From positions 81,685 through 145,684 of the forward strand of contig JBAZKF010000001.1 in assembly GCA_041650895.1 (NCBI GenBank): a DNA stretch of 64,000 bases, in the 5' to 3' direction. The DNA is from Patescibacteria group bacterium. GTDB taxonomy: Bacteria > Patescibacteriota > Patescibacteriia > 2-01-FULL-39-33. Positions 1 through 64,000 of the stretch are shown here, piece by piece. The notes beneath the pieces were generated by a model. That model worked only from the letters and a program-made list of their open reading frames with translations. It made no database searches and was not told where the DNA came from. The translations under genes and the position numbers were made by a program. How positions within the stretch are numbered: the first letter of the stretch is position 1; each line of letters opens with the position of its first letter.

Positions 1-512
1 GGCAACTCCAGTGGCTCTTCATGGTGATCCAGAATAATGACATCTATGCCGGCCGTGGTAAATTCGGCAATTTCTTTTTTATTGGCAATACCGCAATCTA
101 CGGTGATGACAAGATTGAATTTTTGATTAATAATCTGCTGAACAATCTTTGTGTTCAAGCCGTAGCCCTCGCTTTCGCGAAAAGGAATGTAGGTATCAAC
201 ATGGGCTCCCAGAGCGGAAAGCGTTTGGAATAATATGGTGGTAGAACAAACGCCGTCAGCGTCATAATCGCCATAAACCATGATATGCTCCCCAGCCAGC
301 AAAGCCTGGAACAAGCGTTCTACGGCCAAGCGCATATCTTTGAATAAGTAAGGATCAAATAATTGCCGGTCAAAATCAGGGCTAAGGAACTCCTCAATCT
401 TATTTTTTTCCGTTAATCCTCGGTTAAACAAAAGCTGTAAGACCAGCTCGTTGTAGTTGGGGTGTTGTCTGGTCAATTCCGGAGTAATTTTGTCTTTAAT
501 TTTCCAAATCAT
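1..512 (-). CDS. recJ: single-stranded-DNA-specific exonuclease RecJ, N-terminal part (gene continues beyond window start)
   Basis: Own translation of the minus strand from the ATG at 510-512 gives MIWKIKDKITPELTRQHPNYNELVLQLLFNRGLTEKNKIEEFLSPDFDRQLFDPYLFKDMRLAVERLFQALLAGEHIMVYGDYDADGVCSTTILFQ... This carries the DHH/RecJ hallmark GDYDADG. The ORF is missing from the supplied track because it runs off the window edge. Confidence 0.75.
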   Translation of the reverse strand, partial: MIWKIKDKITPELTRQHPNYNELVLQLLFNRGLTEKNKIEEFLSPDFDRQLFDPYLFKDMRLAVERLFQALLAGEHIMVYGDYDADGVCSTTILFQTLSALGAHVDTYIPFRESEGYGLNTKIVQQIINQKFNLVITVDCGIANKKEIAEFTTAGIDVIILDHHEEPLEL

Positions 513-551
513 TGACTGGGGGTGGTTAATTCCGTTATAATTGACTTATAT

Positions 552-659
552 GAAAATACGTAAAAAGCGCTTAATGAAAATAGTCTGGATTATCGTAACC
601 GTCCTAATGATTACTTCCATGGTCTTCTTTTCTTTATTGCCAATTTTAGGTTAAATATC
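552..659 (+). CDS. small hydrophobic protein (35 aa), speculative
   Basis: ATG at 552 encodes MKIRKKRLMKIVWIIVTVLMITSMVFFSLLPILG, one transmembrane helix after a basic N-terminus. A hairpin plus T-run at about 686-725 could terminate it. No Shine-Dalgarno sequence. Confidence 0.25.
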
Positions 660-735
660 AGAATAAAAATAAAATAGTCTAGTTGCCATTCTGGGTGGAG
701 GAAAAGTTATTACCGCGCTTAGAATGGTATTTTAT

Positions 736-2511
736 TTATCTTTTTAATACCGCTAAAAAAGCGTCGGCCGGAATATCCACTTTGCCCATAGCCATCATTT
801 TTTTCTTGCCTTTCTTCTGTTTTTCTAAAAGTTTGGCGCGACGAGTCCAATCGCCGCCATAAAGCTTAGCGGTAACATCTTTGCGCAGGGCGGAAATGCG
901 TTCTGAGGCAATAATTTTGCCGCCGATAGCCGCTTGGATTTTAACCATAAACTGTTGGCGAGGCAGGGTTTCTTTTAGGGTATCCACTATTTTGCGTCCT
1001 ACCTGCTGAGCGTTATCCTTATAAGTGATAAGGGACAGGGCCTCCACTTTTTCTTCCGCTACCAAGATATCCATTTTTACCACCTCAGTCGCCTCATAGT
1101 CGTAAAAGTCATAATTAAGCGAGGCATAACCGCTGGTAATGGATTTGAGCTTATCATAAAAATCAACAATGATTTGAGTCAGAGGCAGATAATAATGAAG
1201 AACCGCCAAGTCTTCGTCCAAATATTCGGTATTAATATAAATTCCGCGCTTCTCGGTGGATAATTGCATGACTCCGCCCAGATATTCTTTGGGTGTAAAA
1301 ATGTCAACCTTCATTATCGGTTCTTCTACTTGTTTATAATAAGTCGGATCGGGGAATTCTTGCGGATTATAGACGTCTTTTATTTCTCCGTTGGCCATAT
1401 GTACTTTATAAGCCACACTGGGAATAGTCACCACTAATTCCAAATTGAATTCACGTCTCAATCGTTCTTGGAAAATTTCTAAATGCAACAACCCCAGAAA
1501 ACCGCAACGAAAACCAAAACCCAGAGCCGAGGAATTTTCCGGCTCGTAAGACAGGGCGGCATCGTTTAATTTTAGTTTTTCAATGGCTTCACGCAAATGA
1601 CTGAAATCGGAACCGTCTTTACAGAAAATTCCGGCGTAAACCATAGGTTTAACTTGTTTGTAACCGGGCAGAGGCTCTACGGTCAGATCTTTTATGGTTA
1701 TAGTATCGCCGACACGGCATTGTGCGACTTCATGCAGGCCCGTGACGATATAACCGATTTCTCCCGAAGATAGTGTTTTATCTTTGATGTACTTGGGGGC
1801 AAAATGTCCGACCTCCAACCCTTCGGCCAACTGCTGGTTATAGACAAATTTGATATGGTCTCCTGGCTTAATGCTACCATCAAAAATTCTGACATAAGCA
1901 ATGACGCCGCGGTATTCATCATAGACTGAATCAAAAATCAGGGCGCGCAAAGATTTGTCCGGGGATAGTTTCGGTGCCGGAACTTGAGCGATTATGGCTG
2001 ACAATAATTCCGTTACGCCTTGGCCGGTTTTGCCTGACACATGAAAGATTTCTTCTTTTCGACAGCCTAACAGCTTGATTATTTCTTCAGAAACGCGCTC
2101 CACTTGAGCATTAGGCAAATCAATTTTGTTGATTACCGGAATAATTGTTAAATTGGCATCAAGCGCCAAATACAAGTTGGCTAAGGTTTGGGCTTGGATG
2201 CCCTGCGTGGCGTCAACCAACAGTACTGCTCCCTCAACAGCATATAGACTGCGCGATACTTCGTAAGTAAAATCTACATGTCCCGGAGTATCAATCAAGT
2301 TAAGCTCATAGCCTTGATACTGCATGCGAACCGGTGTTAATTTGATGGTGATTCCCCGTTCCCGTTCAATGTCCATTTGATCCAAAAGCTGTTCTTTCAT
2401 GTCACGTTTGGAGATGGTTCCGGTCAATTCCAACATACGGTCAGCCAAAGTTGACTTGCCGTGATCAATATGGGCGATAATACAGAAATTACGGATATTA
2501 TTTGAACTCAT
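736..2511 (-). CDS. lepA: elongation factor 4 (LepA)
   Basis: N-terminus NIRNFCIIAHIDHGKSTLADRMLELTG (G1 motif), DTPGHVDF, length 591 aa, LepA-specific C-terminal domain. Confidence 0.95.
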   Translation of the reverse strand: MSSNNIRNFCIIAHIDHGKSTLADRMLELTGTISKRDMKEQLLDQMDIERERGITIKLTPVRMQYQGYELNLIDTPGHVDFTYEVSRSLYAVEGAVLLVDATQGIQAQTLANLYLALDANLTIIPVINKIDLPNAQVERVSEEIIKLLGCRKEEIFHVSGKTGQGVTELLSAIIAQVPAPKLSPDKSLRALIFDSVYDEYRGVIAYVRIFDGSIKPGDHIKFVYNQQLAEGLEVGHFAPKYIKDKTLSSGEIGYIVTGLHEVAQCRVGDTITIKDLTVEPLPGYKQVKPMVYAGIFCKDGSDFSHLREAIEKLKLNDAALSYEPENSSALGFGFRCGFLGLLHLEIFQERLRREFNLELVVTIPSVAYKVHMANGEIKDVYNPQEFPDPTYYKQVEEPIMKVDIFTPKEYLGGVMQLSTEKRGIYINTEYLDEDLAVLHYYLPLTQIIVDFYDKLKSITSGYASLNYDFYDYEATEVVKMDILVAEEKVEALSLITYKDNAQQVGRKIVDTLKETLPRQQFMVKIQAAIGGKIIASERISALRKDVTAKLYGGDWTRRAKLLEKQKKGKKKMMAMGKVDIPADAFLAVLKR

Positions 2512-2635
2512 AGATTAAGGTAATGGAAAAATTTTAACATAATTCGGCCAAATTTACAAATTTGACTTTTTTATTATTTTATGATAGTATTCGCTAAATG
2601 CAGTACCTTTAAACTAGAATAGAAGGAGAATCACC

Positions 2636-3241
2636 ATGGTTAAGCACCAAACGACCGGGTCAAGCCGTTTGACGACAAAAATCGTCATGGCTGCCGCCTT
2701 GATAGCCGCTTTGGTATTAACCGGCGCGGCCACAACTGGCAAATCGAGCATTAAAACGCGTGACTTGCAAATAAGATTAGAGACAAAAAAGGAAAAAAGC
2801 GGGGAAGAAAAGGTTAAATCGGTCAAACCGGAAAAACCCAATCCTACCAAGGAAAAACTCGAGTTTCCGTTAGCTAAAGGTGATATTCCCGATGAGAAGC
2901 TGTATGTTGGCTCGGCCGGTATGATGGTAATAAACCCGCGCTGTATTGATTATGCCGAATTGGTCAGAGCCACTTCATCCTATCAAGAGTTAAAAGAACG
3001 CAAGTTAGCGCCCAGCAGTGCCGCTTATTGGTTTCTAATTACTGAAAGCGGCGATATTGCTTGGCGGGAAACCAATAGGTATGCTGAAAAGCAAAATATC
3101 ACTTTGATCACTGATCGAGAAAATCTGGTGAAATTCCTCAAAAAGCAAACACGCTTCAAGGATAATACCCCCGAGGAGTTGATTGGCTGGTTTGATGTTA
3201 CCGATCAAATCAGCGAAATAATAAAGAACCTTAAGAAATGA
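2636..3241 (+). CDS. secreted or membrane-anchored hypothetical protein, possibly OmpH/Skp-like
   Basis: N-terminal hydrophobic helix, Lys/Glu-rich linker, C-terminus ...LIGWFDVTDQISEIIKNLKK reminiscent of the OmpH family. Shine-Dalgarno GAAGGAG upstream. Confidence 0.35.
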   Translation: MVKHQTTGSSRLTTKIVMAAALIAALVLTGAATTGKSSIKTRDLQIRLETKKEKSGEEKVKSVKPEKPNPTKEKLEFPLAKGDIPDEKLYVGSAGMMVINPRCIDYAELVRATSSYQELKERKLAPSSAAYWFLITESGDIAWRETNRYAEKQNITLITDRENLVKFLKKQTRFKDNTPEELIGWFDVTDQISEIIKNLKK

Positions 3242-3243
3242 AC

Positions 3244-3280
3244 GCCCCGACTCACTTGTTGAGCCGGGGTTTTTATTTGG
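3244..3280 (+). terminator. intrinsic terminator
   Basis: ccccgactcacttgttgagccgggg hairpin followed by tttttattt. Confidence 0.5.
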
Positions 3281-3308
3281 TGGGTAGTTAATAATTAACC
3301 GATTAAAG

Positions 3309-5039
3309 CTAAGTGCTGCTACCGTTATTAATTCCGCTATCAGTCATGACCACCGCTGATCTGAATAATTTGCGCTTCATGGAAGTCAGAAAAATAAACA
3401 TTTCCTCAATCTTTAAGATTAATCCCAATACCACATAACCTAATAGTCCCAGCAAGCCGGCAATAAATCCCTGGAAAAAAATTCCCCAGAATGTTTGCAT
3501 GGACACATAATCATCAAAAAGTTGCAAAGAAAAGTAGCTTACTAGTCCCCCGCCGATGGAGGCTATAGTGATGCGCCAAGTGGAATTGGCGATGCGTCTG
3601 ATATCTAGTCGACCAATCTTGTTTCTTAAAAGTATCATTAGCAAGACCAGCTCAAAGATTGCTGATATTGACATGGCTGTCGGTAAAGCCAAAACCCGCA
3701 TATCCACATAACCCCATAAATCCGACAGGCGCAAGAGAGCGGTGGCGGCAAAAGAAAACCAATTTTGGAAGGAAAAAATAAAACGAAAAATCAATAGTGC
3801 CGCTACATTGACTATCATAGACAGTAATCCGGCGTAAAACGGTGTTTTGGTATCATGCAAGGCGTAAAAACTGCGAATGATAAGGGGGTAAGCGCCGGCG
3901 GCGAATAAGCCGATACAGAAAATAGCTAAAGAGGCGGCGGTCAAGCGGGTGTCATACCAATCAAATCGTCCGGCGCCCAGAAGTACACGGACGATTTGCG
4001 CGCGCAAAACATAAAGTATAATAGCTACCGGCACAATCAAAAACAGCGTTTGGCGAAAAGTAGTGGAGACGACTGTTACAAATTCTTGATTTTTCTTTTG
4101 TGCCGCCAGGGCAGATAATACCGGTAGAGCCGCTATGCCCAAAGATACGCCAAAGATACCCAAAGGAAAATTTTGTAAATTGTTGGAAAAAGTAAAAATA
4201 GACAGGGATCCGGCAGCCAAAGTTGAAGCTACCACGGTGATGATTAAAAAATTGAATTGACTGATACCCAAAGAGATAGTGCGCGGTACCATCATCTTAA
4301 ACACTTCCATAACATGTTTATTGCGCCAATTGAAATCCAAGCGGTATTTGAAGTCAGAACCGAATAATGGTAAGAGCTGAATGATCATATGCAGGAAAGC
4401 GCCAATGACAACACCCCAGGCCAAACCCATGACGCCGAATGGTTTAATCAAAAACAAAGCGCCAAAAATAATACCGAGATTATAAATAATCGGCGCCAAA
4501 GAATACAGAAGGAACTTACGTTGGGATTGTAAAACCGAAGAGAAGATTGATGATAAGCCGAGAAAAATCGGCGACAAGAACATAATACGGGATAGAGCGA
4601 TGACTAAGCCCATCTTTTCCGGCGCAAATCCCGGAGTGATCAAAGGCATTAATAGCGGAGCCAGGGCAAATAGCACGCCACAAGCGATCAATAAAGCGAT
4701 TGATAAAAGATTTAAAATACTGTTAATTAGTTTCCAAGCCTCTTTTTCCTGATGTTTGGCCAGAAGCGAGGTAAAAACCGGAATCAAGCCGGCCGAAACT
4801 GCGCCTAAAATCAAAAGATTATACACCAAGTCGGGTAAACGAAAGGCGGCATAATAAGCGTCAAGAATATCGCCAGCGCCGAATTGTGAGGCTAATACTC
4901 TGTCTCTGATTACGCCCAATAGCCGGCTGGCGACAGATAAACCGCCAATAATAATAGCCGCCGAGGTAATGCTCTGCGACTCTTTGTTTATTTTACTGAT
5001 CAATTTTTTGATTTTTTTAAACATTGACAATAGTAACAA
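3309..5039 (-). CDS. murJ: lipid II flippase MurJ/MviN family
   Basis: 576 aa polytopic membrane protein with MviN-like N-terminus (ASQFGAGDILDAYYAAFRLPDLVYNLLILGAVSAGLIPVF). Confidence 0.8.
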   Translation of the reverse strand: MLLLSMFKKIKKLISKINKESQSITSAAIIIGGLSVASRLLGVIRDRVLASQFGAGDILDAYYAAFRLPDLVYNLLILGAVSAGLIPVFTSLLAKHQEKEAWKLINSILNLLSIALLIACGVLFALAPLLMPLITPGFAPEKMGLVIALSRIMFLSPIFLGLSSIFSSVLQSQRKFLLYSLAPIIYNLGIIFGALFLIKPFGVMGLAWGVVIGAFLHMIIQLLPLFGSDFKYRLDFNWRNKHVMEVFKMMVPRTISLGISQFNFLIITVVASTLAAGSLSIFTFSNNLQNFPLGIFGVSLGIAALPVLSALAAQKKNQEFVTVVSTTFRQTLFLIVPVAIILYVLRAQIVRVLLGAGRFDWYDTRLTAASLAIFCIGLFAAGAYPLIIRSFYALHDTKTPFYAGLLSMIVNVAALLIFRFIFSFQNWFSFAATALLRLSDLWGYVDMRVLALPTAMSISAIFELVLLMILLRNKIGRLDIRRIANSTWRITIASIGGGLVSYFSLQLFDDYVSMQTFWGIFFQGFIAGLLGLLGYVVLGLILKIEEMFIFLTSMKRKLFRSAVVMTDSGINNGSST

Positions 5040-5070
5040 AATTTGCTAAACTGCAGTTTTTTAATTTTTT

Positions 5071-7161
5071 TTATTTTGCCATCCTGACATCAACTACTTT
5101 TACTCCCCTGCCCCTATCCAGCACCATAATCGGATTAAAATCAATTTCTTTCAGTTCCGGATATTTTGCTACCAGACAAGAAAATCTTACCAATAAATCA
5201 GCCAAAGCGCCAATATCAGCCGGTTTTTGGCCGCGCGTACCGGCTAAAAGCGGATAGATTTTCAATTCTTCAATCATTTTTTGCGCTTCATTTTTGTTAA
5301 TAGGCGCCACACGAAAGACTACGTCCTTAAACACTTCTGTATAAATTCCGCCTAAACCAAGCATAATAACGGCGCCGAATTGAGGATCTCGCTTTAGGCC
5401 GACAATCACTTGTTGGCCGCTAACCATCTCGCCTAAAAGATACCCCTTAATTTTGACTCCTTTGACTTTCTGAACAATATCCGTGTTCATCTTTTTTATA
5501 GCGGCCAGCAATTCCGTCTCATTATTTATGCCCACTTTAACCCCGCCTACATCGGACTTATGTATTACTTGAGGCGAAATAACTTTAAGTGCAATGGGGT
5601 AACCGACTCTTTTACCGGCCTTGGCGGCTAAGGAAATATCTGCAATAAACTCGGCGCGGTGCACTGGGATATCATTTTTAATCAGTAGTTGCCGACAGAC
5701 ATCCTCCGTCAATTCATTGGATAATATTTTATTGGGCTTAATGGCGGGGGCTTTTACTGTCGGTTGTTTATTTTTGAGGTATTGGTAATATTTGGCCATA
5801 GTGCTTAAGACACTGACGGCCTGCTCAGGAAAGTTGAATTGCGGTAATTTATTATCGGCAAAAGTCTGATAATATTTGACAATCTCCAATTCACCCAAAA
5901 AACATAGGACGATTGTTTTACTTGTGGTTTTTTTGATTCGGCCGATCGCTTCAGCCGTCTCTTTTATCTGCGTCATTCTCTGCGGGGTTAGCGCTACGAT
6001 TATGGCGTCAACGTTCTTATCTTTAACCACTTCGCGCAGAGCGATCTCATAACGGTCAGCCAGAGCATCACCTAAAACATCAACCGGATTATGGTTGCTG
6101 GCTGCGGCCGGTAAAACTTTTTTTAATTTAGCTTTGGTCGTTTCAGATAATTCGGCTAATTTTAATTTATAGTCTGGCAACCAGTCAGTCAAAAGAATGC
6201 CCGGGCCGCCGGCGTTGGTGACAATAGCCACGCGATTGCCGCGAGGTAAATCTTGGTAGGCAAAACCCTCAGCCAAATTAAAAAAATCCATAACATCACG
6301 CGCCTCAATCACGCCGGATTGCTTAAAGGCGGCGCTATAAACCTGGGCAGTGCCAGCCAGCGATCCGGTATGGGAAGAAACAGCTTGACTGCCGTCCGCG
6401 GTCTTACCTGATTTTAAAACAATAATCGGCTTTTTATCGGAAATTTTATTGGCTATAGATAAGAACTTTTGGCCATCATTAATGCTTTCCAGATAAGCCA
6501 TTATGACCTTGCTGTTTTTATCTTGGTTGAAATATTCCAAAAGATCCAGTTCGTTAATATCACACTTATTGCCCATGGACACAAAATAAGAAAAGCCGAG
6601 TTTCTGGGCTTCGGCCGTATCTAAAATAGCCGTACCTAAAGCGCCGGATTGGGAAAAGAAGGCTACATTGCCCGCCTTGGGGAAGGTGGCGGCAAAGGAA
6701 GCGTTTACTGACGGCTTAGTATTGATATAACCTAAGCAGTTCGGACCGAGTATCCGCAGTTTATATTTATTTTTTAATTGCAGTAATTTTTCTTCCAATT
6801 TAACTCCCTCACCGCCAACTTCTTTAAAACCAGAAGAAATAATCAAAATATTTTTTGTTCCTCTCTTGCCACAATCTTCCACTACAGCCAATACAAATTG
6901 CGCCGGCACGACAATAATCGCTAAATCAGGAATCTGTGGCGTTTTTAAAATTGACGAATATGCCGGCTTGCCCTCTATCTTGGTTTCAGAAGGATTAATG
7001 GGAAAAATCTCGCCCCGGTAATTGACCAAGAGATTCTTTATCACATCATTGCCGACTTTACCGGTATGATTGGAGGCGCCGATTATTGCTACGCTTCGCG
7101 GGTTAAAAAACGATTTAAGGCTATTCATAGTATCTAATTTATAATAATCTAATTTTACCAT
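5071..7161 (-). CDS. acetyl-CoA synthetase (ADP-forming), fused alpha/beta subunits (NDP-forming acyl-CoA synthetase family)
   Basis: CoA-binding N-terminus SVAIIGASNHTGKVGNDVIKNL, succinyl-CoA-synthetase-like ligase domain, C-terminal ATP-grasp. 696 aa. Confidence 0.8.
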   Translation of the reverse strand: MVKLDYYKLDTMNSLKSFFNPRSVAIIGASNHTGKVGNDVIKNLLVNYRGEIFPINPSETKIEGKPAYSSILKTPQIPDLAIIVVPAQFVLAVVEDCGKRGTKNILIISSGFKEVGGEGVKLEEKLLQLKNKYKLRILGPNCLGYINTKPSVNASFAATFPKAGNVAFFSQSGALGTAILDTAEAQKLGFSYFVSMGNKCDINELDLLEYFNQDKNSKVIMAYLESINDGQKFLSIANKISDKKPIIVLKSGKTADGSQAVSSHTGSLAGTAQVYSAAFKQSGVIEARDVMDFFNLAEGFAYQDLPRGNRVAIVTNAGGPGILLTDWLPDYKLKLAELSETTKAKLKKVLPAAASNHNPVDVLGDALADRYEIALREVVKDKNVDAIIVALTPQRMTQIKETAEAIGRIKKTTSKTIVLCFLGELEIVKYYQTFADNKLPQFNFPEQAVSVLSTMAKYYQYLKNKQPTVKAPAIKPNKILSNELTEDVCRQLLIKNDIPVHRAEFIADISLAAKAGKRVGYPIALKVISPQVIHKSDVGGVKVGINNETELLAAIKKMNTDIVQKVKGVKIKGYLLGEMVSGQQVIVGLKRDPQFGAVIMLGLGGIYTEVFKDVVFRVAPINKNEAQKMIEELKIYPLLAGTRGQKPADIGALADLLVRFSCLVAKYPELKEIDFNPIMVLDRGRGVKVVDVRMAK

Positions 7162-7232
7162 AAATATCCGATTCAGCCAAAATAAAAAGCGGGTTAACTA
7201 AAGCAACCCGCTAACTCTGATAAAAAGAGCAA

Positions 7233-7565
7233 TTAATTGTAATTGGCAACCCGAATTTCAGCGCCGTCGCTGAAACCTCCGCCAGCCGCCATTGCCGCTC
7301 CGCCGGCCCCGCCAGCTAAGCCGGCCCCGCCAACCAAAGTGTACACATTGGAACTAGCCACTAACTCCGCTAATGCACCCTCAAGGGCAAGCGGGTTACC
7401 AATCGGCACTGGCGAATCGATCACCGCTCCGTTTTGATTGGCATTATTAGTAATGGGTACAGATAATGATTGAGTCTGGGCTTCAAGCTTATTGCTAGTG
7501 AAGTTTCCTCCGATGATTGAAAGAGCGATTAGGCTGATAAAAATCCACAACACTTTCTTTTTCAT
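7233..7565 (-). CDS. small secreted Gly/Ala-rich protein
   Basis: Likely true start MKKKVLWIFISLIALSIIGG (signal peptide) with Shine-Dalgarno AGGAGGG. C-terminal poly-Gly/Ala tract. Hairpin plus T-run terminator at about 7180-7215. Confidence 0.5.
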   Translation of the reverse strand: MKKKVLWIFISLIALSIIGGNFTSNKLEAQTQSLSVPITNNANQNGAVIDSPVPIGNPLALEGALAELVASSNVYTLVGGAGLAGGAGGAAMAAGGGFSDGAEIRVANYN

Positions 7566-7716
7566 GGTTTTCCCTCCTGTTGCAGTCTCTTTTACAAAAA
7601 ACAATTAAGTGCTTATTACTATAAACTAAATAACAAATTAAGTCAAATAAAAACATTAACAATTAAAAAAACTGACTCGAAATTAATCGAGTCAGCGGTC
7701 TGAAATGTTCTAGGTT

Positions 7717-7781
7717 GGCCCAGTCAATGCCGCTGATAATAAGCGGCAGGTCGTATACACGTCATTGCCGTCGCCATCAAC
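7717..7781 (-). pseudogene. decayed duplicate of a 66-bp internal segment of the downstream lipoprotein gene
   Basis: 7717-7781 matches 8133-8198 (inside the CDS at 8037-8921) except for a 1-nt indel and one substitution. The indel breaks the frame, so this is a remnant. Confidence 0.5.
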
Positions 7782-8036
7782 AATTACGGTTTTTTAACTT
7801 CCTTAATTATCGCTCGTTTTACCATCGGAGCGAAAAAATCATCGCCCCTCAATAAACGAAGCCACTGCTGCCCAGTTTGTCCGTGTTTTTTATAATTATT
7901 AGATATTAGAGAATTTTCTGCCTCCATTATTGAGGTAAATGGCCCCCTAACATCAATATCATCGGAATGGGATTTGGTGATAATAATTACGTAATTTCCA
8001 GTCCCCATCTCTACTATCCTTTCAAATGTTCTAGTC

Positions 8037-8921
8037 CTAGTCTTCCCAGGCGAAATCAATGTTTACATTCAGCCCCCCAAACGCGTCCGATTCCACGTAA
8101 GGAAAGGACAACGCATCAGAGAAACTGAATTCGGCCCAGTCAATGCCGCTGATAATAAGCGGCAGGTCGCAATACACGTCATTGCCGTCGCCATCAACGA
8201 CGTAGAGTACGCCACCGCCGAAGTTTAGTGGCAGGTAGGACTTAAAGACCATTTCCGCCTTGCCCCAAACCCATGAGGCATAGTAACTCGCGCCGTCCGG
8301 AGAAATCAGCGTTGAATGACCATATCCCCACTCATCAGCCTGATACCAACCGGGCAGGTTGGTGACGCTAAATTGGAAAGGATAGTTGTAAACAAAGTTC
8401 ATCACCAGGTTTTCATTCCTGTTGATGCCACCCTCCACGGTAACATCCTTCCAGCCAAACAATAGCTGATTGCCGTAGTCATCCTGGAAAGAGATAGACA
8501 GGTAGTAAGTCCCGGGCCGAATTCCGCCGCAATGAGCGCGGAATTGATGGTCGATGATCGGCACATAGAAGGAGTAATAATCGGTCCCGCCTCCCTTACC
8601 TATTTCCACTCCATTATCGGTAGAATATAGGTAGATGTAAATGCGTGTGGCCTGATCCTTGAGTGAATCTCCAATTTCTTGGAGTTCCTCCTGATTCAAG
8701 CCACTAATTCCGTCGCCGTTGTAACCGCCACCCTTTTCCAGGGATTTGGTCACTTCGCCGACGAAATCGTGGTTGATCTTTTCGACGACGGCCGACAAAT
8801 CTCCTTCGATCCAGAACCCGCCGAGTTCGGCTTCGGGGATGGTTTCGGTAATCGGCGGACAGCCCGCCAGAGTCATAGCCGAGACAGTCAGAATGGCAAA
8901 GAGAATGGTAGTGTAACGCAT
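8037..8921 (-). CDS. lipoprotein, hypothetical
   Basis: N-terminus MRYTTILFAILTVSAMTLAGCPP has a signal peptide and a lipobox (LAGC). 294 aa. Confidence 0.6.
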   Translation of the reverse strand: MRYTTILFAILTVSAMTLAGCPPITETIPEAELGGFWIEGDLSAVVEKINHDFVGEVTKSLEKGGGYNGDGISGLNQEELQEIGDSLKDQATRIYIYLYSTDNGVEIGKGGGTDYYSFYVPIIDHQFRAHCGGIRPGTYYLSISFQDDYGNQLLFGWKDVTVEGGINRNENLVMNFVYNYPFQFSVTNLPGWYQADEWGYGHSTLISPDGASYYASWVWGKAEMVFKSYLPLNFGGGVLYVVDGDGNDVYCDLPLIISGIDWAEFSFSDALSFPYVESDAFGGLNVNIDFAWED

Positions 8922-9150
8922 GATGCTTTCCTCCTAAGGTAAGATTGTAACGACCCACACATCAGCCCCACATTAGGACTAATACATAATCATATCATAC
9001 TTTGTTAATTTTGTCAATAGGTTTATCCACTCTGCCAGATAGTTGATTACAATTTTAGCCAAATTTAGACAAAATTAATTATGATAAAACAAAAAGATAA
9101 CTAAAAAAGCCGGCAAAAACCGGCTTTTTTATCTAAAATTAAATTATTAC

Positions 9151-11796
9151 CTATTTTCCATTATTTTCCTTAATCACCGCCTGGGCCGCGGCTAACCGAG
9201 CAATCGGTACGCGGAATGGCGAACAAGACACATAATTAAAACCTTCACGATGACAGAAATTGACAGTTTTGGGTTCTCCGCCATGTTCGCCACAGATGCC
9301 AATCTTCAAGTCTTCTTTGGCGCTTCTGCCTTTCTTAATGGCGATGCGGATAAGCTCGCCGATGCCTTCCTGATCAAGCACTTCAAAAGGATCATATTCA
9401 AAAATACCTTGAGTCACATATTCTTTCAAGAATTTTCCAGCGTCATCACGGGATAAACCGGCGCCCATCTGAGTCAGGTCATTAGTGCCGAAAGAAAAGA
9501 ATTCTGCTCCGGCCTCCACAATCTTATCAGCAATCAGCGCCGCGCGAGGCACTTCAATCATGGTACCGATTTTGTATTTTAATTGGCTATTGGCAGTGGT
9601 CAATTTTTCTTCCACCACCTTAACGATGCGTTCTTTGAGGATAGAGAACTCTTTGACTGTAGCGACCAAAGGAATCATGATTTCCGGTTCCACTTTAATC
9701 CCCTCTTTTTCTACGGCAATCGCCGCTTCAATCACGGCCGCGGCTTGCATGTCATTGATTTCCGGATAAGTGATGGCCAAACGGCAGCCACGATGACCCA
9801 GCATGGGGTTAAATTCGTGTAAATCGTCAATTTTGGTTTTCAACACCTCAATCGGCACATTCATTTCAGCAGAAAGTTCCGCAATGTCTTTTTCTTCTTT
9901 GGGCAAGAATTCATGCAATGGCGGATCTAGGAAGCGAATAGTTACGGCATGGCCATCCATAGCCTTAAACAAACCGATAAAATCTTTTCTTTGATAGGGT
10001 AACAGTTTAGCCAGGGCTTTTTCTCGGCCGGCTATATCAGAAGCTAAAATCATTTCTCTGACAGCTTTGATTCTATCACCCTCAAAAAACATATGCTCGG
10101 TGCGGCATAAGCCGATGCCCTCAGCGCCGAATTTTCTGGCGACCATGGCATCATGAGGCGTGTCAGCGTTAGTGCGAATCTTAAGTTTTCTAACTTCATC
10201 GGCCCAATCCATTAAGGTACCGAAGTTACCGGAAAGTTCCGGATCCTTGGTGCCAAGCTTGCCGTTATACACTTCGCCAGTGGAGCCATCCAAAGAGATA
10301 AATTCTCCTTCTTTTAACGTCAGACCCTTATCTTTAATAGTTAAGGTTCTGGCTTTTTCATCAATAATGATGTCAGCGCAACCGGCAACGCAACAAGTGC
10401 CCATACCGCGGGCCACCACGGCCGCGTGAGAGGTCATACCGCCTCGAGCAGTCAAAATGCCTTTGGCCGAATGCATACCGTCAATATCTTCAGGAGAGGT
10501 TTCGGTGCGGACCAAGATGACATCCAAACCGGCTTGAGTTTTTTCAAACGCTTCAGTGGCAGTAAAAACGACTTCACCGACAGCCGCTCCGGGAGAAGCC
10601 GGCAAACCGCGAGCAATAACTTCACCTTCGGTTTTAGCCAAAGGATCCAGTTGTTTATGTAATAATTGATTTAATTGATTCGGTTCTACGCGCATTAAAG
10701 CTTCATCTTTGGAGATTGCTCCTTCGGTAACTAATTCTACAGCGATGCGCACAGCGGCCGCGGCAGTTCTTTTGCCGTTTCTGGCCTGCAGAATAAATAA
10801 TCGCCCTTGCTGAATGGTGAATTCCATATCTTGCATATCGCGATAATGTTTTTCTACTGTATTGCAAGTATCAACCAACTCTTTGTAAATAGCCGGATTC
10901 TGTTGTTCCAAAGTGGATACGGCAAGCGGAGTACGAATACCGGCGACCACATCTTCGCCTTGCGCGTTCATTAAATATTCGCCATAAAATTTGGCTTCGC
11001 CGGTAGAGGGATTGCGGGTAAAGCAAACACCTGTGCCCGAATCTTCTCCCAGGTTGCCGAACACCATGGTCTGAATATTAACAGCGGTGCCGATCAATCC
11101 CTTAATATCATTGATTTGGCGGTAGCGGATGGCGCGATAGTTGTTCCAAGAATTAAACACGGCATTGATCGCAGCATATAGCTGATCAATCGGGTCTTGC
11201 GGGAAATCCACTCCTTTGACTTCTTTGATTTTAGCTTTATAGCGATTGGCGACTTCCTGCAAATCTTCGGCCGTCAAATCAGTGTCAAATTTAGCACCCT
11301 TGGTATCTTTGACATTCTCCAAAATATGTTCGAATTCGGCATGCTCCACTTCCATCACCACATTACCAAACATTTGAATCAAACGACGATAAGAATCCCA
11401 AGCAAAACGGGCGTTGCCGGTCTTGGTGGCCAAACCCAAAACGGATTGGTCGTTAAGGCCTAAATTCAAAATTGTATCCATCATGCCAGGTAAAGAAGCC
11501 GCGGCGCCAGAGCGAACGGAAACTAATAACGGATCATTGGCATCGCCCAAAGTCTTGGACATCTTTTCTTCCAACTGTTTTAATTTGGTGTTGGTTTGTT
11601 CCTTGACTTCATCAGTGATGGTTTTGCCGGCTTTGTAATACAAATCGCAAACTTCGGTAGTTAAGGTAAATCCCGGAGGGACATTAATACCCAGACTGGA
11701 CATTTCCGCCAAGTTGGCGCCTTTGCCGCCGAGAAGTTCTTTCATGCTTTTATTCCCTTCTTCAAAGGAATAGACGTACTTTTTCACATCAGACAT
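9151..11796 (-). CDS. ppdK: pyruvate, phosphate dikinase
   Basis: 881 aa. N-terminus ...FEEGNKSMKELLGGKGANLAEMSSLGINVPPGFTLTTEVC, central phospho-His domain, C-terminal PEP-utilising domain. Bidirectional terminator at 9103-9132. Confidence 0.93.
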   Translation of the reverse strand: MSDVKKYVYSFEEGNKSMKELLGGKGANLAEMSSLGINVPPGFTLTTEVCDLYYKAGKTITDEVKEQTNTKLKQLEEKMSKTLGDANDPLLVSVRSGAAASLPGMMDTILNLGLNDQSVLGLATKTGNARFAWDSYRRLIQMFGNVVMEVEHAEFEHILENVKDTKGAKFDTDLTAEDLQEVANRYKAKIKEVKGVDFPQDPIDQLYAAINAVFNSWNNYRAIRYRQINDIKGLIGTAVNIQTMVFGNLGEDSGTGVCFTRNPSTGEAKFYGEYLMNAQGEDVVAGIRTPLAVSTLEQQNPAIYKELVDTCNTVEKHYRDMQDMEFTIQQGRLFILQARNGKRTAAAAVRIAVELVTEGAISKDEALMRVEPNQLNQLLHKQLDPLAKTEGEVIARGLPASPGAAVGEVVFTATEAFEKTQAGLDVILVRTETSPEDIDGMHSAKGILTARGGMTSHAAVVARGMGTCCVAGCADIIIDEKARTLTIKDKGLTLKEGEFISLDGSTGEVYNGKLGTKDPELSGNFGTLMDWADEVRKLKIRTNADTPHDAMVARKFGAEGIGLCRTEHMFFEGDRIKAVREMILASDIAGREKALAKLLPYQRKDFIGLFKAMDGHAVTIRFLDPPLHEFLPKEEKDIAELSAEMNVPIEVLKTKIDDLHEFNPMLGHRGCRLAITYPEINDMQAAAVIEAAIAVEKEGIKVEPEIMIPLVATVKEFSILKERIVKVVEEKLTTANSQLKYKIGTMIEVPRAALIADKIVEAGAEFFSFGTNDLTQMGAGLSRDDAGKFLKEYVTQGIFEYDPFEVLDQEGIGELIRIAIKKGRSAKEDLKIGICGEHGGEPKTVNFCHREGFNYVSCSPFRVPIARLAAAQAVIKENNGK

Positions 11797-11924
11797 AATT
11801 TATATTGAGTTATTTATTATTCACTTGTAGGTTATGGTCGGTGGCTTGCGAAAAACAGACTAAAATAAAATGACAGGTACGCAAGTCTGCGTGCCTATCA
11901 CTCCTTAGAAATAATACTTGATAT

Positions 11925-12875
11925 TTATTTTTCTATTTCTCTTTTCGTGAGTAGGCCTTTTTGCGCTCCGATGTGGGCTACGACTGAGGCGGAATTCTTG
12001 ATGCCCCAGGTGAGCGCTTCTTTTATGTTTTTATCATAAACCAGAGCTGAAGTCAAGGCCGATCCGAAAGCATCGCCAACACCCAAGGTATTAATCGGTT
12101 TAGACGACCTGGCTTTCATATAGTACTGTTTTTTGTCGTCTATGGCATAGGCGCCGTTAGCGCCATCGGTAATAACCGCCACCTTGGGCCCAAGGGATTT
12201 GAGATGTGCTAATAAACCTTTCATGTCTTTAAGTTTTTTAAATTCCAGAGCCTCATCATGATTAACTATCAGCACTTCTATCTTATTTAAATATTTCTTA
12301 ATGGCCGGGATATTTTTGAGTTGCTCATTGCCGGGATTCCAAACAATCTTTCTTTCGGTAGCGACCAGTTTATCCATAATTTTTTGCCAACCGACAGCCG
12401 GCAGAGACGTAACATAAAACCATTTGGCATTAATGGCCAATGAAGGCAAATCTTTATCGTTTAGCGCGGTATTGGCACCACGATGCACAAAAGCGATATG
12501 TTCCTTGCTGGGATTGTCAACGGTCAGGATGACTGTGAAACCGGTGGGATTTTTTTCATCCAGTTTAACTAAGCTGATATCAACTTTGTTGGCAGTCAAA
12601 TTAACTAATATCCGCTTGCCAAAATCGTCTTTGCCTACGCGACATAAGGCCGCAGTTTTCAAACCTAAGCGCGCCGCCGAAACAGCAACATTGGAACAAC
12701 CGCCACCGAAGGTGTTAAAAACCCTATCGGCCACGATTTTGGCGCCGTATTCAAAAGCCAAGAGCTTCTGTTTGACGGCATTGCCGGTAGAGACCAGCTC
12801 ACCTTCCTTGGAATAAAAGGAAATATCCACGGTGGCACCGCCGACGGTTATCAAGTCAAATTGCTTCTTGGGCAT
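11925..12875 (-). CDS. PfkB-family carbohydrate or nucleoside kinase (ribokinase-like)
   Basis: GGGCSNVAVSAARLG and DTLGVGDAFGSA motifs typical of the PfkB family. Confidence 0.8.
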   Translation of the reverse strand: MPKKQFDLITVGGATVDISFYSKEGELVSTGNAVKQKLLAFEYGAKIVADRVFNTFGGGCSNVAVSAARLGLKTAALCRVGKDDFGKRILVNLTANKVDISLVKLDEKNPTGFTVILTVDNPSKEHIAFVHRGANTALNDKDLPSLAINAKWFYVTSLPAVGWQKIMDKLVATERKIVWNPGNEQLKNIPAIKKYLNKIEVLIVNHDEALEFKKLKDMKGLLAHLKSLGPKVAVITDGANGAYAIDDKKQYYMKARSSKPINTLGVGDAFGSALTSALVYDKNIKEALTWGIKNSASVVAHIGAQKGLLTKREIEK

Positions 12876-12961
12876 ATAATTATATTTTATTCGCTATGGT
12901 ATATGGTATATTTTAACAAAATTTTCCGGCTTTTACAATCGGCCGGAGCAACTCAATCAGA

Positions 12962-13531
12962 CTACCTTTCTATTTTTGCCTTTCCTTGGCGTAAAACCTC
13001 CACTTGGCCGTTTTTTATCCCAATCAAAGTTGACGGCAGGGATATTCTTTTGCCGCGACCATAATAAAAGTCAGGATTATCGCCAAAATACTTCTTCGCT
13101 CCCTTAATGTCATCAGCCGGACTCTCTCCCTCCGGATTAGCGCTCGGTGCCACTAACGGGCCGGTCTGAGCAACCAAATCTCTAAGCCATTTCTTATTCG
13201 GTAACCGGAAAGCCAACGATTTGGTCCCGCGATGCAAATATTTAAACTTGGAATTCATGCAAGGCAAAATTACACTGACGGCATTAGGCCAGATTTTGAG
13301 TAGTACTTTTTTATCTCTTGCCGGCAGTTTAATGCCGAATGAATTTAAATCGGCCAAAGAAGAAATAATAATAATCAGCGGTTTTTCCGGCGAACGATGG
13401 CGAACACGATAAATTCGCTCAACCGTTTTTTTATTGGTAGCTCGACCAAGCAGGCCGTAAATAGTGTCGGTCGGCATCACTCCGATTCCGCCTGATTTTA
13501 ATATTTTTGTTATTTCTTTTCTAGTTGTCAT
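12962..13531 (-). CDS. tsaC: L-threonylcarbamoyladenylate synthase (YrdC/TsaC family)
   Basis: GGIGVMPTDTIYGLLGRA and KPLIIIISS motifs. 189 aa. Confidence 0.85.
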   Translation of the reverse strand: MTTRKEITKILKSGGIGVMPTDTIYGLLGRATNKKTVERIYRVRHRSPEKPLIIIISSLADLNSFGIKLPARDKKVLLKIWPNAVSVILPCMNSKFKYLHRGTKSLAFRLPNKKWLRDLVAQTGPLVAPSANPEGESPADDIKGAKKYFGDNPDFYYGRGKRISLPSTLIGIKNGQVEVLRQGKAKIER

Positions 13532-13565
13532 ATTTTATTAGGCCTGGCCTAACCAATAATCCGAA

Positions 13566-14204
13566 TTATCTTGTTATTTCCTCAGCTTTAATGGCATCTT
13601 CCAGCTGATATTCCCCCACTCTGATCCGTACCAAGTCGGACATATAAGCGCCGCAACCAAGCATCTGCCCCAAATCCCGCGCTAATGATCTAATATAAAC
13701 CCCGGGGCCGGTAACGACTCTGATTTTTAAATCGGGATATTTATATTCAATCAATTCAATGCTTTTGATTAACACCGGCCTGGCTACTAATTCCAACTTA
13801 CCGCCTTGACGCGCTGTTTTATAAGCGGGTCGGCCAGAAATTTTTATAGCGGAAAATTGCGGCGGTACTTGCTGGATCTCTCCAATGAAACCCTTAATCG
13901 CCTCCAATATCTCCTCTCGTTCAGGCTTATATTCACTAACAATGCTTTTTGCCCCTTCTTCATCGTCAGTAGTGCTGATCACGCCCAACCTGATATCCGC
14001 CACATACTCTTTTTCTTTGGCTACCTCTTCGGAGATCTTTTTTGTCGCTTCTCTGCCGATAGCCACAACCAAAACGCCGGATGCCAGGGGGTCCAGTGTG
14101 CCGGCGTGGCCGACTTTCTTTACGCCCGTACGCCGTCTGACTTGAGCGACAATATCAAATGAAGTCGGGCCTTTTGGCTTATTGATGGCAATGATGTTTT
14201 CCAT
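13566..14204 (-). CDS. truB: tRNA pseudouridine(55) synthase
   Basis: GHAGTLDPLASGVLVVAIG catalytic motif. 212 aa. Confidence 0.9.
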   Translation of the reverse strand: MENIIAINKPKGPTSFDIVAQVRRRTGVKKVGHAGTLDPLASGVLVVAIGREATKKISEEVAKEKEYVADIRLGVISTTDDEEGAKSIVSEYKPEREEILEAIKGFIGEIQQVPPQFSAIKISGRPAYKTARQGGKLELVARPVLIKSIELIEYKYPDLKIRVVTGPGVYIRSLARDLGQMLGCGAYMSDLVRIRVGEYQLEDAIKAEEITR

Positions 14205-14262
14205 GATATTAATCTAACAAAAAAGCGGACTTTATAAAAGCCCGCCTTGGTCAAATAAAAAA

Positions 14263-14544
14263 TTATAAACCTAAATCCTTATCAGATAAGTTAGTCGCCT
14301 CAAAACCGGTGGTTTTTATTGTCTCCATAGTTGCATCCAAATCCTCCAACGACTGATCAAGATCCACTTCCGTTATTTCCGGTTCTTCCGCCGGCTGAAC
14401 CGCTTGGCTTTCAATTGGCGCCGCCGCTTTTTCCCCTTGATTATCTTGCAGATTGATCTCCTGCGACGTTCCGCAACCAGCCAATAATCCGCCAACCACA
14501 AATACTACTGACAATAAAGCGATCAATGATAAATGTTTCTTCAT
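14263..14544 (-). CDS. small lipoprotein, hypothetical
   Basis: MKKHLSLIALLSVVFVVGGLLAGCGTSQ signal peptide and lipobox. Acidic C-terminus. Confidence 0.5.
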   Translation of the reverse strand: MKKHLSLIALLSVVFVVGGLLAGCGTSQEINLQDNQGEKAAAPIESQAVQPAEEPEITEVDLDQSLEDLDATMETIKTTGFEATNLSDKDLGL

Positions 14545-14552
14545 ATGTTTTG

Positions 14553-15254
14553 TTACTGCGTTAAATTATTAACGGTGGTTGATTCGATTAGATCTGGATT
14601 CGGCAAGGCCGACTGGGGCGCGGCCGGAGAAGAGGTGGAATTGCCGGCAGACATGGCTTTGATGATGGCCCTAACTCTGGCTATCTCGGCTTTAATTGTA
14701 GTGTTATAGTAAGCCCTAATATCCAACGCGTCGGCATTAACAGTTTTTAAAGCAGTCTGCGCTTCCTTAAGTTCAAGCTTGAATTGTCCAGCTGATTTGC
14801 CACAAACCGATTCCTGACCCTGTTTGAGTAATGAGACATAAGTGGCATAATCATCGCTGAATTTTTTTATTTTTGTATCCAGAACGGCCAAATCCGCTTT
14901 GAGTGCCGTCACATCTATACCGCGGGCGACTAAGCGATCGGACATGGCGGACAGCTTGTCTTTGAGTGTCTGGTACGCCTGCATATGCCTGACTTTGCTG
15001 TTATCAAAATTGGATACCTTAATTTGAATCTTTGATTCAATCACCGGACAACGGGCAATCGCTCCGGCCGCCACTTTTTTGACTAAGTTAATTGTGGAAG
15101 TCACTTGGGCGGCCACTGTTTGCGCTTTGGGGATATTGCCGAATTTAAGATCTGCCGGAGTCAAAGCGCGAGTGGAAATTCCGGCTGCCATCGTCCCCTC
15201 TGCCAAAAGTAAAGGCAATAAAACGAGAGTTAACAAAATAATTTTTTTCTTCAT
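14553..15254 (-). CDS. secreted coiled-coil hypothetical protein
   Basis: Signal peptide MKKKIILLTLVLLPLLLAEG. Ala/Lys-rich helical body. Confidence 0.5.
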   Translation of the reverse strand: MKKKIILLTLVLLPLLLAEGTMAAGISTRALTPADLKFGNIPKAQTVAAQVTSTINLVKKVAAGAIARCPVIESKIQIKVSNFDNSKVRHMQAYQTLKDKLSAMSDRLVARGIDVTALKADLAVLDTKIKKFSDDYATYVSLLKQGQESVCGKSAGQFKLELKEAQTALKTVNADALDIRAYYNTTIKAEIARVRAIIKAMSAGNSTSSPAAPQSALPNPDLIESTTVNNLTQ

Positions 15255-15283
15255 ATGTTTCTGATATTGCTAATATTACTAAG

Positions 15284-16078
15284 CTACTTTTTAATTTGTT
15301 GCAATGATTGATATAGCAAGATAATGTAGATCAAATACATCGGACCCAAAACCAGTTGGGCTAAATCCAATAAGATCGTAGCGACTTCCTGATTGGCTAG
15401 ACGCAATAAGCCGGCAATAAAAGAAACCAAGAATACCACCAAGAGCCACAAAAGCAATCGGCCGAAAACCGCCCACCAATAACCCTTAGTCAGTTCCCGG
15501 CTTCGTTTAAGCGAACCAATAATCGATGTATCCTCAAAAATTAGAATCACCGACGCCAAGCAGAATATTACCGCCCAAAGAAATCCCGGTATGATGAATA
15601 GAATCAGACCGCCGACAATAATCAAACCGAAAAGCAAACCGACAACAAAATATTTAACCCAATACTTCACTGAGCCCTTAATCGCTTCCGTTAAACTTAA
15701 TTTTCCATCCGACTTCAAAATTAACAACTGGCCGATCACCATTGATAGCGACACTGCCAGCCCTAAAATACACACTATGATTACCAGAATGATCTTGCCC
15801 CATAAAGGTAAGGCGTCAAAACCGCCGGCAGTAACGAAAGAGAAGCCTAGAGAAGAAATAACAGGATCAGTAACTTTGGCGACTTGAGCCTCACTGGCCG
15901 GCAAATAACGGATTATTCCCAGCACCCAAGCCAGCAGAGTCGCAATTCCCATAATAATCATGGGAATCAAGGTTAAAATAACTAGTTTTTGCCAATTTTT
16001 TACGTACAAATCCCAAGTCGCCCTTAACAGAGCGCCGGGTTCCGTTAATATCGGCTTAACGTTTGAATTTTTATCCAT
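15284..16078 (-). CDS. polytopic membrane protein, hypothetical
   Basis: 264 aa with 6 or more hydrophobic segments. Confidence 0.5.
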   Translation of the reverse strand: MDKNSNVKPILTEPGALLRATWDLYVKNWQKLVILTLIPMIIMGIATLLAWVLGIIRYLPASEAQVAKVTDPVISSLGFSFVTAGGFDALPLWGKIILVIIVCILGLAVSLSMVIGQLLILKSDGKLSLTEAIKGSVKYWVKYFVVGLLFGLIIVGGLILFIIPGFLWAVIFCLASVILIFEDTSIIGSLKRSRELTKGYWWAVFGRLLLWLLVVFLVSFIAGLLRLANQEVATILLDLAQLVLGPMYLIYIILLYQSLQQIKK

Positions 16079-16131
16079 ATGTTTTTAAATTATGACTATA
16101 TTATAGCACAAATCAAAAGCAGTGGTAAAGC

Positions 16132-17283
16132 TTAGCGAATTCTCATTTTTTTCTGGCGAGCCGAATTGCCGAAACGATGCGCTTCATCCCGGGCCTGTTT
16201 TAAAGTAATCAGCATATTAACAGCCAACTCCCGGACGTTTTTGGGGGTACCGGCGGAATAAACCAGTTTATCTCCGCCAAATTTGGATAAACCCAGAAGC
16301 GGTTTGACAACTTTCAATTTTTTGAACAGTTTACTGATCTGATTGATTTGCGGACGGCCGCCGTCAACCAAAAATAGATCGGGCAGGGGCCATTCCGGAT
16401 GGTTAAGACGGCGACTGATCATTTCTTCCAATGCTTGCACGTCATTGTTGGTCACTGTTTTTATGTTGAATAAACGATACTGCGATTTGTCCGGCTGATC
16501 GCCGATAAATACAGCCATGGCGCCGACAGTTTCTTTACCCGATAAGTGAGAAACATCATACGCCTCAATCCGTCCGACACCGCCGTTGCCGGATATTTCA
16601 TCTCGACTGATTAATGAAGCGTCGGAAATGTGGCGGAAAGCCCCGGATAGTTCCGGATTCTCTTTAGCTAATTTTTTTACTAACTGCTTTTTTTTGCCTT
16701 CAAACAGCCAGATAATGTTTCTGATATTCTTTTTGTACTCCTGGGGCGTAATAGCTGAAACGCAAGCGCCCGGACATAAGCCGATTTGATAATCAAAACA
16801 AGGCTGGCCGCTGCCGGGCTGACAAGTGGAATAAGGGAAAAGTCGTCTGATGATCCGCAAAGCATTCTTAATCAAGGTGGCGTTAAGGTATGGCCCGAAA
16901 ATATGCGCTCGCCCTGGCGAATATTTCCCCAAATCCTTGCCTCGGACGATTATGGGCTTGGGCCAATCGCTTTTGGCGATCACGACGTAAGCAAACGAGC
17001 GGTCGTCTTTGTCTTTGACATTATACTTGGGCCAGAATTTTTTAATAAGATTAGCTTCCAAGATTATCGCTTCCAAAACGGAATCAGTCTTATTATATTT
17101 TATATTTTTGGCTAAGGATACCATCTCCCCTATCCGCAATTCCATATCCGGACGGAAATATTGCAAAACCCGATGGCGCAGATTGGTGGCGCGTCCGATA
17201 TATAATATTTTGCCTTTACCATCTAACCAACGATAGACACCCGGAGATAGTGGCAGTTTTTTAGCTTTTTCTTTGAGATTCAT
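16132..17283 (-). CDS. uvrC: UvrC-like GIY-YIG excinuclease, short form
   Basis: N-terminal GIY-YIG (PGVYRWLDGKGKILYIGRATNLRHRVLQYF). C-terminal RDEAHRFGNSARQ motif as in the UvrC endonuclease domain. Only 383 aa, so the UVR and HhH regions appear to be missing. Confidence 0.6.
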   Translation of the reverse strand: MNLKEKAKKLPLSPGVYRWLDGKGKILYIGRATNLRHRVLQYFRPDMELRIGEMVSLAKNIKYNKTDSVLEAIILEANLIKKFWPKYNVKDKDDRSFAYVVIAKSDWPKPIIVRGKDLGKYSPGRAHIFGPYLNATLIKNALRIIRRLFPYSTCQPGSGQPCFDYQIGLCPGACVSAITPQEYKKNIRNIIWLFEGKKKQLVKKLAKENPELSGAFRHISDASLISRDEISGNGGVGRIEAYDVSHLSGKETVGAMAVFIGDQPDKSQYRLFNIKTVTNNDVQALEEMISRRLNHPEWPLPDLFLVDGGRPQINQISKLFKKLKVVKPLLGLSKFGGDKLVYSAGTPKNVRELAVNMLITLKQARDEAHRFGNSARQKKMRIR

Positions 17284-17458
17284 AATTTTACCAGGTTAAA
17301 TGCTGTTGCAAGAATTATTGCTTCATAGCACTCCACGGGATTAATCTTAACATAACGCGACTTTAACGACAAAATCCGCCGAATAATCATTAGTTTCTTT
17401 ATTACCGCCACCAATTTATCCGTCTGACTAACGGTTTTGCCAATATCGGCCTAATTGC

Positions 17459-17487
17459 TTGACAAATTAACCAAAATACGCTAATAT
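17459..17487 (+). promoter_or_regulatory. sigma-70-like promoter of rpmA
   Basis: TTGACA (17459-17464), 17-bp spacer, TAATAT (17482-17487), about 40 nt upstream of the rpmA start. Confidence 0.5.
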
Positions 17488-17529
17488 TATATCAATCGTT
17501 AAAAAATCAACATTTAAGCAAAATATACT

Positions 17530-17802
17530 ATGTCAACAAAAAAAGCAGGCGGCAGTACAAGATTAGGCCGAGATTCCAATGCGCAACGCTTAGGCATTAA
17601 GCTTTACGGAGGCGAAACCGCCCAGTCCGGCAATATTATCGTGCGCCAACGCGGTACACATTATCGCGCCGGCAATGGCACCAAACAAGCCAAGGATGAT
17701 TCCATTTTTGCCGTTCAAACGGGTAAGGTTGGCTTTAACAAAAAGAAAGTCAAAAAGTTTACCGGTAAGCTTGAGTACGCTCAGGTTGTTTCTGTGCAAT
17801 AA
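17530..17802 (+). CDS. rpmA: 50S ribosomal protein L27
   Basis: MSTKKAGGSTRLGRDSNAQRLGIKLYGGE...RQRGTHYRAGNG is canonical L27. A bidirectional terminator follows at 17850-17885. Confidence 0.95.
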   Translation: MSTKKAGGSTRLGRDSNAQRLGIKLYGGETAQSGNIIVRQRGTHYRAGNGTKQAKDDSIFAVQTGKVGFNKKKVKKFTGKLEYAQVVSVQ

Positions 17803-17928
17803 ATCTGGCAATAAAAGCTGCGGCTTAAAAAGATTTATATTTTAAACACCCCGTTTTATTCGGGGTGTTTTATTTTTTCAATAAAAATCGCCGCCTCGGT
17901 AAAACCCGAGACGGCGAGCAAGGTACGA

Positions 17929-19029
17929 TTAAGATAAAGGAGATGCGGACTGGGGCGACTCAGTCAGTGATGCCAGTAGCGACTGACTGGTTAAGACCGC
18001 TTCTTTGGCGCACAATTCAATCCGCTCCCAGACAATAGCATGGAATTCCTTAACCTTCTTTTCGTAGTTTTTGGCGCCACCGGAGTAACGCGCCAATGCT
18101 TTGGACCAGTTGCCCTTTTCCTTAACCAGAAAATAGTGCAAGACGAAGGCGCCCATGCGAATGTTATGTTCCGGGTTTTTCAGAATACTAATGAGATTTT
18201 CCCGGAATTTCTCCACTTGACGAACTCTTTCCCGTGCCTCCTTTTTATTTTTAGCGGGCTTAATGAACTTCGGTTCTGACCAAAGACCGAAGCGCTTGGC
18301 TACTCCTTGGCCGGTACCGTATTGAACCTGCATCAAGCCATACGCTTCGGCGCAAGATTTGGCGTTCGGATCATGCCATGATTCGGTATGGGCAATCGCC
18401 ACTAAAATCCCCCGCGGGAATTTATAATGGCTTTCCCATTTCTCAAAATCACGCGCCCACCTGTTGGCTTCCGCATCCGACACGCGGTGGTTGTCCCGTT
18501 GAATAAAGGCGACATAGACATTAATAACTTCTTGTGGCGACAACAACTCCAAATTAACCAAGGTCGAATCAGTCGCCTCAATTGATTGACTAAGAATCAC
18601 TGACTCGGACTCGCCTGAACTGACTGCTTGTTGTTGCAGAAAAATCTTCTCTGCCTGCAATAGTTCAGAGTCCAATTCTCGCTCGTCAATAAAATCAACC
18701 GGCTCAATAGCATTCATTATCGTTAAGGCCGGCCGATCTGACTCGATCCGTTTAATCCGACAGTCTGCCCGACATTTTGCGGTATCAATGCCGGCCGCCA
18801 GAACTTGGCCTTCGCCCAGCCAGGCACCCAGCGCCACAACGGCAGAAAACGCTAAAAATGCCATAACCAACATCAGATTAACGCGTTGGATGAAAAAGTT
18901 AACGCATCCTTGGACAATCCGAATATCAGCCGATTTGCCATCAAAAAAACTGTTCATTGTAAATGTTCCTTTTGATATCTTCCCTAATTTTAGGGATTTT
19001 TTTTGACACAAGTTGGTCACAGCGACCAA
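17929..19029 (-). CDS. lytic transglycosylase (SLT domain), membrane-anchored
   Basis: SLT catalytic region AIAHTESWHDPNAKSCAEAYGLMQVQ. N-terminal transmembrane segment. The true start may be the internal Met of MNSFFDG. Confidence 0.75.
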   Translation of the reverse strand: MVAVTNLCQKKSLKLGKISKGTFTMNSFFDGKSADIRIVQGCVNFFIQRVNLMLVMAFLAFSAVVALGAWLGEGQVLAAGIDTAKCRADCRIKRIESDRPALTIMNAIEPVDFIDERELDSELLQAEKIFLQQQAVSSGESESVILSQSIEATDSTLVNLELLSPQEVINVYVAFIQRDNHRVSDAEANRWARDFEKWESHYKFPRGILVAIAHTESWHDPNAKSCAEAYGLMQVQYGTGQGVAKRFGLWSEPKFIKPAKNKKEARERVRQVEKFRENLISILKNPEHNIRMGAFVLHYFLVKEKGNWSKALARYSGGAKNYEKKVKEFHAIVWERIELCAKEAVLTSQSLLASLTESPQSASPLS

Positions 19030-19164
19030 TGTTTATTATTATATCACACCTTTACTTTTTTGTCAAGATGTTTATCCACAGGGGGGCTAACATGCCTATC
19101 TTGATCTTTTAGAACCCAAAACCCGCCTCGGACATAGCCGTGACGGGTTTTAAATTTACCTGAA

Positions 19165-20790
19165 TCATTTTTTTAATCCCGCTTTAATCAAGCCGAAAAA
19201 CAAGGGATGCGGTTTAAGCGGCCGGGATTTGAATTCCGGATGAAATTGCACACCCACAAAAAACGGGTGCTGATCTTTAGGTAGTTCAATAATTTCCGTC
19301 AGTTGGCCGTCCGGACTTAAGCCAGAAAATACTAAGCCATGTTCTTCCATCTTTTGTTTGTAAGCCAAGTTAAACTCATAGCGATGCCGATGGCGTTCTG
19401 ATATTTCCGCCGTTTGATATAAATCCCTAACCAGACTCCCCTCCTGCAAAATGCAAGGATAAGCGCCTAAGCGCATAGTATTGCCATATTGCTTATTGGC
19501 CAGTTTTTCTTCTTGTTCGGGAATAATATGAATAACCGGATTCATGGTATGCGGGTTAATCTCAGTGGTATGCGCATCGGTCAGGCTGCAGACATGGCGG
19601 GCGAATTCAATAGTCGCCAGTTGCATGCCATAGCATAAACCCAAATAAGGTATTTTATTTTCCCGCGCAAATCTAATCGCCTTGATTTTTCCTTCGATGC
19701 CGCGGCTGCCAAACCCGCCCGGCACCACTAAACAGTCAAAATCCCTTAGTTCATTCAGCTTATCCGGTTCCTTTTCGTATAAATCAGAATTAATCCACTC
19801 AATCAATGGTTGGCGATTATTATGCCAGGCGGCATATTTCAAACTTTCAATGACTGAAATATAAGCGTCAGATAAAACAAAATCACCGCTTTCAAAATAT
19901 TTGCCGACAATGCCGATTCTAACTGTTTCTGTTGCGGCGTTTATTTTATCTACAAACGCTCGCCACTCCGCCAGATCCTGTTGGCGCGATTCCAGATTCA
20001 AAACCCTTAAAATCTTATTGCCCAAATCTTCTTTCTCAAAATTAATAGGAATATCATAAACGCTTTCTACATCCGGAGCAGAAATAACATTCCCCGGTTG
20101 GATATTACAAAACAAAGCCAGTTTGGCGCGGCGCGGCTCATCCACGGGATGACTGGAACGGCATAGCAGAAAATCCGGTTGAATACCCACTTCATTAATG
20201 GCACGCACCGCCATTTGCGTCGGCTTGGTTTTCATTTCACCGATTTTCGCCGGCACCGGCAAGTAGCTGACCATGACAAATGCCACATCGCCGGGATTTT
20301 GGAACTTAAGCATTCTGGCCGCCTCCAGATACAAGACATTCTGGAACTCGCCGACTGTACCGCCGATTTCAATAATACTAATCTCCGCGTCCGCTTTTTC
20401 CATGGCGCGATTAATGCGATCAATCACTTCGTAAGGGATGTGCGGCACCGCCTCTACGCATTTGCCGCCGTATTCCAAGTTGCGTTCACGATTAATGACT
20501 GACTGGTAGACGCGCCCGGAAGTCATATAATTATCGCGGCAAATGTTCTGGTCTAAGAATCTTTCATAATTGCCGATGTCCTGATCAGTTTCATCGCCGT
20601 CTTCGGTTACAAATACTTCCCCATGCTCCACCGGATTCATGGTACCGGCATCCACATTAAGGTAGGGGTCGATCTTTATGGCTGTAACCCTAAAACCTTT
20701 AGAGGCCAAAATTTTACCAATGGAAGCTGAAGCGATGCCTTTGCCGACGCCAGACATCACTCCGCCCATGACGAAAATGTACTTGGACAT
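19165..20790 (-). CDS. pyrG: CTP synthase
   Basis: MSKYIFVMGGVMSGVGKGIASASIGKIL N-terminus. C-terminal glutamine amidotransferase domain with GLCYGMQ. 541 aa. Confidence 0.95.
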   Translation of the reverse strand: MSKYIFVMGGVMSGVGKGIASASIGKILASKGFRVTAIKIDPYLNVDAGTMNPVEHGEVFVTEDGDETDQDIGNYERFLDQNICRDNYMTSGRVYQSVINRERNLEYGGKCVEAVPHIPYEVIDRINRAMEKADAEISIIEIGGTVGEFQNVLYLEAARMLKFQNPGDVAFVMVSYLPVPAKIGEMKTKPTQMAVRAINEVGIQPDFLLCRSSHPVDEPRRAKLALFCNIQPGNVISAPDVESVYDIPINFEKEDLGNKILRVLNLESRQQDLAEWRAFVDKINAATETVRIGIVGKYFESGDFVLSDAYISVIESLKYAAWHNNRQPLIEWINSDLYEKEPDKLNELRDFDCLVVPGGFGSRGIEGKIKAIRFARENKIPYLGLCYGMQLATIEFARHVCSLTDAHTTEINPHTMNPVIHIIPEQEEKLANKQYGNTMRLGAYPCILQEGSLVRDLYQTAEISERHRHRYEFNLAYKQKMEEHGLVFSGLSPDGQLTEIIELPKDQHPFFVGVQFHPEFKSRPLKPHPLFFGLIKAGLKK

Positions 20791-20811
20791 AATATTTGAT
20801 TATTATTTATT

Positions 20812-21414
20812 TTATAAATATTTTCTTACCACCTCCAACGCTTTATGGAATTTCTCTTCTAAACTCCAAGTACTGGGTATCACCTGCCAATTCGGGTGGC
20901 TCTGCCAAACTTCCTTAATCAACAGGTCGTGCTTTATCGCCTCCTCCAGCGAAGTGTAGCGATTTTCATTGTTATGCTTGCCGTATTTTTCCGGTTGCGA
21001 CAATGCGATGGTTTCCAGGTGAATGACCGAATCGTAATCCAATAATTCTTTTTCAAAATCAATGCCATACATAACTACGAATTCTTCAATTCCGCCCGGC
21101 ATATAGGCCGCCCCTGATGGCAGGCCATTATCGCACAATAGAAGTTTGGCGCCTTTGCGATCAGCCATCAGCGAATAAGTGTTTTCCAAGGACTTCTGTA
21201 AATACAAAACGCTTTTCTGAAAAGAGTGTTGCCACCCATTGCACCAATCCAAGTGTTTGCCGGGCATGGGAAAACCGCCGGCCAAAAGCAAGGTCGCCGC
21301 TTCCGGTACGGTAATAATAATATCGCCAAACTCTTCTTTCAAAAGATTGATGATGGAAGTCTTGCCGGCACACGGCCCGCCGGTAATAACCACCTTTTTG
21401 ATATCTTGGCTCAT
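20812..21414 (-). CDS. P-loop NTPase/kinase (AAA_28 / NadR-like kinase domain)
   Basis: Walker A in VVITGGPCAGKTSIINLL. The likely start is MSQDIKK at 21414. The track ORF extends 19 codons further upstream without support. Confidence 0.5.
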   Translation of the reverse strand: MSQDIKKVVITGGPCAGKTSIINLLKEEFGDIIITVPEAATLLLAGGFPMPGKHLDWCNGWQHSFQKSVLYLQKSLENTYSLMADRKGAKLLLCDNGLPSGAAYMPGGIEEFVVMYGIDFEKELLDYDSVIHLETIALSQPEKYGKHNNENRYTSLEEAIKHDLLIKEVWQSHPNWQVIPSTWSLEEKFHKALEVVRKYL

Positions 21415-21509
21415 AATTTGGACGGATAAAATAAATAAATAGCAATAGCAATAAAATAAAAATAGAGGCAACGAGTCCTCTATTCAATAATGAAAAATAA
21501 AAAATCCCC

Positions 21510-21947
21510 TCATACGCGAACTAAGATTATTATTTCGGACATTAAACCATGGCCAAAGTCAACCTGAGCCTTAAAATCCCCGACTTCCTTCAAATGGCCG
21601 GGAAAAATCACTTTGCTCCCGCCGATATCAAAGCCTGATTTCTTCAGCGCGGCTTTGACTTCCTGTTCGGTTACAGCCGCATACAGCTTGCCGTTTTCAT
21701 TGGCTTTGCCTGTGATTTGTATTTTGCGGCCGCGAATCTTTTCCGCTATTGCTTTGTATCGATTGACGGCGCTTTCCTGCGTCTTGATTTTTTTGTCTGC
21801 TTCCTGTTTAATCTTAATCAAATTTTCCGCCGTAGCCGCTAAAGCCAATCCTTGCGGAATTAAAAAATTCTGCGCATAGCCTTCGGCCACGTCTTTGACA
21901 TCGCCCCGTTTATAAACTTTGGAATTTTTTAAGTAAATAACTTTCAT
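21510..21947 (-). CDS. rplI: 50S ribosomal protein L9
   Basis: [35 protein letters not shown] is a canonical L9 N-domain. Confidence 0.9.
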
Positions 21948-21951
21948 ATCG

Positions 21952-23301
21952 TTATTTCAATAATTCTACCGCCTTATCCAACTGCGGATCGCGATCATAA
22001 TTAAAATCGTCTTCGGTTAAGTCCACTTTAACGTCCGGCTCGATTCCTTGTTCATCAATTGACGTACCACTAGGAGTAAACCACTTGGCAATGGTTAATT
22101 TGATCTGGCTGCCGTCGGGCAAATCAGTTAAATCCTGCACTGAGCCTTTGCCGAAGGTTTTCATGCCGACCAGCGTGGCTTTGCCCCAGTCCTTTAGGGC
22201 GCCGGAAACTATTTCTGAAGCTGAAGCGCTGCCGCCGTCAACCAAGACTACGGTTTTGTAATTAGCTAAGCGCGGTTGGGTATAGGCGCGATGATCCGTC
22301 TTGGCGCCATCACGATTCCTCTCCGACACCACGACTCCCTCGCCGTTCCATTCGCCGGCTATTTCTACGGCTGACTCCAGATAGCCACCAGGATTGTTGC
22401 GCAAGTCCAAAATGATTCCTTTAACTCCCGACTTGGCTAATATATTGGAGATGGCGCTATCAAAAAGCGGCATCGTATCGCCATTAAACTGTCGAACTTT
22501 AAGGTGGGCGATCGTGCCCCCGGCTAAATATTCCAAAGCCAGGCTTTTGACCACAATGGGCGCTCGGGTGATTTCAATCACCTGCGATTCTGTCCAGCCC
22601 TCGCGATAAATCGTCAAATTAACCTTAGTTCCGGCTTTACCGCGAATCAAATTAACGGCTTGCTGGGAACTCATATCTTCGGTGGAGGTGCCATTGATCT
22701 TTAAAATCCAATCTTTCGGTTTTAACCCGGCTCTCATGGCCGGTGAGTCATCTAAAGGCGAAACAATAATAAGCTGACTGTTTTTGACGGCGATTTCCGC
22801 GCCAATGCCTTCGAAGGTGCCATTAAGATCTTCCTGAAATTGCTGAGCGTCAGAAGGGGTAAGGAAAACTGAATAAGGATCGCCTAAAGCCGCCACCATA
22901 CCCTGCAAAGAACCATAAAACAACTTGGTATCAGGTATGTCCCGGGCGTAATATTTATCATGGATAATACCCAAGGTGTCCCAATACAACTGAAAATTAA
23001 CGTCCTTCTTGAGATAAGCGGGCAAGACTGATATAGCGGCGTCATCAACAGTAGAGCTTGCCGACTCGGCCGCCCTCGCTTCGCTAGTTGCTATTATTTG
23101 ATTATCCGATCCTTTAATGATCTTAACATCGGATATTATATTGCCCCGTCCGCCAACCGCCGCGCCGATAATAAAACTAATAAGCACCAAAACGACGGTT
23201 ATCCACAAGGCCAAAGGTTGACGCAAAAAAGACCAGTGCGAAGGATTGTCTGCTATTGTTGGATTATTATTGGGCATGGAGTCCATAAATCTTTTAGTCA
23301 T
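21952..23301 (-). CDS. ctpA: carboxyl-terminal processing protease (S41 family)
   Basis: PDZ domain plus S41 catalytic region with [18 protein letters not shown]-terminal membrane anchor. Confidence 0.9.
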
Positions 23302-23512
23302 TACTCAAATAAAGCTGTTTGATCCTGCGAGCGGTAAAAACGAAACAACTTTTGACATCATTATAGCATAAATCGCCGGCATGGCAAAACCGTCCTCTAA
23401 CCGCTATCTGTCAGCTAATAAAATAAAAACCTCGGATTAAAATCCGAGGGTGTAAAAGTACGTGTTTTAAGCGGCAACAATTGGCAATTAGATGCTGAAG
23501 TTGCTAATAAGG

Positions 23513-24565
23513 CTAATTCAGAATTAAATTGGTAATCAACGCCTGGGCCGTCGCTATCCGTTGCATCTTATTGATGGAAGAGTGGAAAAAACCGAACGCA
23601 AAAGGCAATTGGACTCCGCCTTCCCATAATCCCCATTTGGAAACTTTGGCTCCGCCAGATCCGAAACGGGAACGTATGAACTCATCAAGGGGCGTGCCGA
23701 AATCGGTGCCGCGTGCCGAAATCACAATTTGATTGTCATCAACCGTGGCCCAAACTACAGCCAAAGAAAACCCCTTGATCCGAATAAAAAAATCCGCTAC
23801 GCGAGCAATGACCGTGGCTTCTTTTGAAGTTACCTCTCCGGCATAAGCCACCACCTTCATGCCTTGAACAGACATGGAGTTCAAAGCGCATTTAAGCGCT
23901 TCCATGTAGATTTGGGAAATCTGATAGTTAATGAAAAATTGCAGATCCGCTTCTTTGGCCAGACCGGCGACTTCGGCAAACGCTTCGCGATCCTTGCCAC
24001 CGGCACTGATTAGTCCCTTGGTATCCATATAAATACCCAAAGAAAGCAGTAGGGGCAAATCTTTAAAATCGCCGTTGAACTTAGCGGTGTTCAACAAGTC
24101 CAAACCCGCGATGAGCTCGCACATCATGGTGGCGCAGGCGCCAAAATCTTCCAGCCAAATAAAATTCTCGTCGGTTTCCCGGAGTCTGTCATTTCGATGA
24201 TGATCAATGACTATCGTAAGTTGCAATTTATCCTTAGCGTGTTTGAGCCGACTGTCGGAGGGCGAGTTGGCATCAACCATAACATAACTGTTGCTATCCG
24301 GAAAATCATTCCAACTGCCAATCGGTTGCATCCGCCGTTCTAAAGACAATTTATTGATGATGGCCTCATTCTGTTCATCGGCGGATTCGTCGCAGTAAAG
24401 GACTGTAATCTGCTCAATACCGAATGACTTGGCAATAAATCTCATAGCTTCAGCGGAGGCCATGGAGTCGGGATCCAAGTGAGTCAGAATTACAACCAGC
24501 GGTTTGCTGTTATCTTTTATTTGCCCTAAAATACGCTTAAATTTTTCCAAACGATCATTTTCCAT
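23513..24565 (-). CDS. DHH/DHHA1 phosphoesterase (NrnA-like)
   Basis: DHH motifs VILTHLDPDSMASAEAM and VIDHHRND. 350 aa. Terminator at about 23418-23450. Confidence 0.75.
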   Translation of the reverse strand: MENDRLEKFKRILGQIKDNSKPLVVILTHLDPDSMASAEAMRFIAKSFGIEQITVLYCDESADEQNEAIINKLSLERRMQPIGSWNDFPDSNSYVMVDANSPSDSRLKHAKDKLQLTIVIDHHRNDRLRETDENFIWLEDFGACATMMCELIAGLDLLNTAKFNGDFKDLPLLLSLGIYMDTKGLISAGGKDREAFAEVAGLAKEADLQFFINYQISQIYMEALKCALNSMSVQGMKVVAYAGEVTSKEATVIARVADFFIRIKGFSLAVVWATVDDNQIVISARGTDFGTPLDEFIRSRFGSGGAKVSKWGLWEGGVQLPFAFGFFHSSINKMQRIATAQALITNLILN

Positions 24566-24739
24566 CGTAATTCTCCCTGCTGATTCTGTCGGATCAGCTT
24601 GTTATTTATGCATTTCTTGGTTTTAACGTGCTTCTCAACAGTTTATTCTACCTGATTTTTATCTTATTGTCAAGGGCCAGCTGAGGATAAAAAACATCCG
24701 AGTTTATCGGATGTTAATCATGATTTATAATAATTATTT

Positions 24740-25864
24740 TTATAAGTTGCCTTTTTTAATTTGTCGCCGAATATCCCCCATCAATTGCAAATAAAAATCA
24801 AGATTATTAAGGGTGGCCAAACGCATAGCTAAAGGTTCGCCGGTTTTGAACAGATGATGCAGATAAGCTTTGCTGTATTGTTTGAGGTTGGTTTGATTGA
24901 TGGGAGAGAAATCGTGTTTGAATTTAGCGTTGGTAATGTTGATGGCTTGATAATCAAATTGTGAATTGACTTTCGACTTTATAGACTTGCGACATTCGAC
25001 TTGCACATACAGTCTTCCATGACGGGCTTCGCGGGTCGGGATGACGCAATCAAACATATCCACGCCTCGTTTGACCGCTTCAATAATATTTTCCGGCGTG
25101 CCCACGCCCATCAAATATCTCGGTTTATCCGCTGGCATCTGCGGCGCCAGATAATCCAACACCTCGTACATTTCTTTGTTGGTCTCGCCTACAGCCAATC
25201 CGCCGACCGCATAACCGTCAAAATCCAGTTTAACTAAATCGGCGAGGGATTGTTCTCGTAAATCGCGATAGACTCCGCCTTGAATGATAGCAAAATACAA
25301 TTGCTTGTTTTGATCTTTGGCTTTGGACTTTCGGCTTTTAATCACTTTTGCCGCCTCCTTTGCCCATTTGGTTGTAACTTCAACCGCTTCTTTGACTTCT
25401 TGATGTTTGGCGGTTGAAGGCGGACAGACGTCCAAAATCATGGCGATGTCCGAACCGATAGTTTTCTGAATATCCAAGACCGATTTAGGCGTCAAGATGT
25501 GCTTACTACCATCCAAGTGCGATCTGAACTCCACACCATGAGGCAGGATTTTCCTGATTTTGGATAGCGAAAACACCTGAAAACCGCCGGAGTCGGTCAG
25601 GATGGCTCCGCGCCAATCCATAAACTTATGCAAACCGCCGGCGGCAGACAGCACTTCCCTGCCCGGCGTCAAATACAAATGATAGGTGTTGGATAATAAT
25701 ATCGGCGAACCAAGATCTTTAACATCATCGGCAGATAGATTTTTGACTGCGCCCTTAGTGGCAATCGGCATAAAAAACGGCGTCTTAATGATGCCGTGAG
25801 CGGTTTTTAATTTTCCTAACCGCGCTTGAGATTCATTGGATTTTTTAAGCAGTTTAAAACTCAT
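24740..25864 (-). CDS. tgt: queuine tRNA-ribosyltransferase
   Basis: MSFKLLKKSNESQARLGKLKTAHGIIKTPFFMPIATKGAVK is a canonical Tgt N-terminus, with the zinc subdomain further downstream. Confidence 0.93.
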   Translation of the reverse strand: MSFKLLKKSNESQARLGKLKTAHGIIKTPFFMPIATKGAVKNLSADDVKDLGSPILLSNTYHLYLTPGREVLSAAGGLHKFMDWRGAILTDSGGFQVFSLSKIRKILPHGVEFRSHLDGSKHILTPKSVLDIQKTIGSDIAMILDVCPPSTAKHQEVKEAVEVTTKWAKEAAKVIKSRKSKAKDQNKQLYFAIIQGGVYRDLREQSLADLVKLDFDGYAVGGLAVGETNKEMYEVLDYLAPQMPADKPRYLMGVGTPENIIEAVKRGVDMFDCVIPTREARHGRLYVQVECRKSIKSKVNSQFDYQAINITNAKFKHDFSPINQTNLKQYSKAYLHHLFKTGEPLAMRLATLNNLDFYLQLMGDIRRQIKKGNL

Positions 25865-25968
25865 CTTGACAAAATTTTATCTGTTTGTTATAATGATAAG
25901 TCATGAATAAAGCACTTTAAAAATATAGTTCAATAAACCAACAAACAACAATTCTGGAGGGACAACTC

Positions 25969-26928
25969 ATGAATCATCAGAACAATTTGTCAGAAGCACG
26001 TAAAGAATGCCAGAAGGTCTTGATAGCGATTCTGCTTGGCTCTGCCATCGGCGGAGTTATCACCCTAAAATATTTGCCTGGACTATGGTGGATATTGGGC
26101 GCCTTCATCGGCGGATTTATCGCGGTGATCTCGTATCAGCCATCAACTGTCTGGAAAGCACTGCTTTTTATCGGCAAATCACTGGTTTATATCTGCCGCT
26201 TAGTGAAGGCGGGTTGGCAATATATTATTGTATTCCTGATTATAACGATAATTTTTGAAGTCGGTATGGTGGCAGGCATGGGGTTTATGCACTGTGGCTT
26301 ATTCATTTGCCAGCACAACAACCTTCATTATTGGGATAATGGGACACGTTTACCCATTACCAATACCTATGAAGGCAATACTGATGATATCGTCTTTGGA
26401 GGCCTTTGTATTTTTCTAATAACCATGATTGTGTTCATGAGCTTGTTATCACCACTAATTAACAGATTAATCGACTGGTATAGGAGAAAAATTAACCAAC
26501 CGAAAGATGATGACGTTGATCACTGGTTTATTGTATTCCTCCACCTATCGCTAATCTTCAACCTGATCGGCCTTACCCTTTTCGGACTGTTCAATCCCTG
26601 GACGGCGGAAGCAACCTGGGGTTATATCGCGCCTTACTGCCTGATTGGCTTAGTTTTATTAGGAATGATGATAATCGTAATATTATGGCTTCTGTTCGTC
26701 TGGCTGGTAATAAAGTGCGTCTACTGGCTTTGGATCGTAGGCCGGTGGCTAATCAGGCTGATATTCAATGACGGCCGATTGACCTGCTTTGTTTGCGCCT
26801 TTTTCGGTGTAGCCGGCAGTGTCGGGTTTGACGTCGGAATTGTCGGTATCGCAACCTCGGCTTTAATCTCTGCTATTTTCGGATCTATAGCAAGAGCTTT
26901 CGTTCTTCATGGCCCTGTACAAAAATAA
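25969..26928 (+). CDS. polytopic membrane protein, hypothetical
   Basis: Shine-Dalgarno GGAGGG upstream. 319 aa with many hydrophobic helices. Confidence 0.5.
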   Translation: MNHQNNLSEARKECQKVLIAILLGSAIGGVITLKYLPGLWWILGAFIGGFIAVISYQPSTVWKALLFIGKSLVYICRLVKAGWQYIIVFLIITIIFEVGMVAGMGFMHCGLFICQHNNLHYWDNGTRLPITNTYEGNTDDIVFGGLCIFLITMIVFMSLLSPLINRLIDWYRRKINQPKDDDVDHWFIVFLHLSLIFNLIGLTLFGLFNPWTAEATWGYIAPYCLIGLVLLGMMIIVILWLLFVWLVIKCVYWLWIVGRWLIRLIFNDGRLTCFVCAFFGVAGSVGFDVGIVGIATSALISAIFGSIARAFVLHGPVQK

Positions 26929-27004
26929 CGTGCAGACATGAACCGCACTTTATCCGCCCTGGCGCTTTTGCGCCGGGGCGATTTTATTTGCCGGTACCGC
27001 CGCG

Positions 27005-29023
27005 CTATTCCACTATACCTGACAAATTACCAATAATCGGATCGGAAAAAGCCGTGGTAACCGCCCTGATCGTCTTGGAAATATCCGAACCTGTTTCCAA
27101 GTCCTTGGCCGTCAATTTAAACTCCGGAATCAGAATCAACACTCGACCGATATCGTCAGTCGTCGGCTTAATGGACACGTTAAAATCAATAGCGGCATCT
27201 TTGACTGATTTGGGAAGTTTGGAAATCCGCCAAGACAGCCTTTTAGTTTTGGAATTATACAAAAAATCTCCGGTATTGTGGTTTTCCTTGTCATCCCAAT
27301 TGACAAATTTTGGCAAAATAGCGCTAACTTCAATATTACCGATGTCATGCAGATTATTAGTCAAAGACAGACGAATATTATAAGAAGAAGTTTCATCGGC
27401 TTGGGGTGTAATCGGTCCAGAACCTAGGGGTAAATTATCTTCATTATAATAACGCGCCCCGGCAATCAAACTTAAGTCGGAATTAATGGAATTAGTGATG
27501 GTTTTTGAATTAATAGTATTAACGCCATCCGTATTTTTAACTTTGGCTTGAGCCGAGCTTTCTACGCTGAATTTAGACACATCCAGCGAGCTGATGGCCG
27601 CCAAATCCTTAACCCTTAACTGAAAAGACACCGCGCCTTCTTCGCTGGGACGCAAATTCAACAAACTGGGTAACTCTTTACCGGTCCAAACAATCACATC
27701 CTCGCCGACTTTACCCAGATGATCACTGCTTAAGGTCGCCCAGTCCAAAATCTGAGAATCTAATTTAACTGTTAACTCCACATTCTTTATGTCTTCGGTA
27801 CCGGTATTCTTAAAATTAATCGTATACACCAACAAATCGCCGAAAGACACCGGTTGATCCTCGCCTGAACCATTGACCACCACGCTCAAGCTTAATTGAT
27901 CCCTAACCACAGCGGTAATGGCCGATTGCTCGCTTTGCAGGATATACTCGCTTTGATTTTTCAAATTGACTTTAACTTTGAATTCCTGATTGCCTGAATC
28001 AATAATACCCGAGTAATTGCCGCCAATGGTTATTTTTTTGTCGCTGGTGGTGGCGATATCGGTGGAAGTTGCCAGATTGGCTATAGCCCAGACATTGTTG
28101 GTGCCATCTTTAGCGGCAGGCGTAGTGGAAGACAAAACAAATCCCGGCGGATATTCAGCCACTACCTCCAAATCAGTCAAGACCTCGGTGCCGACATTGC
28201 GCAAGTCAACAGTGTAAAAAATATTCTGATTGGCCAGGGTTTTATCGGGTCCGGATACGGTCAAAATAATCGTGGAAGCGTTAACGCCCATATCCAAGTT
28301 GAATTTCTGGCTGAACTCAGCGTTTAAATTGGCCGGCTTGAAAGTCATGGCGCCACTAATGTTTTGCACAGAATTCAAAGGAGCGATAATTATTCCGCGC
28401 AATTCTATTTTTTGCGTTTCGCCAATTTTTAAAACCGAAATATTCCAAGTATTCTTCTTGTCGCCGGTTGCCAATGGTGAAGAAGAAACGAGCTGAAAGG
28501 TGTCGGGATATTTTAATTCTATATCTAAATCATAAAGATTGACTCGCTCGCGATTAGTAATAATAACGGTATAAATGCCCTCCTGGCCGGAAACAATGGA
28601 AATAGGCGGTTCTAATTTGAAAGTCACGCGTTCGTTGGTAAAAGTATCACTGTTAAGATTAGCAAAAATCAGGTAAATGATAGCCGCACCGACCAACAAC
28701 ACTGCCAAAACCGCGATCAAAGTATAAACTATGGTTTGCCACAAAGGCCGTTCATTAAGCTCCAATCTGGTCAAATCCGGTATGACTCCGTCATCATCAG
28801 TATAAACCTCAGCTAAATCGCGGGAAATTTCTTTTTGCCTGCCGGCACTGCCGTGCTTTAATTGAAACAAACTGCGTTTAGCGGGTTTAGCCGCCGGCCG
28901 ATTATTTTTTTCCATCACTTCAACAATATCATCCTGCATGATGCCGACGTTATTTTTCATTTCCGGCGATTCTTGATCATTGGCTTGATCGCTAATCTTG
29001 CTTTTTAAATTTTGTTCTGACAT
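27005..29023 (-). CDS. membrane-anchored surface protein with DUF11-like repeat domains
   Basis: Cytoplasmic N-terminus, one transmembrane helix (LWQTIVYTLIAVLAVLLVGAAIIYLIF), then repeated beta-rich modules with N.GTE..N..L motifs. 672 aa. Confidence 0.5.
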   Translation of the reverse strand: MSEQNLKSKISDQANDQESPEMKNNVGIMQDDIVEVMEKNNRPAAKPAKRSLFQLKHGSAGRQKEISRDLAEVYTDDDGVIPDLTRLELNERPLWQTIVYTLIAVLAVLLVGAAIIYLIFANLNSDTFTNERVTFKLEPPISIVSGQEGIYTVIITNRERVNLYDLDIELKYPDTFQLVSSSPLATGDKKNTWNISVLKIGETQKIELRGIIIAPLNSVQNISGAMTFKPANLNAEFSQKFNLDMGVNASTIILTVSGPDKTLANQNIFYTVDLRNVGTEVLTDLEVVAEYPPGFVLSSTTPAAKDGTNNVWAIANLATSTDIATTSDKKITIGGNYSGIIDSGNQEFKVKVNLKNQSEYILQSEQSAITAVVRDQLSLSVVVNGSGEDQPVSFGDLLVYTINFKNTGTEDIKNVELTVKLDSQILDWATLSSDHLGKVGEDVIVWTGKELPSLLNLRPSEEGAVSFQLRVKDLAAISSLDVSKFSVESSAQAKVKNTDGVNTINSKTITNSINSDLSLIAGARYYNEDNLPLGSGPITPQADETSSYNIRLSLTNNLHDIGNIEVSAILPKFVNWDDKENHNTGDFLYNSKTKRLSWRISKLPKSVKDAAIDFNVSIKPTTDDIGRVLILIPEFKLTAKDLETGSDISKTIRAVTTAFSDPIIGNLSGIVE

Positions 29024-29159
29024 AAAATAATAAGTGTTCCATAATTTTCAATAATCAATTCGCAAACAATTTCCTTATGATAAAATCATAAAAATTAAAT
29101 GATTCGGTCATTGTTTGGAAATTGCAAATTAAAAATTATGTGTTATAAGTTATTTAAAA

Positions 29160-32078
29160 TCATTTAATGAAGGCGATGCTTAAATAGCGGTTTTGATCCG
29201 TTAAAGCCCGGGAATACACGTTATTGTTTTCTACTGTGGCAGACTTAGGATAAATCAGCTTGGGCGACAAATTATCGCTGTAAGTGACAACGCTTTGGAT
29301 CTGGTCGTTACTGCGTCCGGATTGTTTCTGAAAAACAAAGTTATACGGCGCTATTTCCGGAGTGAAAAAGTCAGCCGCCGACATGATTAATCCTTTGGGT
29401 TTAAAATTTTTTCCGACCTTAAACGGCAAGCGATAAATCAACACCGCTTCCTGACTTTCACCCGGACCGATTACTGTCCAATTGGCAAAAACCGTATAAT
29501 TGTTTTCTTGATAAATTTTAGTTCCTCCGATACTGTCAACCGCTCCTGTTTCTCCCGCCAACGAGTCACTTTCAACTGCGCCTTGATCCAAATCCTTGTA
29601 AGCGGAATCGGCAAAATCTTTAAAGCCGTAAGCGCCCAAAAGTTCACTGCCTGAAGGCACATAAACCCGCAGATAAGTATTATTGGCCGTCTTTCTTAAC
29701 GGGTCTTCCGCCGAAGAAGCGTTATAGCGACTGATAACGACTCGATCTATGACCGAACCGTCAGCTTTTATTTCCGCTTGATGGTATATGCTTTGACGCA
29801 CCAGATCATCGGTTTTACCGCCACCGATATTGGTAGTGACGACATTTAAGTAGTCCGTGTAAGGGGCGGGCGTTGCCAGGGCGCCGGCCCAATCATTTTT
29901 GAGCGCAAATTCCTGCAAGTCGCCACTGGTAAAATACAACTGAATATCACTGGATCTAAGGGCGCCGGCAATAACCTCAGCCAGACGCAGATTGTCTTTG
30001 GGCGGCAAATTGAAAATCTTATCCAGAATTTTTGGCGCTAATTCCGATAATATTTTCTTAGGTTTGGACTTATCCGCCGCTTGCAGTTCAATACTGCGTT
30101 GCAATTCCTCTTCAAAATTATCAGCAGTGATCGTTTTACCGTATTGCGACAAACTAATCGGCCCGGTCACTTGGAGTAAGTTTTTGAGCCAGCCGGAATT
30201 GATGGCGATCACGCCGTCTACGGTCGGCCCGCCGGATTTTTCATAAAACCATTTGATGTTAGCCGCCGAAGTCGGCCAATCAGGCCACCAATTGGCGTCC
30301 TGGAATTCCCAACGACTACAAACCAAACGCAACGGTTCGGGCGGAGTCAATATCTTATTAAAACCGGCTTTAACATCATAAGTGCCACCTTGCGGGATAG
30401 TGATTTTCTCTATTTTGCCGTTTTTAAAATCAACCAAAGCATAACTGCCCATGAATCCGCCGGTAGCGCGCAGCTCATTGTCATTCTGGAATACCAGTAA
30501 ATAACGGCGCAATTCATTATCGCCCAAAACGGCAGCGGAAAAATCCAAGGTTTCTTGAAGTTGACTTAACGCACTGACAGCTTGGGGCAAGGCGCTTTTA
30601 AGTTTGATAAATTGCTCCTTACTGCTCTCTGGCAAATGAGCCGGATTGACTGATTCGGCGTTAGAGGCGGCGGCGGATAATTCAGCCACGGCCGGCTTGA
30701 CCGCCGAAGAAAAACTCCTAACCCGATTAGATAATGATAAGTCAGTGGAAGAAGAAATGTCATTGATGCCGGACAATAATCCGGAAGCGGCGGCGGACAA
30801 ATGCTCCCCCATCTCCAGGGTGTTCTTACCGCTTTTATAAATATTACCAGCCGGAGTTATATCAGCCAAAACAGTAATAAACGATTTAATTTGGTCTAAT
30901 TGCGACCGCGCCGATTGAAAACTCTGCTGAGCCGAGGCAAAATCAGTTTGCGCTGAAGCAAAATCAAGGGTCTTGAGTTTATCACCGGCATCAGACATAT
31001 TGCCCACCGCTTGCTCGGCTACGCCCATCACTTCGCCTCTGACACTTAAAGCATTATCCCAATAAGTGATGACTTTGACTGAACCGAATAGGGCCAAAAG
31101 TACGCCGCAAAAAACCGCTGCCGGCCGAAGTAGCGATTTGCGGAATTCAAAATTGGAAAAAGAAAAGTCCAACTGACGTTTAGGCCAGCCGACTGACGGC
31201 GGCTGAGAATTCAAAACTACGCCTCGACGCAAAAAAGGATTGGTTTCCAAATATTTTTCCCGTACATCCTTGGCCGAAAGTGGCGTTGGCAACGGGCGAA
31301 TCTTAGTTTGAGGCGAGTACTCCTTAATCAATTCTGCAATGGTCGGCGCCTCATTAACGATGATTAAATCACTGATCACCGCCGCTTTATGCGGTTCATC
31401 GCCGGGTTTGGGCAAATAGATCACCTGATCACGGGACTTGGCTTTGCGGACAAACAGATACATCAGCCAAAAAAACTTATACACAGACAAATAAACACGA
31501 TAAAACTGATTGGTAATAAACAAAAACAAATTGACAAAAGATATTTCCGCCAGGCGATCAATTGCGTTGTTGCCGGTTTGAGCCGGCAGTTTGGATTCCA
31601 ATTTGGCGCGGGAAAATAGAATAAGAAAAAAAATCTTAATGATCTGGGCGGTTCTTAATAGATACAAGTATATTTCACTGCGCGAAAAATCAAAAAACTC
31701 TAAAATCCCGAATCGAGACAATATCTTTCCGGCCGGCATATCCTCTACCGGCCAATCGCGGCGTTGCTCCGGTTTATTCTTCTCTATCCTTCCGGCCTTG
31801 GATAGATTCAATAAATGGGGGGAACGATAAACATCCAATTGATTTTCGGCAATGCGCAAATTAAAAGTTTTGAGCGGTGGCTGATTGACGATTATCTCGG
31901 TTTTATCGGCCGGTTTGCCGATCGCGCTACCACTAGGACTGCCGTCTGGCGCAAACAAAATATCAGCCGTTTTGCGGCTGGAAGCGCGTGATTTTCGGAC
32001 CGTTTTTTTGACTTTCTTCTCCAAATCAAAAAACTTTGGCTCAAGTCCTTCTTTGTTTAAAGATTTTTTCTTTGCCAC
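29160..32078 (-). CDS. large membrane protein, hypothetical (DUF4012-like C-terminal region possible)
   Basis: 972 aa. Basic N-terminus, transmembrane segments, then a long extracytoplasmic domain. Confidence 0.45.
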   Translation of the reverse strand: MAKKKSLNKEGLEPKFFDLEKKVKKTVRKSRASSRKTADILFAPDGSPSGSAIGKPADKTEIIVNQPPLKTFNLRIAENQLDVYRSPHLLNLSKAGRIEKNKPEQRRDWPVEDMPAGKILSRFGILEFFDFSRSEIYLYLLRTAQIIKIFFLILFSRAKLESKLPAQTGNNAIDRLAEISFVNLFLFITNQFYRVYLSVYKFFWLMYLFVRKAKSRDQVIYLPKPGDEPHKAAVISDLIIVNEAPTIAELIKEYSPQTKIRPLPTPLSAKDVREKYLETNPFLRRGVVLNSQPPSVGWPKRQLDFSFSNFEFRKSLLRPAAVFCGVLLALFGSVKVITYWDNALSVRGEVMGVAEQAVGNMSDAGDKLKTLDFASAQTDFASAQQSFQSARSQLDQIKSFITVLADITPAGNIYKSGKNTLEMGEHLSAAASGLLSGINDISSSTDLSLSNRVRSFSSAVKPAVAELSAAASNAESVNPAHLPESSKEQFIKLKSALPQAVSALSQLQETLDFSAAVLGDNELRRYLLVFQNDNELRATGGFMGSYALVDFKNGKIEKITIPQGGTYDVKAGFNKILTPPEPLRLVCSRWEFQDANWWPDWPTSAANIKWFYEKSGGPTVDGVIAINSGWLKNLLQVTGPISLSQYGKTITADNFEEELQRSIELQAADKSKPKKILSELAPKILDKIFNLPPKDNLRLAEVIAGALRSSDIQLYFTSGDLQEFALKNDWAGALATPAPYTDYLNVVTTNIGGGKTDDLVRQSIYHQAEIKADGSVIDRVVISRYNASSAEDPLRKTANNTYLRVYVPSGSELLGAYGFKDFADSAYKDLDQGAVESDSLAGETGAVDSIGGTKIYQENNYTVFANWTVIGPGESQEAVLIYRLPFKVGKNFKPKGLIMSAADFFTPEIAPYNFVFQKQSGRSNDQIQSVVTYSDNLSPKLIYPKSATVENNNVYSRALTDQNRYLSIAFIK

Positions 32079-32236
32079 CTTGATAAATTTTGTTTACATC
32101 TGGATATATTATAACACAAACACCAGAAGTCAAACAACTCCGGGTGTGGATAACATTAATGACTTATAATTGATAACGATGATACCATTTATATTTTATG
32201 CTTGAGACATCAATACAAATGAATTATACGGATAAT

Positions 32237-33358
32237 CTATTTAACTATTGAATCATACAACACGACTGTTTCCTCGGCCATCCTCTGCCAAGAAAATCGC
32301 TTAATATTTTCCCGCGCCCGATCAATCAACTGCTGCCGCAGATCGGCATCAGCCAAAACTGAAACAATCTTATCCGCCATACTCTTGGAACTTTGAGGGT
32401 CAAAATAGGCCGCTGAATCATCCAAGACTTCCGGCAAGCAACTGGCATTTGACGAAACTACCGGCAAGCCATAACTCTGAGCTTCCAACGGCGGCAGGCC
32501 GAATCCTTCCATTAATGACGGAAAAGCATACAAACGCGCATTGGAATACAAACAAACCAATTCTTCATCTGTCAAATAGCCGGGTAAAATTATTTTATTT
32601 TTCAACTCTTCTTTTATTCCCTCACCCAAGCGCTGATAAAAAAAGCTTTCTTTGCCGGCCAGAACCAATTGCCAATCAGGCTGTTGCCTTAAAATGATTT
32701 CAAACGCTTCAATCAGTTTTTCCAGATTTTTGTGCGGATAAGCCGAACCGACATAAAGCAAAAAATCCTGTTTGATGCCTAGCCTCTCAAACAATAACGG
32801 ACAAGAAACCGGCGACAGGCGCGGTAAATCCGTCCCCTCATAAACCACCGAGATTTTTTCCGGCCGGATTTCCAGTAAGCGCGCAATATCATCTTTGGTG
32901 TAGCGGGAAACAGCGATGATTTTTCTGGCACGCTTGGCCGCCCGAGAAATTACCAGCCGATACATTGCTAATTTAAATTTATACAACCAGGGGTTAAGGG
33001 TGGTGGCTCGACTGGACGGATAATGGCTGACAATCAAATCATGGATGGTTACAACATAACGGCCGAAAAAAAACAGTGGAACATTGAAGTGAGTAAAGTG
33101 AACTAAATCCGGCTGGTGGGAATAAATTAAAAACGGTAAAAGAATCTGTTCAAACAAGCCATAAACCCGGAAATCTGCGCGATATTTTTTGAAGTTGGGA
33201 TTCTGTGGCTGATACTCATCATAATTCTGTTGTTGCAACAAGATGACATACTGATTATGCGTGTCCGTGACTTCCAGGTTTTTGATAAGTTCCTGGGTGT
33301 AACGGCCAATACCGGCATGTTTAGTGCCATAAAGGCGCGCGTCTATTAGTATTTTCAT
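32237..33358 (-). CDS. glycosyltransferase family 1 (GT4-type)
   Basis: C-terminal EGFGLPPLEAQSYGLPVVSS motif (the E-x7-E region of GT-B retaining enzymes). Confidence 0.85.
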   Translation of the reverse strand: MKILIDARLYGTKHAGIGRYTQELIKNLEVTDTHNQYVILLQQQNYDEYQPQNPNFKKYRADFRVYGLFEQILLPFLIYSHQPDLVHFTHFNVPLFFFGRYVVTIHDLIVSHYPSSRATTLNPWLYKFKLAMYRLVISRAAKRARKIIAVSRYTKDDIARLLEIRPEKISVVYEGTDLPRLSPVSCPLLFERLGIKQDFLLYVGSAYPHKNLEKLIEAFEIILRQQPDWQLVLAGKESFFYQRLGEGIKEELKNKIILPGYLTDEELVCLYSNARLYAFPSLMEGFGLPPLEAQSYGLPVVSSNASCLPEVLDDSAAYFDPQSSKSMADKIVSVLADADLRQQLIDRARENIKRFSWQRMAEETVVLYDSIVK

Positions 33359-33488
33359 AATGCATTAATATTAACACTTATTTGATTTTTGAACAAAAAT
33401 AACGTATATTGTAAGTAACTGTTTTATCTTATTTTAGGTATTTTATTGCTCTTAGAAGCATGCAAGCCATATTCTGTGGATAACTGTC

Positions 33489-33517
33489 TTGACAAAATAA
33501 TCAAGGTGTGCTATAAT
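33489..33517 (+). promoter_or_regulatory. consensus sigma-70 promoter of the GC-rich cassette
   Basis: TTGACA (33489-33494), 17-bp spacer, TATAAT (33512-33517). Shine-Dalgarno GAAGGAG lies 7 nt before the ATG at 33585. Confidence 0.6.
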
Positions 33518-33584
33518 TATATAATGTAGTTTTTGTAATTTTTTGAAGATAGGCGTGGACATTAACAACTGAAGGAGTGTAAGT

Positions 33585-33956
33585 ATGCCTTTGGAAGCCG
33601 AGGAAAACTGGGGACTCTGGTATGACTTGATGGAAACCCCGCCGGAAGTGCCGGATCTGGGACACCAGAAACCGCCACGCCGAAAACGGCTGAAAATCCG
33701 TCTGCCTGGCGGCCGTCGTAAAGTCCTAAAGGGCAAACGTGGCGGTGAAAACGTACCCTGGTATGCAAGGTACAAGGATTCCTGGGGTAGCTTTCCGACA
33801 CGCTCGGAGCGCCTGGACGCGCGCCATGATTTGCGCGAGGCCATAAGGGATGCCGTGGAAGAGGAACCGTCCTCCTTAAAACAACCCCGACGCGAGCTTG
33901 TCTTCGCTTCGTATGGCGGAGACGGCGAGGGCAACGCCGGTTGCCTGATGTACTAA
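33585..33956 (+). CDS. hypothetical basic/proline-rich protein (GC-rich foreign gene)
   Basis: About 58% GC against a genome average of about 42%. Strong Shine-Dalgarno. 123 aa, MPLEAEENWGLWYDLMETPPEV...RRKRLKIRLPGGRRKVLKGKRGG. Confidence 0.5.
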   Translation: MPLEAEENWGLWYDLMETPPEVPDLGHQKPPRRKRLKIRLPGGRRKVLKGKRGGENVPWYARYKDSWGSFPTRSERLDARHDLREAIRDAVEEEPSSLKQPRRELVFASYGGDGEGNAGCLMY

Positions 33957-33964
33957 ACTAACCG

Positions 33965-34324
33965 ATGAAATTGAAATATAAGGAGACTGGTGAGATGGAA
34001 ACAAATCCGATTGGTCGCATTCTCATTATTGTAGGGGTTGCAATGAGCGTGATCATGTTATTCTTTACCATAAGCAATGCGACGAACGACGAGAAAGCCA
34101 GAAAGGTTGCGGAGACCTACGGATTTTCCAGTGTTATGATCATTGACCAAAAAAACGAAATTGACAGCCACGGCAACAGTATCGGCGTATTCTATTGCGT
34201 CGCCACTAACGCCGGTGGCAATCCTGCGGTGGTCAAGGTGATCAAATCGCTGGACGGCGGCGATTGGAAAATCCGCGTTCAAGGCGATATGCCTGATTTC
34301 CCGGCGCCACTAAAGCACCCATAA
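33965..34324 (+). CDS. hypothetical membrane-anchored small protein (GC-rich foreign gene)
   Basis: Shine-Dalgarno AAGGAG. N-terminal transmembrane helix IGRILIIVGVAMSVIMLFFTI. 119 aa. Followed by a terminator. Confidence 0.5.
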   Translation: MKLKYKETGEMETNPIGRILIIVGVAMSVIMLFFTISNATNDEKARKVAETYGFSSVMIIDQKNEIDSHGNSIGVFYCVATNAGGNPAVVKVIKSLDGGDWKIRVQGDMPDFPAPLKHP

Positions 34325-34342
34325 AAACTTCGCACCTTACTC

Positions 34343-34379
34343 CCCGCTTGGGCCTTCTGCTCAAGCGGGTGTTTTATTT
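34343..34379 (+). terminator. intrinsic terminator
   Basis: ccgcttg-ggccttctgct-caagcgg hairpin then gtgttttattt. Confidence 0.5.
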
Positions 34380-34410
34380 ATATTTATGAAAGGTAACTCG
34401 CTCAATAATA

Positions 34411-35505
34411 TTAAGAAACAATGCTTTTCAATGTCTCCTCCGCTGTTTTATCCCAACCAAACATCTTAGCCCGCTCGCGTCCGCGACTGGAAAGCTCTGC
34501 GCCCAACTCATTATTCCGCCATAACTCAGACATCGCTTCAGTGATACTGTTTATATCATAAGGGTCAACCAACAGACCGCAATCAGCCAATACCTCACCC
34601 TGTGACGAATTGTTGCCGGCGATAACCGGACAGCCCGAAGCCATAGCTTCCAAAATAGGCAAACCAAAACCCTCATAAAATGACGGGTAAACCAAAGCGC
34701 GCGCCAATCGGTATAAGGCCGGCTTATCTGCTTCCGGCACGTAACCGATCATTTTTATCCTCTCATTACTTTTAATGGCTTTTAACTCCTTCTGATTCTT
34801 CCAACCGCCGGCGCCGGCTATAACCAGTTGAGTCTCAGGTATTTTTTCTAACGCCTTTAAAACGCCGAGCAAGTTCTTGCGCGGCTCCAGCGAAGAAACA
34901 AACAACAAAAACTTATCCGGCAAATCATACTTTTCTTTCACTGCTCTTAATTCCTCGGCCGGAATTTCCTGCTGATACTTCTCCCCCACCCCCAAATATA
35001 CAGTCTTAATCTTTTCAACCGGCAAGGCCAACAAATCAACCAAGTCCCGCTTGGTACTTTCGCTATCGGCTATAATAGTATCGGCGCGATTCAATACTCC
35101 CGAAGCCAAAATCAATTTATGCCACCATTGCTGTCGAAATGTAAAGAATTCCGGATGAATTAAAAAAGACAGGTCATGGACGGCAATGATCAACCGGCAA
35201 GAATCGGCAACGGAAATAAAATTAAGATTCGGCGCAAAAAACGCCTCCGCCCCGCCACAAAGCTTATCCAATTTCGGTCGGCCGGTAGAACCCAAACTCA
35301 GATTCAATAGTTTATTGGGATAACGGAAAATCTTTGTTTGGTAGCCCAGGTCCGATAAATCGACTGCCTGGGATGAGTTGGCAAACAATAGCCAATCATG
35401 ACCATTATCAATTAAACGCAGGTGCCGTGACAGATTATGAGCATACCAGGAAACGCCGGAATATTTTGCGTCCAACAGGCAACGGCCATCAAAAATTATT
35501 TTCAT
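34411..35505 (-). CDS. glycosyltransferase family 1
   Basis: VYPSFYEGFGLPILEAMASGCPVIAGN motif. Confidence 0.85.
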   Translation of the reverse strand: MKIIFDGRCLLDAKYSGVSWYAHNLSRHLRLIDNGHDWLLFANSSQAVDLSDLGYQTKIFRYPNKLLNLSLGSTGRPKLDKLCGGAEAFFAPNLNFISVADSCRLIIAVHDLSFLIHPEFFTFRQQWWHKLILASGVLNRADTIIADSESTKRDLVDLLALPVEKIKTVYLGVGEKYQQEIPAEELRAVKEKYDLPDKFLLFVSSLEPRKNLLGVLKALEKIPETQLVIAGAGGWKNQKELKAIKSNERIKMIGYVPEADKPALYRLARALVYPSFYEGFGLPILEAMASGCPVIAGNNSSQGEVLADCGLLVDPYDINSITEAMSELWRNNELGAELSSRGRERAKMFGWDKTAEETLKSIVS

Positions 35506-35552
35506 AAATTATCAACTTTAGATCATTCGCTTCACTCGTAATGACAGGATAA

Positions 35553-36647
35553 TTATTTGGGTAAAGTTATTGTCCTGATAAACTCCATCATGTTCTCCTT
35601 AAATCGCTCGGTAGAAAATTGCTCGGCATGCCGACTAATCGCCTGAGGATCGTATTTCTCCGGCTGGAAACGGATTACCATATCAGCCAAATCTTCCCAA
35701 ATCTGTTCATCAAATAATTCTCCGCTCAAACCAGGCTCAATAGTCTCAGTGGCACCGCCACGGTTATAGGCGATTACCGGCCGGCCCGAAGCCATGGCTT
35801 CAATGGCGGTAATGCCAAAGTCCTCTTCCTGCGGGTTTATGTACGCTAAACAATTAGCATATAATTCCCTTTTGGTTTCATCGTTTACCCGGCCCAAAAA
35901 TTCCACATTCGGCTTAGCCAGCGACTTTAAACGTTTTAGCTCCGGCCCCAGGCCAAAAACCTTAAGCGGTATGCCCAAACGGGAAAAAGCCCGCACCGTC
36001 AGATCAAATCTTTTATAAGGCACCAGCCGTCCGCCGGCCAAAAAATATTTTTTCGGCTTGTCGGAGATCGTGAACTGCGCCGTATCCACCGGCGGATAAA
36101 CCACTTGGCTACCGCGCTGATAGTATTTCTTGATCCTGCCGGCCACAGTCTGCGAATTGGCAATAAAATAATCCACGCGGTCAACGGCCAGACGATCCCA
36201 AGTGCGCAATTGGCGCAAGGTCAAGGGCAAGAATTTTTTAATCGGCATGATGACTTTGAGTTCATCCAGATAATTATGAGTGTCGTGCCACAGGTAGCGG
36301 GTCGGCGTATGGCAATAACAAATATGGATTGTGCCGGGATGCGTAATAACACCCTTGGCAAAAGATGAGGCCGAAGAAATGACCAAATCATAACCTCGCA
36401 AATCATGACTCTCAATAGCGGCAGGCATCAACGGCAAATACCATTGGTATTTTTTTACGCCCCAAGGAAACGACTGCAAGAAAGAAGTATTGATTTTCTT
36501 GTCTGCAAAGTAACTGTTGGTCTTGGCTTTGTCCGCGACAATAGTGAATATCGGCGCTTCAGGAAACATTCCCTTAAGCACCTTTAATACTTGTTCGGCG
36601 CCCCCGTCCTGCACCAGATGATCGTGGATCAAAGCGATTTTGGGCAT
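35553..36647 (-). CDS. glycosyltransferase family 1
   Basis: INPQEEDFGITAIEAMASGRPVIAYNRGGATE motif. N-terminal GT-B domain. Confidence 0.85.
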   Translation of the reverse strand: MPKIALIHDHLVQDGGAEQVLKVLKGMFPEAPIFTIVADKAKTNSYFADKKINTSFLQSFPWGVKKYQWYLPLMPAAIESHDLRGYDLVISSASSFAKGVITHPGTIHICYCHTPTRYLWHDTHNYLDELKVIMPIKKFLPLTLRQLRTWDRLAVDRVDYFIANSQTVAGRIKKYYQRGSQVVYPPVDTAQFTISDKPKKYFLAGGRLVPYKRFDLTVRAFSRLGIPLKVFGLGPELKRLKSLAKPNVEFLGRVNDETKRELYANCLAYINPQEEDFGITAIEAMASGRPVIAYNRGGATETIEPGLSGELFDEQIWEDLADMVIRFQPEKYDPQAISRHAEQFSTERFKENMMEFIRTITLPK

Positions 36648-36779
36648 AAAGATAATGCTGTTATTTTAGCCGATAGACAAAAATTAGGCAAACTAAAACC
36701 GTTTAAGGCTTCTCTAATTAAAAAAGCTCTGTGCAATATTGAACAGAGCGTAACTATGGATTGCATGCAGTAATAGCAT

Positions 36780-37031
36780 TTATGCCTTTAATGCAGCATC
36801 AATGATTTTCAAAGCGATTTCTTCACTAAACTCGCTTATTAGTTGGCTATATATCTCTTTTGTAACATCAAATCCCGCAGCGATTACCTTAATAGCTTGA
36901 TTCTCACCAAAACCCGCGCTTTGCATTGCGCCATAAATTTTCTTTAAAGCCTCAAAATATCCTTTGGAGTAACTCTTCTTATATCCATCTTCCTATGTCT
37001 CATCCATAGACACTTCTAATGAGTCAGGCAT
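36780..37031 (-). pseudogene. small ORF (83 codons) with an in-frame TAG after codon 12
   Basis: Strong Shine-Dalgarno AAAGGAGG lies 6 nt upstream of the ATG at 37031. The reading frame is MPDSLEVSMDET*EDGYKKSYSKGYFEALKKIYGAMQSAGFGENQAIKVIAAGFDVTKEIYSQLISEFSEEIALKIIDAALKA*. It is absent from the ORF track because of the TAG codon at 36993-36995 (minus strand). Confidence 0.3.
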
Positions 37032-37049
37032 ATTATTCCTCCTTTCTCA

Positions 37050-37502
37050 TTATTCAATACTAAATACTAAAGTATTGGCAGCAACCCAGCAATTTTCAAA
37101 ACATTTTGCCTGCTCTCCAGGCCAACGGAAAATCAATCCATCGGATTTGCCTGACAACCGATTGCATTTGCCGTTCAATTGAATAAATGAAAGAAATGAT
37201 TCTCTGCTTTCCATATAAACCTTATCAGAATAATGTGTCGAAGAATGAGAGGGAGCAATAAGAAAAACAAAAGCCTTGCCGTAACGTTTTTCCAATTCAC
37301 CTTTAATAACACAGCGGAATTCCACACTACCAACAGTAACCGTTTGTGAATGCAAATCTCGCGGATCGTACGCTTCCCATTCCAATGAACAAATATCGCC
37401 ATGTTTTAAAACGGCCGATAAAGCCTCAAGCTCATTACGCTCTTTTGGCAATCTGGCTGTAATTGTGAACAATTTTTTCTCCGGCTCATAATCAAATCTC
37501 AT
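37050..37502 (-). CDS. hypothetical protein (150 aa)
   Basis: Shine-Dalgarno AAAGGAG upstream. Its own sigma-70-like promoter sits at about 37560-37607. No recognisable motif. Confidence 0.45.
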   Translation of the reverse strand: MRFDYEPEKKLFTITARLPKERNELEALSAVLKHGDICSLEWEAYDPRDLHSQTVTVGSVEFRCVIKGELEKRYGKAFVFLIAPSHSSTHYSDKVYMESRESFLSFIQLNGKCNRLSGKSDGLIFRWPGEQAKCFENCWVAANTLVFSIE

Positions 37503-37692
37503 ACCTTGCTCCTTTCTGTCTTTTCGTCTATGCAGTAATTTAAAATCGTAATTTTGTTTTCAAGGTTCGACTAATAGGTCATTTTACCAGATATTTTAAA
37601 ATTGTCAAACTAAAACTGTTTAAGGCTTCTCTGTGTCTTAATATTAAATCAATAATTTAAAAGCAAAAAACGTCTACTCGCTTGAGTAAACG

Positions 37693-38136
37693 TTAAAAAT
37701 CGGAAATAACTACTTGGGAAAAACTGAATTTATCAGCAACAATTTTATAGCTCGGAACTAAGACCTTATGGGCTTGTAAAGGCGCTTGCGACAAATCTTT
37801 ATCATAATCATTGCCGATTACCAACAATTCCTCATCCTTAATGCCAAAAAATCGTAAAATCTGCTGATAAATCTTAGGGTACATGGAAAGCCTGAAAAAA
37901 CCATCGAATATTTCCAAGCCAAAAGGCGCTGTACCATTAAGGGTGGCGGCTAAATCCAATTGCATGTTAGTCAAATCGGAGTCAGAACTGGTAACTGTTT
38001 TAATTTTCAAATTTTTAGCATGCGAAATGAATTCTATAAAGCCCGGCCGTGGCGGCAAAGCATTTTCATAGTCATCAGAACAAAGAATGGTCCCGTAAAC
38101 ATCAAAAGCTATCACTTTTATTTGAGCCATGATCAT
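37693..38136 (-). CDS. HAD-superfamily hydrolase-like protein (short, dehalogenase-like motif I)
   Basis: Motif I IAFDVYGTIL (D-x-Y-G-T). Only 147 aa. Confidence 0.5.
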   Translation of the reverse strand: MIMAQIKVIAFDVYGTILCSDDYENALPPRPGFIEFISHAKNLKIKTVTSSDSDLTNMQLDLAATLNGTAPFGLEIFDGFFRLSMYPKIYQQILRFFGIKDEELLVIGNDYDKDLSQAPLQAHKVLVPSYKIVADKFSFSQVVISDF

Positions 38137-38176
38137 CTCCTTTTATTGTAAAGACATGACTAAACGAACCTTCTAA

Positions 38177-38382
38177 TGCTGTATTTTAAAGATAGCTCGA
38201 ACGCATTTTGGCTGTCCGCCAGAGGCGGACGCAGATTTTCTTCCCGACGAAATCCAATCCTGATTCTGATTTACGGCAATTTCCAGTTTTTCAATGAGTT
38301 AATCATAACTCATTTCAGTAAATTTTTCAAGAGCTGATTTATTGAAAAATTTACTGGGTTTGGCGGCAAATTCTTTTAGCTC
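38177..38382. repeat. composite inverted repeat L: inverted copy of Q (40066-40160) fused to inverted copy of S (40417-40525)
   Basis: 38179-38273 is the reverse complement of 40066-40160 and 38274-38382 is the reverse complement of 40417-40525. Both are essentially identical by eye. Confidence 0.8.
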
Positions 38383-38450
38383 TTTGAAAATTAAATAAAA
38401 AAAGAGGTGGCCGTCAACCGTGTTGACTTCCACCTCGGGTACTAATCGAC

Positions 38451-39824
38451 TTACTCGATTCTATCTAAGAATCCCAAAATCGATTTCTCTAACTCCGGAT
38501 GTCTGCGTATCTTGTCCGCATAGTGCCTTTTCTGCTTATCCGCAGAGTGATACTCGCTGACGATCTCTTGGCGCGCCCGATCCCATTGTTTCTGATCCAT
38601 TCCGGTTTTGTAGATGACCTTGTCTGTTGTGTAGTCGTCATAGCCGGTAATGGTGTCGCCGGGATTCAATCGGTTTGCCGTTACTGTTCCAGGAAACGGC
38701 ACTTCAAAACTGACACGTAACTGGTCGGCTCGAAACGGCAAAGATTCGAGAGCTTGCTTTTCAGCTTCAACATCGGTGGCAGTCATGCCAAGACCGCCGA
38801 TCATGAAATATGCGCGTGTCAGAATTCCAGCTTCGTCGCACAAGCCATAAGCCAACTCAGGATTTCCGGGTCGTTTGCCTCTTTCAGTGCGGACATCAGT
38901 TCGAGCAAATTCCAAGCCCATCATCGCCATAAATATTCCGGCGCGCTTCATGGCCTGCACCATTTCGCGATCCAAATTGAAATCAGGCAGACAGAAAGCG
39001 GGAAACGGACCTCGTTTTTCCATTTGCTGGCAGAGTTCCATTACCCAACCGCGGTCGGCGTTGAATAACGGATTGGCGATGATGTAAACAAGACCCGGTC
39101 CGAATCGTTTATCGAGCGCGCACATCTCATCGACGATATTGGTCGGCGAACGATGTAGGGTCTTGGGCGACATTATCCACGATGAACAATAGTCGCACCG
39201 GCCGTCGCAACCGAATGATCCGGCGATTGTGATACGTTTTGTCGGGTTTTTGATCAGTGTTTCCGGTGGGGCGAAGAGAATTTCATTCTTCGTGAATCTC
39301 GCCATGAACTCCTCAAAACGCAACGGCCACGGCAAGTCATCTAACGGATAAGGAGATTGACAGCCACCAGACAACTCTCTGACTTGAACAACACCTCGTT
39401 TGGCGCTACCAGCAGAGATATCATCCAACAACTGTGGCAATGCTCTCTCGCCTCGTCCCTTTACTACGAAATCGGCTCGTCCCTCTTCAAAAACTACCTT
39501 GGCCATTCTACCGACTCCTGCATGGTATCCGCCGTAAATGATCGGCACCTTCCCCTTGAAATTTTCGGCCACGCGATCGGCCAAAGATTTCGTATAGCTG
39601 TAAGGGAAAAGAGCCACTGCATCACAATCGCCGGCCTTGACGGCGGAGATAATCTGTTCTACTTGTGCGGTATCTTGCCGTACATAGCGAACTGACCAGC
39701 CAGCAAATTGTTCGACGCAAGCCGCAACAAGTTGAGCGCCGATTTCTTCCCGACCGATTCGGGTTTGACCGCTACGATCGGTTACAACCGATAAATCTGT
39801 GTCAACAAAAACAATCGTTGGCAT
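38451..39824 (-). CDS. B12-binding radical SAM protein (class B-like)
   Basis: N-terminal Rossmann-like B12-binding domain. CDGRCDYC (C-x3-C-x2-C) radical SAM cluster motif. 457 aa. GC visibly higher (about 50%) than the flanks. Strong Shine-Dalgarno AAAGGAGGG. Confidence 0.85.
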   Translation of the reverse strand: MPTIVFVDTDLSVVTDRSGQTRIGREEIGAQLVAACVEQFAGWSVRYVRQDTAQVEQIISAVKAGDCDAVALFPYSYTKSLADRVAENFKGKVPIIYGGYHAGVGRMAKVVFEEGRADFVVKGRGERALPQLLDDISAGSAKRGVVQVRELSGGCQSPYPLDDLPWPLRFEEFMARFTKNEILFAPPETLIKNPTKRITIAGSFGCDGRCDYCSSWIMSPKTLHRSPTNIVDEMCALDKRFGPGLVYIIANPLFNADRGWVMELCQQMEKRGPFPAFCLPDFNLDREMVQAMKRAGIFMAMMGLEFARTDVRTERGKRPGNPELAYGLCDEAGILTRAYFMIGGLGMTATDVEAEKQALESLPFRADQLRVSFEVPFPGTVTANRLNPGDTITGYDDYTTDKVIYKTGMDQKQWDRARQEIVSEYHSADKQKRHYADKIRRHPELEKSILGFLDRIE

Positions 39825-39900
39825 AAAACCCTCCTTTCAGTCGAGTTTTGCTAATAACACCTGATGTTTCAAAGAACATCCCTCACATTGGGAATATCCA

Positions 39901-39929
39901 ATTTTAGCAAATATTTATCAAAATGTCAA
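39901..39929 (-). promoter_or_regulatory. sigma-70-like promoter of the radical SAM gene
   Basis: Minus strand TTGACA (39924-39929), 17-bp spacer, TAAAAT (39901-39906). Confidence 0.5.
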
Positions 39930-40018
39930 CCCAAATAAAAAATGTCTGAAATGCGTCAAAAAAAACAGAAATCATAATAATTTCTGCAGTCAAATAAACA
40001 TAAAAATTTTCTTTTACC

Positions 40019-40259
40019 AAAATGCGGTTCGACCCGATATTTTTTCCGGTTCTTTGGCGGTTTTTTAAATCAGAATCAGGATTGGATTTCGTCGGGAAGA
40101 AAATCTGCGTCCGCCTCTGGCGGACAGCCAAAATGCGTTCGAGCTATCTTTAAAATACAGCACCAGAAAGGAATAGTCAAATTTTTCCGCTCCTCGCCAC
40201 CGCAGGCGGCGACCAAATCATACGGAATTTTATAATCAAAAAGTAATTGGCGGTTTTGT
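40019..40259. repeat. repeat block m (40019-40045), P (40046-40065), Q (40066-40160), IRa (40161-40259)
   Basis: m is the reverse complement of 41737-41763. P is the reverse complement of 40542-40561. Q is the reverse complement of 38179-38273. IRa is the reverse complement of 41764-41862 with 1 mismatch in 99. Confidence 0.8.
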
Positions 40260-40338
40260 CTGAATATTAATTCAGGGTAAAAGAAAAATTTTATGTTTAT
40301 TTGTCATTATCAGAATTAAATTATCATTAAAATATCAA

Positions 40339-41899
40339 TATGAAATACTTCATTTACGCTCGCAAGAGCACCGAAGACGAGGATCGTCAGATACTTTCAA
40401 TCGAAGCTCAGATTACTGAGCTAAAAGAATTTGCCGCCAAACCCAGTAAATTTTTCAATAAATCAGCTCTTGAAAAATTTACTGAAATGAGTTATGATTA
40501 ACTCATTGAAAAACTGGAAATTGCCGATTCATTTTTTGAATCAAAAACCGCCAAAGAACCGGGCCGAAAGATTTTCGGCGAAATACTGGCCAGAATAGAG
40601 CAAGGCCAAGCTGATGGCATCCTATCGTGGCATCCAGATCGCTTGGCGCGTAATAGCGTTGACGGTGGCAAGATTATTCATTTGGTTGATAGAGGAGTGA
40701 TAAAGGCCCTCAAATTTCCTTGCTTCTGGTTTGAACCCACCCCGCAAGGATTATTTATGCTAAATATCGCTTTCGGCCAATCAAAATATTTTGTGGACAA
40801 TTTACGGGAGAACGTAAAGCGAGGATTAAGACAAAAGCTAAGGAACGGTGTTTGGCCGTCTTTTGCGCCAGTGGGCTATCTAAACAATGCGAGAACTCGA
40901 GGCATTGATGTGGATACTGTTAAGAGCGACAAAATCAGGAAAGTGTTTGAACTTTACGCCACTGGCAATTATGCGCTTTTGTCTTTAGTTAATTGGTGCG
41001 AAGCTAACGGCTTGACTGGCGGTTATCATCGCAAATTGTCCGTTAATGCGATATTTAGCATGTTACAAAATATTTTCTACCTTGGTTTGATGCGCTACAA
41101 GGGTGAAGTATTTGAGGGCACTCACGAGCCATTAATATCAAAGAAATTGTTTGAAGAGGTGCAAAAAGTGCGCAATACCCGAGCGAGGACACGAAAAAAA
41201 TTACACAGAGAGTTTGCATTTACTGGACTAATGAAATGCTTGTGCGGTTGCTTCATTACCGCAGAAACACAGAAAGGCCACAACTATTATCGTTGTACGA
41301 AAAAACGAGGCGAATGCACTGAAAAGCACTTTTTGCGCGAGGAAGAATTGGAATCACAAATCAAACAATATCTTCAAACAATTGCTTTGAACGACCAAGA
41401 CCAGGAAAAGATTATGATTGAGTTGGACAAAGACGAACTAACAGCCAAAACGCAAGCTCAGACCAATGTTCAAAATCTCAAAAGCGAGTTAGAGAATATT
41501 AATCAGCAATTAGAGAAACTGCTTGATGTCTATTTGAGCGATACAATCTCGACTGACGAATACACCGCTAGAAAACAAAAAATCCTAACTCGCAAGTTAG
41601 AACTTAATGAGAAAATCAAAGATTTTGAACATAATAACTGGTCTTGGGTCGAACCGGCTCGTGAGTTTATTTTATCGCTCAACCAAGCTGATAATCTGCT
41701 ACGAAATTCAGAAAAGTCAGATCTGGCCGCATTTCTAAAAAATATCGGGTCGAACCGCATTTTACAAAACCGCCAATTGCTTTTTGATTATAAAATTCCG
41801 TATGATTTGGTCGCCGCCTGCGGTGGCGAGGAGCGGAAAAATTTGACTATTCCTTTCTGGTGCGCCCAGCTGGACTCGAACCAGCGACCATCAGCTTAA
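40339..41899 (+). pseudogene. large serine recombinase (resolvase/invertase N-domain, recombinase domain, zinc ribbon, coiled coil), disrupted
   Basis: N-terminus MKYFIYARKSTEDEDRQILSIEAQITELKEFAAK carries the catalytic Ser motif. An insertion of about 70 bp with an in-frame TAA at 40498-40500 follows. The frame then resumes as LEIADSFFESKTAKEPG, and a +1 shift in a G4 run (40560-40563) leads into RKIFGEILARIEQGQADGILSWHPDRLARN... (track ORF 40643-41899). The zinc ribbon CLCGCFITAETQKGHNYYRCTKKRGEC is present. The last 42 nt overlap tRNA-Lys. Confidence 0.7.
41737..41862. repeat. inverted repeats m' (41737-41763) and IRb (41764-41862)
   Basis: Reverse complements of 40019-40045 and 40161-40259. 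IRb ends 5 nt into the CCA end of tRNA-Lys. Confidence 0.8.
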
Positions 41900-41933
41900 A
41901 AGGCTGTTGCTCTACCGACTGAGCTATAGGCGC
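41858..41933 (-). tRNA. tRNA-Lys (anticodon UUU), CCA encoded
   Basis: Manual fold of gcgcctatagctcagtcggtagagcaacagccttttaagctgatggtcgctggttcgagtccagctgggcgcacca: 7-bp acceptor stem, D stem gctc/gagc, anticodon loop cuUUUaa, T-loop ttcgagt. Confidence 0.9.
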
Positions 41934-42103
41934 GTAATGTTTAGTATTAAATTGTTTTATCTTTCTTAGTTGCTGTTCGACCTGTCGGTCGAAGTTGCTC
42001 TTCCTCAACAGCGCTGATTTTATGAAACTATTTAATATTATACAGTAAATAATTTCTTTTGGCAAGTCCCTTGTGGAGAAATAAATCAAAACAAATATTG
42101 CTC

Positions 42104-42132
42104 TTGACAAAATATTAAAAATACTGTAAGAT
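42104..42132 (+). promoter_or_regulatory. sigma-70-like promoter of the 42208-44506 operon
   Basis: TTGACA (42104-42109), 17-bp spacer, TAAGAT (42127-42132). About 75-nt leader. Shine-Dalgarno AGGAG. Confidence 0.5.
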
Positions 42133-42207
42133 ATGTTGAAGTTCGTTAAAAGCACTTTAAAACTTAATGTTTCAGATTAGCCGTTAAACAGCCAACCGCC
42201 CAAATCA

Positions 42208-42765
42208 TTGGGCAAAATAGGAGAAAAAGCCATGGCCCCGCATTGTCTGCTACCCAATTGTATACTACTCATCTTCCTTTTTCTTGTTGCCTTGCAAATC
42301 ACGCCGTTTATAATTTTTTGGGCCTGGCTAAGCTGTTCCGCGATCAAGGCATTTGTTACCGACAATAAATCCTGGCACTTGAGTAAAAAACAGGATTGGT
42401 TTCTCTATAACTTTTGCCTATACCGATCTTTTCTTTACGAGGTTGTTAGTTTTACGGAACTTAGCGATGATATTGAGCGTGGCTATCAAGCAATAAAAAG
42501 CACCAACAACAATTACTTGGTTGTTATAAGGGATGTACTTATTATTTATCTTATTAACCTCATCATCTTGGCCATCTCATTCTTTGCCCTAACGGTTATA
42601 TTAGTAGTCGTTACCATAACTTTCCCGATCAGTCTTTATGTTTTCCTGGCCATGTCAGGGTTCGCTTTGATCATTGGGACTGGTTATGTGTCCTTACGCC
42701 TGGCGCGTTTCTTCTATCGCCTGCAAAGAAGGCTGAACATATCCGGAGAAAAAATAAAGTTTTAA
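42208..42765 (+). CDS. membrane protein, hypothetical (paralog A)
   Basis: Three predicted transmembrane helices. C-terminal motif LRLARFFYRLQRRLNISGEKIKF shared with the next gene. Confidence 0.5.
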   Translation: MGKIGEKAMAPHCLLPNCILLIFLFLVALQITPFIIFWAWLSCSAIKAFVTDNKSWHLSKKQDWFLYNFCLYRSFLYEVVSFTELSDDIERGYQAIKSTNNNYLVVIRDVLIIYLINLIILAISFFALTVILVVVTITFPISLYVFLAMSGFALIIGTGYVSLRLARFFYRLQRRLNISGEKIKF

Positions 42766-42792
42766 AACCGCAACCAATTGGGAGGATAAAAA

Positions 42793-43296
42793 ATGCATTC
42801 CTTCATGCCCTTTGCCGGCTGGCTTTTCCTAATGGTCTTTGTCTTGACCCCCGTCTCTTACTACAGCTGTTTGCTTATCAATTGGACTATTCTTTATGTT
42901 AAAGACGAAAAATGGCAAGCCTCCAAAACAATCAGGGATCTGCGTTATTATCTCTGTTGGGAGTGGCTGATTTCTGGAATTCTCGATGTGCTGAACCGAA
43001 CAGAAAATAACTTGCTAGACCTAACAGGAAATAACTATTATGATAACATCTTAAAGGAAGGCATAGACTACTACATCGGAATTCCCTTTATTGCGAATGT
43101 CATTATGTTTATTTTCTTTATTTGCGTTACTCTGGTGAGTCTGATAATTCTTATAGAATTTGGCTTATTCTGGCTCTTAGCAATATTGGGGCTGATACTC
43201 TGTGCCGCGATTTATTACCTTGTTATTCGCTTGATACGCTTCTTCTATCGTATGCAAAAAAAATTAAACAAAAAAGGCAAAGAGGTGGCTTTTTGA
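42793..43296 (+). CDS. membrane protein, hypothetical (paralog B)
   Basis: Shine-Dalgarno GGAGG. Same topology as paralog A. C-terminus VIRLIRFFYRMQKKLNKKGKEVAF. Confidence 0.5.
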   Translation: MHSFMPFAGWLFLMVFVLTPVSYYSCLLINWTILYVKDEKWQASKTIRDLRYYLCWEWLISGILDVLNRTENNLLDLTGNNYYDNILKEGIDYYIGIPFIANVIMFIFFICVTLVSLIILIEFGLFWLLAILGLILCAAIYYLVIRLIRFFYRMQKKLNKKGKEVAF

Positions 43297-43378
43297 GAAC
43301 CGCCGGAAACCAACATATGAGCCAAACCCGTCTTGCGCTCATAGAACTAAACACTGTTATATCGGATAGGAGGCATGA

Positions 43379-44506
43379 ATGACGAATAAAGAAAATCCCG
43401 ATGCCATTACTTTACCAAAAATCAAAGGAGTGGTAGAAATACCCAACTGCGGACTTTATGCCAAGGGTCCGCGAAAATTAAGAAAGCTCTTTGAGTGGCT
43501 AAGCCAATACTACGATATTGAGGACTGTTCCAAGAATGAAAGCTACCCCTCTCCCGGCACTTGGTATGCCAGAATAAAGCCGAGCTTGGTGCATGAATGT
43601 GTCAAATGTAATTGGTGCGGATCCTATATAAACCCAGTGGGAGTCGGTATCCATGGTCATCGTTGCGAAATCTGCAATAAGATAACAATGGAAAGATTCA
43701 CCCATAACGGCACGATCCGTTTCCGTTTCGCAGATGACTGCGATATTTCCGATATTGAAATGAGAATATTCGGCTATGATGACGCTACCGAAAGCATACT
43801 GCTCTATCCGAATATAGTATCAAGCGAAAGATGCTTCATACTTACACAACAACAAGCTCATAAAAAATTCAAAAGATTTTCTGCTAGCTGGCAAGAGGTG
43901 GAACGCAACGGCCAAAAGCTGATCGCCATCCCCAGAAGCAATATTAATTCGGTTGAGATCATAGGCCAAAAAAGACATTATAAAGCAGTCAGACTATTTG
44001 CCGGTAAAGAGTACGATGGTTGGCCCCTCAACGATCTGCCCGTCACTGAGTCATACATGATTTATGAGGCCTGGCGTTGGGCGCCACTTAGGCCATCGCC
44101 AAAACTGCACGAGAGCATAATCCATGCCGCAGGCATGGTCAGTCGAGTTGATTTTTATTATCAGGATGGTCGCCGGGCCTTTGACGACATTCACCTTCAA
44201 CGCATGCGGCGATTTGTCCATCATTTTACCACTCTTGACCTTAATGAGTGGGATCGGATGATCAGCCAAAATGATTTATCCGGCCCAAGCATGATTAGGG
44301 CGATCGCTCGTCTCTGCCACCCCAACGCACAAGTACGAAATAAACCGAACATCAGCAATTTAATTGACGCCACTGCTAAAATCGCTGATGGAGAAAGTCT
44401 TTGTATGAATGAAATGATGGCCGCAGCCGATGCTCTGAAAAATCCCAGAATCTGCAGGGAGTTCATTGATATTATGGGATGTGGTATCAAAATCCAAAAC
44501 ATATAA
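43379..44506 (+). CDS. hypothetical protein with N-terminal zinc ribbon
   Basis: Shine-Dalgarno AGGAGG. CVKCNWCGSY...HRCEICNK (C-x2-C...C-x2-C). 375 aa, no other recognisable motif. Terminator at 44521-44555. Confidence 0.5.
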   Translation: MTNKENPDAITLPKIKGVVEIPNCGLYAKGPRKLRKLFEWLSQYYDIEDCSKNESYPSPGTWYARIKPSLVHECVKCNWCGSYINPVGVGIHGHRCEICNKITMERFTHNGTIRFRFADDCDISDIEMRIFGYDDATESILLYPNIVSSERCFILTQQQAHKKFKRFSASWQEVERNGQKLIAIPRSNINSVEIIGQKRHYKAVRLFAGKEYDGWPLNDLPVTESYMIYEAWRWAPLRPSPKLHESIIHAAGMVSRVDFYYQDGRRAFDDIHLQRMRRFVHHFTTLDLNEWDRMISQNDLSGPSMIRAIARLCHPNAQVRNKPNISNLIDATAKIADGESLCMNEMMAAADALKNPRICREFIDIMGCGIKIQNI

Positions 44507-44666
44507 AACAAAACAAGCACCTTACGGAGCTCCGGCCAAACTGGAGCTCTTTTTAATTTCCGCCTTCTTAATATTAAGAAGGCTTTTTTAATACAAAATT
44601 TTAACACAAAAAAAGCCGGCGCCATAAAGCAACCGGCCCTAACAAAAAGTTTCAAATGAGCAAAAG

Positions 44667-45455
44667 TCAAATGGAAAGGGAGGAACGATAACCGTCGAGC
44701 TGTTCCTTCCAAACCTGAAGGAGTTTTGGCTGAGCCGGTTCTGTTACAAACCATTGAACCTTTTGCCAATACGACAAATAAGGTGACGGATTAAATAGAC
44801 GATCACTAAGAGCTAACTGCTCAATCAATGCCCGGCCATTGGAAAATTCTGCGAATAAGCTATTAACAGCACGGATACCAGTCAGACCCAAATCAGCCCA
44901 AGTTACCAGGATTTCGCCATCACTTGAAGCCAACTCTTTGGCTATAGGCGGAGCAGATTCATCACTCTCAACTAATATTTCAAACATGCGCCGGTTAGGC
45001 AGACGATCGCCTGCCGATACATAACAGCCGTTTGCTGTCGGCCATAACACAATCCCGCACTTCTTAAAATGGATAAAACAAGAAGCACACAAAGAAATTC
45101 GCAAATCAAATTTACTCTTTTGACCTTCCACTAAGCGGAAATTCCACCAATTGCTGGGCAAAAAATCCGAATTATTTTCTTGCGGATTATTATCCACTAA
45201 AGTAAAAATTTCATTATAGCAATCGGGACGCAGTTGCTGCCGAATCCCTAGGGAAGCCAAAACCGCCAGCAATCTATTATCCAATACATATTCTTTAATC
45301 GGTTTGGAAGACGCTCCCGGCCGATCCGAATATAAATAGCCAAACTCCAACCCCTTAAAGGCTATGGCCTTTTGCAGAAGATCCGATTCCGTTAAAGCTT
45401 CTTGACCGACTACCAAAGGTCCGAACATTGGAGGCGAAACGACTTTATTTCCCAT
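44667..45455 (-). CDS. hypothetical protein (262 aa)
   Basis: Long ORF convergent with the preceding operon. No motif recognised. Confidence 0.4.
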   Translation of the reverse strand: MGNKVVSPPMFGPLVVGQEALTESDLLQKAIAFKGLEFGYLYSDRPGASSKPIKEYVLDNRLLAVLASLGIRQQLRPDCYNEIFTLVDNNPQENNSDFLPSNWWNFRLVEGQKSKFDLRISLCASCFIHFKKCGIVLWPTANGCYVSAGDRLPNRRMFEILVESDESAPPIAKELASSDGEILVTWADLGLTGIRAVNSLFAEFSNGRALIEQLALSDRLFNPSPYLSYWQKVQWFVTEPAQPKLLQVWKEQLDGYRSSLSI

Positions 45456-45671
45456 AATCCTACTCCTTTCTATTGTTGTTCAGTACTGTTTAAAGTGCGA
45501 ATTAAACAAAATCTGTCTAATTGTCTGGATAGAGATTACAACAAAGTGGGCAAAAAAGCAAGCCTTTGGACCTAATAAAGTTATACCCCTTGGCGTGTGC
45601 ATAAACTGTCCAAAACTCTTCAAAACCGGTGGTTTGCCAAGGTGGGACAATTAAGGTAAAATGTAAGGGAC

Positions 45672-47069
45672 TTGAATGCCCTAAAGGTGACAAATATGTC
45701 CGACAACTCCTTACGCAAACTGCCGCCGCAAAACCTGGAAGCCGAGCAATCGCTTTTAGGCGCTTTATTGATTGACAAGGATGCCATTATCAAAATCGCC
45801 GATCTCATCACATCCGAAGATTTTTACCAGACGGCGCACGGCATTATCTATTCTGTCATTTTGGAATTGTTTGAACGCAAAGATCCGATTGACATTTTAA
45901 GTTTGAGTAGCCGATTGAATGAATTGGGTAAAATCGATCTGGTTGGCGGACGCAGTTATCTGATTACCCTGACCAACCAAGTGCCTTCGGCGGCGCATGT
46001 CGTATCTTATGCGCAAATCATCCAGAAAAAAGCCACCCTGCGCCGACTGATTGCCGCCGCTTCCAATATTTTGGATCTGGGCTATCAAGAAGACAAAGAA
46101 GTCAACGAAATCCTGGACAAGTCCGAGCAGTCTGTTTTCGCGGTTTCGCAAAAATTCTTAAAAGAAAAATTCACCCACATCAAAGATGTGCTGACTGGCG
46201 CCTTTGACCGCATTGACGAATTGCATCGCGAGAAAGGCAAGTTGCGCGGTTTGCCCACCGGCTTTACTGAAATGGATAACGTTTTAGGGGGGTTGCAAAA
46301 ATCCGATTTGATTATTCTGGCCGCCCGCCCTTCGGTCGGCAAGACGGCTTTGGCCTTGGATATCGCCCGCAACGCCGCCATCCGCCACAAAAAATCCGTC
46401 GGCATCTTCTCGTTGGAAATGTCCAAGGAGCAATTAGTTGATCGTTTGATTTCTGGCGAAGCAGGAGTAGATATGTGGAAGATGCGTACCGGCCGACTAT
46501 CCGAAGCCGGCGAAGATTTCCCCCGTATCGGCCACGCCATGAGCGAATTGTCGGAAAGCAATATTTTTATTGACGATTTTGCCAACACTAATGTCATGGA
46601 ACTCCGCACCAAGGCGCGAAGATTGCAAATTGAACATGGACTGGATTTGATCATCCTGGATTATTTGCAATTAATGGAGGGTTCGGGTAGCCGCCAATCA
46701 TCGGAAAGCCGCGTGCAAGAAATCGCCGAAATATCCCGCGCTCTTAAGGGTTTGGCGCGCGAACTCAATATCCCCGTTTTGGCGCTATCCCAGTTATCCC
46801 GCGCCGTGGAAATGAATAAGCCGGCCATCCCTAAGTTATCGCATTTGCGCGAATCCGGCTCCATTGAACAGGACGCGGATGTGGTTATGTTTATTTATCG
46901 CAAGGCCTCCGACAGGAATTTTGACATCAATTCCTTAACCGAAGAAGAAAAGCACTCGGCGGAAATCCATGTCGCCAAACACCGCAATGGCCCGACCGGC
47001 CTGGTGCATTTGTATTTTGAAGGCAATACTGTATCATTTAAAAATTTAGACAGAAGCTATAATCAATAA
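45672..47069 (+). CDS. dnaB: replicative DNA helicase
   Basis: N-terminus LPPQNLEAEQSLLGALL. Walker A GARPSVGKTALAL. RecA-like C-domain. 465 aa. Confidence 0.95.
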   Translation: MNALKVTNMSDNSLRKLPPQNLEAEQSLLGALLIDKDAIIKIADLITSEDFYQTAHGIIYSVILELFERKDPIDILSLSSRLNELGKIDLVGGRSYLITLTNQVPSAAHVVSYAQIIQKKATLRRLIAAASNILDLGYQEDKEVNEILDKSEQSVFAVSQKFLKEKFTHIKDVLTGAFDRIDELHREKGKLRGLPTGFTEMDNVLGGLQKSDLIILAARPSVGKTALALDIARNAAIRHKKSVGIFSLEMSKEQLVDRLISGEAGVDMWKMRTGRLSEAGEDFPRIGHAMSELSESNIFIDDFANTNVMELRTKARRLQIEHGLDLIILDYLQLMEGSGSRQSSESRVQEIAEISRALKGLARELNIPVLALSQLSRAVEMNKPAIPKLSHLRESGSIEQDADVVMFIYRKASDRNFDINSLTEEEKHSAEIHVAKHRNGPTGLVHLYFEGNTVSFKNLDRSYNQ

Positions 47070-47168
47070 CCGGCTATAAAGTCTGCAAAGTCAATGGTCT
47101 GCTGGTAAACAGAGCCAATAAACCTAAAAAATTAACTTTAATAACTTTTAACTCTTAACCAAACTTAT

Positions 47169-47465
47169 ATGTTCAGTAAAATCAAAGCCATTCAGGATTT
47201 AAAAAATCAAGCCAACACCATCAAAAAAGCCTTAGCTGAAGAAGCAATTGAAGGCCAAGGCGGTTGGGGCAAAGTGAAAATCTCCATGGATGGTAATCAG
47301 GAAGTCAAATCCGTAGTCATTGATCAGGAAATCGTGGGCGATAAAACCAAACTGGAAACGGCCGTCAAAGAAGCGGTCAATGACGCCGTCAAAAAAGTCC
47401 AGCGCGTCATGGCCAACAAGATGTCGCAAATGGGCGGACTCAATATTCCGGGAATGGGCAAATAA
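47169..47465 (+). CDS. ybaB: nucleoid-associated protein YbaB/EbfC family
   Basis: 98 aa. MFSK...QANTIKKALAEEAIEGQGGWGKVKISMDGNQEVKSVVIDQEIV is canonical. Confidence 0.9.
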   Translation: MFSKIKAIQDLKNQANTIKKALAEEAIEGQGGWGKVKISMDGNQEVKSVVIDQEIVGDKTKLETAVKEAVNDAVKKVQRVMANKMSQMGGLNIPGMGK

Positions 47466-47554
47466 ATAAAGAGGCCACACAACAAAACAAATAAAAAAAC
47501 GCTTCACGGCTTTGCCCGCGAGGCGTTTTAATGTACAACATGATTGTGCTTGTA

Positions 47555-48001
47555 CTACAAGCCTAATAACTCTCTTTCCAGTGATGTCAATCTATGTTTA
47601 AGGTGGCTATTCCTCTTTATATGACCGCGCAATCGCGGTATCTCTTTCTCTGAAAGAATTTCTATCAAGGAGGGACAACTGCCGGAAACCGACTTCTTCC
47701 CAGAAGGCCATACAAAATCGGCAGTATTCGGGATAAAACCATTCCGGCCATCCTGAGTCAAAACAAGGACCTCCCTGACAACCCCATCTCCGCCCCACCA
47801 GCCGATGCCATAACTGGCGATTGAGGCCAGAATTGAATCATCATAAAATCCCCGAGAATCAAAATCACAGGCCAAGCATACTGAGTGTTCGCGCTTACTG
47901 CTAAGAACTTCATAGCATCTGGCTAAACGCCAACCGGACAAATCCTGCAAATCTGTCAAATCAAGAATGGTTTGTTTAGGTATTACTCGTTTTTTAGGCA
48001 T
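47555..48001 (-). CDS. hypothetical protein (148 aa)
   Basis: ORF only. Bidirectional terminator at 48200-48235 upstream. Confidence 0.4.
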   Translation of the reverse strand: MPKKRVIPKQTILDLTDLQDLSGWRLARCYEVLSSKREHSVCLACDFDSRGFYDDSILASIASYGIGWWGGDGVVREVLVLTQDGRNGFIPNTADFVWPSGKKSVSGSCPSLIEILSEKEIPRLRGHIKRNSHLKHRLTSLERELLGL

Positions 48002-48290
48002 TATTTGTCTCCTTGGGCTTAGCCCGGTCTTTTTACATCGTTTACGTTAATTGGTTTTAATGGACTGTTTAGTTGACACTTTATTATATCATACCATAAA
48101 TATTTTGTCAATAGTGATAATCTCCGATGGACTTCCACCTCAAACCGTGGCATATTCTATTACAGCAGGATATAAAACACGATAAAATTACTTCGGCTAA
48201 AAAACACCTCGGGTCAAGCTATGAGGTGTTTTTTATATAATCGTCCTGCCGAGATAACAAATTACGCCAACGTTCAAGTAGCGTTAATAG

Positions 48291-48947
48291 CTATCTGCGA
48301 ACAAAATTGTCAACAGACGGGTGTTTCTCTAATAACGGCACCAATCCGCTTATTATCTCTAATAATCGTTGCCGAGATTTTATCAGCCGGCCGCCAAAAC
48401 GTTCTTCATAATCAGGAATACCGGCAATAATATTACCAACATCATTAATAGCATTTACAAAATCATACGATGAATTAATTTTGTCAAAAAGCGGATCAAG
48501 ATCAACTAAATATATATGGCTGACTGAATCGCCCTTCTGCTGACCGAAGATATACTGAGAAAAACTATCCACATCGCATAAATACTCTTTGCCGGATTCA
48601 CCTGATTTAATAACATCAAAGTAATAACTGCCCAATGAAAGGATAAGATCATCAAATTCTGAAATAAGCCTTTTTTTATCAGCCGATGACAATGGCGTAG
48701 AGTCTGTTTCATCGACTAACTTGGATAAATTATGGCCTTCCACCTTATTGGCCAGAACAAAAACCGCCGGCCTGTTAGCATTATCCTTACCGACAACAAA
48801 CTGCATTTTGGGCAAGCGAACATGGTAATCATCAGCCAATTCCCTAAACAAATCATTGCCAATATGCGCCTGCTCAACAACGGTCCTGCTAACATCGGCT
48901 TCTTGACTATCAGTATCTCTGTCAAAAGCCATCGCCCTAACAAACAC
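48291..48947 (-). CDS. hypothetical protein, paralog of 49100-49915
   Basis: Shared blocks DYHV(R/K), VNKV.G.NL, YYFD, QY(I/V)(F/Y)G, (I/Y)(Y/M)(L/I)(V/I)D(L/I)(D/E). Confidence 0.45.
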   Translation of the reverse strand: MFVRAMAFDRDTDSQEADVSRTVVEQAHIGNDLFRELADDYHVRLPKMQFVVGKDNANRPAVFVLANKVEGHNLSKLVDETDSTPLSSADKKRLISEFDDLILSLGSYYFDVIKSGESGKEYLCDVDSFSQYIFGQQKGDSVSHIYLVDLDPLFDKINSSYDFVNAINDVGNIIAGIPDYEERFGGRLIKSRQRLLEIISGLVPLLEKHPSVDNFVRR

Positions 48948-49099
48948 CTGATCTTACCCTTGTCTAATTTCTCCTAAATGCAATTCGTTGTACCTTGAGT
49001 GCACAAAATCAACCCTAGCCAAAGGAACCTGATTCTCTCCCTCGTTCCTTGGCAGGCGTCCCCGATACCAATTTACGCTCTCTCTATTTTCCATAATGA

Positions 49100-49915
49100 T
49101 TATAATTCATTCAAATAATCCCGCATATTATTCTTCAAACTCGCATCCGCCACCAGATTAGGCTGCTTCAGAAATTCAGAAATTTTTAATTTGAGTTTTT
49201 CTTTTACCGGACTTAAATCTATCCCTAAATCTTCCTCGATTCCCTTAACGTCATAAACCAGACTACTTAATGCCGCTCGTGATAAATGATCCTGGTTATT
49301 AATGCGAATTTCAATATCAATCATGTAGGGGTGTTTCTCTTTTTCCTGGCCTATACATCCATAAACATACTGTTTGGTTGGAAAAACATCCCAGAATAAC
49401 TCTTGATCAGAGACTAGACAATCAAAATAATAATCAACTAACCCCGACCATGTTTCAATCAAATCTTGCCTCAAGACCTCCGCTTCGTTTGGTGAAATAT
49501 CATCTTTTTTCAACAAATCCAAATTAATACCATTTACTTTATTAACAACCGCGTAAGCGGCTAATTTCCCTTCACTATCATTGCCAATCGCAAAAATGAA
49601 CGGAGCGATTTTGACATGATAATGATCTCTCAAACGTTGAAAAATTTCTTGAGCCTCGTTAAGATTATCCCTAAGATCCGCTAACTCAAAGCGATCATCC
49701 CAACTAGACAAAAGTCTCACAACCGAATCAGAGCCAAGCTCATTTTCTGACATAGTGCCAAAACCCGCATCTACAAAACTATCTAGTTTCGGATTAAGCG
49801 GTATTTCTGAAGTATCTAATTTAGCGAAATCAATTGATTTACGTGTTAAATTTCTCATAATAAATTCAGTCGTATATTTTTTCAGCCGTATTATTTCTGT
49901 GGTTTGTATGCGCAA
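49100..49915 (-). CDS. hypothetical protein, paralog of 48291-48947
   Basis: Same conserved blocks as its neighbour. 271 aa. Confidence 0.45.
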   Translation of the reverse strand: MRIQTTEIIRLKKYTTEFIMRNLTRKSIDFAKLDTSEIPLNPKLDSFVDAGFGTMSENELGSDSVVRLLSSWDDRFELADLRDNLNEAQEIFQRLRDHYHVKIAPFIFAIGNDSEGKLAAYAVVNKVNGINLDLLKKDDISPNEAEVLRQDLIETWSGLVDYYFDCLVSDQELFWDVFPTKQYVYGCIGQEKEKHPYMIDIEIRINNQDHLSRAALSSLVYDVKGIEEDLGIDLSPVKEKLKLKISEFLKQPNLVADASLKNNMRDYLNEL

Positions 49916-49918
49916 TGA

Positions 49919-51205
49919 TTACTTCAGCCAACTGTCATCTTGCCTGACTAATAATTCTTTAGCCAAGGACAAATCAGCTAAAATAATCTTAACCGTTTTC
50001 TCCATACGCATGCCTTGCGACCCCTTGATCAGCACCAGATCTCCGGCATTAAGTTCTTTGAGTAAATAGTCACCTGCTTCTTCGCTATCAACAAATTTAA
50101 TCACATGCTTCCTACTAAATCCGGCTTCTATGGCCGCCTCGGCGATAATTTTGACCCTATCGCCGACCACGATCAGCAAGTCAATTCCCTCCTGCGCCAC
50201 AGTCTGACCGACTAAACGATGTCCCTTATCCTCAAAGTCTCCCAGCTCCAGCATATCGCCCAATACCGCGATTTTCCGCCCATTAGCCGGCAATTTACCA
50301 AGCACCTGAACCGCCGCCACCGTCGGTTCGGGACTGGCATTATAAGTATCATCAATAATCAATGAATCCCTGACACCTTCAATGAGTCGCATGCGTCCGG
50401 AAGGCGCACGAAAACTCTGCAGGGCCTCGGTTATTTCCACTAAATTCAAGCCCATGATTATGCCGACCGCTACTGCGGCCAAAGCGCCATAAATCAAATG
50501 TTCGCCTAAAACCTCAGGCAGAAACACCGGCACCACCTTGCCATCGTAAGACAGCTTAAAACTAACACCTTGCAAATCGTTTTTCTGGCTTAGCAGAGTA
50601 ACGTCATGCGCCCGCACCGCCGCTTCGGAACTAAAGCCGTAAGTCAAGAATCTGCCTTTAACGTTATTTTTTAACTTAGCCGTGTGTTCATTATCGGCGT
50701 TTAAAACCCCCCAGCCTCCGGCGCGCAATCGTTCTACCAATATTCCCTTCTCGTGAGCGATGTTTTCTATGGTTTTAAAATATTCCAAATGCACCGGGCC
50801 GATATTGGTAATAACGCCAATATCCGGTTTCGCCAATCTGACCAGATACGCCATATCGCCCGGCCGATCAACTCCCATTTCCAAAATCAACGCCTCGGGA
50901 AAAGTTTTGTCATCAATCACCCACAGCTTAACGGCATTAAAAAACAGCTTCAGCCAGCCAAGCAAATTACCACCGGGCGACAGCTCGCCCAAAATCGTCA
51001 ACGGCAAACCGATTTCATTATTATAATTCTTGATATTTTGCCGGACACGAAATTTGTCCTTAAGTACGGTAAAAATCGCCTCTTTGGTTGAGGATTTACC
51101 GATGGAACCGGTTACGCCGATAACTTTCGGCTCATATTTATTCAAGACGGCTCGCGCCAAAACAAATAATATTCTTTGTAAGATTTTTTTCAAGAAAGAT
51201 TTCAT
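49919..51205 (-). CDS. murF: UDP-N-acetylmuramoyl-tripeptide--D-alanyl-D-alanine ligase
   Basis: Mur ligase P-loop GVTGSIGKSSTKE. DDTYNASP motif typical of MurF. Located downstream of ftsI. Confidence 0.8.
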   Translation of the reverse strand: MKSFLKKILQRILFVLARAVLNKYEPKVIGVTGSIGKSSTKEAIFTVLKDKFRVRQNIKNYNNEIGLPLTILGELSPGGNLLGWLKLFFNAVKLWVIDDKTFPEALILEMGVDRPGDMAYLVRLAKPDIGVITNIGPVHLEYFKTIENIAHEKGILVERLRAGGWGVLNADNEHTAKLKNNVKGRFLTYGFSSEAAVRAHDVTLLSQKNDLQGVSFKLSYDGKVVPVFLPEVLGEHLIYGALAAVAVGIIMGLNLVEITEALQSFRAPSGRMRLIEGVRDSLIIDDTYNASPEPTVAAVQVLGKLPANGRKIAVLGDMLELGDFEDKGHRLVGQTVAQEGIDLLIVVGDRVKIIAEAAIEAGFSRKHVIKFVDSEEAGDYLLKELNAGDLVLIKGSQGMRMEKTVKIILADLSLAKELLVRQDDSWLK

Positions 51206-51275
51206 AATTTAAGCGGGATCTGCGATTTATCTTTGAATTAACACTTAATACAGGATATAAACAACATATCATGGA

Positions 51276-53132
51276 CTACTTGTCGTGTGGTACATTATAA
51301 TACTCCAGAGCGAATTTGGCAACCTCCGTAAAAACCGGCGCCGCCACTGTCTCGCCCAGCCGGCCCTCAATCGGCTCGTCTACACGGACAAAAATAGCAA
51401 TGCGCGGGTTCTCAAACGGCGCAAAGCCGACAAAGGAGCCGATAATGCTGTCATCTGATTTATAACCGCCGCGCATGTCCGGCACTTGCGCCGTACCGGT
51501 TTTTCCGCCTACGCGCCAACCGGGAATCTGCGCTTTCTTGGCATGGCCGTTCTCCACCACCGACACCAACATGCCTTTCATCAGAAGAGAAGTTTTGGGC
51601 GAAATCACTTGTTTGATTTCTTGCGGTTGGATCTGTTTGGTTTGGCCGTCAATAACTATCTGATCAACCACGTACGGTTTCATTAATTTGCCGCCGTTTA
51701 TAATCGCCGAAAAGGCAGTAATCATCTGAATTGGCGTCACACTGATGCCTTGGCCGAAGGTAGCGGTAGCCGTATTTATTTCCCCTTTGCGACTCAAGTT
51801 GGAGATATTGCCGGTAGTTTCTTTAAACAAATCAATGCCGGTAAAATCGCCAAAACCGAAAGCTTTAACATATTGAGTAAAAACCTTGGTCGTCATTTGA
51901 CGCATGGCGAAGATTACGCCGGTATTGATGGAATACTCCAGAACATTGGTCATGGTGGACAAACCGTAAGATTTATTTTCAAAATTCCTAATCTTATAAT
52001 CGGTATAGTCCACTACGCCGGTATCCGTATAAGTCGTTGACGGAAGAACAGCGCCGGAATCAATGGCCGCGGCCATGGTAACAGCCTTAAAAATAGAACC
52101 CGGCTCATAGGAGTCATTAATCGCTTTAACGTTATAAACTGAGGCATCTTCAACCCTATTATACTCGTTAGGATCATAATCGGGAAAACTGCACATGGCC
52201 AGAATTTTTCCGCTGAACGGATCCATCACGATGATAGAACCGCTTTTTGATTTGTGCTGATCCAAAGACTTCTTTAATGATTGACAAGCTTGGTATTGCA
52301 AGGGGCGGTTAATAGTCAAAATTAAATTGGCGCCATCCACTTTTTCCCTTAGATAGTTTTTACCTAAAGCGATGACATTGCCCAAAACATCCTGTTCGGA
52401 AAAAATTTCACCGGCTCGGCCGGCCAGCAACTGATCGTAATAGCCTTCCAAACCATACTTACCGCTACGATCATTGCCGTCGTAGCCCAAAAAGCCGAAC
52501 AATTGTCCGCCTAAAGATTTTTCCGTATAAAAACGATAACTCTTTTCGTTAAAACCGATGCCTTTAAATTGCAATTCTTTCAACATCTCAAAAACACTGT
52601 CTTCCAAACGTTCCCGCACTAAAAAATATGATTTTTCTTTTTGATTGAAAACATTGATCAATTCGTTCTTAGTCGCATCTCTGATTGTTTGTTCGGCGTA
52701 CTTGTCCAAATCAGAAAAATCGGTAGAGGTGGCGTTGCCACGGAGCCGTTCGGCTAAGTCCTGAGCCGCTTGCCGGTCATCTTCGCTCAAACCTAGGATT
52801 TCAAGCAGTTTCTCCGCGGTAGTGGTGGCATCAACTATTTCTTTGGGTATGGCATAAATGACGTGCATCGTACGATTAGTGACCAACGGATAAGAAATAT
52901 TTTTATCGCCCGTCTTCTCCTGAACCAGGATGGAACCGCGTTCGGGGAATAATTTTTTGTAGATTTCATGCTGGTCGGCGGCCAGCGCGGTATAAAAAGC
53001 GCCGCGCAGGATCTGCACATCAAACAATCTTCCCATCAAAACAACGCCGACAATCAAAAAAACAACCGACAGTACGGTAATACGTCCGCGGTTGTCAGAA
53101 ACTTTGGTTTTGGGATGCTGATAAACTGTCAT
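51276..53132 (-). CDS. ftsI: penicillin-binding protein 2 / FtsI (peptidoglycan D,D-transpeptidase)
   Basis: N-terminal membrane anchor and dimerisation domain. Transpeptidase motifs SxxK (within SGSIIVMDPFSGKILAMCSF), SxN, and KTGTAQ. Confidence 0.9.
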   Translation of the reverse strand: MTVYQHPKTKVSDNRGRITVLSVVFLIVGVVLMGRLFDVQILRGAFYTALAADQHEIYKKLFPERGSILVQEKTGDKNISYPLVTNRTMHVIYAIPKEIVDATTTAEKLLEILGLSEDDRQAAQDLAERLRGNATSTDFSDLDKYAEQTIRDATKNELINVFNQKEKSYFLVRERLEDSVFEMLKELQFKGIGFNEKSYRFYTEKSLGGQLFGFLGYDGNDRSGKYGLEGYYDQLLAGRAGEIFSEQDVLGNVIALGKNYLREKVDGANLILTINRPLQYQACQSLKKSLDQHKSKSGSIIVMDPFSGKILAMCSFPDYDPNEYNRVEDASVYNVKAINDSYEPGSIFKAVTMAAAIDSGAVLPSTTYTDTGVVDYTDYKIRNFENKSYGLSTMTNVLEYSINTGVIFAMRQMTTKVFTQYVKAFGFGDFTGIDLFKETTGNISNLSRKGEINTATATFGQGISVTPIQMITAFSAIINGGKLMKPYVVDQIVIDGQTKQIQPQEIKQVISPKTSLLMKGMLVSVVENGHAKKAQIPGWRVGGKTGTAQVPDMRGGYKSDDSIIGSFVGFAPFENPRIAIFVRVDEPIEGRLGETVAAPVFTEVAKFALEYYNVPHDK

Positions 53133-53155
53133 ATCCGTCGAATACCGTGAACTGG

Positions 53156-53530
53156 CTAACGTTTAGCTATCTGATTAGATGTTCTTACCATGACGATTTC
53201 CGGACTGCCGGCTGGGACCAAGTTAAAATCAACGGCCGAGGCGGTTATTTGATCCATGGACTGCAATTTCAAGTAATTAATGGTCAACCGCCCGTTTTCT
53301 GACTGCAGTTTGGTGATGCCATTTTCCAAATCTTTGATTTGATAACCGATGGTAGCGGTCAAATTAGTCTGAGTCAAATAAACAATGCCCAGAATCGCGG
53401 CTACGACATATATTCCTATTAGAGAACGTTTGCCCGTCAAGCTATTCCAAACCTGCAAACGCCAGTTAATTTTGGTTTTAAGTTCTTTAAAGTGATGATT
53501 GCATTTTTCTTTTTTCCAAAATTTGCACAT
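53156..53530 (-). CDS. ftsL: cell division protein FtsL-like
   Basis: Small bitopic protein with one transmembrane helix (LIGIYVVAAILGIVYL) plus a coiled coil, between rsmH and ftsI. Confidence 0.5.
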   Translation of the reverse strand: MCKFWKKEKCNHHFKELKTKINWRLQVWNSLTGKRSLIGIYVVAAILGIVYLTQTNLTATIGYQIKDLENGITKLQSENGRLTINYLKLQSMDQITASAVDFNLVPAGSPEIVMVRTSNQIAKR

Positions 53531-53578
53531 AGGGTTGTATATTTAATTTAAATTTAAATATTAGCGATGGCCCGCACT

Positions 53579-54466
53579 TTAAATTCTTTCTACGACTCTC
53601 AATTTGGCGGAGCGGCTCCGCGGATTGTTGGCTGTTTCCTCTGCCCCGGCTTCTACCGGCTTTCGGGTGATAATCTTGATTCGTGGCGCCTCACTGCCGG
53701 CCATGTCTTTAAAAAATCTCTTGACCAGGCGATCCTCGCCCGAATGAAAGGAAATAACGGCTAATCGTCCGCCCGACGACAAGAGATCAATGGCCTGAGG
53801 CAAAGTGGCAACAATATTGCCGAATTCATCATTGACCGCTATGCGCAAGGCCTGAAAGACTCGCGTAGCCGGATGCTTTTTGGACGGCGTCTTGAATTTT
53901 TTCTGGTAAATGCCGGAAACGACTTCCACCAAGGTTTCTACTGTTTCTATTTTCAGGCCCTGCTGACGCGTGGCGATTATCTCGCGCGCGATCGGCTTAG
54001 CCAACGGCTCTTCGCCATAATCGGTAAAAATCCTGATTAATTCCGCTTCGCTTGAATTGTTGATCAATTCGGCGGCGCTTTGGCCGGCCGTCGGATTAAA
54101 ACGCAAGTCCAACGCGCCCGTTGACCGGAAGCTGAAACCGCGCTCATCATCGGCCAACTGATCGGACGAAAGCCCCAAGTCCAACAAAATGCCTTTAATC
54201 GAACCGAGGTCCGGAATCTCGCTGACAATTCTTTTTAAGTTGCGATAATTATTATTAACCAAAATAAGATTTCCATTGGCGCTGTCTTGAATCGTTTCGG
54301 CATCCCAGTCAATCCCCAATACCTTGCCTCCAGGCTTGATCAGTTCCAAAATCGCCAGAGAGTGACCGCCGCCGCCAAAAGTGCAATCAATAAAGTTGTC
54401 GCCCGGCTGAGGATTAAGATAGTGCAAGACTTCCTTAAGCAAAACCGGTTCATGAATGGAGGGCAT
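53579..54466 (-). CDS. rsmH: 16S rRNA (cytosine1402-N4)-methyltransferase
   Basis: MPSIHEPVLLKEVLHYLNPQPGDNFIDCTFGGGGHS is canonical. Confidence 0.95.
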   Translation of the reverse strand: MPSIHEPVLLKEVLHYLNPQPGDNFIDCTFGGGGHSLAILELIKPGGKVLGIDWDAETIQDSANGNLILVNNNYRNLKRIVSEIPDLGSIKGILLDLGLSSDQLADDERGFSFRSTGALDLRFNPTAGQSAAELINNSSEAELIRIFTDYGEEPLAKPIAREIIATRQQGLKIETVETLVEVVSGIYQKKFKTPSKKHPATRVFQALRIAVNDEFGNIVATLPQAIDLLSSGGRLAVISFHSGEDRLVKRFFKDMAGSEAPRIKIITRKPVEAGAEETANNPRSRSAKLRVVERI

Positions 54467-54522
54467 AACTGGTAGCCACAGTATGTGGCTTATGACTTAT
54501 GATTAATGCTGATTGTTAATGA

Positions 54523-54969
54523 TTATGATTTGAGATCATGCAAGGCTTCGGCGATCTCGTTGTAGCTCTTTTCTGTTTCCGCCTGATAACTGTTCCACCT
54601 GGCTTCATCCCAAATTTCCAAACGGTTATACAGTCCGGCAATAACCACGTTTTTACTCAAACCGGCGAAACGACGCAAATAGTCGGGAAGAATTATACGT
54701 CCTTGCTTGTCAAATTCCACTTCGGCGGCGCCCGCCAACATGGAACGGGAAAAGGCGCGATTGCCGGATTTGTCTATGGGCAGATCAGCAATACCTTCAG
54801 CCATCTTCTGCCATTCCTTCTGCGGATACAGAAACAAGCAGTTATCCAACCCCTTGGTTACAACGGCTTTCTTGAGTTCAGGACGAAACTTAGCGGGCAC
54901 AGCAACGCGTCCCTTGTCGTCCAAGTTATGATTGTATTGACCGATGAACATAAATAAAAACTTTCTCAA
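54523..54969 (-). CDS. mraZ: transcriptional regulator MraZ
   Basis: MFIGQYNHNLDDKGRVAVPAKFR is canonical. 148 aa. Duplicated MraZ domain. Confidence 0.95.
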   Translation of the reverse strand: MRKFLFMFIGQYNHNLDDKGRVAVPAKFRPELKKAVVTKGLDNCLFLYPQKEWQKMAEGIADLPIDKSGNRAFSRSMLAGAAEVEFDKQGRIILPDYLRRFAGLSKNVVIAGLYNRLEIWDEARWNSYQAETEKSYNEIAEALHDLKS

Positions 54970-54989
54970 TTGTGGTTTTTGCTAATTAT

Positions 54990-55051
54990 ATTTCACCACA
55001 TTTCACCACTCTGATATAATTATACACCACTTAGCACCACCAAGCAACCAC
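54990..55051 (-). promoter_or_regulatory. MraZ operator array overlapping the mraZ promoter
   Basis: On the minus strand GTGGTG occurs at 10-bp phase. Its complement caccac on the plus strand sits at 54994, 55004, 55025, 55035 and 55045. The array spans a TATAAT -10 element (within 55011-55026). Confidence 0.55.
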
Positions 55052-55187
55052 AATTCAACATTTTATTGCAATAAAAAAATAGCCAATTTTAGCTATTTTT
55101 AAGTAATATTTTTTAATATTTTTCAGGCGGTGGATAACTTTTTTGCTTAATGAAAATTAACTAAAAAACTTATCCACAACTGGCCGA

Positions 55188-55601
55188 TTATTTGGCTTTT
55201 GCCTTAGTAATATTGGGTTCGCGATCATAGTAAGGCAACACGATTTGCGACGGTTTGACCCCCTTAAGCCGTTCCTGTATCTTAGTCACCAACTCCCTGG
55301 CCGAAGAAAACTCGTCAACCTTAACGCCGGCAATAGGCAAATTACGGCCAAAGGCCAAAGCATTGGCTACGGCCACGCCGATACGCACCGAAGTAAACCC
55401 GCCGGGCCCGACGACCACGCCAATCCCCCTTAATTTGTCCCAGGCAATCTTATTGGCTGTTAAATAAGCGGCGATAGCCGGCACCAATTTTTCCGAATGA
55501 TGAAATTTGCCCGTCACCTTTTTGCGCTTGAAGTCATCGCGATTGCGCGCTAAAAACAACTCAAAATGATCGGCGGGAGTCGTGTTAATAATAAGAATCA
55601 T
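55188..55601 (-). CDS. tsaB: tRNA threonylcarbamoyladenosine biosynthesis protein TsaB, short form
   Basis: MILIINTTPADHFELFL...GIGVVVGPGGFTSVRIGVAVANALAF matches the TsaB/YeaZ N-domain. Only 137 aa. Confidence 0.7.
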   Translation of the reverse strand: MILIINTTPADHFELFLARNRDDFKRKKVTGKFHHSEKLVPAIAAYLTANKIAWDKLRGIGVVVGPGGFTSVRIGVAVANALAFGRNLPIAGVKVDEFSSARELVTKIQERLKGVKPSQIVLPYYDREPNITKAKAK

Positions 55602-55619
55602 AGTTAAAATTTTATTGCA

Positions 55620-56012
55620 TTAATCGTTAATCAGCTTCTGCCTCTTTCTCCGACGCCAATTAACCAAAAACAAGATCCCCACTAAAAACGCCCCGCCGGA
55701 AATTTCCAACATCCAGAACAACATATACCACTCGAAAGGGTTGTTAAGCACCATGGCAATGTATGTCAGTCCAAACAGGACAAAAACAATCCCGCCGACT
55801 ATCTCGTATTTCCAAGAAACGATAATGATCGCCAAAAGGATTAAGGCCGGGATATTGTGTATCAACAGGCCGAGTACCGTCGGCCAAAATCGCAGCCCCA
55901 TAGAGAAGATATCCAAAGAAAACAGGGCCAGAAAGCCGACAAACAGCAACCCCAAAATCCTGGGTAACCAATAGATTAACTGATTGATTACTTTGTTTTT
56001 TTCTAATGACAT
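55620..56012 (-). CDS. membrane protein, hypothetical (130 aa)
   Basis: Four hydrophobic helices. Shares an identical 5' UTR and MSL start with 56195-56428. Confidence 0.45.
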   Translation of the reverse strand: MSLEKNKVINQLIYWLPRILGLLFVGFLALFSLDIFSMGLRFWPTVLGLLIHNIPALILLAIIIVSWKYEIVGGIVFVLFGLTYIAMVLNNPFEWYMLFWMLEISGGAFLVGILFLVNWRRRKRQKLIND

Positions 56013-56194
56013 AGGATTTGAGTTATTAATAAAAAAAATTAAAGGCCAACTCTTAATTTTACTTTATTAAAAAGTCATAATTTTTAGGTTTTACTTCATG
56101 ATGAGGTAGGGGTTCCAGACGTAGGGTTTCCATAGCGATTTAAATTAATTTAATAATTAAAAGCTGACGTTTCGTCATAATGTGGCACAAATAA

Positions 56195-56428
56195 TCATCC
56201 GACATTAACCAATGCGCCTACGGCAACAACCGTTAAAATCAAAATACCGATACCCAACAAGAAAGATAGAATACAGGCGATTAGCCAAATATTATTAATC
56301 TTTATGTTTTGCTCTCGGCCCAATATCTTCCTAAACAACATAACCACTCCCCAGGCCAATACAAACAAAAATAACAAAATAATCGCCCAAAAAATTGCTT
56401 TTATCACTAACGCCGGTATTAATGACAT
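56195..56428 (-). CDS. small membrane protein, hypothetical (77 aa)
   Basis: Two hydrophobic helices. Duplicated promoter-start module. Confidence 0.4.
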   Translation of the reverse strand: MSLIPALVIKAIFWAIILLFLFVLAWGVVMLFRKILGREQNIKINNIWLIACILSFLLGIGILILTVVAVGALVNVG

Positions 56429-56613
56429 AGGATTTGAGTTATTAATAAAAGTTTTAGTTATTAATTGACAATAGAAATAGACTCAAAAACATTACCTTAT
56501 TCTAGCTATTTTTACTTCAAGTATTAACAAAATAATAATTATGCGCTAATTTATCAATTATAAGTTACGAAACAATGCGATAGGAGTAGTACAGCCAGAA
56601 AAGGAGAAAAGCG

Positions 56614-56814
56614 ATGGATCAACATAGGCACGAGTTTGGAGAGAATTTAGATCCTCATTGCAGTTGTGGCGTGGTACTCTGTGGCTCTACTAGTCCTGAT
56701 AAAAATTTTGCATGTAATTTGCGTAGAGGGCATGTAGGACCATGTGTAAACACCATTTACCCACAGAATGGAATATGGGATAAAACCACGCCCCAGAATA
56801 CTCCCCAGGAATAA
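56614..56814 (+). CDS. small Cys/His-rich protein (66 aa)
   Basis: Strong Shine-Dalgarno AAAAGGAG. CSCGVVLCGS...CNLRRGHVGPC. Confidence 0.4.
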   Translation: MDQHRHEFGENLDPHCSCGVVLCGSTSPDKNFACNLRRGHVGPCVNTIYPQNGIWDKTTPQNTPQE

Positions 56815-56973
56815 AGCCTGGGAACAAAAGAAACCTGTCCGAGTCCCAAGTATGACTTAAAACTGCTTTTTTATTTTGCCAGCAGGCAGAATATTGGCTA
56901 ACAAGTCAATAAAACAAATACTTTTAGGAAACGGGGAAGAAGTAATGCCTCCCCCTAAAATCAATGAGCTAGT

Positions 56974-57252
56974 TCAAATAACGGTGAAGTCGATTTTGAA
57001 AACAATGAGTTCCTCCATGACACGATCCAGAGCCTCTTTCGGGATTACAAGTGTTAGGCCGTTATTTTCCCATCGCTTTGGCATACCCAAAAGGTCGCGC
57101 CTTACCCACTGCTGGTGGAGTATACCATCAACTTCTTCTGGGTGTTCTACTTTGTGAGCATCATCAAGACTTTTGAAGTTTAATCTGACTACGTCTGCGT
57201 CAAGTTTACGGTTTCTCCATTCTGATGAATAACCAATTCTCGACTCGTCCAT
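56974..57252 (-). CDS. hypothetical protein (92 aa)
   Basis: Shine-Dalgarno GGAGGTG upstream. No motif. Confidence 0.4.
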   Translation of the reverse strand: MDESRIGYSSEWRNRKLDADVVRLNFKSLDDAHKVEHPEEVDGILHQQWVRRDLLGMPKRWENNGLTLVIPKEALDRVMEELIVFKIDFTVI

Positions 57253-57471
57253 GTTTCACCTCCTCTTTAGTTGGTAGTTTCCTAAAAATATTTGTTTTAA
57301 AGAGCAATATTTCCAATAACATACCGACGTATCTGATGTTAACTTGATTAACCCTGTAACATAGTGAAGGAGTAACAAAAGTTAATTTGGGCAGAAGCTA
57401 AAAAATTGTTTCTTATTGGGCCGTAGCCAGATGCGCCACGTTGTCGGATGTAAATTTTAATTTTCTTAAAA

Positions 57472-57957
57472 TTATTCAACTGGGGAAATAGTAATCGAAT
57501 GATTTCTGCTATTATACACAGTCCTGTACTCAGAAGGGCCTGACCCAATAATAAGTAATGGTTTTTGAACAATTCTTCTTACATCATCAGGATAACAGCA
57601 ACTATAAATAATCTCATCAACATCCGAGAATCTTTCATTTGCATACCCAAGTAACTCATCAGAAGAAACTTCGTGTTTATCTTCGGGGTGCTTAAATTTA
57701 CCACCATCATAATGAAATGAAAAAAATGCAATTCTTTTGTCTTTTGCGTCAAGATAAAAAGCACCGTTACCCGCCTCTTGCACATTCAAAAATATATAAG
57801 TTAGTCTACCGTCTTGATTTTTTGAATACTTGTAATTGATTCCAAGAGAATCAAGTCTTTCTAATATTGTTTTTTCAACAACTTCAAAAGAATCGTTTTT
57901 TCTTTCCTTGCCAAAAAAATTTTCAGAAATAATTTTCATTCTAAATAACTTTAACAA
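57472..57957 (-). CDS. hypothetical protein (about 155 aa)
   Basis: ORF only. Start may be the second Met (MKIISENFF). Confidence 0.4.
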   Translation of the reverse strand: MLKLFRMKIISENFFGKERKNDSFEVVEKTILERLDSLGINYKYSKNQDGRLTYIFLNVQEAGNGAFYLDAKDKRIAFFSFHYDGGKFKHPEDKHEVSSDELLGYANERFSDVDEIIYSCCYPDDVRRIVQKPLLIIGSGPSEYRTVYNSRNHSITISPVE

Positions 57958-58285
57958 AATAATAATTTATTACATCTAATGTTTCGGCTTATCTGAAGTT
58001 GTGCCACTACCTTTATTTTTCTAATAGAATGGCGAAATGTAACTTTTGCCCTTGCAGACATGCCGTGTTATCTGATGTTTGATAAATATTTTTATGACAA
58101 TTCTTTTATTAAAACATCTAGTATTTTAAACGTAATTTATATTGTTCATTAGATCTTCCAATATTATTTTCTTTTCCTTCAATCACCATAAAATATTCAT
58201 TTAATTTCAGCTAACTATCTATTATAAGAATTGTTTTCGTATAATGTGTAAATATTGATTGTTCTACGAACCGCTACTATCCCAC

Positions 58286-59686
58286 TTAATAAATAATCAC
58301 CGGCGTGCCGATATCCACCCAATCATAAATAATCTTGGCTTCGGGCGTTTTCATGTTGACACAGCCATGACTCATGGGATGGCCAAAATTACTATGCCAA
58401 TAAGTGCCATGGATGGTGTAAGGGCCTTTAAACGAGGCGACCCAAGGCACATTGGGCAAGAAGTAATTCCAGGGGTTAGAGGGCCCGTAATACCAGCTCA
58501 TAGTAACTTTGGGGCGCTTCAAATAGATGTTATACTCCCCTGTCGGAGTCGGCGTGCTGGCCTTGCCTGTTGATACCAGAAAGTCGCCCAGCCATTTGCC
58601 GTCCTGCCAATAGGTCAACAATTGATCAGCTAAATTGACGGTAATGAATTTATAAGACCGGCTTTTGAGTTCGCCAATACGTTCCGGCACAGTAATTATT
58701 TCCGCCACGCCATCATTATTAGTATCGGTCATAGCTACCTTCACTCCCCGGTCAAACCCGTCCCAGCCATAAGCCATAAAATCGCTTAGGCGCTTGCCGG
58801 AAAAATCATAGACGCTCACCCAATCGCTGCCGTTGAAACTTAATCCCACAACTAACTCATCCCTGCCGTCGCCATTAACGTCTCCGGCCGCCAGATTAAA
58901 CCCACCATGGTAATTAGCATCGCCAACAGTAATAGTAGAAATTATTTTATTATCCTGATCCAAAATATACACCTCGGCCGGATTGCCCGAACCGCCGGCC
59001 AAAGCAAACTCCTTAAGGCCATCGCCGTTAAAATCCCCCACTACGGCATTAAGGCCGGAAAAATAATCAGCCAGCCAATTAGGCTTGAAGCTTCTGATCT
59101 GGTGACCGTCATTGCCCAGAAATAATATTTCAGCCGGAGCATTGTAATTGCTTAAAGCCATGATCTCCGATTGATTATCGCGACCCAAATCCCCGGCCAG
59201 TACTCTGACACCCTTGCGAGTGTCACTATCAAAAGGAAAGAAAGAATATTGAGGCTGATCGCCCCGCCACACCCGGACATGCGGACCGCCCGTGTAGCCG
59301 GCGCCGGTAACGACTTCTATATGTCCGTCAGCGTCCAAATCGGCGGCCGACACATAAACTCCGCCACGAAACGTCTCGGCGTAAGCCAAAAATTCATATC
59401 GTTTGATGCCGTCAACTCCGTATTCTTCCACTAACGGCTGATTATTGCCACCGGCCGATACGACAATAATCGGTTCTTCCTGCCCACCCTTGGCCGCCGC
59501 CAAGTCAATACTGCCGGCATAACCGTCGCCGAACACCATAAAGCTCTTCTGCAAAATTCCGCGCCAATTAAAAATCCTGACCTCAGGCTTGACCAAGTCA
59601 ACGGCCGAAGCCGCTACAGGCAAAACCAAAAAAGCCAGGGAAGCCAATAGTACGATCGGTAAAATTAAAAATAATTTCCTAAGCAT
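58286..59686 (-). CDS. secreted L,D-transpeptidase (YkuD domain) with FG-GAP/VCBS-like repeats
   Basis: Signal peptide. Repeated D.DGDG/D.NGDG motifs (DLDADGHIEVVTG, GDFNGDGLKEFALAG, GDVNGDGRDELVVG). C-terminal HGTYWHSNFGHPMSHGCVNM catalytic His/Cys. Confidence 0.8.
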   Translation of the reverse strand: MLRKLFLILPIVLLASLAFLVLPVAASAVDLVKPEVRIFNWRGILQKSFMVFGDGYAGSIDLAAAKGGQEEPIIVVSAGGNNQPLVEEYGVDGIKRYEFLAYAETFRGGVYVSAADLDADGHIEVVTGAGYTGGPHVRVWRGDQPQYSFFPFDSDTRKGVRVLAGDLGRDNQSEIMALSNYNAPAEILFLGNDGHQIRSFKPNWLADYFSGLNAVVGDFNGDGLKEFALAGGSGNPAEVYILDQDNKIISTITVGDANYHGGFNLAAGDVNGDGRDELVVGLSFNGSDWVSVYDFSGKRLSDFMAYGWDGFDRGVKVAMTDTNNDGVAEIITVPERIGELKSRSYKFITVNLADQLLTYWQDGKWLGDFLVSTGKASTPTPTGEYNIYLKRPKVTMSWYYGPSNPWNYFLPNVPWVASFKGPYTIHGTYWHSNFGHPMSHGCVNMKTPEAKIIYDWVDIGTPVIIY

Positions 59687-59719
59687 AAAAGTTATTCATG
59701 ATCGCCATTTCAACCGGAT

Positions 59720-60325
59720 TTAATTTTTCTCTGTATCTTCTTTATGAAAGCGATCAATTAAAATGATATTTTTGTTTTCTAACAAATCAAACAAAAAACG
59801 ATCAGCCAGTGCGCGACGGTAAGTGTAGTCGCTTTTGCTGAGCACGGTGTAATTGATAGCGCGGCCGACTTCGCGTTCAAAGGCCGCCACCAGCCGAGCC
59901 AGCTTGGCGCGATTGGCACCGCCGACAATCAGCATATCAGCCGGAGCGTCATCGCGACCGACAAATAGTCCTGACAGCAAAAACAAATCAATATTACCCA
60001 GCTTTTCCACTTTGCCCACCAACGCCCTTTCCATCAGTAAGTGTGATTTAACCAAAACGGAACGTAACTCCTCAATAAACGGGAAGTCGGGATTGAGCTG
60101 ATAATATTTACGATTGTCGCTGGCTTGCCCTTCTACTTTCTCCAACTTGTCAAAACAGCTAACAATCTGCAAATCTTGCAGATTTTCCAGCTCACGTCGG
60201 ATAGCATTAAGGTGGGAATCCAAATTACGCGCTAATTCGCGGACGAAATAGGGTTGATTGGGGTTATTCAGGAAAAGCTTGAGCAAGAGGACCCTAGTTT
60301 TGGAACCGAATAGTTTTTCTAACAT
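59720..60325 (-). CDS. putative winged-helix transcriptional regulator
   Basis: Likely start MLEKLFGSKTRVLLLKLFLNNPNQPYFVRELARNLDSHLNAIRRELENL (HTH-like). Divergent from the 743-aa gene. Confidence 0.4.
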   Translation of the reverse strand: MLEKLFGSKTRVLLLKLFLNNPNQPYFVRELARNLDSHLNAIRRELENLQDLQIVSCFDKLEKVEGQASDNRKYYQLNPDFPFIEELRSVLVKSHLLMERALVGKVEKLGNIDLFLLSGLFVGRDDAPADMLIVGGANRAKLARLVAAFEREVGRAINYTVLSKSDYTYRRALADRFLFDLLENKNIILIDRFHKEDTEKN

Positions 60326-60428
60326 AAAACTGGTCTCGTAGCTTGATATTAAGATATGTATATTGTATAATATTACTATCATAATGTAAAGGGCTAAATT
60401 TAAGAAAATTCTGAATTTTCTCGCCTAA

Positions 60429-62660
60429 ATGGAAGGAAAAAATCTGACAACAGCCCGATTGGCTATGGAAGCCGACGCTAACATCATCGGCAGCGCTTTT
60501 GTCGTCAAGCCGGAGAAAACCCTAATTAACCGGCTAGGCGTGATTTTTGGCATTGTAGAAATCTACAATTTGAATGATATTTTCATTGACCGAGTACTGG
60601 ACGCCATCGGCGATCTGAAAACCGAATATTACTTGCCCCCATTTGACGATAAAAAGCCGGAAAGACGTTTTGAGGAAGCTTTAGCCAGAGCCAACCGCCG
60701 CATTAGCACGGCTGTAAGCGAATCTATTTATCCGATTGATCTGAGGAACCTGCGGATTGTCATGGGTTTGTCTTTGGGCAACAAAATCTTCTTAAGCCAC
60801 ACCGGCCGCTCTCAAGCCCTGTTTTTCCGCCAGAAAAAAAACGGCAGTCTGCTGATTTTAAATATTTTAGACACGGGCGAAGAACGACCCAAGCCGGAAC
60901 CGGAAAAAGTTTTTTCCAATATTATCTCCGGTGAGATTACGGAACGCGATACTCTAATGGTATGCAATAATGAATTCCTGTCGCTAATGTCGCAAAACGA
61001 CTTGGGCGAAATGCTGGCTTTGGCGCCCGCCGAGGAAGGCATAAAAAAACTGGAGGCGACTCTTCATTCCCAACCATTAAAATCCAATTACTATTCGGTT
61101 TTGCTTAAATCGGCCGATTTCCAACTGATTGCCCCGACAGCCGCTACGGCGATGACCGCCACAACCGAAGCCGCAACCGCCGAAACTGCCGAAACTGTGG
61201 CACCGACAAAAACACCATATCAATTTGATCGGATGCGAGTTGATAACCCCCGTCCGGCCGGCCCAGGACAAACATCTCCGGGAGAAAGCAAAACTCAATC
61301 TTCTCTGGACCGCCTGCTTATCACACAGGTACGAACCGAACAATATCTGACGCCATCGCTGATGCCGGCCTGGCAAAAATTTTTCTTTTTGTTATTCAAA
61401 TATTTTAAGATTTCCCTGGTCTGGCTGGGACGGGGGCTCAACATTACTTTGGTCTGGCTGGGACGGAAACTTCATACCGGCTACAATTTATTGGCCAACA
61501 AAATCATTGCCGGACGCGCCGCCAAAGCCAAACGCATCATCAATACCATTGAACCGAAACGGCCGACTCAAGGAGAGATTCTCAATAAAGATCTGACAAC
61601 CGATGAATTTATGTCGGCGCCCGAACCGATGCAAAGCGAAGTGGCGCAAGATGCCATAGAACAACCACGTCCCCGATCATCGCTCAATTGGCAAGAAAGA
61701 TTTAGTTCAGGTTGGCTAGCGCAAAAAATCAATGCTTGGATCAATGGAATGATTGAAAACTTCCTCAACCTGAGCATCTGGCAAAAAGGCTCACTTGTCG
61801 CCGCTCTGCTTTTGCTGTTAATTTTCAGCCAAAGCGTGGTTTGGATCGGCAGATCTTCAGAGCTGAACTCGCCTCAAACCTCGCCCGTTGGCAAAATCGG
61901 CAACCAGATACAAAGCTTAGTGGATAATGCCGAAGCGCAAAATATTTTTAACGACGAAAAAGGCGCTTACGCTTCCCTGGCTCAAGCTGACGAATTACTA
62001 AAAACAATCCCCGTCAAGCGATCTAATCAGTCCACAATAAATAACTTAAAACAAAAAATAGATGATGTCCGGCGCGTTTTAGGAAAAGAAATCAACCTGG
62101 CCGACCTCAAGCCGACAATTGACCTAAAGCTCAGCAATCCTTCGGCCGATATTATCGGCTTGGCCAAAACCGGCAAATATTTCTGGGTATTTAATAATAG
62201 CGACGCCAAATTCTATCGTTTGGATTCCGGCGCCTGGCAATGGACCACCGCCACTTCTACCGTCACGAATGCCAAGAAACTATCGGCCGTTGATGACAAG
62301 AGCCTGATTGTCATTACCGGTGACAACTCCTCCTATAAGCTGACTTTGGCCAGTATGGCGGCTATAAAGTTCAAGCCGAGCAAGGATTATTTTAATATTA
62401 AAACCGATCTTAAATCTTTGACCCTGGAACCGCCTATCGCCTCCTCTACTATCAGCCAATCAGTCAAGGATGGCGTTTATCAGTATTTATTGGATACGAC
62501 GGTCGGACGATTAGTGGTCTTGGACGACAAAAATGTCCTCAAACGCCAGTACACTGGGCCGTTCATCGCTGACGGCGCGTCTTTTGTCGGTTCGGCCAAA
62601 GACAAAAAATTCTGGGTACTGTTTGACGGTAAGATTTATCAGATCAACTGGGATTTCTAA
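60429..62660 (+). CDS. large hypothetical protein with a central transmembrane segment
   Basis: 743 aa. Central hydrophobic helix (SLVAALLLLLIFSQSVVWIG). Ala/Thr repeat linker. Beta-rich C-terminal half. Confidence 0.45.
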   Translation: MEGKNLTTARLAMEADANIIGSAFVVKPEKTLINRLGVIFGIVEIYNLNDIFIDRVLDAIGDLKTEYYLPPFDDKKPERRFEEALARANRRISTAVSESIYPIDLRNLRIVMGLSLGNKIFLSHTGRSQALFFRQKKNGSLLILNILDTGEERPKPEPEKVFSNIISGEITERDTLMVCNNEFLSLMSQNDLGEMLALAPAEEGIKKLEATLHSQPLKSNYYSVLLKSADFQLIAPTAATAMTATTEAATAETAETVAPTKTPYQFDRMRVDNPRPAGPGQTSPGESKTQSSLDRLLITQVRTEQYLTPSLMPAWQKFFFLLFKYFKISLVWLGRGLNITLVWLGRKLHTGYNLLANKIIAGRAAKAKRIINTIEPKRPTQGEILNKDLTTDEFMSAPEPMQSEVAQDAIEQPRPRSSLNWQERFSSGWLAQKINAWINGMIENFLNLSIWQKGSLVAALLLLLIFSQSVVWIGRSSELNSPQTSPVGKIGNQIQSLVDNAEAQNIFNDEKGAYASLAQADELLKTIPVKRSNQSTINNLKQKIDDVRRVLGKEINLADLKPTIDLKLSNPSADIIGLAKTGKYFWVFNNSDAKFYRLDSGAWQWTTATSTVTNAKKLSAVDDKSLIVITGDNSSYKLTLASMAAIKFKPSKDYFNIKTDLKSLTLEPPIASSTISQSVKDGVYQYLLDTTVGRLVVLDDKNVLKRQYTGPFIADGASFVGSAKDKKFWVLFDGKIYQINWDF

Positions 62661-62753
62661 ATCCGTCATTTTAATGATAATAATCTTTAAAGACAAAAAA
62701 ACATAAACAAAAAACACACCCATTTCACTGAGTGTGTTTTTATTTGGAAAAAA

Positions 62754-63146
62754 TTATTTCAAGGTAACGGTAGCGCCGGCTTCTTCCAATTCTTTCTTAA
62801 TCTTCTCGGCTTCTTCCTTCTTCGCACCTTCTTTGACCATCTTCGGAGCACCATCAACCAAGTCCTTGGCTTCTTTCAAACCCAAATTGGTAATGGTACG
62901 GACAGCCTTAATGACATTGATCTTCTGAGCGCCAGCGGCGGTCAACTCAACGTCAAAACTGTCTTTTTCTTCAGCGGCGGGAGCAGCGCCAGCGGCGGCC
63001 ATCATGACCGGGGCAGCGGCAGAAACGCCGAATTTCTCTTCCAAAACTTTGACCAATTCGGCCAAGTCAATAACGGATAACTTTTCAATTTGTTCAACGA
63101 GAGCCTTGAACTTCTCGGGAACAACGATGTTTTTTTCTTCAGACAT
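62754..63146 (-). CDS. rplL: 50S ribosomal protein L7/L12
   Basis: Canonical L7/L12: N-terminal dimerisation region, Ala/Pro hinge, C-terminal [27 protein letters not shown]. Confidence 0.95.
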
Positions 63147-63175
63147 ATGATTTGTTTAGTTTATTATTATATAGT

Positions 63176-63679
63176 TTAAACGGCTTCTTTTTCTTTGCTC
63201 TCTTTAATGGCGTTCAAAACGCGGGCGATACCGGACATCGGGTTGGCAATACAGCCGACAAGTTTGCCCAATAACACCTGACGGGAAGGAATTCTGGATA
63301 ACTCTTTGACTTTGACGGCATCAATATATTGACTCTCAAAGATGCCACCGGCAAATTGAATTTTATCATGGTCCTTGGCAAAAGTAGCCAAGATTCTGGC
63401 TGGCGCGACTTCGTCTTCGTAAGAAAACAAAGTGGCGATCTCGCCTGAAAATTCTTTTTCTGCTACTTCTTTCATTTTTTGTTCACCCAAGGCCTTCTTT
63501 AACAAAGTCTTTTTGGCCACCAAGTAGTCAATGCCTTCCTCACGGCATTTTTCTCGCAACTTGTTAAGTTCCTTAACCTCAATACCGGAAAAGTTAAACA
63601 TGACGGCGGCTTTCATTTTGGCCAACTTGTCTTCCAAGTTTTGCAAAATAACCGCTTTTTGTGATTTGGTTTTTGGCAT
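63176..63679 (-). CDS. rplJ: 50S ribosomal protein L10
   Basis: 167 aa immediately upstream of rplL. L10-like sequence. Confidence 0.9.
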   Translation of the reverse strand: MPKTKSQKAVILQNLEDKLAKMKAAVMFNFSGIEVKELNKLREKCREEGIDYLVAKKTLLKKALGEQKMKEVAEKEFSGEIATLFSYEDEVAPARILATFAKDHDKIQFAGGIFESQYIDAVKVKELSRIPSRQVLLGKLVGCIANPMSGIARVLNAIKESKEKEAV

Positions 63680-63812
63680 ATTTTTATACTGTTTATATAA
63701 ATAAAAAAACTGCGTTTCCGCAGCAATAAATAGCCAAAATAGGCTAATTTCCTCGGCAGGACTTATCGGGGTTTTGTATCTCCCCCGCCCACTTTCTGCG
63801 GAATATGTTCTA

Positions 63813-63840
63813 ATTATAGCAAATAGGCGAAAAATGTCAA
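63813..63840 (-). promoter_or_regulatory. sigma-70 consensus promoter of rplJ-rplL, with a leader of about 140 nt
   Basis: Minus strand TTGACA (63835-63840), 16-bp spacer, TATAAT (63813-63818). The long structured leader is consistent with an L10 autoregulatory leader. Confidence 0.55.
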
Positions 63841-63844
63841 GAAA

Positions 63845-64000
63845 AAGAGGCCGGGGGAAATTCCCAGGCCTCGCGAAAGTGCTAAGATTCAGTGCTGAAG
63901 CAGATCAGCGAAACTCGTACCGAAAGTACTCGAGGCCGGAGGCGGCGTCGTCCTTCCAAACCGTGATGCGCCCATGGTCACCGTAACCTTCGGTTCGCTA
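63845..64000 (-). ncRNA. GC-rich structured element ending in an intrinsic terminator (unclassified), continues beyond window
   Basis: About 60% GC in a 42% GC genome. Minus strand ends with gaggcc-tgggaatttcccc-cggcctc then ttttt (about 63845-63880). No convincing ORF. Confidence 0.25.

Follow-up and report, generated by a model that had tools for sequence, protein, structure and literature searches.

A clade-restricted two-gene cassette in a variable slot of a conserved Patescibacteria glycosyltransferase–DUF4012 locus

ORF1 and ORF2 are two small genes of a Patescibacteria (CPR) MAG. They form a plus-strand cassette, with its own promoter, ribosome-binding site and terminator, that is flanked by GT4 glycosyltransferase genes on the minus strand. 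The cassette genes have diverged in step with their neighbours and are not a recent foreign insert. On balance, we favour the view that they make up a vertically inherited, lineage-restricted operon in a variable slot of a conserved envelope-glycan locus, where they would have an accessory envelope role. The window, that is, the whole stretch of DNA analysed, is 64 kb long, and both genes are already annotated in it as hypothetical proteins (WC473_00600 and WC473_00605).

The minus-strand neighbours are three GT4-type glycosyltransferases (GTs) with Glycos_transf_1 and Glyco_transf_4 domains in Pfam, and a 972-aa DUF4012 protein. The order of the locus is GT4-GT4-slot-GT4-DUF4012, so that DUF4012 and the third GT lie on opposite sides of the cassette. 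The DUF4012 family is enriched in CPR and tied to CPS/EPS clusters (Meheust et al. 2019, PMC6744442), and together with the GT4 genes it marks an envelope polysaccharide locus. All surrounding GT genes run on the minus strand, opposite to the cassette, as the initial annotation had noted. The features of the locus are, in window coordinates:

32237–33358, minus strand: GTL, a GT4 glycosyltransferase divergent from the cassette (Pfam Glycos_transf_1, 1e-35; Glyco_transf_4, 1e-15)
33426–33439, no strand assigned: AT-rich near-palindromic upstream motif ATCTTATTTTAGGT, found by eye, with the consensus ATCTAA-nn-TTAGAT in relatives
33452–33934, minus strand: antisense 160-aa open reading frame, not a gene
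33475–33483, plus strand: TGTGGATAA box, which matches the DnaA-box consensus TTATCCACA exactly when read on the opposite strand and lies 5 nt before the -35 element
33489–33517, plus strand: sigma-70/sigma-A type promoter, TTGACA-17 nt-TGc-TATAAT, with TG before the -10 element
33524–33584, plus strand: predicted 5' UTR with a CA-rich ACATTAACAAC stretch and the Shine-Dalgarno sequence, read directly from the sequence and 88% identical to that of locus L001
33585–33956, plus strand: ORF1, 123 aa
33995–34324, plus strand: ORF2, 109 aa (119 aa from an alternative ATG at 33965)
34343–34379, plus strand: intrinsic terminator, an 11-bp GC-rich hairpin followed by a T-tract
34411–35505, minus strand: GTR, a GT4 glycosyltransferase convergent with the cassette (Pfam Glycos_transf_1, 3e-34)

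The expression signals that were initially described hold up in detail. A consensus scan places TTGACA at 33489–33494 and TATAAT at 33512–33517, a 12/12 match with a 17-nt spacer that ends in TGC and thereby adds an extended -10 element; no other 12/12 site lies between 28 and 40 kb in the window. Judged from the position of the -10 element, transcription probably starts near 33524. The Shine-Dalgarno sequence GAAGGAG (33571–33577) precedes the ORF1 ATG at 33585 by 7 nt. The terminator stem (34343–34369) has 11 bp, eight of them GC pairs, and is followed by the tail TGTTTTATTT; the stem stays paired in four lineages, at one pair through a compensatory change, and the T-tract lies on the plus strand only. 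The promoter block is conserved in loci L001, L005 and L087, where the surrounding intergenic DNA is only ~45% identical, and the TGTGGATAA box keeps its distance from the promoter in L001–L007 and L087, which makes it conserved in all four lineages. Promoter, box and terminator are thus conserved where neutral sites approach saturation. The cassette is probably transcribed independently of the GT genes, and strong expression, as initially proposed, is plausible given the consensus signals.

The AT-rich near-palindrome upstream of the box is visible by eye in the window, L001, L005, L011 and L014. It is at most a candidate promoter for GTL: it has no acceptable -35 partner by eye, and the consensus scan gives no minus-strand site there. 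In L089, a similar motif, TAAATTTAGAT, precedes an unrelated promoter that belongs to the class of the cassette promoter.

Both open reading frames are genes under purifying selection. Pairwise Nei-Gojobori estimates of dN/dS are 0.16–0.38 for ORF1 and 0.31–0.54 for ORF2, against 0.07–0.14 for the flanking GTs, a constraint three to four times more relaxed than that on the GTs. These values, together with homologues in other lineages and the confirmed promoter, Shine-Dalgarno sequence and terminator, uphold the initial description of two real genes in a self-contained, opposite-strand transcription unit. The antisense frame is an artefact, as first suggested. It runs across both the promoter and the sense-strand region with conserved coding signal, and its open stretch of 166 aa in the window shrinks to 58–109 aa in the three homologous loci (L001, L005 and L087).

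ORF1 is modelled as a largely disordered cytoplasmic protein. Residues 1–26 form an acidic, Trp-rich/aromatic head with a net charge of -7, and residues 27–56 form a very basic block (net +12) that holds the conserved PDLGHxKP...RLPGGRRKxLKGKRGG. Near the C-terminus is a VFASYGGD motif, in which VFASYG is conserved. The composition is rich in Arg (12%), Gly (11%), Glu (11%) and Pro (9%), and the structure model (mean pLDDT 60) is mostly disordered with a single helix at residues 73–92. Three candidate assignments for ORF1 were rejected. The stretch WYARYKDSWGSFPTRSERLDARHDL, considered as an AP2 or integrase-arm DNA-binding motif, is not conserved in L001 or L005 and is disordered in the model. 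A CaaX-like reading of the C-terminal CLMY fails because the Cys is missing in L005 and L087. A match to HYLS1_C (PF15311) reaches 21.2 bits against a gathering threshold of 27, covers a charged helical stretch, and has no counterpart in the homologues, which match no family.

ORF2 most likely starts at ATG 33995, since AAGGAG lies 9 nt upstream (33980–33985) and the homologues and the NCBI annotation agree on this start; the alternative ATG at 33965 has no Shine-Dalgarno sequence. The initial length of 119 aa is therefore right for the open frame and probably 10 aa too long for the protein. The AlphaFold2 model (pLDDT 79.6) has a long N-terminal helix that includes a transmembrane segment (residues 9–27), followed by four antiparallel strands. 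ORF2 is thus predicted to be a single-pass membrane protein with a domain of ~70 aa, in which a four-stranded beta-sheet packs against one helix. Its orientation is probably N-in/C-out, with the small domain outside the membrane, because the N-termini of L087 and of the L005 paralogues are basic; the flanking charges of ORF2 in the window are ambiguous, with a weak bias. In L005 the gene is duplicated in tandem. A Pfam match to Phage_holin_2 (PF23778) was discarded as an identification, with 16.5 bits against a gathering threshold of 32, an E-value of 0.01 and coverage of the transmembrane region only.

Neither protein matches Pfam above threshold, NCBIfam, PHROGs, PADLOC or PDB sequence profiles, and fold searches of PDB and BFVD return only sub-significant matches. 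For ORF2 the best PDB match is the membrane-proximal, NTF2-like N-terminal domain of PBP2a (E 0.056).

Homologues are few and confined to this locus. Searched against 5.8 billion proteins, ORF1 has homologues in two other lineages, with 67% and 50% identity, and the ORF2 homologues come from these lineages as well; neither gene has a copy away from the locus. A HMMER profile search of 1.84 billion cluster representatives adds one ORF1 relative, P0008 (E 3e-6), so that the homologues of ORF1 are P0002, P0003 and P0008 only. ORF1 and ORF2 homologues lie in the same slot, between the same GT genes and on the opposite strand, in L001–L004/L007, L005/L006 and L087. When every ORF of 86 loci was searched locally with HMMs of the two families, the best out-of-family matches of both profiles also fell in this slot. 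One of the relatives, L031, is distant (GTL 57% identical) and carries an ORF2 homologue that an in-frame TAA breaks in two; with the two parts fused, it aligns to the ORF2 profile at a hhalign probability of ~94% (93.6%) and an E-value of 2e-7.

Divergence of the cassette matches that of its surroundings. Between the window and L001, dS is 0.93 for ORF1, 1.09 for GTL and 0.94 for GTR; between the window and L005, the values are 1.35, 1.64 and 1.18. For both ORF1 and ORF2, cassette dS is ~1–1.4, about equal to that of the flanking genes, and the branching order of the cassette is the same as that of its flanks. A neighbour-joining tree of GTL and GTR, built without support values, places the four cassette lineages in one clade and interleaves cassette-bearing with cassette-less loci. 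Comparison with related GT clusters therefore shows that three other lineages (L001/L007, L005 and L087) have both genes at the equivalent position. This is what the initial annotation itself had named as a refuting observation, and it overturns the claim of a recent acquisition.

Relative to the ancestral Patescibacteria operon, the unit is still an insertion, as the initial annotation had it. Among 54 Patescibacteria loci with both GTs, the two genes are less than 40 nt apart in 25 and less than 110 nt apart in 32, and at cassette-less junctions the GTR stop lies 3–15 nt from the GTL ATG. Because the two GTs usually abut across Patescibacteria, the cassette is best described as an old insertion into a variable slot. 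In a Buchananbacteria-like clade, delimited by a GTL identity of at least 53%, six loci lack any insert, and L015 has an ORF-free, AT-rich gap of 242 nt. Seven loci of this clade, and in addition the window, L005 and L087, carry a unit on the opposite strand that has a strong promoter and a terminator.

The content of the slot differs between loci. The L011 product is basic, 64 aa long and ends in MIFASYGDGE; that of L014 is Lys-rich, has 121 aa and contains IILASYSEEEG. L018 has two ORFs, L016 four small membrane peptides and L010 an unrelated 95-aa ORF. The ORFs of L018, L011 and L014 share only short motif matches with ORF1 (hhalign P 0.003, 0.003 and 0.18), which is suggestive of remote homology. 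In L089, a homologue of the first L018 ORF adjoins a methionine aminopeptidase gene. The simplest reading of this distribution is an old acquisition by an ancestor of the Buchananbacteria-like clade, after which units turned over and were lost; alternatively, a permissive site may have gained such units repeatedly.

The linkage of the cassette to the GT genes may be a historical accident, given that the slot holds unrelated small genes in related genomes. The main rival explanation builds on this: the cassette would be one of many small, promoter-equipped genes that emerge, move about or turn over at tolerant intergenic sites of reduced genomes, with a function unrelated to the GTs. It is a serious contender, although we rate it well below the favoured reading. 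It accounts for the different small genes in L010, L016 and L018 and the motif-level relatives in L011 and L014, for the L018-type ORF at its other site in L089, and for the disorder and fast evolution of ORF1, which are often seen in young genes. The same promoter class, moreover, drives many small or membrane proteins elsewhere, as described below. Against it, four lineages have retained the pair in the slot while synonymous sites diverged to saturation, L031 still has an ORF2 relative there, and copies of ORF1 and ORF2 occur nowhere else among the proteins searched.

The favoured reading, a vertically inherited accessory operon of the envelope locus, implies the following course of events. 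An ancestor of the Buchananbacteria-like clade probably acquired an opposite-strand unit between GT genes that abut or nearly abut in most Patescibacteria. In the subclade of the window, this unit consists of ORF1 and ORF2 behind a consensus housekeeping-type promoter with a TRTG-type extended -10 element. The ORF2 domain would be exposed on the cell surface, at the point where the polymer of the adjacent GT/DUF4012 genes comes out, and ORF1 would work in the cytoplasm, its basic block acting upon an anionic partner. The pair would be a rapidly evolving accessory for functions of the envelope or the host interface, and not a core enzyme; an envelope-accessory role is what the genomic setting points to.

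The perfect promoter, singled out initially as a special feature, is not special in this genome. Four exact and six one-mismatch TTGACA-17-TATAAT sites occur in the 64-kb window, where 0.46 are expected, so a perfect promoter is typical of transcription-unit starts here and says nothing about foreign origin. The combination of box and promoter also recurs. The same 43-nt architecture is present at 19038–19080 on the minus strand, upstream of an SLT-domain gene, and a one-mismatch version lies at 8989–9031 on the minus strand, ahead of the gene for a secreted protein of 294 aa. In two related genomes, the orthologues of the SLT gene retain the 43-nt arrangement. A scan of public metagenome contigs finds it at 40 loci (36 distinct instances), in front of at least 20 different genes that mostly encode small, membrane or secreted proteins. 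Since the box recurs in a 43-nt class that drives many unrelated genes, TGTGGATAA may be a promoter element, perhaps specific to the clade, rather than a DnaA site.

A bolder proposal, which we regard as improbable, takes the GT-GT junction as a dedicated hot spot at which Buchananbacteria-like CPR swap and rapidly evolve small surface or basic proteins. They would be expressed from a clade-specific composite promoter (AT-rich palindrome, TGTGGATAA, -35/TRTG/-10), and the box would then mark a regulon through which the replication initiator, or some other global factor, is linked to envelope and host-contact proteins of these episymbionts. If this were true, the regulon would include the cassette, the SLT lytic transglycosylase and many small membrane proteins.

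The insertion splits an old operon, and strong transcription of the cassette would run head-on against read-through from the upstream GT genes. It could also affect expression of GTL-DUF4012, because the consensus scan finds no minus-strand terminator or consensus promoter between GTR and GTL. From these points follows a second rival, in which the insert is primarily regulatory: the strong promoter, directed against the GT3-GTR transcript, would insulate or tune the downstream GTL-DUF4012 genes, and the proteins would be secondary. The formerly tight coupling of the operon, the plus-strand-only T-tract and the fact that promoter and terminator are the best-conserved parts of the cassette are all consistent with such a role. 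However, both ORFs are clearly under purifying selection on their protein sequence and ORF2 is duplicated in L005, and we consider a mainly regulatory insert quite unlikely.

A selfish or phage-derived two-gene module lodged in the locus, either a toxin-antitoxin pair or a holin-like protein with a partner, is very unlikely. Two small adjacent genes with their own promoter fit the description, as do the weak Phage_holin_2 match of ORF2 and a weak fold resemblance to small uncharacterised phage proteins (best E 3e-3, TM 0.38–0.52). Yet tblastn against 50,697 phage records yields no match for the cassette proteins, PHROGs and PADLOC give nothing of note, and no toxin or antitoxin family of Pfam, NCBIfam or PADLOC, and no recognisable fold of either kind, is found for the two proteins or their homologues. 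In every lineage examined the pair is at this one locus only and vertically inherited. Only one candidate for a target-site repeat flanks the cassette: two AT-rich 12-nt copies, at 33363 and 34403 (92% identity), that are poorly conserved in relatives and perhaps due to chance.

Base composition was one argument for a recent, horizontally acquired and compositionally foreign insert, an origin that now appears extremely improbable. The initial figures of ~58% GC against ~42% in the flanks stand for ORF1 (58.3%) and not for the rest: ORF2 has 47.2% GC (48.5% from its likely start), the whole finding 50.2%, the flanking GTs 43.7–47.5% and the window 43.4%. ORF1 does have the highest GC among the gene-sized ORFs of the window, 3.6 SD above the gene mean of 44.6%, and the GC3 residuals of both genes fall in the upper tail, a moderate excess (z 1.8 for ORF1 and 1.6 for ORF2); the orientation opposite to the neighbours would also suit an insert. 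Residue composition explains most of the contrast. About two thirds of the GC excess of ORF1 comes from its richness in Arg, Gly, Pro and Glu: its residues combined with the codon usage of the window predict 53.9% GC. In three homologous loci ORF1 has 50–53% GC, with little or no GC3 excess over the flanking genes. The GC contrast is therefore mainly an effect of protein composition. The codon-usage likelihood of ORF1 is normal (z -0.57), that of ORF2 somewhat low (z -1.9); no mobility genes lie within the cassette. The residue effect, the ordinary codon usage of ORF1, the lack of mobility genes, the matching dS of diverged relatives, the broken ORF2 homologue of L031 and the empty phage search all speak against a recent arrival.

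That the cassette is a GC-rich structured non-coding RNA with spurious ORFs has next to nothing in its favour beyond a GC-rich island with its own promoter and terminator in an AT-rich genome, given that Rfam 15 covariance models find nothing at the gathering threshold and only chance-level matches (E >= 1.6) at E up to 10, that the folding z-score of the ORF1 region is only -1.54, and that substitutions follow the pattern expected of a coding region.

Taken as a whole, this is a fairly ordinary finding: two conserved, clade-restricted hypothetical genes that matter little in themselves. The cassette is nonetheless a clean example of how small Arg/Gly/Pro-rich proteins can mimic a foreign GC island. 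It also draws attention to a widely conserved CPR locus, GT4-GT4-GT4-DUF4012, with one position where small opposite-strand genes come and go, and the genes of this slot are candidates for lineage-specific surface or host-interaction factors. The 43-nt DnaA-box-like promoter class could serve in uncultured Patescibacteria as a guide to transcription units and perhaps to a regulon.

Several known systems resemble the cassette in part. Like type II toxin-antitoxin and holin modules, it pairs two small co-transcribed genes under a promoter of their own, one product being embedded in the membrane; unlike them, it belongs to no recognisable family or fold, shows neither mobility nor multiplicity, and has been stable at one site over the long term. 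DnaA acts as a transcription factor in model bacteria, for example at dnaA or sda, and the perfect TTATCCACA/TGTGGATAA 9-mer beside the -35 element, conserved across lineages, would fit a similar arrangement, whereas the cassette box belongs to a recurring class that drives many unrelated genes. The predicted ORF2 architecture, a transmembrane helix and then a helix against a four-stranded antiparallel sheet, is reminiscent of the NTF2-like N-terminal domain of PBP2a and of PepSY/cystatin-like modules. Its best PDB fold matches are that membrane-proximal domain and an NTF2-like 'transpeptidase', although these non-significant matches (E at least 0.056, TM ~0.27–0.33) come with neither sequence similarity nor family membership. 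A further comparison is with the accessory genes of surface-polysaccharide clusters of the CPS/EPS/O-antigen type. Unlike those, the cassette has no recognisable enzyme, flippase, polymerase or chain-length regulator, and it is transcribed against the cluster from its own promoter; its tie to the glycan is putative. Like them, it consists of small lineage-specific genes among conserved glycosyltransferases, at a position whose content varies between related genomes, and its surroundings include DUF4012, a family linked to CPS/EPS clusters (PMC6744442).

The cassette, a plus-strand unit of two genes (ORF1 and ORF2) between the GT4 glycosyltransferase genes GTL and GTR, carries a promoter of a recurrent 43-nt class. 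Its arrangement is TGTGGATAA-N5-TTGACAAAA-N8-GTRTGn-TATAAT, in which a DnaA-box-like 9-mer (the box) lies 5 nt upstream of the -35 element. The copies in the window are as follows:

33475-33517, plus strand, copy in front of the cassette
19038-19080, minus strand, copy before an SLT-domain lytic transglycosylase gene (17929-19029)
8989-9031, minus strand, variant copy whose box has a single mismatch and whose -10 is TATGAT

The gene behind the variant copy (8037-8921) encodes a secreted 294-aa protein. The same class is present in 40 metagenome loci (within L088-L128), where the downstream genes encode, for the most part, small, membrane or secreted proteins; at the SLT orthologues of two loci, L105 and L121, the arrangement is retained.

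The AT-rich palindrome ATCTAA-nn-TTAGAT precedes the TGTGGATAA box by 15-35 nt, both at the promoter of the cassette slot (the junction between the two glycosyltransferase genes) and at one unrelated promoter. It occurs at 33426-33439 in the window, in the related loci L011, L014 and L005, and at 9418-9432 in L089. A role as an operator or as an UP-like element is possible.

In the 64 kb of the window, the exact DnaA-box 9-mer, TTATCCACA, occurs five times (at 19072, 23199, 32145, 33475 and 55170), where a random 9-mer would be expected about 0.5 times; only two of the five lie in the promoter arrangement. Allowing one mismatch raises the number of sites to 31, with 14.8 expected. TTGACA-17-TATAAT with at most one mismatch is found at 10 sites against 0.46 expected, or roughly 20 times chance, comprising exact matches at 19038, 25866, 33489 and 48083 and six one-mismatch sites. 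The transcription-unit starts of this genome could probably be mapped from sequence alone.

The contents of the slot vary among relatives. Related Buchananbacteria-like MAGs (L010, L011, L014, L016, L018 and L031) hold differing opposite-strand small-gene units at this junction, just upstream of the GTL match; each of them has a strong promoter and is closed by an intrinsic terminator. The slot carries no insert in the sister lineages L009, L012, L013, L017, L019 and L051.

The genes of the cassette vary as well. In the lineage L001 (8330-8447), the C-terminus of ORF1 diverges past VFASYGED, giving a 148-aa protein whose gene overlaps the start of ORF2; the 3' end of ORF1 is unstable, varying between lineages. 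L005 carries a third plus-strand gene (8746-9123), a 125-aa tandem paralogue of ORF2. In the distant relative L031, the ORF2 homologue contains an in-frame TAA at about 5750-5752 (minus strand), with similarity on both sides of it (hhalign 93.6%), and could represent a pseudogene, an assembly error or read-through.

Behind the third glycosyltransferase gene, L001 (11169-11861) and L087 (5536-6198) encode a polysaccharide deacetylase; at this position (36648-37692), the window has instead an ORF of 150 aa (37050-37502) that matches no Pfam family. The typical Patescibacteria GT4-GT4-GT4-DUF4012 locus also occurs in MAGs labelled 'uncultured Gammaproteobacteria', 'Bdellovibrionales' or 'Saccharibacteria' (L014, L026, L031, L063, L067 and others). 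These labels look unreliable because the glycosyltransferase sequences cluster with those of Buchananbacteria-like MAGs.

Elsewhere in the window, a large serine recombinase gene with Recombinase and Zn_ribbon_recom domains (40643-41899, plus strand) overlaps at its end the window's only tRNA gene, tRNA-Lys-TTT (41858-41933, minus strand). Several ORFs lacking Pfam matches lie beyond it (42208-44506), and the region may be an integrated element.

The cassette is flanked exactly by an AT-rich direct repeat of 12 nt, CATTAATATTAA / CAATAATATTAA (33363-33374 and 34403-34414), one copy adjoining the GTL start and the other covering the GTR stop. Its conservation in relatives is poor, and it could be the relic of a target-site duplication or a chance match. 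Past the terminator, L005 carries an element of about 175 nt (9187-9361) that contains nested inverted repeats and has no counterpart in the window. Its paired arms, 9187-9211/9337-9361, 9213-9227/9306-9320 and 9246-9261/9290-9305, make it look MITE-like.

Follow-up and report, generated by a model that had tools for sequence, protein, structure and literature searches.

Between positions 36780 and 39824 of the 64-kb stretch of DNA analysed here (the window, taken from the 958-kb MAG of a small-genome Patescibacteria (CPR) bacterium), four minus-strand ORFs follow each other: a radical SAM (rSAM) gene, a HAD-like gene, a 150-aa ORF (ORF150) and a small ORF. The question that this arrangement raises is whether the four genes work together, as a sequence-only reading of the region had proposed, or have come to lie side by side by separate routes. 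That reading described a single string, next to a three-glycosyltransferase envelope locus and a recombinase with inverted repeats, in which an rSAM gene of elevated GC would be acquired cargo modifying a glycan or lipid. All four ORFs were found, and so was the neighbourhood, with three GT4 genes to the left and the recombinase to the right. Nevertheless, we consider it likely that the region is a patchwork and not an operon, made up of an integrated element, its insulated rSAM cargo and independent genes outside the element.

Signals and composition of the four genes

The features of the string, with window coordinates, are the following.

36780-37031, minus strand: frame of the small ORF, 84 codons, Shine-Dalgarno (SD) sequence AGGAGG at 37038-37043, ATG at 37031; outside the element
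37050-37502, minus strand: ORF150, a 150-aa ORFan, GC3 0.325; outside the element
37581-37632, minus strand: ORF150 promoter block, TTGACA-16-TAAAAT at 37608->37581
37669-37694 (37694->37669), minus strand: intrinsic-terminator-like hairpin, 11 pairs and a T-run, directly 3' of the HAD-like gene
37693-38136, minus strand: HAD-like gene, a small cap-less HAD-fold hydrolase (PF00702, E 6e-8; motif FDVYGT), GC 0.374
38397-38436, minus strand: rSAM intrinsic terminator, a two-tier hairpin (dG -21.7 kcal/mol, z = -4.1) followed by U7
38451-39824, minus strand: rSAM gene, 457 aa (MFA5124321.1), SD AGGAGG at 39830-39835; element cargo
39901-39929 (39929->39901), minus strand: rSAM promoter, TTGACA-17-TAAAAT with a TG-extended -10
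39966-39986, minus strand: terminator-like frame hairpin CAGAAATTATTATGATTTCTG with a T-run, common to locus L011, which has a different cargo

The TTGACA/TAAAAT promoters ascribed to the rSAM gene and to ORF150 are both present, each at 11/12. Strong SD sequences had been claimed for all four genes, and the claim holds for the rSAM gene, the HAD-like gene (for which the likely start is the NCBI call at 38130, giving 145 aa) and ORF150 (AGGAGG or AAGGAG), but not for the small ORF: the motif in question precedes the ATG at 37031, while the 48-aa ORF that had been listed (36780-36926) begins at an internal Met, without an SD. This shorter ORF is the downstream remainder of the 84-codon frame, which an in-frame TAG interrupts after codon 12. 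The small ORF, which had no Pfam, NCBIfam or PADLOC match, is probably a pseudogene.

With respect to composition, the rSAM gene does have about 50% GC (0.502 by computation), the third highest value when set against the 59 window ORFs (z = +1.58). The argument built on this elevated GC, which was to be judged on GC and codon usage, nevertheless fails, as GC3 (0.511, z = +0.52 against the window ORFs), and hence codon usage, is ordinary. The GC excess resides in codon positions 1 and 2 (GC1 and GC2), so that its source is the amino-acid composition of the protein. The compositional outliers are the HAD-like gene (GC3 z = -1.4) and ORF150 (GC3 z = -2.2).

The integrated element at tRNA-Lys

The rSAM gene lies inside an integrated large-serine-recombinase element of 3.7 kb (about 38171-41863), which abuts the 3' end of a tRNA-Lys gene and has the following parts.

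38171-38273, unstranded: d', left terminal block, inverted copy (98%) of D (40066-40168), ending in GCA
38274-38382, unstranded: f', inverted copy (100% identical) of the recombinase ORF segment 40418-40526
39991-40065, unstranded: segments a, b and c, short inverted copies of 40276-40303, 41737-41763 and 40543-62
40066-40259, unstranded: D-GCACCA-e, with D at 40066-40159, then GCACCA, then e to 40259
40340-41899, plus strand: large serine recombinase, a pseudogene with its frame broken by a 66-nt insertion
41858-41933, minus strand: tRNA-Lys(UUU), target of the integration and right edge of the element

Starting from the tRNA, the layout would be: tRNA 3' end, element boundary, e' (inside the recombinase ORF), recombinase, [a'..e D c b a], slot, [f' d'], element boundary, host. 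The recombinase ORF overlaps the 3' end of tRNA-Lys(UUU) with its final 42 nt, and the GCA that closes d' copies part of the tRNA 3' terminus, which reads GCACCA in the window. Thus, as in tRNA-targeting integrative elements, the recombinase adjoins a tRNA gene and the ends carry a repeat of the tRNA 3' end. Segment a derives from sequence upstream of the recombinase start, b and c from inside its ORF, and e repeats the final 100 nt of the ORF (41764-41863) in inverted orientation at 99% identity. The arms of the inverted repeats I1-I5 and I8 lie on either side of the rSAM gene. The composite D-GCACCA-e would equal the junction of the circularised element, that is, an attP-like site; we infer the recombination sites and the polarity of the element purely from the geometry of the repeats.

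The recombinase comprises the Resolvase, Recombinase and Zn_ribbon_recom domains, and its best NCBIfam matches (XisF and CcrB) are far under the family cut-offs (82/375 bits). A 66-nt double-hairpin insertion (40442-40507) introduces an in-frame TAA (40499-40501) after codon 53; with the insertion removed, a 497-aa protein results that is 89-91% identical, over its full length, to intact homologues. Judged on these data, it is a large serine recombinase by descent that is non-functional here, and because of this inactivation the element is probably immobile and its rSAM cargo fixed. The insertion is identical to the copy within f' (38293-38358), from which it may have been transferred by gene conversion or by recombination between the inverted repeats. 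The f' hairpin also holds a promoter-like TTGAAA-17-TATGAT (38330->38302), aimed at the HAD-like gene.

The slot between the two repeat blocks (38383-39990) appears to hold one insulated cassette, consisting of the terminator-like hairpin, a near-consensus promoter, the SD, the rSAM ORF and the intrinsic terminator, from which it follows that the rSAM gene would be a horizontally acquired single-gene cargo, expressed on its own. The proposal that this gene is acquired cargo tied to the recombinase and its inverted repeats is thereby borne out, on grounds of structure: it fills a slot that is defined throughout the recombinase family. Given its window-typical GC3, either the acquisition was not recent or the donor genome was similar.

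The family was sampled in 80 metagenome loci and in the intact relatives L010-L012, which have the tRNA-Lys overlap and the e/e' repeat as in the window. The e/e' repeat, of about 100 nt, is present in 64 of 64 loci, the d'f' composite lies 0.8-2.4 kb upstream in about 55, and the arrangement of a, b and c is conserved throughout. A tRNA gene on the opposite strand stands at, or overlaps, the end of the recombinase ORF in 50 of the 67 loci that have at least 60 nt 3' of the recombinase, the targets spanning 14 different amino-acid identities. In the window and 42 related loci d' ends within a tRNA-terminus motif (2-6 nt), past which the flank is random. The slot holds a single ORF in 48 related loci, on the strand opposite to the recombinase in 41 of them, and the 49 slot proteins (the window rSAM included) fall into 45 unrelated clusters, with products such as SDR, DHODH, HisG, APH, a NUDIX protein, a subtilase and a cyclodipeptide synthase. 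Slot GC departs from the GC of the host flanks (sd 0.087; a difference above 0.05 in 13 of 32), while recombinase GC is near 0.40. Tandem cassette arrays occur as well, with three cassettes in L095 and two in L049.

The rSAM gene might instead be native to the chromosome beside tRNA-Lys, the element having been inserted between the two and the left repeat block being secondary. Such an origin would suit the window-typical GC3 of the gene, the resemblance of many slot genes elsewhere to ordinary metabolic genes and locus L007, in which a tRNA 3' end (probably of tRNA-Lys), a spacer of 185 nt and the rSAM gene succeed each other without a recombinase. However, the identity of L007 to the window (87%) is confined to 38368-39985, the 185-nt spacer is missing from the window, and the cassette of L007 contains frame-derived sequence, the left frame sequence being joined straight to the hairpin CAGAAATTATTATGATTTCTG that in the window stands at the other end of the slot (in L007 this hairpin is thus at the opposite end of the rSAM cassette). 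A fusion of this kind is as expected of a circle or an array and, together with the spacer, indicates the direction from element to L007 and not the reverse. Moreover, d'f' bounds the far side of the slot in about 55 loci, with the tRNA-terminus repeat beyond the slot; L011 shows the same frame (d'f' and a-e blocks 93-97% identical to the window) around another, 505-aa cargo; the composition of slot genes often sets them apart from the DNA on either side as foreign; and the rSAM family has only about 18, patchily distributed members. We therefore regard a native origin as unlikely and retain that of element cargo.

Several known systems resemble this element in part. Tycheposons of Prochlorococcus are cargo-carrying, tRNA-targeting integrative elements that bring niche and metabolic genes into streamlined genomes (Hackl et al., bioRxiv 10.1101/2020.12.28.424599). 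The likeness lies in the tRNA targeting, the cargo and the streamlined host; on the other hand, tycheposons mostly use tyrosine recombinases, their flanking direct repeats comprise about 40 nt of partial tRNA sequence, and replication genes and cargo of several genes are frequent in them, whereas here we find a large serine recombinase with an ORF that runs into the tRNA, repetition of only 2-6 nt of the tRNA terminus, a single-gene slot and 100-nt inverted repeats. Integrons (IntI, attI, attC) share the recombinase beside one or several unrelated single-gene cassettes in one orientation, the structured junctions (L095, L049) and the circular-cassette signature, but they combine a tyrosine IntI with promoterless attC cassettes. 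In the present family the recombinase is of the serine type, the cassettes come with promoters of their own, segments of the recombinase gene in inverted copy take the place of attC at the junctions, and the platform is itself integrated at tRNA genes; identity with integrons was rejected on the basis of recombinase type, own-promoter cassette and recombinase-fragment junctions. From known large serine recombinases (XisF, CcrB/CcrC, phage integrases), with which it shares the three domains, the family differs in the overlap of its ORF with the tRNA 3' end, in its low family scores and in about ten nested, conserved, long-range complementary segments over the whole length of the gene. These segments suggest that a folded single-stranded form (RNA or ssDNA) may take part in regulation or movement.

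The element family is large and appears new to description. Tentatively, since we hold this with less than even confidence, it may constitute an undescribed class of CPR elements: a large serine recombinase with the CCA end of many different tRNA genes as its integration site and with an ORF completed by tRNA antisense; a perfectly maintained frame of 100-nt inverted repeats with an attP-like internal copy of its own end junction; and an integron-like slot or array in which unrelated single genes, each under its own promoter, are captured. If this were true, the element would be a main route by which Patescibacteria obtain their patchy metabolic add-ons, the orphan B12-domain rSAM gene being one example.

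The genes outside the element

The HAD-like gene sits just beyond the left end of the element, and it, ORF150 and the small ORF appear to be independent low-GC3 additions with promoter or terminator signals of their own. The block of about 60 nt that holds the ORF150 promoter duplicates the promoter block of the third glycosyltransferase gene (36663-36715), which marks ORF150 and the small ORF as an insertion of about 0.9 kb; the insertion would have brought this duplication with it. ORF150 matched only itself among 5.8 billion proteins and gave a single weak match (E 8.7e-5) against 1.84 billion representatives, and its AF2 model has a pLDDT of 34.

These observations bear directly on the idea that the four genes were acquired together and modify a glycan or lipid of the adjacent glycosyltransferase locus. 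Their common orientation beside three GT4 genes speaks for it, as does the top NCBIfam match of the rSAM protein, a 'lipid biosynthesis B12-binding/radical SAM' model, although the score is about 61 bits against a cut-off of 360. An operon, however, has no internal terminator or promoter and recurs as a set. Here the rSAM terminator is followed by the 212-nt repeat block (38171-38382), the rSAM gene and the HAD-like gene lie on opposite sides of the element boundary, and the latter gene ends in a terminator of its own; besides, ORF150 is an ORFan and the small ORF is interrupted. Elsewhere, in about ten other contexts of the rSAM gene, neither the HAD-like gene nor ORF150 nor the small ORF accompanies it, and no glycosyltransferase is a neighbour. 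The genes are thus separate transcription units, and a joint function is largely refuted and very improbable. The glycan or lipid role rested only on adjacency to the glycosyltransferases, and this adjacency reflects the place at which the element happened to integrate. Next to the rSAM homologue in L014 there is likewise a small HAD-fold gene, without detectable homology to the HAD-like gene of the window; this leaves room for a loose functional link between rSAM and HAD-fold genes.

That the inverted-repeat mosaic and the recombinase stop are chimeric joins or strain mixtures in a MAG is scarcely credible, in spite of arms that are 100% identical and of short contigs from related samples that break at the repeats, given that all 64 independent assemblies with enough upstream sequence, from many samples, have the same architecture, that the arms co-vary between loci, and that Logan contig L009 stops exactly 30 nt (k-1) into the repeat, with 6 nt of the 66-nt insert, which is expected only when the reads place the insert-bearing sequence in two contexts.

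The rSAM enzyme

The rSAM protein had been described as combining a C-x3-C-x2-C motif with a B12-binding domain, and both are present: Pfam PF02310 (B12-binding) matches residues 27-132 with 41.4 bits (cut-off 32.1), PF04055 (Radical_SAM) scores 42.3 bits (cut-off 29.5), and C206-x3-C210-x2-C213 is invariant in 19 family sequences. The order of domains is that of class-B rSAM enzymes (TsrM, QCMT/MgmA, OxsB, TokK, BchE/HpnJ-type), an N-terminal Rossmann domain of B12 type followed by a CxxxCxxC TIM-barrel core. The barrel matches many rSAM structures, and the modelled N-terminal domain (residues 3-137) has five strands and five helices in a class-B-type Rossmann fold, in agreement with the description of class I cobalamin-binding enzymes (PMC12931638). 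A MiaB-like identity, the case that the sequence-only reading had named against itself, finds no counterpart in the data: PF00919 (UPF0004) and PF01938 (TRAM) gave no match, no MiaB or RimO model is among the NCBIfam matches, the family has no N-terminal three-Cys cluster, and MiaB is a generic fold neighbour only (TM 0.56). Two motifs that characterise B12-domain rSAM proteins, GG-x-H and G-R/E-G-E, show no or almost no variation within the family, which is rare (about 18 homologues), Patescibacteria-only and patchily distributed; identity outside this 18-member CPR clade is at most 30%.

Placement by profiles and structure, which had been suggested as a check, agreed with class-B architecture but led to no curated subfamily. 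Among the NCBIfam subfamilies tried (ladderane lipid rSAM, BchE, HpnJ, HpnR, PhpK, BzaD, QCMT, KedN5 and AprD4), none reaches its cut-off, the best scores and cut-offs being 60.8/360, 57.3/481, 47.4/575, 33.1/578 and 25.5/500 bits. In this the protein, known here from sequence and model, is unlike the class-B enzymes named above. The best single match is AprD4 (6fd2), a radical SAM 1,2-diol dehydratase, both in the sequence-profile search (E 1.6e-11) and in the fold comparison (TM 0.68), with TsrM, QCMT, OxsB and TokK close behind in the fold ranking and class-B fold matches at Foldseek probability 1.0. AprD4 has a similar length (about 455 aa) and the same two-domain layout, but only 16% of the residues are identical, and the match in sequence is confined to the rSAM core (residues 197-410). 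Furthermore, AprD4 belongs to an aminoglycoside gene cluster, where it acts with a reductase as its partner; the window gene stands alone.

As regards chemistry, a [4Fe-4S] cluster on C206, C210 and C213 would reductively cleave SAM, and the resulting 5'-deoxyadenosyl radical would take a hydrogen from the substrate. The five-strand, five-helix Rossmann domain of class-B type favours C-methylation via methylcobalamin, which on sequence and model is the single most likely outcome, with a probability that approaches an even one. A credible competitor, to which we assign roughly a third of the weight, is a cobalamin-independent enzyme of AprD4 type (dehydratase, lyase or another rearrangement), whose Rossmann-like N-terminal domain would be structural or substrate-binding. 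CPR bacteria are not known to make B12, which would suit such an enzyme, as would the first rank of AprD4 in both searches. AprD4 itself binds no cobalamin although it clusters with B12-rSAM enzymes (PMC12931638). Against a cobalamin-independent enzyme stand the Pfam B12-binding match above the gathering threshold, the conserved B12-domain motifs, the modelled strands and helices of class I cobalamin binders, the nearness of TsrM, QCMT, OxsB and TokK in fold, and the mere 25 bits of the NCBIfam AprD4 model (cut-off 500). Since the rSAM gene travels alone, the substrate presumably occurs in many CPR hosts, and does so without partner enzymes. The family also has invariant basic residues (R312, R315-G-K317-R318, R337 and R370), which could point to a negatively charged substrate, for example a nucleic acid or a small molecule that is phosphorylated.

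Four minus-strand ORFs and their transcription signals

The source of the sequence is a Patescibacteria MAG of 957,791 bp, and the four ORFs that the sequence-only reading had joined into one gene string on the minus strand are all present. They and their signals are the following:

38451-39824, minus: radical SAM (rSAM) ORF, 457 aa, MFA5124321.1
37693-38136, minus: HAD-like ORF, 145 aa in the NCBI version, start MAQIK
37050-37502, minus: ORF150
36780-36926, minus: small ORF, 48 aa
39929 to 39901, minus: rSAM promoter, TTGACA-17-TAAAAT, TG-extended, 11 of 12
37608 to 37581, minus: ORF150 promoter, TTGACA-16-TAAAAT, 11 of 12
After the rSAM ORF: strong intrinsic terminator (dG -21.7 kcal/mol; z = -4.1) followed by U7
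38171-38382: repeat block of 212 nt, beyond the rSAM terminator
37694 to 37669: terminator of the HAD-like gene itself

A strong Shine-Dalgarno (SD) sequence had been attributed to all four genes. On reading the sequence, AGGAGG or AAGGAG is found upstream of the rSAM, HAD-like and ORF150 genes, but the strong SD at 37038-37043 belongs to an ATG at 37031 and not to the start of the 48-aa ORF. The frame opened by this ATG (36780-37031, minus) has 84 codons, with an in-frame TAG after codon 12, and is probably a recent pseudogene; the 48-aa ORF, which has no SD of its own, is its downstream remainder, and the C-terminal part of the interrupted frame gave no family match. A consensus scan of the range 36.5-40.4 kb returned exactly two 11-of-12 promoters, and these are the ones already proposed for rSAM and ORF150.

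As a unit, the string does not hold: terminators follow both the rSAM and the HAD-like genes, the repeat block lies beyond the first of these, and ORF150 is, judged by database searches, an ORFan (it matches itself only among 5.8 billion proteins, and has one weak match, at 33% identity and E 8.7e-5, among 1.84 billion representatives). In these genomes, same-strand adjacency together with good SD sites does not show an operon. Since the block that holds the promoter of the third glycosyltransferase gene (36663-36715) occurs again at 37581-37632, before ORF150 (89% over 35 nt, with ~60 nt alignable), ORF150 and the small ORF together have the look of a 0.9-kb insert placed after a duplicated promoter. 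With Pfam, the HAD-like protein has a weak HAD match, ORF150 and the small ORF have none, and the three genes left of the string contain GT4 domains; PHROGs and PADLOC scans of the four ORFs and their neighbours gave nothing meaningful. The single-sequence AF2 model of ORF150 (pLDDT 34) was useless.

The rSAM gene had been described as having about 50% GC, and the computed value is 0.502. Nevertheless, it is not compositionally atypical, the z-scores being +1.58 for GC against the 59 window ORFs (mean 0.442, sd 0.038) and +0.52 for GC3 (0.511). The excess sits in GC1 (0.57) and GC2 (0.43) and therefore reflects amino-acid composition; by the refuting criterion that the sequence-only reading itself had set, the compositional argument for acquisition fails. 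The HAD-like gene (GC 0.374, GC3 z = -1.4) and ORF150 (GC 0.389, GC3 z = -2.2) are the atypical ones.

Two plus-strand ORFs separate the first glycosyltransferase gene from the second, both of which are on the minus strand: a basic one of 123 aa (33585-33956) and one at 33965-34324 that weakly matches a single PHROG family, itself of unknown function. The stretch 33452-34324 is GC-richer, with overlapping ORFs on both strands, and has no Rfam match, even at E = 1.

A recombinase element at tRNA-Lys

The most interesting object at this locus is the element family to which the rSAM gene belongs as cargo. Its recombinase is a single reading frame (40340-41899), broken by a 66-nt insertion (40442-40507) that forms two perfect hairpins (dG -23.2 kcal/mol, z = -8.5) and carries an in-frame TAA. 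If it is taken out, the frame encodes 497 aa, and this product shows 89-91% identity along its entire length to intact proteins, also of 497 aa, of a family with more than 7,700 matches. Recoding of the in-frame stops (TAA, TAG) was rejected, the insert being wholly absent from the intact homologues. The last 42 nt of the ORF (41858-41899) overlap the 3' end of a tRNA-Lys(UUU) gene on the opposite strand.

We compared 80 metagenome loci of the recombinase family and three close relatives (L049-L128 and L010-L012, respectively). An opposite-strand tRNA gene lies at, or overlaps, the end of the recombinase ORF in 50 of the 67 loci that have 60 nt or more of 3' sequence, and the targeted tRNAs have 14 amino-acid identities (Leu, Ala, Lys, Arg, Val, Ile, Met, Gln, Tyr, Glu, Phe, Ser and others). 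In all 64 of 64 loci, the closing 100 nt of the ORF are present again just upstream of its start, as an inverted copy of ~100 nt and mostly with 97-100% identity (the e/e' pair), usually accompanied by a 27-nt pair, b/b'. In ~55 loci a composite, d'f', lies 0.8-2.4 kb upstream, consisting of an inverted copy of the ~95-nt segment D joined directly to an inverted copy of ORF positions +85 to +119. In 42 related loci, as in the window, the d' segment terminates within ..GCA(C)(CA), a motif with which the tRNA ends and e begins; the flank past this end is random (4.05 of 16 matches). In the light of these loci, the inverted repeats of the window are not a scramble.

From the e/e', d'f' and tRNA findings, the minus-strand layout is: tRNA ending in GCACCA; element boundary; e sequence, recombinase, e', D', c', b', a', slot, F*, D and GCA; second boundary; host DNA, beginning with the HAD-like gene. 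The element thus spans ~38171-41863, with the rSAM cassette inside and the HAD-like gene, ORF150 and the small ORF outside, so that, of the string once regarded as acquired, cargo status is supported only for the rSAM gene. The mechanism of acquisition supported here is much more specific than the one first proposed. The internal D-GCACCA-e sequence may be the junction of a circularised element, similar to an attP site, and the empty integration site would be expected to read tRNA-GCA joined to TTAGAAGG.

Rfam (gathering and E-value thresholds, on the window and on 38.1-42 kb) reported the tRNA only, with no known RNA family over the non-coding block. D as a pseudo-tRNA was discarded: ARAGORN and Rfam detected none, and no cloverleaf could be built by eye. 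A phage collection gave no match, those listed from a plasmid collection are 23-27% identical, and we found no published paper on this element; the nearest concepts are the tycheposons and the integrons. The family provides a concrete mechanism by which single genes could move horizontally into Patescibacteria tRNA loci, and may explain the patchy accessory metabolism of these organisms. Additionally, it adds a group of large serine recombinases with inferable attachment sites (the tRNA 3' end paired with D-GCACCA-e), which are of interest for genome engineering.

The window is the only one of 49 aligned loci in which the 66-nt double hairpin interrupts the recombinase ORF itself. The f' copy is 100% identical to the recombinase segment over 109 nt, and f' copies with a similar hairpin are also present in L011, L049, L059, L119, L094 and L055. 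The insert probably entered the ORF when the inverted repeats recombined or underwent gene conversion. As it now reads, the window recombinase appears to be inactivated, the catalytic Ser10 being cut off from the rest of the protein. The Logan contig L009, an independent assembly from SRR8542065, corresponds to window 38353-40022 and ends 30 nt into the repeat; given this break in a k = 31 graph, the insert-bearing sequence must have two contexts in the reads. The double-hairpin module itself (40442-40507 and 38293-38358) has stems of 15 and 9 bp, contains a promoter-like TTGAAA-17-TATGAT and splits f' in a minority of loci.

The recombinase gene and its leader (40010-41863) also contain ~12 conserved long-range complementary segment pairs. 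About 10 of them, of 11-18 nt, are perfectly nested across the ORF, and are crossed by a/a' and by the 100-nt e/e'. Watson-Crick pairing was scored across 49 loci (alignment A2, from L010-L012 and L049-L128), and the arms co-vary between loci.

Watson-Crick pairing of the complementary segments
e pair: 0.97, more than 1,000 double-change cells
b, c, j and m pairs: 0.93-0.96
Other internal pairs (g, h, i, k, l, n): 0.70-0.89
Shifted-partner controls: 0.14-0.57

In these 49 loci, G:T mismatches are not in excess over A:C. An RNA or single-stranded DNA fold, or concerted evolution, are the candidate readings.

Other observations concern the surroundings of the tRNA gene and the recombinase C-terminus. 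The C-terminal ..PFWCAQ.. of the recombinase comes from the antisense of the tRNA 3' acceptor end, and its Trp from the CCA. Just past tRNA-Lys, two adjacent plus-strand ORFs (42208-42765, 185 aa; 42793-43296, 167 aa) have in common, close to their 3' ends, a 43-nt direct repeat (72% identity); neither these nor the 375-aa protein that follows has a Pfam match.

The cargo slot and cassette movement

The slot (0.5-1.8 kb) is a hypervariable single-gene cargo position. It holds one ORF in 48 loci, on the strand opposite to the recombinase in 41 of them, and BLASTP sorts 49 slot proteins, the window rSAM among them, into 45 clusters. By Pfam, the cargo includes, each once, an SDR, a subtilase, a DHODH, an IS200 transposase, HisG, a methyltransferase, an APH, an asparaginase, a NUDIX protein and a cyclodipeptide synthase, among others. 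The GC difference between slot and host flank has an sd of 0.087 and exceeds 0.05 in 13 of 32 cases (for instance, 0.53 against 0.36, or 0.34 against 0.57), while the recombinase stays at 0.36-0.48. In the close relative L011, the recombinase is 90% identical, the target is again tRNA-Lys and the frame has 93-97% identity, and the slot (438-1955, minus) holds, in place of the rSAM, a GC-rich gene for a 505-aa protein (GC 0.54, GC3 0.68). This protein has no Pfam match; its C-terminal ..LVHPDKH.. resembles the J-domain HPD motif.

Some loci contain more than one cassette: three in tandem in L095 (1-4081) and two in L049 (1-2714), one of the latter being DapB. Each cassette has a single gene, all are in one orientation, and between them lie junction modules [a b (c u3') f'], in which an a-b-c block is fused with inverted pieces of the recombinase ORF; the layout is integron-like.

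The locus L007, at 87% identity, matches the window over 38368-39985 only, which is exactly promoter, ORF and terminator. Its cassette retains ~30 nt of left-frame sequence (...AAAGAGCTAA), common to L011, fused directly to the frame hairpin CAGAAATTATCATGATTTCTG and a T-run; the window and L011 have this hairpin at the other end of the slot, and a degenerate second copy of it precedes the L007 promoter. Such a permutation is what a junction in a circle or an array should look like, and it leads us to suggest that cassettes move. The junction of a cassette circle would be expected to read ...AAAGAGCTAA followed by CAGAAATTAT...

The radical SAM enzyme and its relatives

The rSAM protein has ~18 close relatives (42-92% identity), and those with names are all Patescibacteria (Moranbacteria, Saccharibacteria); past them, scores drop to generic B12-rSAM proteins, with E about 1e-29. 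Among the GTDB species representatives there is one true relative, in a Saccharibacteria genome (52% identity), the other matches (18-26% identical) being mostly from Smithella/Syntrophaceae. The surroundings of the homologues vary between genomes:

L003: flanked by ribosomal protein genes
L001/L002: adjoins a SAM methyltransferase and a TrmB regulator
L004: adjoins a TrmB regulator
L129: TrmB regulator nearby
L008: convergent with dnaE
L007: after a tRNA, before a Bro-N gene

In the contexts examined, neither a glycosyltransferase nor ORF150 is a recurrent neighbour, which leaves unsupported the glycan or lipid role proposed from the adjacent glycosyltransferases. A TrmB-family (PF01978) regulator at most two genes away was dropped as a conserved partner, as it occurs in 3 of ~9 independent contexts (L001/L002, L004-L006 and L129) and not in the window. 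In L014 a small HAD-fold gene adjoins the homologue; it is not homologous to the HAD-like gene of the window, and HAD-rSAM linkage was likewise rejected.

The C-x3-C-x2-C motif and B12-binding domain recognised earlier are confirmed: C206, C210 and C213 are invariant in the family alignment (A1), and Pfam gives B12-binding at 41.4 bits (against 32.1) and Radical_SAM at 42.3 bits (against 29.5). A housekeeping MiaB-like identity, which had been named as the refuting outcome, is ruled out, since the protein lacks the UPF0004 and TRAM domains and an N-terminal Cys triad. Placement in class B succeeded for the architecture, but not for a characterised subfamily, every NCBIfam match being far under its cut-off (ladderane-type lipid rSAM, 61 of 360; BchE, 57 of 481; P-methyltransferase, 47 of 575; HpnJ, 33 of 578; AprD4, 25 of 500). 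The enzyme is thus an orphan rSAM of class-B architecture.

A direct PDB sequence search returned spurious SDR matches only, and a family profile was needed to find AprD4 (6fd2, E 1.6e-11, rSAM core only) and QCMT (9ccb). The AF2 model is good (pLDDT 88, pTM 0.88), with an N-domain of five strands and five helices followed by the barrel, and Foldseek ranks AprD4 first (TM 0.68), followed by TsrM, MiaB, QCMT, OxsB, TokK and RimO. Class I cobalamin binders have a Rossmann domain of five strands and five helices, and AprD4 clusters with B12-rSAM enzymes yet binds no cobalamin (2026 review, PMC12931638). We give the predicted use of cobalamin by this protein slightly less than an even chance; if it is used, an organism with a ~0.96-Mb genome must scavenge the cofactor.

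Travelling alone as an expression cassette, the enzyme must act on something already present in its hosts and, being rare and CPR-restricted, it is a compact entry point to unknown rSAM chemistry. In alignment A1, the basic residues R312, R315-G-K317-R318, R337 and R370 are invariant, which suggests an anionic substrate. Additional conserved cysteines (C265 invariant, C36 and C329 nearly so) could mark an auxiliary cluster.

Follow-up and report, generated by a model that had tools for sequence, protein, structure and literature searches.

We analyzed a 64 000-nt stretch of DNA (hereafter the window) of a Patescibacteria group bacterium (GenBank assembly GCA_041650895.1, contig JBAZKF010000001.1, positions 81 685–145 684), in which a gene for a B12-binding radical SAM protein and a gene for a large serine recombinase lie next to a tRNA-Lys gene and are bracketed by nested inverted repeats. 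The tRNA was identified as an intact tRNA-Lys(ttt) by ARAGORN and by Rfam (73.9 bits), and the radical SAM gene and the recombinase gene were assigned by Pfam domain matches. The features of the region are collected in the table below, in which L numbers denote loci on metagenome contigs used for comparison and P0001–P0003 denote full-length relatives of the recombinase.

Features of the tRNA-Lys-associated region (coordinates in the window)
Position	Strand	Feature	Observations
38177..38179	+	Left core (TGC), left junction of the element (attL = host flank / Q')	Identity to the other two junctions starts here: TTCTAATGC versus TTCTGGTGC
38180..38273	+	Q', 94-nt arm, inverted copy of Q	Contains the attP-type half-site (AGATAGCTCGAAC) and a GC hairpin followed by a T-run
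38274..38382	+	S', inverted copy of recombinase nt 79-121, split at nt 102/103 by a 66-nt two-hairpin insert	109 nt, 100% identical to S
38403..38440	-	Intrinsic-terminator-like hairpin plus T-run downstream of the cargo gene	Read from the sequence; loop too long to be reported by the hairpin scan
38451..39824	-	Cargo gene, B12-binding radical SAM protein (457 aa; NCBI MFA5124321.1)	Pfam PF02310 and PF04055
39901..39929	-	Cargo promoter-like site	TTGACA-17-TAAAAT with an upstream TG (11 of 12 matches)
39991..40018	+	I5L, inverted copy of I5R	28 nt, 1 mismatch; conserved position in relatives
40019..40045	+	I4L, inverted copy of recombinase nt ~1332-1358 (I4R)	27 nt, 100%; sequence resembles the Q' half-site
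40046..40065	+	P, inverted copy of recombinase nt 138-157 (P')	20 nt, 100%; the two copies co-vary at codon third positions across loci
40066..40159	+	Q, 94-nt arm of the internal, inverted attP-like site	
40160..40165	+	Internal core GCACCA	Reverse complement of TGGTGC
40166..40259	+	R, 94-nt inverted copy of the last 94 nt of the recombinase reading frame before the core	
40276..40303	+	I5R	Just upstream of the recombinase start codon
40340..40441	+	Recombinase codons 1-34	Includes the YARKST catalytic-serine region
40418..40526	+	S, recombinase nt 79-102, the insert, then nt 103-121	Partner of S'
40442..40507	+	66-nt insert interrupting the recombinase gene	Two perfect hairpins and an in-frame TAA; identical to the insert in S'
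40508..41899	+	Remainder of the recombinase reading frame	Pfam PF00239, PF07508 and PF13408; last codons read antisense through the tRNA 3' end
40543..40562	+	P'	Codons for SKTAKEPG
41737..41763	+	I4R	Codons for KNIGSNRIL
41764..41857	+	R', 94-nt arm, 3' end of the recombinase gene	Contains a GC hairpin inside the coding sequence
41858..41863	+	Right core TGGTGC, right junction (attR = R' / tRNA)	Antisense of the tRNA's GCACCA 3' end
41858..41933	-	tRNA-Lys(UUU), the target gene	T-arm antisense GGACTCGAACC serves as the attB-type half-site

We first searched the window for inverted repeats. Including the core positions, the Q'/Q pair extended over 103 nt (38171–38273 and 40066–40168) with 98% identity and was 100% identical over 38177–38273 and 40066–40162, while the R/R' pair extended over 100 nt (40160–40259 and 41764–41863) with 99% identity. 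In 30 shuffles of window positions 36000–44000, the longest exact inverted match averaged 13 nt with a maximum of 16 nt, and the observed repeats were therefore far beyond chance. The five repeat pairs described in a first-pass annotation were thus all confirmed, although its coordinates for S and for the second copy of P were each one base low, and it had missed both the sixth pair (I5L/I5R) and the fact that the recombinase reading frame is split by the 66-nt insert, which makes up most of repeat S. Parts of the arrangement were reproduced exactly in two other assemblies: a JGI contig was identical to window 36472–39112, spanning the flank, Q', S' and the radical SAM gene, and a Logan contig was identical to window 38353–40022.

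The recombinase had Resolvase (PF00239), Recombinase (PF07508, E = 5e-12) and Zn_ribbon_recom (PF13408, E = 5e-8) domains, and PF00239 matched both halves of the split gene. The YARKST motif at residues 6–11 was conserved in the alignment with relatives. Apart from the insert, the gene was collinear with full-length relatives, and the reconstructed 497-aa protein was 89–91% identical to P0001–P0003 over its full length. The insert was absent from the recombinase genes of L003, L004, L005, L006 and of the 36 other loci listed in this comparison, but was present in the S' copies of L003, L006, L009, L019 and others. An S' was found next to Q' in all 38 loci examined, and about a third of these carried a two-hairpin insert at the same position. 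The 109-nt length of the S repeat was peculiar to the copy in the window.

We then asked whether the arrangement was conserved. The same ordered set of repeats (Q' S' cargo I5L I4L P Q R I5R rec[S, P', I4R, R'] tRNA) recurred in well over 100 independent loci from metagenomes and MAGs, with recombinases only 50–91% identical to that of the window. Nearly every metagenome locus that contained both the 3' end of the gene and enough upstream DNA had an R/R' repeat of about 100 nt with a median identity of 99%, although the recombinases of most of these loci were only 60–68% identical to this one and R' itself was only ~60% identical between loci. The Q'/Q, P/P', I4L/I4R and I5L/I5R pairs occupied the same relative positions. 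In GTDB genomes from many candidate phyla, R/R' was present in 54 of 66 testable loci, Q'/Q in 38 of 48, and an antisense tRNA at the 3' end of the gene in 60 of 71. Close relatives with 87–91% identical backbones (L005/L003 and L006) carried different cargo genes, and the cargo proteins across the family were diverse and always divergent from the recombinase gene.

The insertions were located precisely at the 3' ends of tRNA genes of many identities, including Leu, Lys, Arg, Gln, Glu, Ala, Val, Asn, Ile, Phe, Met, Ser and Tyr, and the left flank was host DNA, often the 5' end of the next tRNA in a cluster. A core of 3–9 nt matching the local tRNA end was shared by all three junctions, and the left junction in other loci kept 3–9 nt of the antisense of the local tRNA's 3' end, whereas only TGC was repeated at the far end in the window. 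The host-side left half-site was not conserved. The TCGAAC motif started at +18 from TGG in tRNA arms and at +23 in Q' arms in 27 of 29 loci, so that with the center placed at GC, the motif falls at half-site positions 11–19 versus 16–24, in agreement with the attB/attP zinc-ribbon-domain motif shift described for serine integrases (PMC3783163). Two elements, L014 and L044, were 99.2% identical up to and including TGGTGC, where the identity stopped exactly, and then continued into tRNA-Lys and tRNA-Arg, respectively, indicating mobility between tRNAs. L003 and L005 were the same element (100% and 99.94% identity), 91% related to that of the window, with the segment between R and R' inverted. 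This difference rests on two assemblies, and a path error through the 99-nt repeat is unlikely given the k141 prefix of the contig name, but not excluded. In L039, the tRNA abutted the upstream R copy. The inverted state was seen only in L003 and L039 among about 58 loci, and the cargo segment had the same orientation in all 38 loci examined. Neither an empty target site nor a circle junction (R'-core-Q'-S') was found among about 57 loci with enough downstream sequence.

From these results, we consider with fairly good confidence that window 38177–41863 is an integrated 3.7-kb copy of a modular mobile element family common in Patescibacteria, inserted exactly at the 3' end of tRNA-Lys and composed of a large serine recombinase module and a one-gene cargo module, here the radical SAM gene with its own promoter-like and terminator-like sequences. 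In this view, the attachment site of the free form is R'-TGGTGC-Q', and crossover with the tRNA end, most likely at the GC of TGGTGC (tRNA positions 71–72), split one copy of that site into the two element ends, host/Q' at 38177 and R'/tRNA at 41863. A second, intact copy of the same site lies inverted inside the element (Q-GCACCA-R, 40066–40259) and separates the cargo segment from the recombinase segment, which is why both Q'/Q and R/R' appear as ~100-nt inverted repeats. The two pairs are better read as the halves of one ~200-bp site present twice than as two independent inverton pairs. The short repeats (S', P, I4L and I5L) are conserved copies of short stretches of the recombinase gene and its leader, placed 95–170 bp from the cores. 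The recombinase segment would be able to invert between R and R', as suggested by the relatives. In this particular copy, the 66-nt insert that normally sits only in S' has been copied into the matching position of the recombinase gene, presumably by gene conversion; the enzyme is therefore inactivated, the element is probably immobile unless served in trans, and the unusually long S/S' repeat results. While the anatomy, its conservation across the family, the junction positions, the inversion and retargeting in relatives and the gene disruption were directly observed, the catalytic mechanism, which in serine integrases is a concerted double-strand cleavage with a 2-nt overhang at a central dinucleotide in a unidirectional attP x attB reaction, the crossover dinucleotide, which was deduced from half-site symmetry and junction limits, and gene conversion as the origin of the insert are inferences. 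The family is apparently undescribed, as no description of it was found in the literature that could be searched.

The first-pass annotation had proposed an inverton or shufflon, the scars of recombinase-mediated rearrangement of an element integrated at a tRNA gene or, given the absence of microhomology at the S/Q, P/Q and similar junctions, a chimeric assembly. This interpretation was only partly supported: integration at a tRNA gene, the serine type of the recombinase and the association of the repeats with its system held, and inversion of the recombinase segment is documented in a related element (L003 versus L005), but the repeats are neither scars of rearrangement nor a chimeric assembly, and the recombinase is of the large serine integrase type and not of the invertase type that had been suggested. 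An assembly or amplification chimera, arising from repeat-induced misjoining or from template switching during multiple-displacement amplification, might be suspected from the 98–100% identity of the repeats, the lack of microhomology and a Logan k=31 contig that breaks about 30 nt inside S', but it is effectively refuted, since the same ordered repeat set with locus-specific sequences occurs in JGI, ENA and NCBI assemblies, the separate JGI contig spans the left part identically, and the source contig extends over 957 791 bp. The lack of microhomology is explained because these junctions are conserved module boundaries, not rearrangement joints. Non-functional relics are likewise very unlikely: although the recombinase gene is disrupted here and L004 is a deleted derivative, relics would diverge, while the copies are 99–100% identical within loci yet differ between loci, and even the 20-nt P and 27-nt I4 copies co-vary with their partners at synonymous sites.

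A classical inverton or shufflon that switches expression of the radical SAM gene and/or the recombinase within a population is also unlikely. Two adjacent segments are each bounded by ~100-nt near-perfect inverted repeats with a serine recombinase inside one of them, the recombinase segment is seen in both orientations in one element, albeit in two different assemblies, and in the flipped state the recombinase gene would, by inference, lie downstream of and co-directional with the tRNA and its strong promoter-like site. On the other hand, the single cargo orientation, the cargo's own promoter and terminator, the rarity of the flipped state, the integrase-type enzyme and the mobility between tRNAs argue against frequent switching, and there was no sign of shufflon-like switching of the radical SAM gene. 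It remains possible, though less likely than a single element with a duplicated att site, that two elements lie side by side, an autonomous recombinase unit bounded by R/R' and one or more non-autonomous cargo cassettes bounded by Q'/Q that the recombinase moves in trans in an integron-like or MITE-like way. L004 has the R/R' unit with almost no Q, L019 carries two cargo cassettes in series, L039 and L082 have a further segment bounded by inverted repeats on the other side of the recombinase, and cargo differs between near-identical backbones. However, no solo Q'..Q cassette was seen away from a recombinase unit in the loci examined, without a systematic search, and the Q and R arms always meet at a single shared core matching the target tRNA end, as expected for halves of one site. 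This description largely overlaps with the favored one and is not strictly exclusive of it.

Among known systems, phage-type large serine integrases (Bxb1, phiC31, Listeria A118/LI integrase) have the same domain set followed by a long helical stretch, a short shared core at the junctions, an attP next to or over the 3' end of the integrase gene and the 5-bp shift of the outer half-site motif towards the center in the host site. The present element differs from them in that it targets the 3' end of essentially any tRNA gene with the T-arm acting as the half-site, has 94-nt arms each with a GC hairpin, contains a second, inverted, intact attP-like copy and carries short copies of recombinase-gene segments near the sites. 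Canonical serine-integrase sites are 50 bp or less and need no second copy (PMC4111918), and the long arms, the hairpins, the internal site and the short repeats are therefore not explained by the standard mechanism. The element is 3–5 kb long with one cargo gene and is not a phage (only 3 weak hits in viral contigs), and no gene that could encode a directionality factor is evident.

In the Hin/Gin/Cin/Pin invertase systems, a serine recombinase gene lies inside (Hin) or next to a segment bounded by inverted repeats, and an accessory site (the enhancer) lies within the recombinase coding sequence, as do the conserved repeated motifs S, P' and I4R here. Those enzymes are ~190-aa invertases with a C-terminal HTH domain, 26-bp sites and a Fis-dependent enhancer that serve phase variation at a fixed locus, whereas this one is a 497-aa integrase-type enzyme with 94–109-nt repeats on a mobile, tRNA-targeting element with fixed cargo orientation. 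The R64-type shufflon uses a tyrosine recombinase (Rci) acting on several short sites to shuffle alternative 3' ends of one gene, while the recombinase here is of the serine type, no alternative coding segments are present and the cargo is a complete gene. tRNA-targeting genomic islands and small cargo elements such as tycheposons (10.1101/2020.12.28.424599) also insert at the 3' end of tRNA genes, leave the tRNA intact and carry small variable cargo, but are reported to be catalyzed by tyrosine integrases (PMC4383910). Such islands are flanked by direct repeats of a tRNA fragment, while here only 3–9 nt are shared at the junctions and the element is internally palindromic. The inferred free circle would carry two inverted copies of the recombination site dividing it into two unique segments, one encoding the recombinase, with two isomers expected, as in the FLP/FRT isomerization of the yeast 2-micron plasmid, although FLP is a tyrosine recombinase, its repeats are 599 bp, and the plasmid replicates autonomously and does not integrate. 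A further comparison is offered by SSV1-type archaeal integrases (review: PMC8371274). In these, the attP also lies inside the integrase reading frame and the target is a tRNA gene, so that integration changes the integrase ORF, but the enzyme is a tyrosine recombinase whose gene is split in two on integration, whereas here only the last few codons change.

We first re-examined the inverted repeats by direct repeat detection and found that each pair listed by the first-pass annotation was present, so that its observation was confirmed, and that one additional pair (I5L/I5R) had been missed. In shuffles of the same 8 kb, the longest inverted match was 13 nt on average and 16 nt at most. The gene on the cargo side has B12-binding and Radical_SAM domains, and the recombinase has Resolvase, Recombinase and Zn_ribbon_recom domains and is thus a large serine recombinase. 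Its reading frame is split, which the first-pass annotation had not seen, by a 66-nt insert with two perfect hairpins and an in-frame TAA. Removal of the insert gave a 497-aa protein that aligned end to end with full-length relatives at 89–91% identity.

Coordinates of the features in the window
Feature	Position	Strand	Description
S' / S	38274-38382 / 40418-40526		inverted pair, 109 nt, 100% identity
Q' / Q	38177-38273 / 40066-40162		inverted pair, 100% identity over these positions (103 nt at 98% in full)
R / R'	40160-40259 / 41764-41863		inverted pair, 100 nt, 99% identity
I4L / I4R	40019-40045 / 41737-41763		inverted pair, 27 nt, 100% identity
P / P'	40046-40065 / 40543-40562		inverted pair, 20 nt, 100% identity
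I5L / I5R	39991-40018 / 40276-40303		inverted pair, 28 nt, 1 mismatch
Left junction core	38177-38179		retains only TGC
Internal site	40066-40259		intact, inverted
Right core	41858-41863		TGGTGC
GC-rich hairpin in R'	41795-41815		inside the recombinase coding sequence
GC-rich hairpin in Q' / Q	38213-38231 / 40108-40126		
Host-side arm of left junction	38160-38179		contains GGTTCG on the bottom strand
tRNA-Lys(UUU)	41858-41933	-	
Cargo gene	38451-39824	-	B12-binding radical SAM
Cargo promoter-like site	39929-39901		11 of 12 matches
Recombinase codons 1-34	end at 40441		
Two-hairpin insert	40442-40507		66 nt, in-frame TAA
Recombinase frame, remainder	resumes at 40508		
Promoter-like site in insert, recombinase copy	40470-40498	+	TTGAAA-17-TATGAT, 10 of 12 matches
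Promoter-like site in insert, S' copy	38302-38330	-	TTGAAA-17-TATGAT, 10 of 12 matches
HAD-family hydrolase gene	37693-38136		left of the radical SAM gene
Direct repeat	36681-36715 and 37598-37632		35 nt, 89% identity, in two intergenic regions
Match to JGI contig L002	36472-39112		100% identity
Match to Logan contig L001	38353-40022		
DNA between tRNA-Lys and helicase-like ORF	41934-45671		about 3.7 kb
ORFs in that DNA	42208-42765, 42793-43296, 43379-44506, 44667-45455		
Helicase-like ORF	45672-47069		465 aa

The arrangement was reproduced in independent data. A JGI metagenome contig (L002) spans the host flank, Q', S' and the start of the cargo, and a Logan contig (L001) equals the window over 38353-40022, while the window itself comes from a 957,791-bp contig of a Patescibacteria MAG. 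Among the recombinase fragments and neighboring ORFs queried against public assemblies, only the radical SAM gene and the HAD-family hydrolase gene to its left returned contigs, and four other look-ups returned nothing on record. The Logan contig, assembled with k=31, ends at 40022/40023, where no exact 30-nt repeat exists in the window, which could reflect a variant path in the assembly graph of the sample or simply low coverage. The intergenic 35-nt direct repeat upstream of the element was also present in L002.

More importantly, the architecture was conserved far beyond this genome. A protein search returned 7743 relatives at E <= 1e-20 among the 8000 candidates that were scored, from which we obtained 80 metagenome loci, 80 loci from species-representative genomes and the contigs of two close relatives. 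In nearly every metagenome locus that holds both the 3' end of the gene and enough upstream DNA, the last ∼94 nt of the gene plus 5–6 nt beyond it were repeated, inverted, 35–80 nt upstream of the start codon, with a median length of 100 nt and a median identity of 99%, and the ∼95 nt abutting that upstream copy (Q) were repeated, inverted, 0.6–1.9 kb further upstream (Q'). Between Q' and Q lay one gene, always divergent from the recombinase. The small repeats recurred in the same places, where I4L and P lie just outside Q with partners inside the recombinase gene, I5L pairs with I5R next to the start codon, and an inverted copy of recombinase nt ∼83–120 (S') lies directly inside Q' in 38 of 38 loci. 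In the genome set, with recombinases of 50–72% identity from many candidate phyla, R/R' was found in 54 of 66 testable loci, Q'/Q in 38 of 48 and an antisense tRNA at the 3' end of the gene in 60 of 71. Between loci, R' was only ∼60% identical, so the two copies evolve in concert within each element, and even the 20-nt P and 27-nt I4 copies followed their partners at synonymous codon positions.

We then aligned the junctions and found three sites per element that share a short core, namely host flank-core-Q', Q-core'-R, which is the reverse complement of R'-core-Q', and R'-core-tRNA. The core is TGGTGC in the window and TGGCTG, TGGCTC, TGGCAG or TGGTGG elsewhere, matching the NCCA end and last acceptor base pairs of the local tRNA. 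Q'/Q and R/R' are therefore the two arms, both 94 nt long in the window, of a single ∼200-bp site that is present once intact inside the element and once split between its two ends, which is what integration of a circle through R'-core-Q' into the tRNA end would produce. The left flanks were ordinary host DNA, often the 5' end of the next tRNA of a cluster only 4–35 nt away, and the element therefore sits exactly between the 3' end of a tRNA and whatever followed it. No conserved host-side half-site was found to the left of Q'. The GGTTCG in the window lies at about the distance expected for an attB-type half-site, suggesting that the ancestral region downstream of tRNA-Lys may have been a fairly symmetric target, but other loci lack this motif. 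The left junction also suggests that the original tRNA-Lys gene did not encode CCA and that the element now supplies it.

The spacing of these sites was compared with that of known serine integrases. In the tRNA arm, the T-arm antisense motif TCGAAC begins 18 nt from the T of TGG, while in the Q' arm the same motif begins at 23, and this held in 27 of 29 loci, the two exceptions being false early pattern matches. Placing the center at the GC of TGGTGC puts the motif at half-site positions ∼11–19 in the tRNA and ∼16–24 in Q', which are the positions given for the zinc-ribbon-domain motif in attB and attP of the Listeria integrase, with the 5-bp shift proposed as the general basis of site discrimination (PMC3783163). 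Short cores with a matching central dinucleotide are also the rule for serine integrases (PMC4111918). This evidence is indirect, but it specifically supports the assignment of Q' as an attP-type half-site and of the tRNA as the attB-type half-site.

Comparisons of relatives indicated both mobility and inversion. Two metagenome loci, L014 and L044, were 99.2% identical over 1454 nt, where the identity stopped immediately after TGGTGC and the sequences continued into tRNA-Lys and tRNA-Arg, respectively, indicating recent movement between targets and giving a precise right boundary. The close relatives L003 (ENA, ERZ27254750) and L005 (JGI, Ga0208373), in which the recombinase gene is intact, carry the same cargo gene and are the same element, with L003 1-1530 matching L005 1763-3292 at 100% and L003 1432-3183 matching the reverse complement of L005 1-1752 at 99.94%, so that the segment between R and R' is inverted in one relative to the other. 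A further metagenome locus, L039, also has the tRNA abutting the upstream R copy. A motif census recovered only L003, with no further flipped copies and no circle junction (R'-core-Q'-S') among about 57 loci with enough downstream sequence, and the cargo segment always had the same polarity. Inversion of the recombinase module therefore happens, but the usual state is the one in the window.

The radical SAM gene of the window has a strong promoter-like site and a hairpin plus T-run downstream. Close relatives with 87–91% identical backbones carried a different gene in the same slot, an Acyl_transf_3 protein in L006 and a 373–391-aa protein with no counterpart in the window in L003 and L005. 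Across the family, the cargo included an Asp/Glu racemase, an SDR, methyltransferases, a pilin-like protein, a subtilase and many proteins without Pfam hits. In another relative, L004 (9800-9830), we found a cargo-less derivative with the sequence flank-TGGTGC-TGTATTTTAAAGATA-GCACCA-R, in which all of the cargo segment and most of Q' and Q are deleted at a 2-nt GC overlap, yet R and R' are still 99% identical.

In the family, S' is a 34–38-nt inverted copy of a nearly invariant stretch of the recombinase gene (GAATTTGCCGCCAAAGAAAAACTTGAAATTGTC). In about a third of the loci S' was split, at exactly nt 102|103, by 33–66 nt that fold into two adjacent hairpins, whose sequences differed between loci while the pairing was kept in 11 of 13 variants. 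The recombinase genes themselves were uninterrupted in all of the 36 other loci compared and in L003–L006, and only in the window does the gene carry the insert, which is identical to the insert in its own S'. The simplest reading is non-reciprocal copying (gene conversion) from S' into the gene through the 24-nt and 19-nt flanks, which would have inactivated the enzyme, because the catalytic serine region is cut off from the rest by a stop codon, and would have created the exceptional 109-nt repeat. Given that all of the repeats are still 99–100% identical, the event is probably recent. While the repeats, the junctions and the interrupted gene were seen directly in the sequences, this copying event and the crossover dinucleotide, predicted to be the GC of TGGTGC with a 2-nt overhang, are inferred. 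The promoter-like site within the insert points outward through Q' towards the host HAD-hydrolase gene in S' and into the truncated gene in the recombinase copy, but its hexamers are not conserved in all insert variants, whereas the hairpins are.

Several other origins were weighed. An amplification or assembly chimera, the latter raised as a possibility by the first-pass annotation, was rejected on the reproducibility of the arrangement in other contigs and loci. The interpretation as an inverton or shufflon, or as the scars of rearrangement at a tRNA gene, was only partly supported, in that an element does sit at a tRNA and one module can invert, but it was wrong about scars, chimeras, the invertase type and switching of the radical SAM gene. 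By domain content the enzyme is a member of the large serine recombinase family and its sites follow the spacing rule of that family, and the system is not a Hin/Gin invertase system, not a shufflon and not a tyrosine-integrase tRNA island. A phage origin was rejected because only 3 weak hits were found in viral contigs. The insert was also considered as an intron, a translational-bypass element or a known RNA, but an Rfam search at E <= 1 found only the tRNA in 37500-42500, and since the insert carries an in-frame stop and is absent from all other recombinase genes examined, we read it as a disruption. Nor is it a repeated MITE, as no other copy exists in the 64-kb window. When an antisense-RNA role was considered for P, I4L and R, no plus-strand promoter-like site was found upstream of them, although this does not exclude such a role.

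A canonical serine integrase needs neither 94-nt arms, nor GC-rich hairpins 25–55 nt from the core in both arms, nor an internal inverted attP, nor copies of pieces of its own gene. The hairpin in R' lies in the most variable part of the C-terminal tail of the recombinase and keeps its pairing through compensatory changes between loci. In these respects the family differs from the serine integrases to which its enzyme belongs, and the copy in the window is read as an inactivated member. The interest of the locus lies in what it reveals about the family rather than in this decayed copy. Literature searches on serine recombinases, tRNA genes and inverted repeats in Patescibacteria, CPR or Parcubacteria, together with a search for the SRA run, found no description of this architecture or of tRNA-end-targeting serine recombinases in Patescibacteria, although most subscription journals were not covered and prior description cannot be excluded.

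In a more speculative reading, which we regard as possible but on balance unlikely, these elements would form a distinct class of serine-recombinase mobile element in which the internal inverted copy of the attachment site is a working part of the machine rather than a duplication. It could let the recombinase module flip between an orientation convergent with the tRNA (quiescent) and one co-transcribed behind the tRNA promoter (active). It could also stay available as a live attP that reacts with further tRNA genes and so deposits or stacks cargo cassettes, giving a serine-recombinase analogue of an integron at tRNA loci (L019, L039 and L082, described below, hint at such arrays), or it could act in single-stranded DNA, for example after uptake by these naturally competent bacteria, as a splint that pairs with both element ends and rebuilds a duplex attP, allowing circularization without a directionality factor. 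One or more of these roles may apply, and the short co-varying copies of recombinase-gene segments would then be accessory or pairing sites of a higher-order complex not known for serine integrases. If this reading is right, one of the commonest recombinase families in Patescibacteria, with at least 586 hits in species-representative genomes and thousands in metagenomes, belongs to a compact single-gene delivery system that recognizes a universal feature, the acceptor/T-arm end of tRNA genes, which would explain part of how these tiny, streamlined genomes acquire and exchange accessory genes. 

The 94-nt arms with hairpins, the internal inverted attP and the co-varying short repeats fall outside the current serine-integrase model and are directly testable with synthetic DNA. 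Given that serine integrases are genome-engineering tools, a family with naturally varied cores, a target motif shared by all tRNA genes and no evident directionality factor may be of practical interest. For annotation, these loci break assemblies, with many contigs ending exactly at R', and their recombinase genes are easily mis-called because the ORF runs antisense into the tRNA.

Three loci suggest that cassettes can be stacked. In the metagenome locus L019 (2911-5936), two cargo cassettes lie in series upstream of one recombinase and are joined tail to tail at the GC hairpin of Q without the core-proximal half-sites, which hints at a second kind of joint. Downstream of R', L039 (2090-5253) and L082 (6702-9526) have neither a tRNA nor a standard Q' but a diverged Q'-like arm (TCTTTATTGTACCAAGTTAGAACCTATTTTC...), followed by a further 2.6–2.9-kb two-gene segment bounded by 109–123-nt perfect inverted repeats, and the loci L024 and L067 show a similar Q'-like arm after R'.

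Beyond the 5' side of tRNA-Lys, the window holds extra DNA before an ORF that looks like a DnaB-type replicative helicase from its N-terminal sequence, whereas in the related locus L005 the tRNA and the homologous gene are only ∼385 nt apart. Among the four ORFs in this extra DNA, the first three had no Pfam hit, and the first two share a 43-nt direct repeat (72% identical) near their 3' ends, which may mark them as paralogues, so that this may be a second island at the same tRNA. In L006, the homologue of the helicase-like gene lies on the Q' side of the element and in the opposite orientation, while in L005 and the window it lies beyond the tRNA, suggesting a chromosomal rearrangement with an end point at the element.

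Follow-up and report, generated by a model that had tools for sequence, protein, structure and literature searches.

The window (i.e., the whole 64,000-nt stretch of DNA analysed here) contains, at 40340..41899 on the forward strand, a large serine recombinase gene whose reading frame is interrupted once. The identity of the gene, which the original prediction had recognised, is borne out by its domains: an N-terminal Resolvase domain (PF00239, E=3.1e-15) is followed, C-terminal to this catalytic domain, by Recombinase (PF07508, E=6.3e-12) and Zn_ribbon_recom (PF13408, E=5.3e-8) domains, as detected by Pfam; the serine of the YARKST motif, the catalytic Ser10 (codon 40367-40369), aligns with that of homologs; and the protein is 87-90% identical to intact homologs of 492-497 residues. 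Direct translation of 40340-41899 yields a single frame of 519 codons in which the sole in-frame stop is a TAA at 40499-40501, one nucleotide beyond the position (40498-40500) at which this stop had first been placed. The original prediction also proposed a frameshift at a run of four G residues (40560-40563), but the sequence there is CGGG, with three G only (40561-40563), and positions 40340 and 40643 share a frame, the supposed shift being a miscount. Likewise, the 'ORF 40643-41899', which had been taken for a separate downstream frame, begins merely at the first TTG after the stop, translation being continuous except for the TAA. An uninterrupted ORF, as is usual for a large serine recombinase, is thus not found, the TAA lying within a 66-nt insert; apart from this insert, however, neither translation nor homolog alignment reveals any further lesion in the gene. 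The interruption leaves an N-terminal peptide of 53 residues that carries Ser10 and a remainder that does not, and the product of the interrupted gene is probably non-functional.

The recombinase belongs to a large, CPR-specific clade, for which more than 7,800 homologs were found by homolog search. It shares no more than 24-27% identity with large serine recombinases from phages, and its best match in the PDB, 3g13 (E=1.6e-5), covers the catalytic domain alone. Downstream, on the opposite strand, lies a tRNA-Lys gene with anticodon UUU (41858..41933, minus strand; identified by ARAGORN and, at 73.9 bits, by Rfam model RF00005). As originally predicted, the recombinase ORF ends 42 nt inside this gene, its stop codon (41897-41899) overlapping the complement of the anticodon. 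Such reading into a tRNA is a trait of the whole family (53 loci) and not peculiar to the window gene: in these related loci, which involve at least 13 tRNA types, the recombinase ORF overlaps the tRNA 3' end in the same convergent geometry.

The recombinase region closes with 100 nt (termed C'; 41764..41863, forward strand) that are a 99% inverted repeat of 40160-40259 (termed C) and end 6 nt inside tRNA-Lys; C and C' therefore bracket the recombinase gene. In 31 of 34 loci an equivalent gene end of about 100 nt has an inverted copy 16-160 nt before the start codon, with an identity between the bracketing repeats of 89-100% (98-100% in most loci), and in the same comparison a 27-nt segment, termed E', recurs about 230-340 nt upstream. 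Among 12 loci inspected in detail, wherever a tRNA lies at the 3' end the repeat ends 6-8 nt inside it, and the end of the repeat co-varies with the local tRNA (tggtgc, tggtgg, tggctcc); beyond this end, the upstream copy continues in most of 39 loci with a conserved, TCGAAC-containing motif. Inverting the segment between C and C' is exactly what distinguishes one related locus, L001, from the window, and in two others (L093 and L102) the tRNA lies upstream and on the same strand, as in the flipped L001, versus the convergent 3' tRNA of the 53 loci.

On the other side of the recombinase gene lies the cargo, a B12-binding radical SAM protein identified by Pfam (38451..39824, minus strand), which occupies a slot between a short module, termed B' (38274..38382, minus strand), and a mosaic spacer (39991..40303, forward strand). 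This slot is variable, in that different genes occupy it within similar frames in L003, L006, L007 and L071; the window has a single cassette, and L009 and L053 have tandem arrays of 2-3 cargo units, each ending in the site described below. The spacer is composed entirely of reverse-complement copies of nearby sequence, namely D (39991-40018, copying 40276-40303), E (40019-40045, copying 41737-41763), F (40046-40065, copying 40543-40562), A' (40066-40168) and C (40160-40259, copying 41764-41863), followed by a palindrome (40260-40275) and by D' (40276-40303). The order D-E-F-A'-C is kept in L003, L006, L007, L009 and L071 and is flipped in L001; neither a degraded inverted copy of the gene, nor a circular permutation, nor a single recombinase reaction reproduces it. 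The inverted counterpart of A', which a repeat search places at 38171..38273 (segment A, forward strand), holds a terminator-like hairpin (38213-38231). The start of segment A, TTCTAATGC (38171-38179), matches the end of the tRNA, TTCTGGTGC (41855-41863), directly at 7 of 9 positions, over these 9 nt only. In a tRNA-integrated genomic island one would expect the far end to carry a directly repeated piece of the tRNA 3' part; this short match is the sole candidate for it, the long repeats being inverted, whereas the position of the integrase gene next to a tRNA 3' end does fit such an island. As a degenerate copy of tRNA-Lys the segment was rejected, its global alignment score of 26 falling below the mean for shuffled sequences (34 ± 8); what recurs at a similar offset across loci in this comparison is only the short TCGAAC motif.

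The insert itself (40442..40507, forward strand; delimited by protein alignment, inverted repeats and folding) consists of exactly 66 nt, that is, of 22 codons comprising two hairpins and the TAA, lies between EFAAK and EKLEI at the junction of codons 34 and 35, and reads PSKFFNKSALEKFTEMSYD followed by the stop and by LI. Its boundaries are fixed by the comparison with intact recombinases that the original prediction had called for: the 22 codons are missing from all 13 aligned homologs (64-90% identity). The extra segment noticed at the outset after EFAAK is thus present, but its extent had been overstated, the residues 'EK' belonging to the canonical sequence. Both hairpins are as first described: hairpin 1 (40444-40484) has 15-bp arms (40444-40458 and 40470-40484) around an 11-nt loop, and hairpin 2 (40486-40507) reads AATGAGTTA-TGAT-TAACTCATT. 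The insert is flanked by two arms, b1 (40418..40441, forward strand; codons 27-34, ELKEFAAK) and b2 (40508..40526, forward strand; codons EKLEIA), which match module B' at 24 of 24 positions (38359-38382) and at 19 of 19 positions (38274-38292), respectively. There is no target-site duplication, the sequence running from gccaaa into ccc and from att into gaaaaa without duplicated bases, and in place of the terminal inverted repeats of a MITE or REP-like element the unit has two separate hairpins. Nor were dispersed copies found in unrelated contexts: the window holds two copies, and all 52 strong matches to a covariance model of the module are framed by the same two arms. The insert is therefore not a free mobile hairpin, one of the two possibilities raised at the outset. 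The other, a recombinase site, is the more interesting reading and may hold.

A source for the insert is close at hand. Module B', which consists in order of arm b1, hairpin 1, hairpin 2 and arm b2 (113.8 bits against the covariance model), lies 69 nt past the stop of the radical SAM gene and 2 kb upstream of the insert. As had been noted, the inserted segment is repeated there: together with its 24- and 19-nt flanks (40418-40526) it is a 100% reverse complement of 38274-38382 over 109 nt, an identity that includes lineage-specific loops. In four independent contigs (L001, L003, L006 and L007) whose recombinases are 86-88% identical to that of the window at the DNA level, the module is present at 92-99% identity and the gene junction is uninterrupted, gccaaa being followed directly by gaaaaa in all four. 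A metagenome scan for the hairpin pattern yielded 32 further loci; in all of them the same arms enclose the unit and T-rich or terminator-like sequence comes before it, and none places it in a gene context. Similarly, only two of the 52 covariance-model matches are joined to a recombinase body, namely those in the window (40423-40526) and in L071 (5031-5121), and in each of these the gene carries the very variant present in its own local cassette (with an identity of 100% across 109 nt for the window and of 98.9% across 89 nt for L071).

Because relatives have the module but an intact junction, and because the gene copy is the local cassette variant, local templated copying (gene conversion) from module B' probably produced a recent pseudogene; we assign this reading a probability of roughly 0.7. 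The 66-nt double hairpin would have been copied from 38274-38382 into the junction of codons 34 and 35 through homology-directed repair or gene conversion, acting upon the 24-nt and 19-nt arms common to module and gene, and the island would now be locked in place. The direction of copying, from module to gene, and this mechanism are what we infer from comparing sequences, and two observations weigh against conversion: the arms are short for RecA-type recombination, and they contain no diagnostic differences that would mark a conversion tract. No co-variation of the module arms with each locus's own gene was seen, the arms being nearly invariant everywhere. As a whole, the gene is best explained as a large serine recombinase that lost its function recently and that comes from a CPR/Patescibacteria clade whose members lie against the 3' ends of tRNAs, recency being suggested by the absence of other lesions and by the 87-90% identity to intact homologs. 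Of the original proposal that a palindromic insert and a frameshift had jointly inactivated the gene, the stop-carrying insert stands and the frameshift does not. Taken alone, this finding is that of an ordinary decaying integrase; its value lies in the conserved, structured and nucleotide-constrained candidate site that the insert exposes.

This candidate site is defined by the inner parts of the arms, which correspond to recombinase codons 29-34 (AAAGAATTTGCCGCCAAA) and 35-40 (GAAAAACTTGAAATTGTC); codons 29-40 thus constitute a 36-nt site, termed b1/b2, which in the modules is split between its two halves. Exactly two hairpins separate the arms in 32 of 35 unique modules. A reading of the module sequences distinguishes at least eight different hairpin-1 stems and at least six different hairpin-2 stems, and in an alignment of the modules 96.8% of the cells pair, with nine pairs changing on both sides. 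The corresponding covariation score of 0.092, versus 0.033 in shuffled alignments, was reached by none of 500 shuffles, and control positions slid along the alignment pair in only 30-55% of cases. Loops occur in both orientations (e.g., TCCATTTTTAA in L014 and TTAAAAATGGA in L016); predicted folding energies are lower for the sense strand in 20 cases and for the antisense strand in 12, with 14 G·U pairs in the sense and 24 in the antisense strand, figures that do not single out either strand as the functional one. No Rfam family corresponds to the module, a search of 37500-42500 yielding only the tRNA.

At least 12 loci recovered with the covariance model contain an unsplit, 38-nt version of the site without hairpins; relative to the recombinase, this version is on the other strand and about 1 kb upstream, directly after a cargo ORF, and is followed by GC-hairpin sequence of the A' type. 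Since such unsplit copies exist at cargo ends, the hairpins constitute an insertion placed precisely in the middle of a conserved site. The copy within the recombinase gene is itself constrained. Among 9-codon windows over 38 distinct full-length recombinase genes, codons 30-38 have the highest third-position conservation (0.836 versus a mean of 0.582) and KNIGSNRIL, that is, segment E', has the third highest (0.798), whereas the catalytic motifs score about 0.54-0.58 and the best-conserved protein motifs only 0.54-0.62. Because these values exceed those of conserved protein motifs, both stretches are under constraint at the nucleotide level, and they are the very pieces that recur within the non-coding mosaic. 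The module is a conserved cis element: a 36-nt site, centrally split by two hairpins, that marks the 3' end of the cargo cassettes flanking these recombinases.

The insert of the window is not the only lesion at this site. L007 and L013, which come from two datasets, have a 1-nt deletion at the same codon junction; in L108 homology to the gene starts exactly at arm b1; and in L071 a cargo gene, a terminator and the module are fused to the recombinase body. Lesions thus cluster at b1/b2. (A simple inversion was considered as the origin of L071 and L108 and was rejected: no N-terminal recombinase fragment occurs within about 5 kb of either.)

This clustering lends some weight to a second reading, in which b1/b2 truly serves as a crossover site and the hairpin unit came into the gene, without homologous gene conversion, through action of the recombinase at the central dinucleotide--either by cleavage with aberrant repair or by site-specific exchange with the site at a cassette end. 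It would account for the position of the insert, at the precise midpoint of a site with weak dyad symmetry (AATTT...AAATT), and for the loss of one base at that same junction in L007 and L013, both of which a mechanism based on recombinase cleavage predicts as well as conversion does. Several other features described above fit it too: the third-position conservation, the strongest within the gene; the unsplit copies at the ends of cargo genes; the occurrence of at least eight unrelated hairpin-1 sequences at one position; and the breakpoints of L108 and L071 at the arms. We know of no large serine recombinase with a site inside its own coding region, however, and this lack of precedent tells against a crossover there; moreover, a 66-nt piece cannot serve as a conventional circular substrate, and the full identity of the insert to the local module is equally predicted by plain gene conversion. 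On balance this route into the gene seems unlikely.

Less probable still is that the interrupted gene represents a functional state, whether a reversible OFF switch, a source of truncated protein driven by an internal promoter, or a substrate for ribosomal bypass. In favour of some such state, the insert is a multiple of three and leaves the downstream body intact, and L071 has a similar combination of module plus recombinase body; against it, inter-arm lengths elsewhere are not multiples of three, and gene-borne copies account for only two of the 52 modules. As to a promoter, a sigma70-like match within the module in the sense direction (TTGAAA-17-TATGAT, 40470-40498) could drive expression of an N-terminally truncated, catalytically dead DNA-binding protein, and AT-rich modules have hairpin-2 loops of the form NNNT, which give TANNNT; but promoter-like matches are no more frequent than chance (8 found versus 7.9 expected in shuffled sequence), and GC-rich variants of the module lack such a promoter. 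As to bypass, the ribosome would skip the insert from AAA (40439-40441) to AAA (40511-40513), and these codons could indeed match; yet the putative take-off codon is followed by CCC, with the stop coming only 57 nt later, unlike in T4 gene 60, where a stop at the base of a hairpin directly follows.

That the insert is an assembly or chimera artefact, arising from the 109-nt repeat or from strain mixing, is the least credible reading and highly improbable: although the region is densely repeated and the junctions are exact, the gene and the module share, outside the real insert, merely 24 and 19 nt, which is too little to mislead assemblers, and the surrounding mosaic is kept in independent datasets. 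The sequence of the window from 36757 to 45899 is 100% identical to a contig of 314,752 nt (L041) assembled by MEGAHIT at k=141, an agreement that counts against an artefact because this k exceeds the length of the repeat. The 53-residue N-terminal ORF, insert included, is NCBI entry MFA5124322.1 ('recombinase family protein [Patescibacteria group bacterium]'), on a contig of 957,791 nt. A Logan contig (L040, corresponding to 38353-40022) breaks off after exactly 30 nt (k-1) of the repeat, which is how a k=31 graph should behave if both contexts of the repeat exist in the reads. The arrangement therefore agrees across three assemblies, and the insert is not an artefact of one assembler.

While templated copying from module B' remains the preferred account of how this particular gene was interrupted, the architecture of the family suggests something more general, namely a recombination site of a cassette-type system. 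Specifically, CPR bacteria may possess a gene-cassette system that is based on a serine recombinase and in which b1/b2 would be the site of crossover or binding, with one copy in codons 29-40 of the recombinase and a second at the 3' end of every neighbouring cargo gene--a proposal less likely than not, and put forward tentatively. If it is true, cargo cassettes would derive from recombinase units and be stacked beside a tRNA-targeting recombinase, hairpins at the centre of the site would lock cassette ends, and the internal site would make the recombinase self-targeting, inserts of the kind seen in the window amounting to built-in self-inactivation; the inverted repeats of about 100 bp that end 6-8 nt inside a tRNA would be part of the same machinery. 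Such a system would be a serine-recombinase counterpart of integron-type or SCC-type gene capture, in organisms whose gene exchange is poorly known, and might yield new site-specific tools for the recognition of tRNA ends. No published description of this architecture (a bracketed gene, an internal site and split sites at cargo ends) was found in the literature; it is apparently both widespread around this recombinase family and undescribed.

Comparison with known systems helps to delineate what is distinctive here. Like REP/BIME, Correia and RUP-type MITEs, the insert is a short, hairpin-forming, non-coding sequence that interrupts an ORF; unlike them, it has neither dispersed copies nor a target-site duplication, and is instead framed by arms and copied, by the preferred reading, from a local donor. 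The SSV-type archaeal integrases, which carry attP within the integrase gene, resemble the present family in having a (here, candidate) site in their own coding sequence, so that recombination there would split the gene; they are tyrosine recombinases, however, and the tRNA-side junction here is at the 3' end of the gene. In the invertible segments of Hin, Gin and Cin, as here, inverted repeats enclose the recombinase gene, which is found in either orientation (here, in L001, L093 and L102 versus the 53 loci, that is, in different lineages). A further likeness to Hin and Gin is that the 5' coding region of the recombinase contains a cis-acting nucleotide element, which in those systems is an enhancer. 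But Hin, Gin and Cin are small recombinases with a C-terminal helix-turn-helix, as opposed to the large serine recombinase found here, their sites are of 26 bp as opposed to near-perfect repeats of about 100 bp, and no switched gene is evident; indeed, given repeats so long and so nearly perfect, flipping may occur by homologous recombination.

With integrons (attC/attI) the present loci share cargo genes that terminate in a site whose outer arms are conserved and whose centre varies and forms hairpins, ORF stops that abut the site, and cargo that points away from the recombinase gene and in some loci forms short arrays; they differ in that the enzyme is a serine recombinase rather than the tyrosine recombinase IntI, that the arms are not complementary to each other, that in about half of the lineages the site lacks hairpins, and that the matching candidate site is inside the recombinase ORF. 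With the staphylococcal and enterococcal cassette chromosomes (SCC/Ccr) they share a large serine recombinase that adjoins a conserved gene at its 3' end, unit boundaries marked by short core repeats, and variable cargo units that lack a recombinase of their own and are stacked beside it, as in the arrays of L009 and L053. Here, however, the targets are the 3' ends of many tRNAs instead of rlmH, characterised recombinases (including, as noted, the phage enzymes) are only distant relatives of the present one, the unit ends are long inverted repeats, and a copy of the site lies inside the recombinase coding region. In other words, the wider architecture resembles SCC-type, integron-type and Hin/Gin systems, but departs from each of them in defining features.

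Recombinase genes in some relatives of the window copy, a pseudogene of the large serine recombinase family that adjoins tRNA 3' ends, carry lesions of their own. Two loci from independent datasets (L007, 1596-1790, and L013, 1582-1776) have in common a 1-nt deletion, that of the G of GAA, which lies exactly at the b1|b2 junction--that is, between codons 34 and 35, where the insert sits in the window copy; this deletion causes a frameshift at the very dinucleotide that the insert interrupts in the window copy. In a close relative, L006 (4124-7092), the recombinase is divided by an IS110-family insertion, whose transposase gene spans 4465-5571; this is a further independent inactivation within the family.

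At locus L071 (4160-5121), the recombinase promoter and first 28 codons are replaced by a 219-aa ORF, a terminator and the module (the two hairpins flanked by arms b1 and b2), and a second module copy, of the ordinary type, lies on the opposite strand at 2933-3023. Several recombinase paralogs occur per genome at L044 and L062 (both MAG CAZAOT01) and at L105 and L117 (both MAG JAHISE01), and in one of these two MAGs the paralogs are found at two different tRNAs, tRNA-Arg and tRNA-Leu. Such paralogs within single MAGs suggest that the recombinase spreads inside a genome and that it may possibly act in trans.

Within the module, a sigma70-like TTGAAA-17-TATGAT occurs in the sense direction at window 40470-40498 (+) and 38330-38302 (-), and in the AT-rich module type the hairpin-2 loops have the form NNNT, which yields TANNNT; sigma70-like matches in the region are not enriched relative to shuffles. 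On the minus strand at window 39958-39990, immediately past segment D' of the mosaic block of reverse-complement copies, a hairpin (CAGAAAT-N7-ATTTCTG) is followed by T8 and looks like a terminator that closes this block ahead of the promoter of the cargo (the variable gene next to the recombinase). Similar hairpins are present in L009 and L053.

Elsewhere in the window, exact direct repeats with a spacing of 416-417 nt occur at two separate places (7717-8198 and 56004-56450), and just past tRNA-Lys lies an adjacent pair of small, membrane-type paralogous ORFs (42208-42765 and 42793-43296). Pfam scans of the first of this pair and of a 375-aa ORF (43379-44506) returned no match.

Cargo can also be arrayed in tandem, as at L009 (5700-8060) and L053 (1800-4700), each of which contains 2-3 units of ~1-1.35 kb. 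In L009 each unit opens with a conserved leader, followed by an ORF that differs from unit to unit; next comes either the b1|b2 site or the module, and last a trailer of the A' type. The array in L053 follows a similar repeating pattern.
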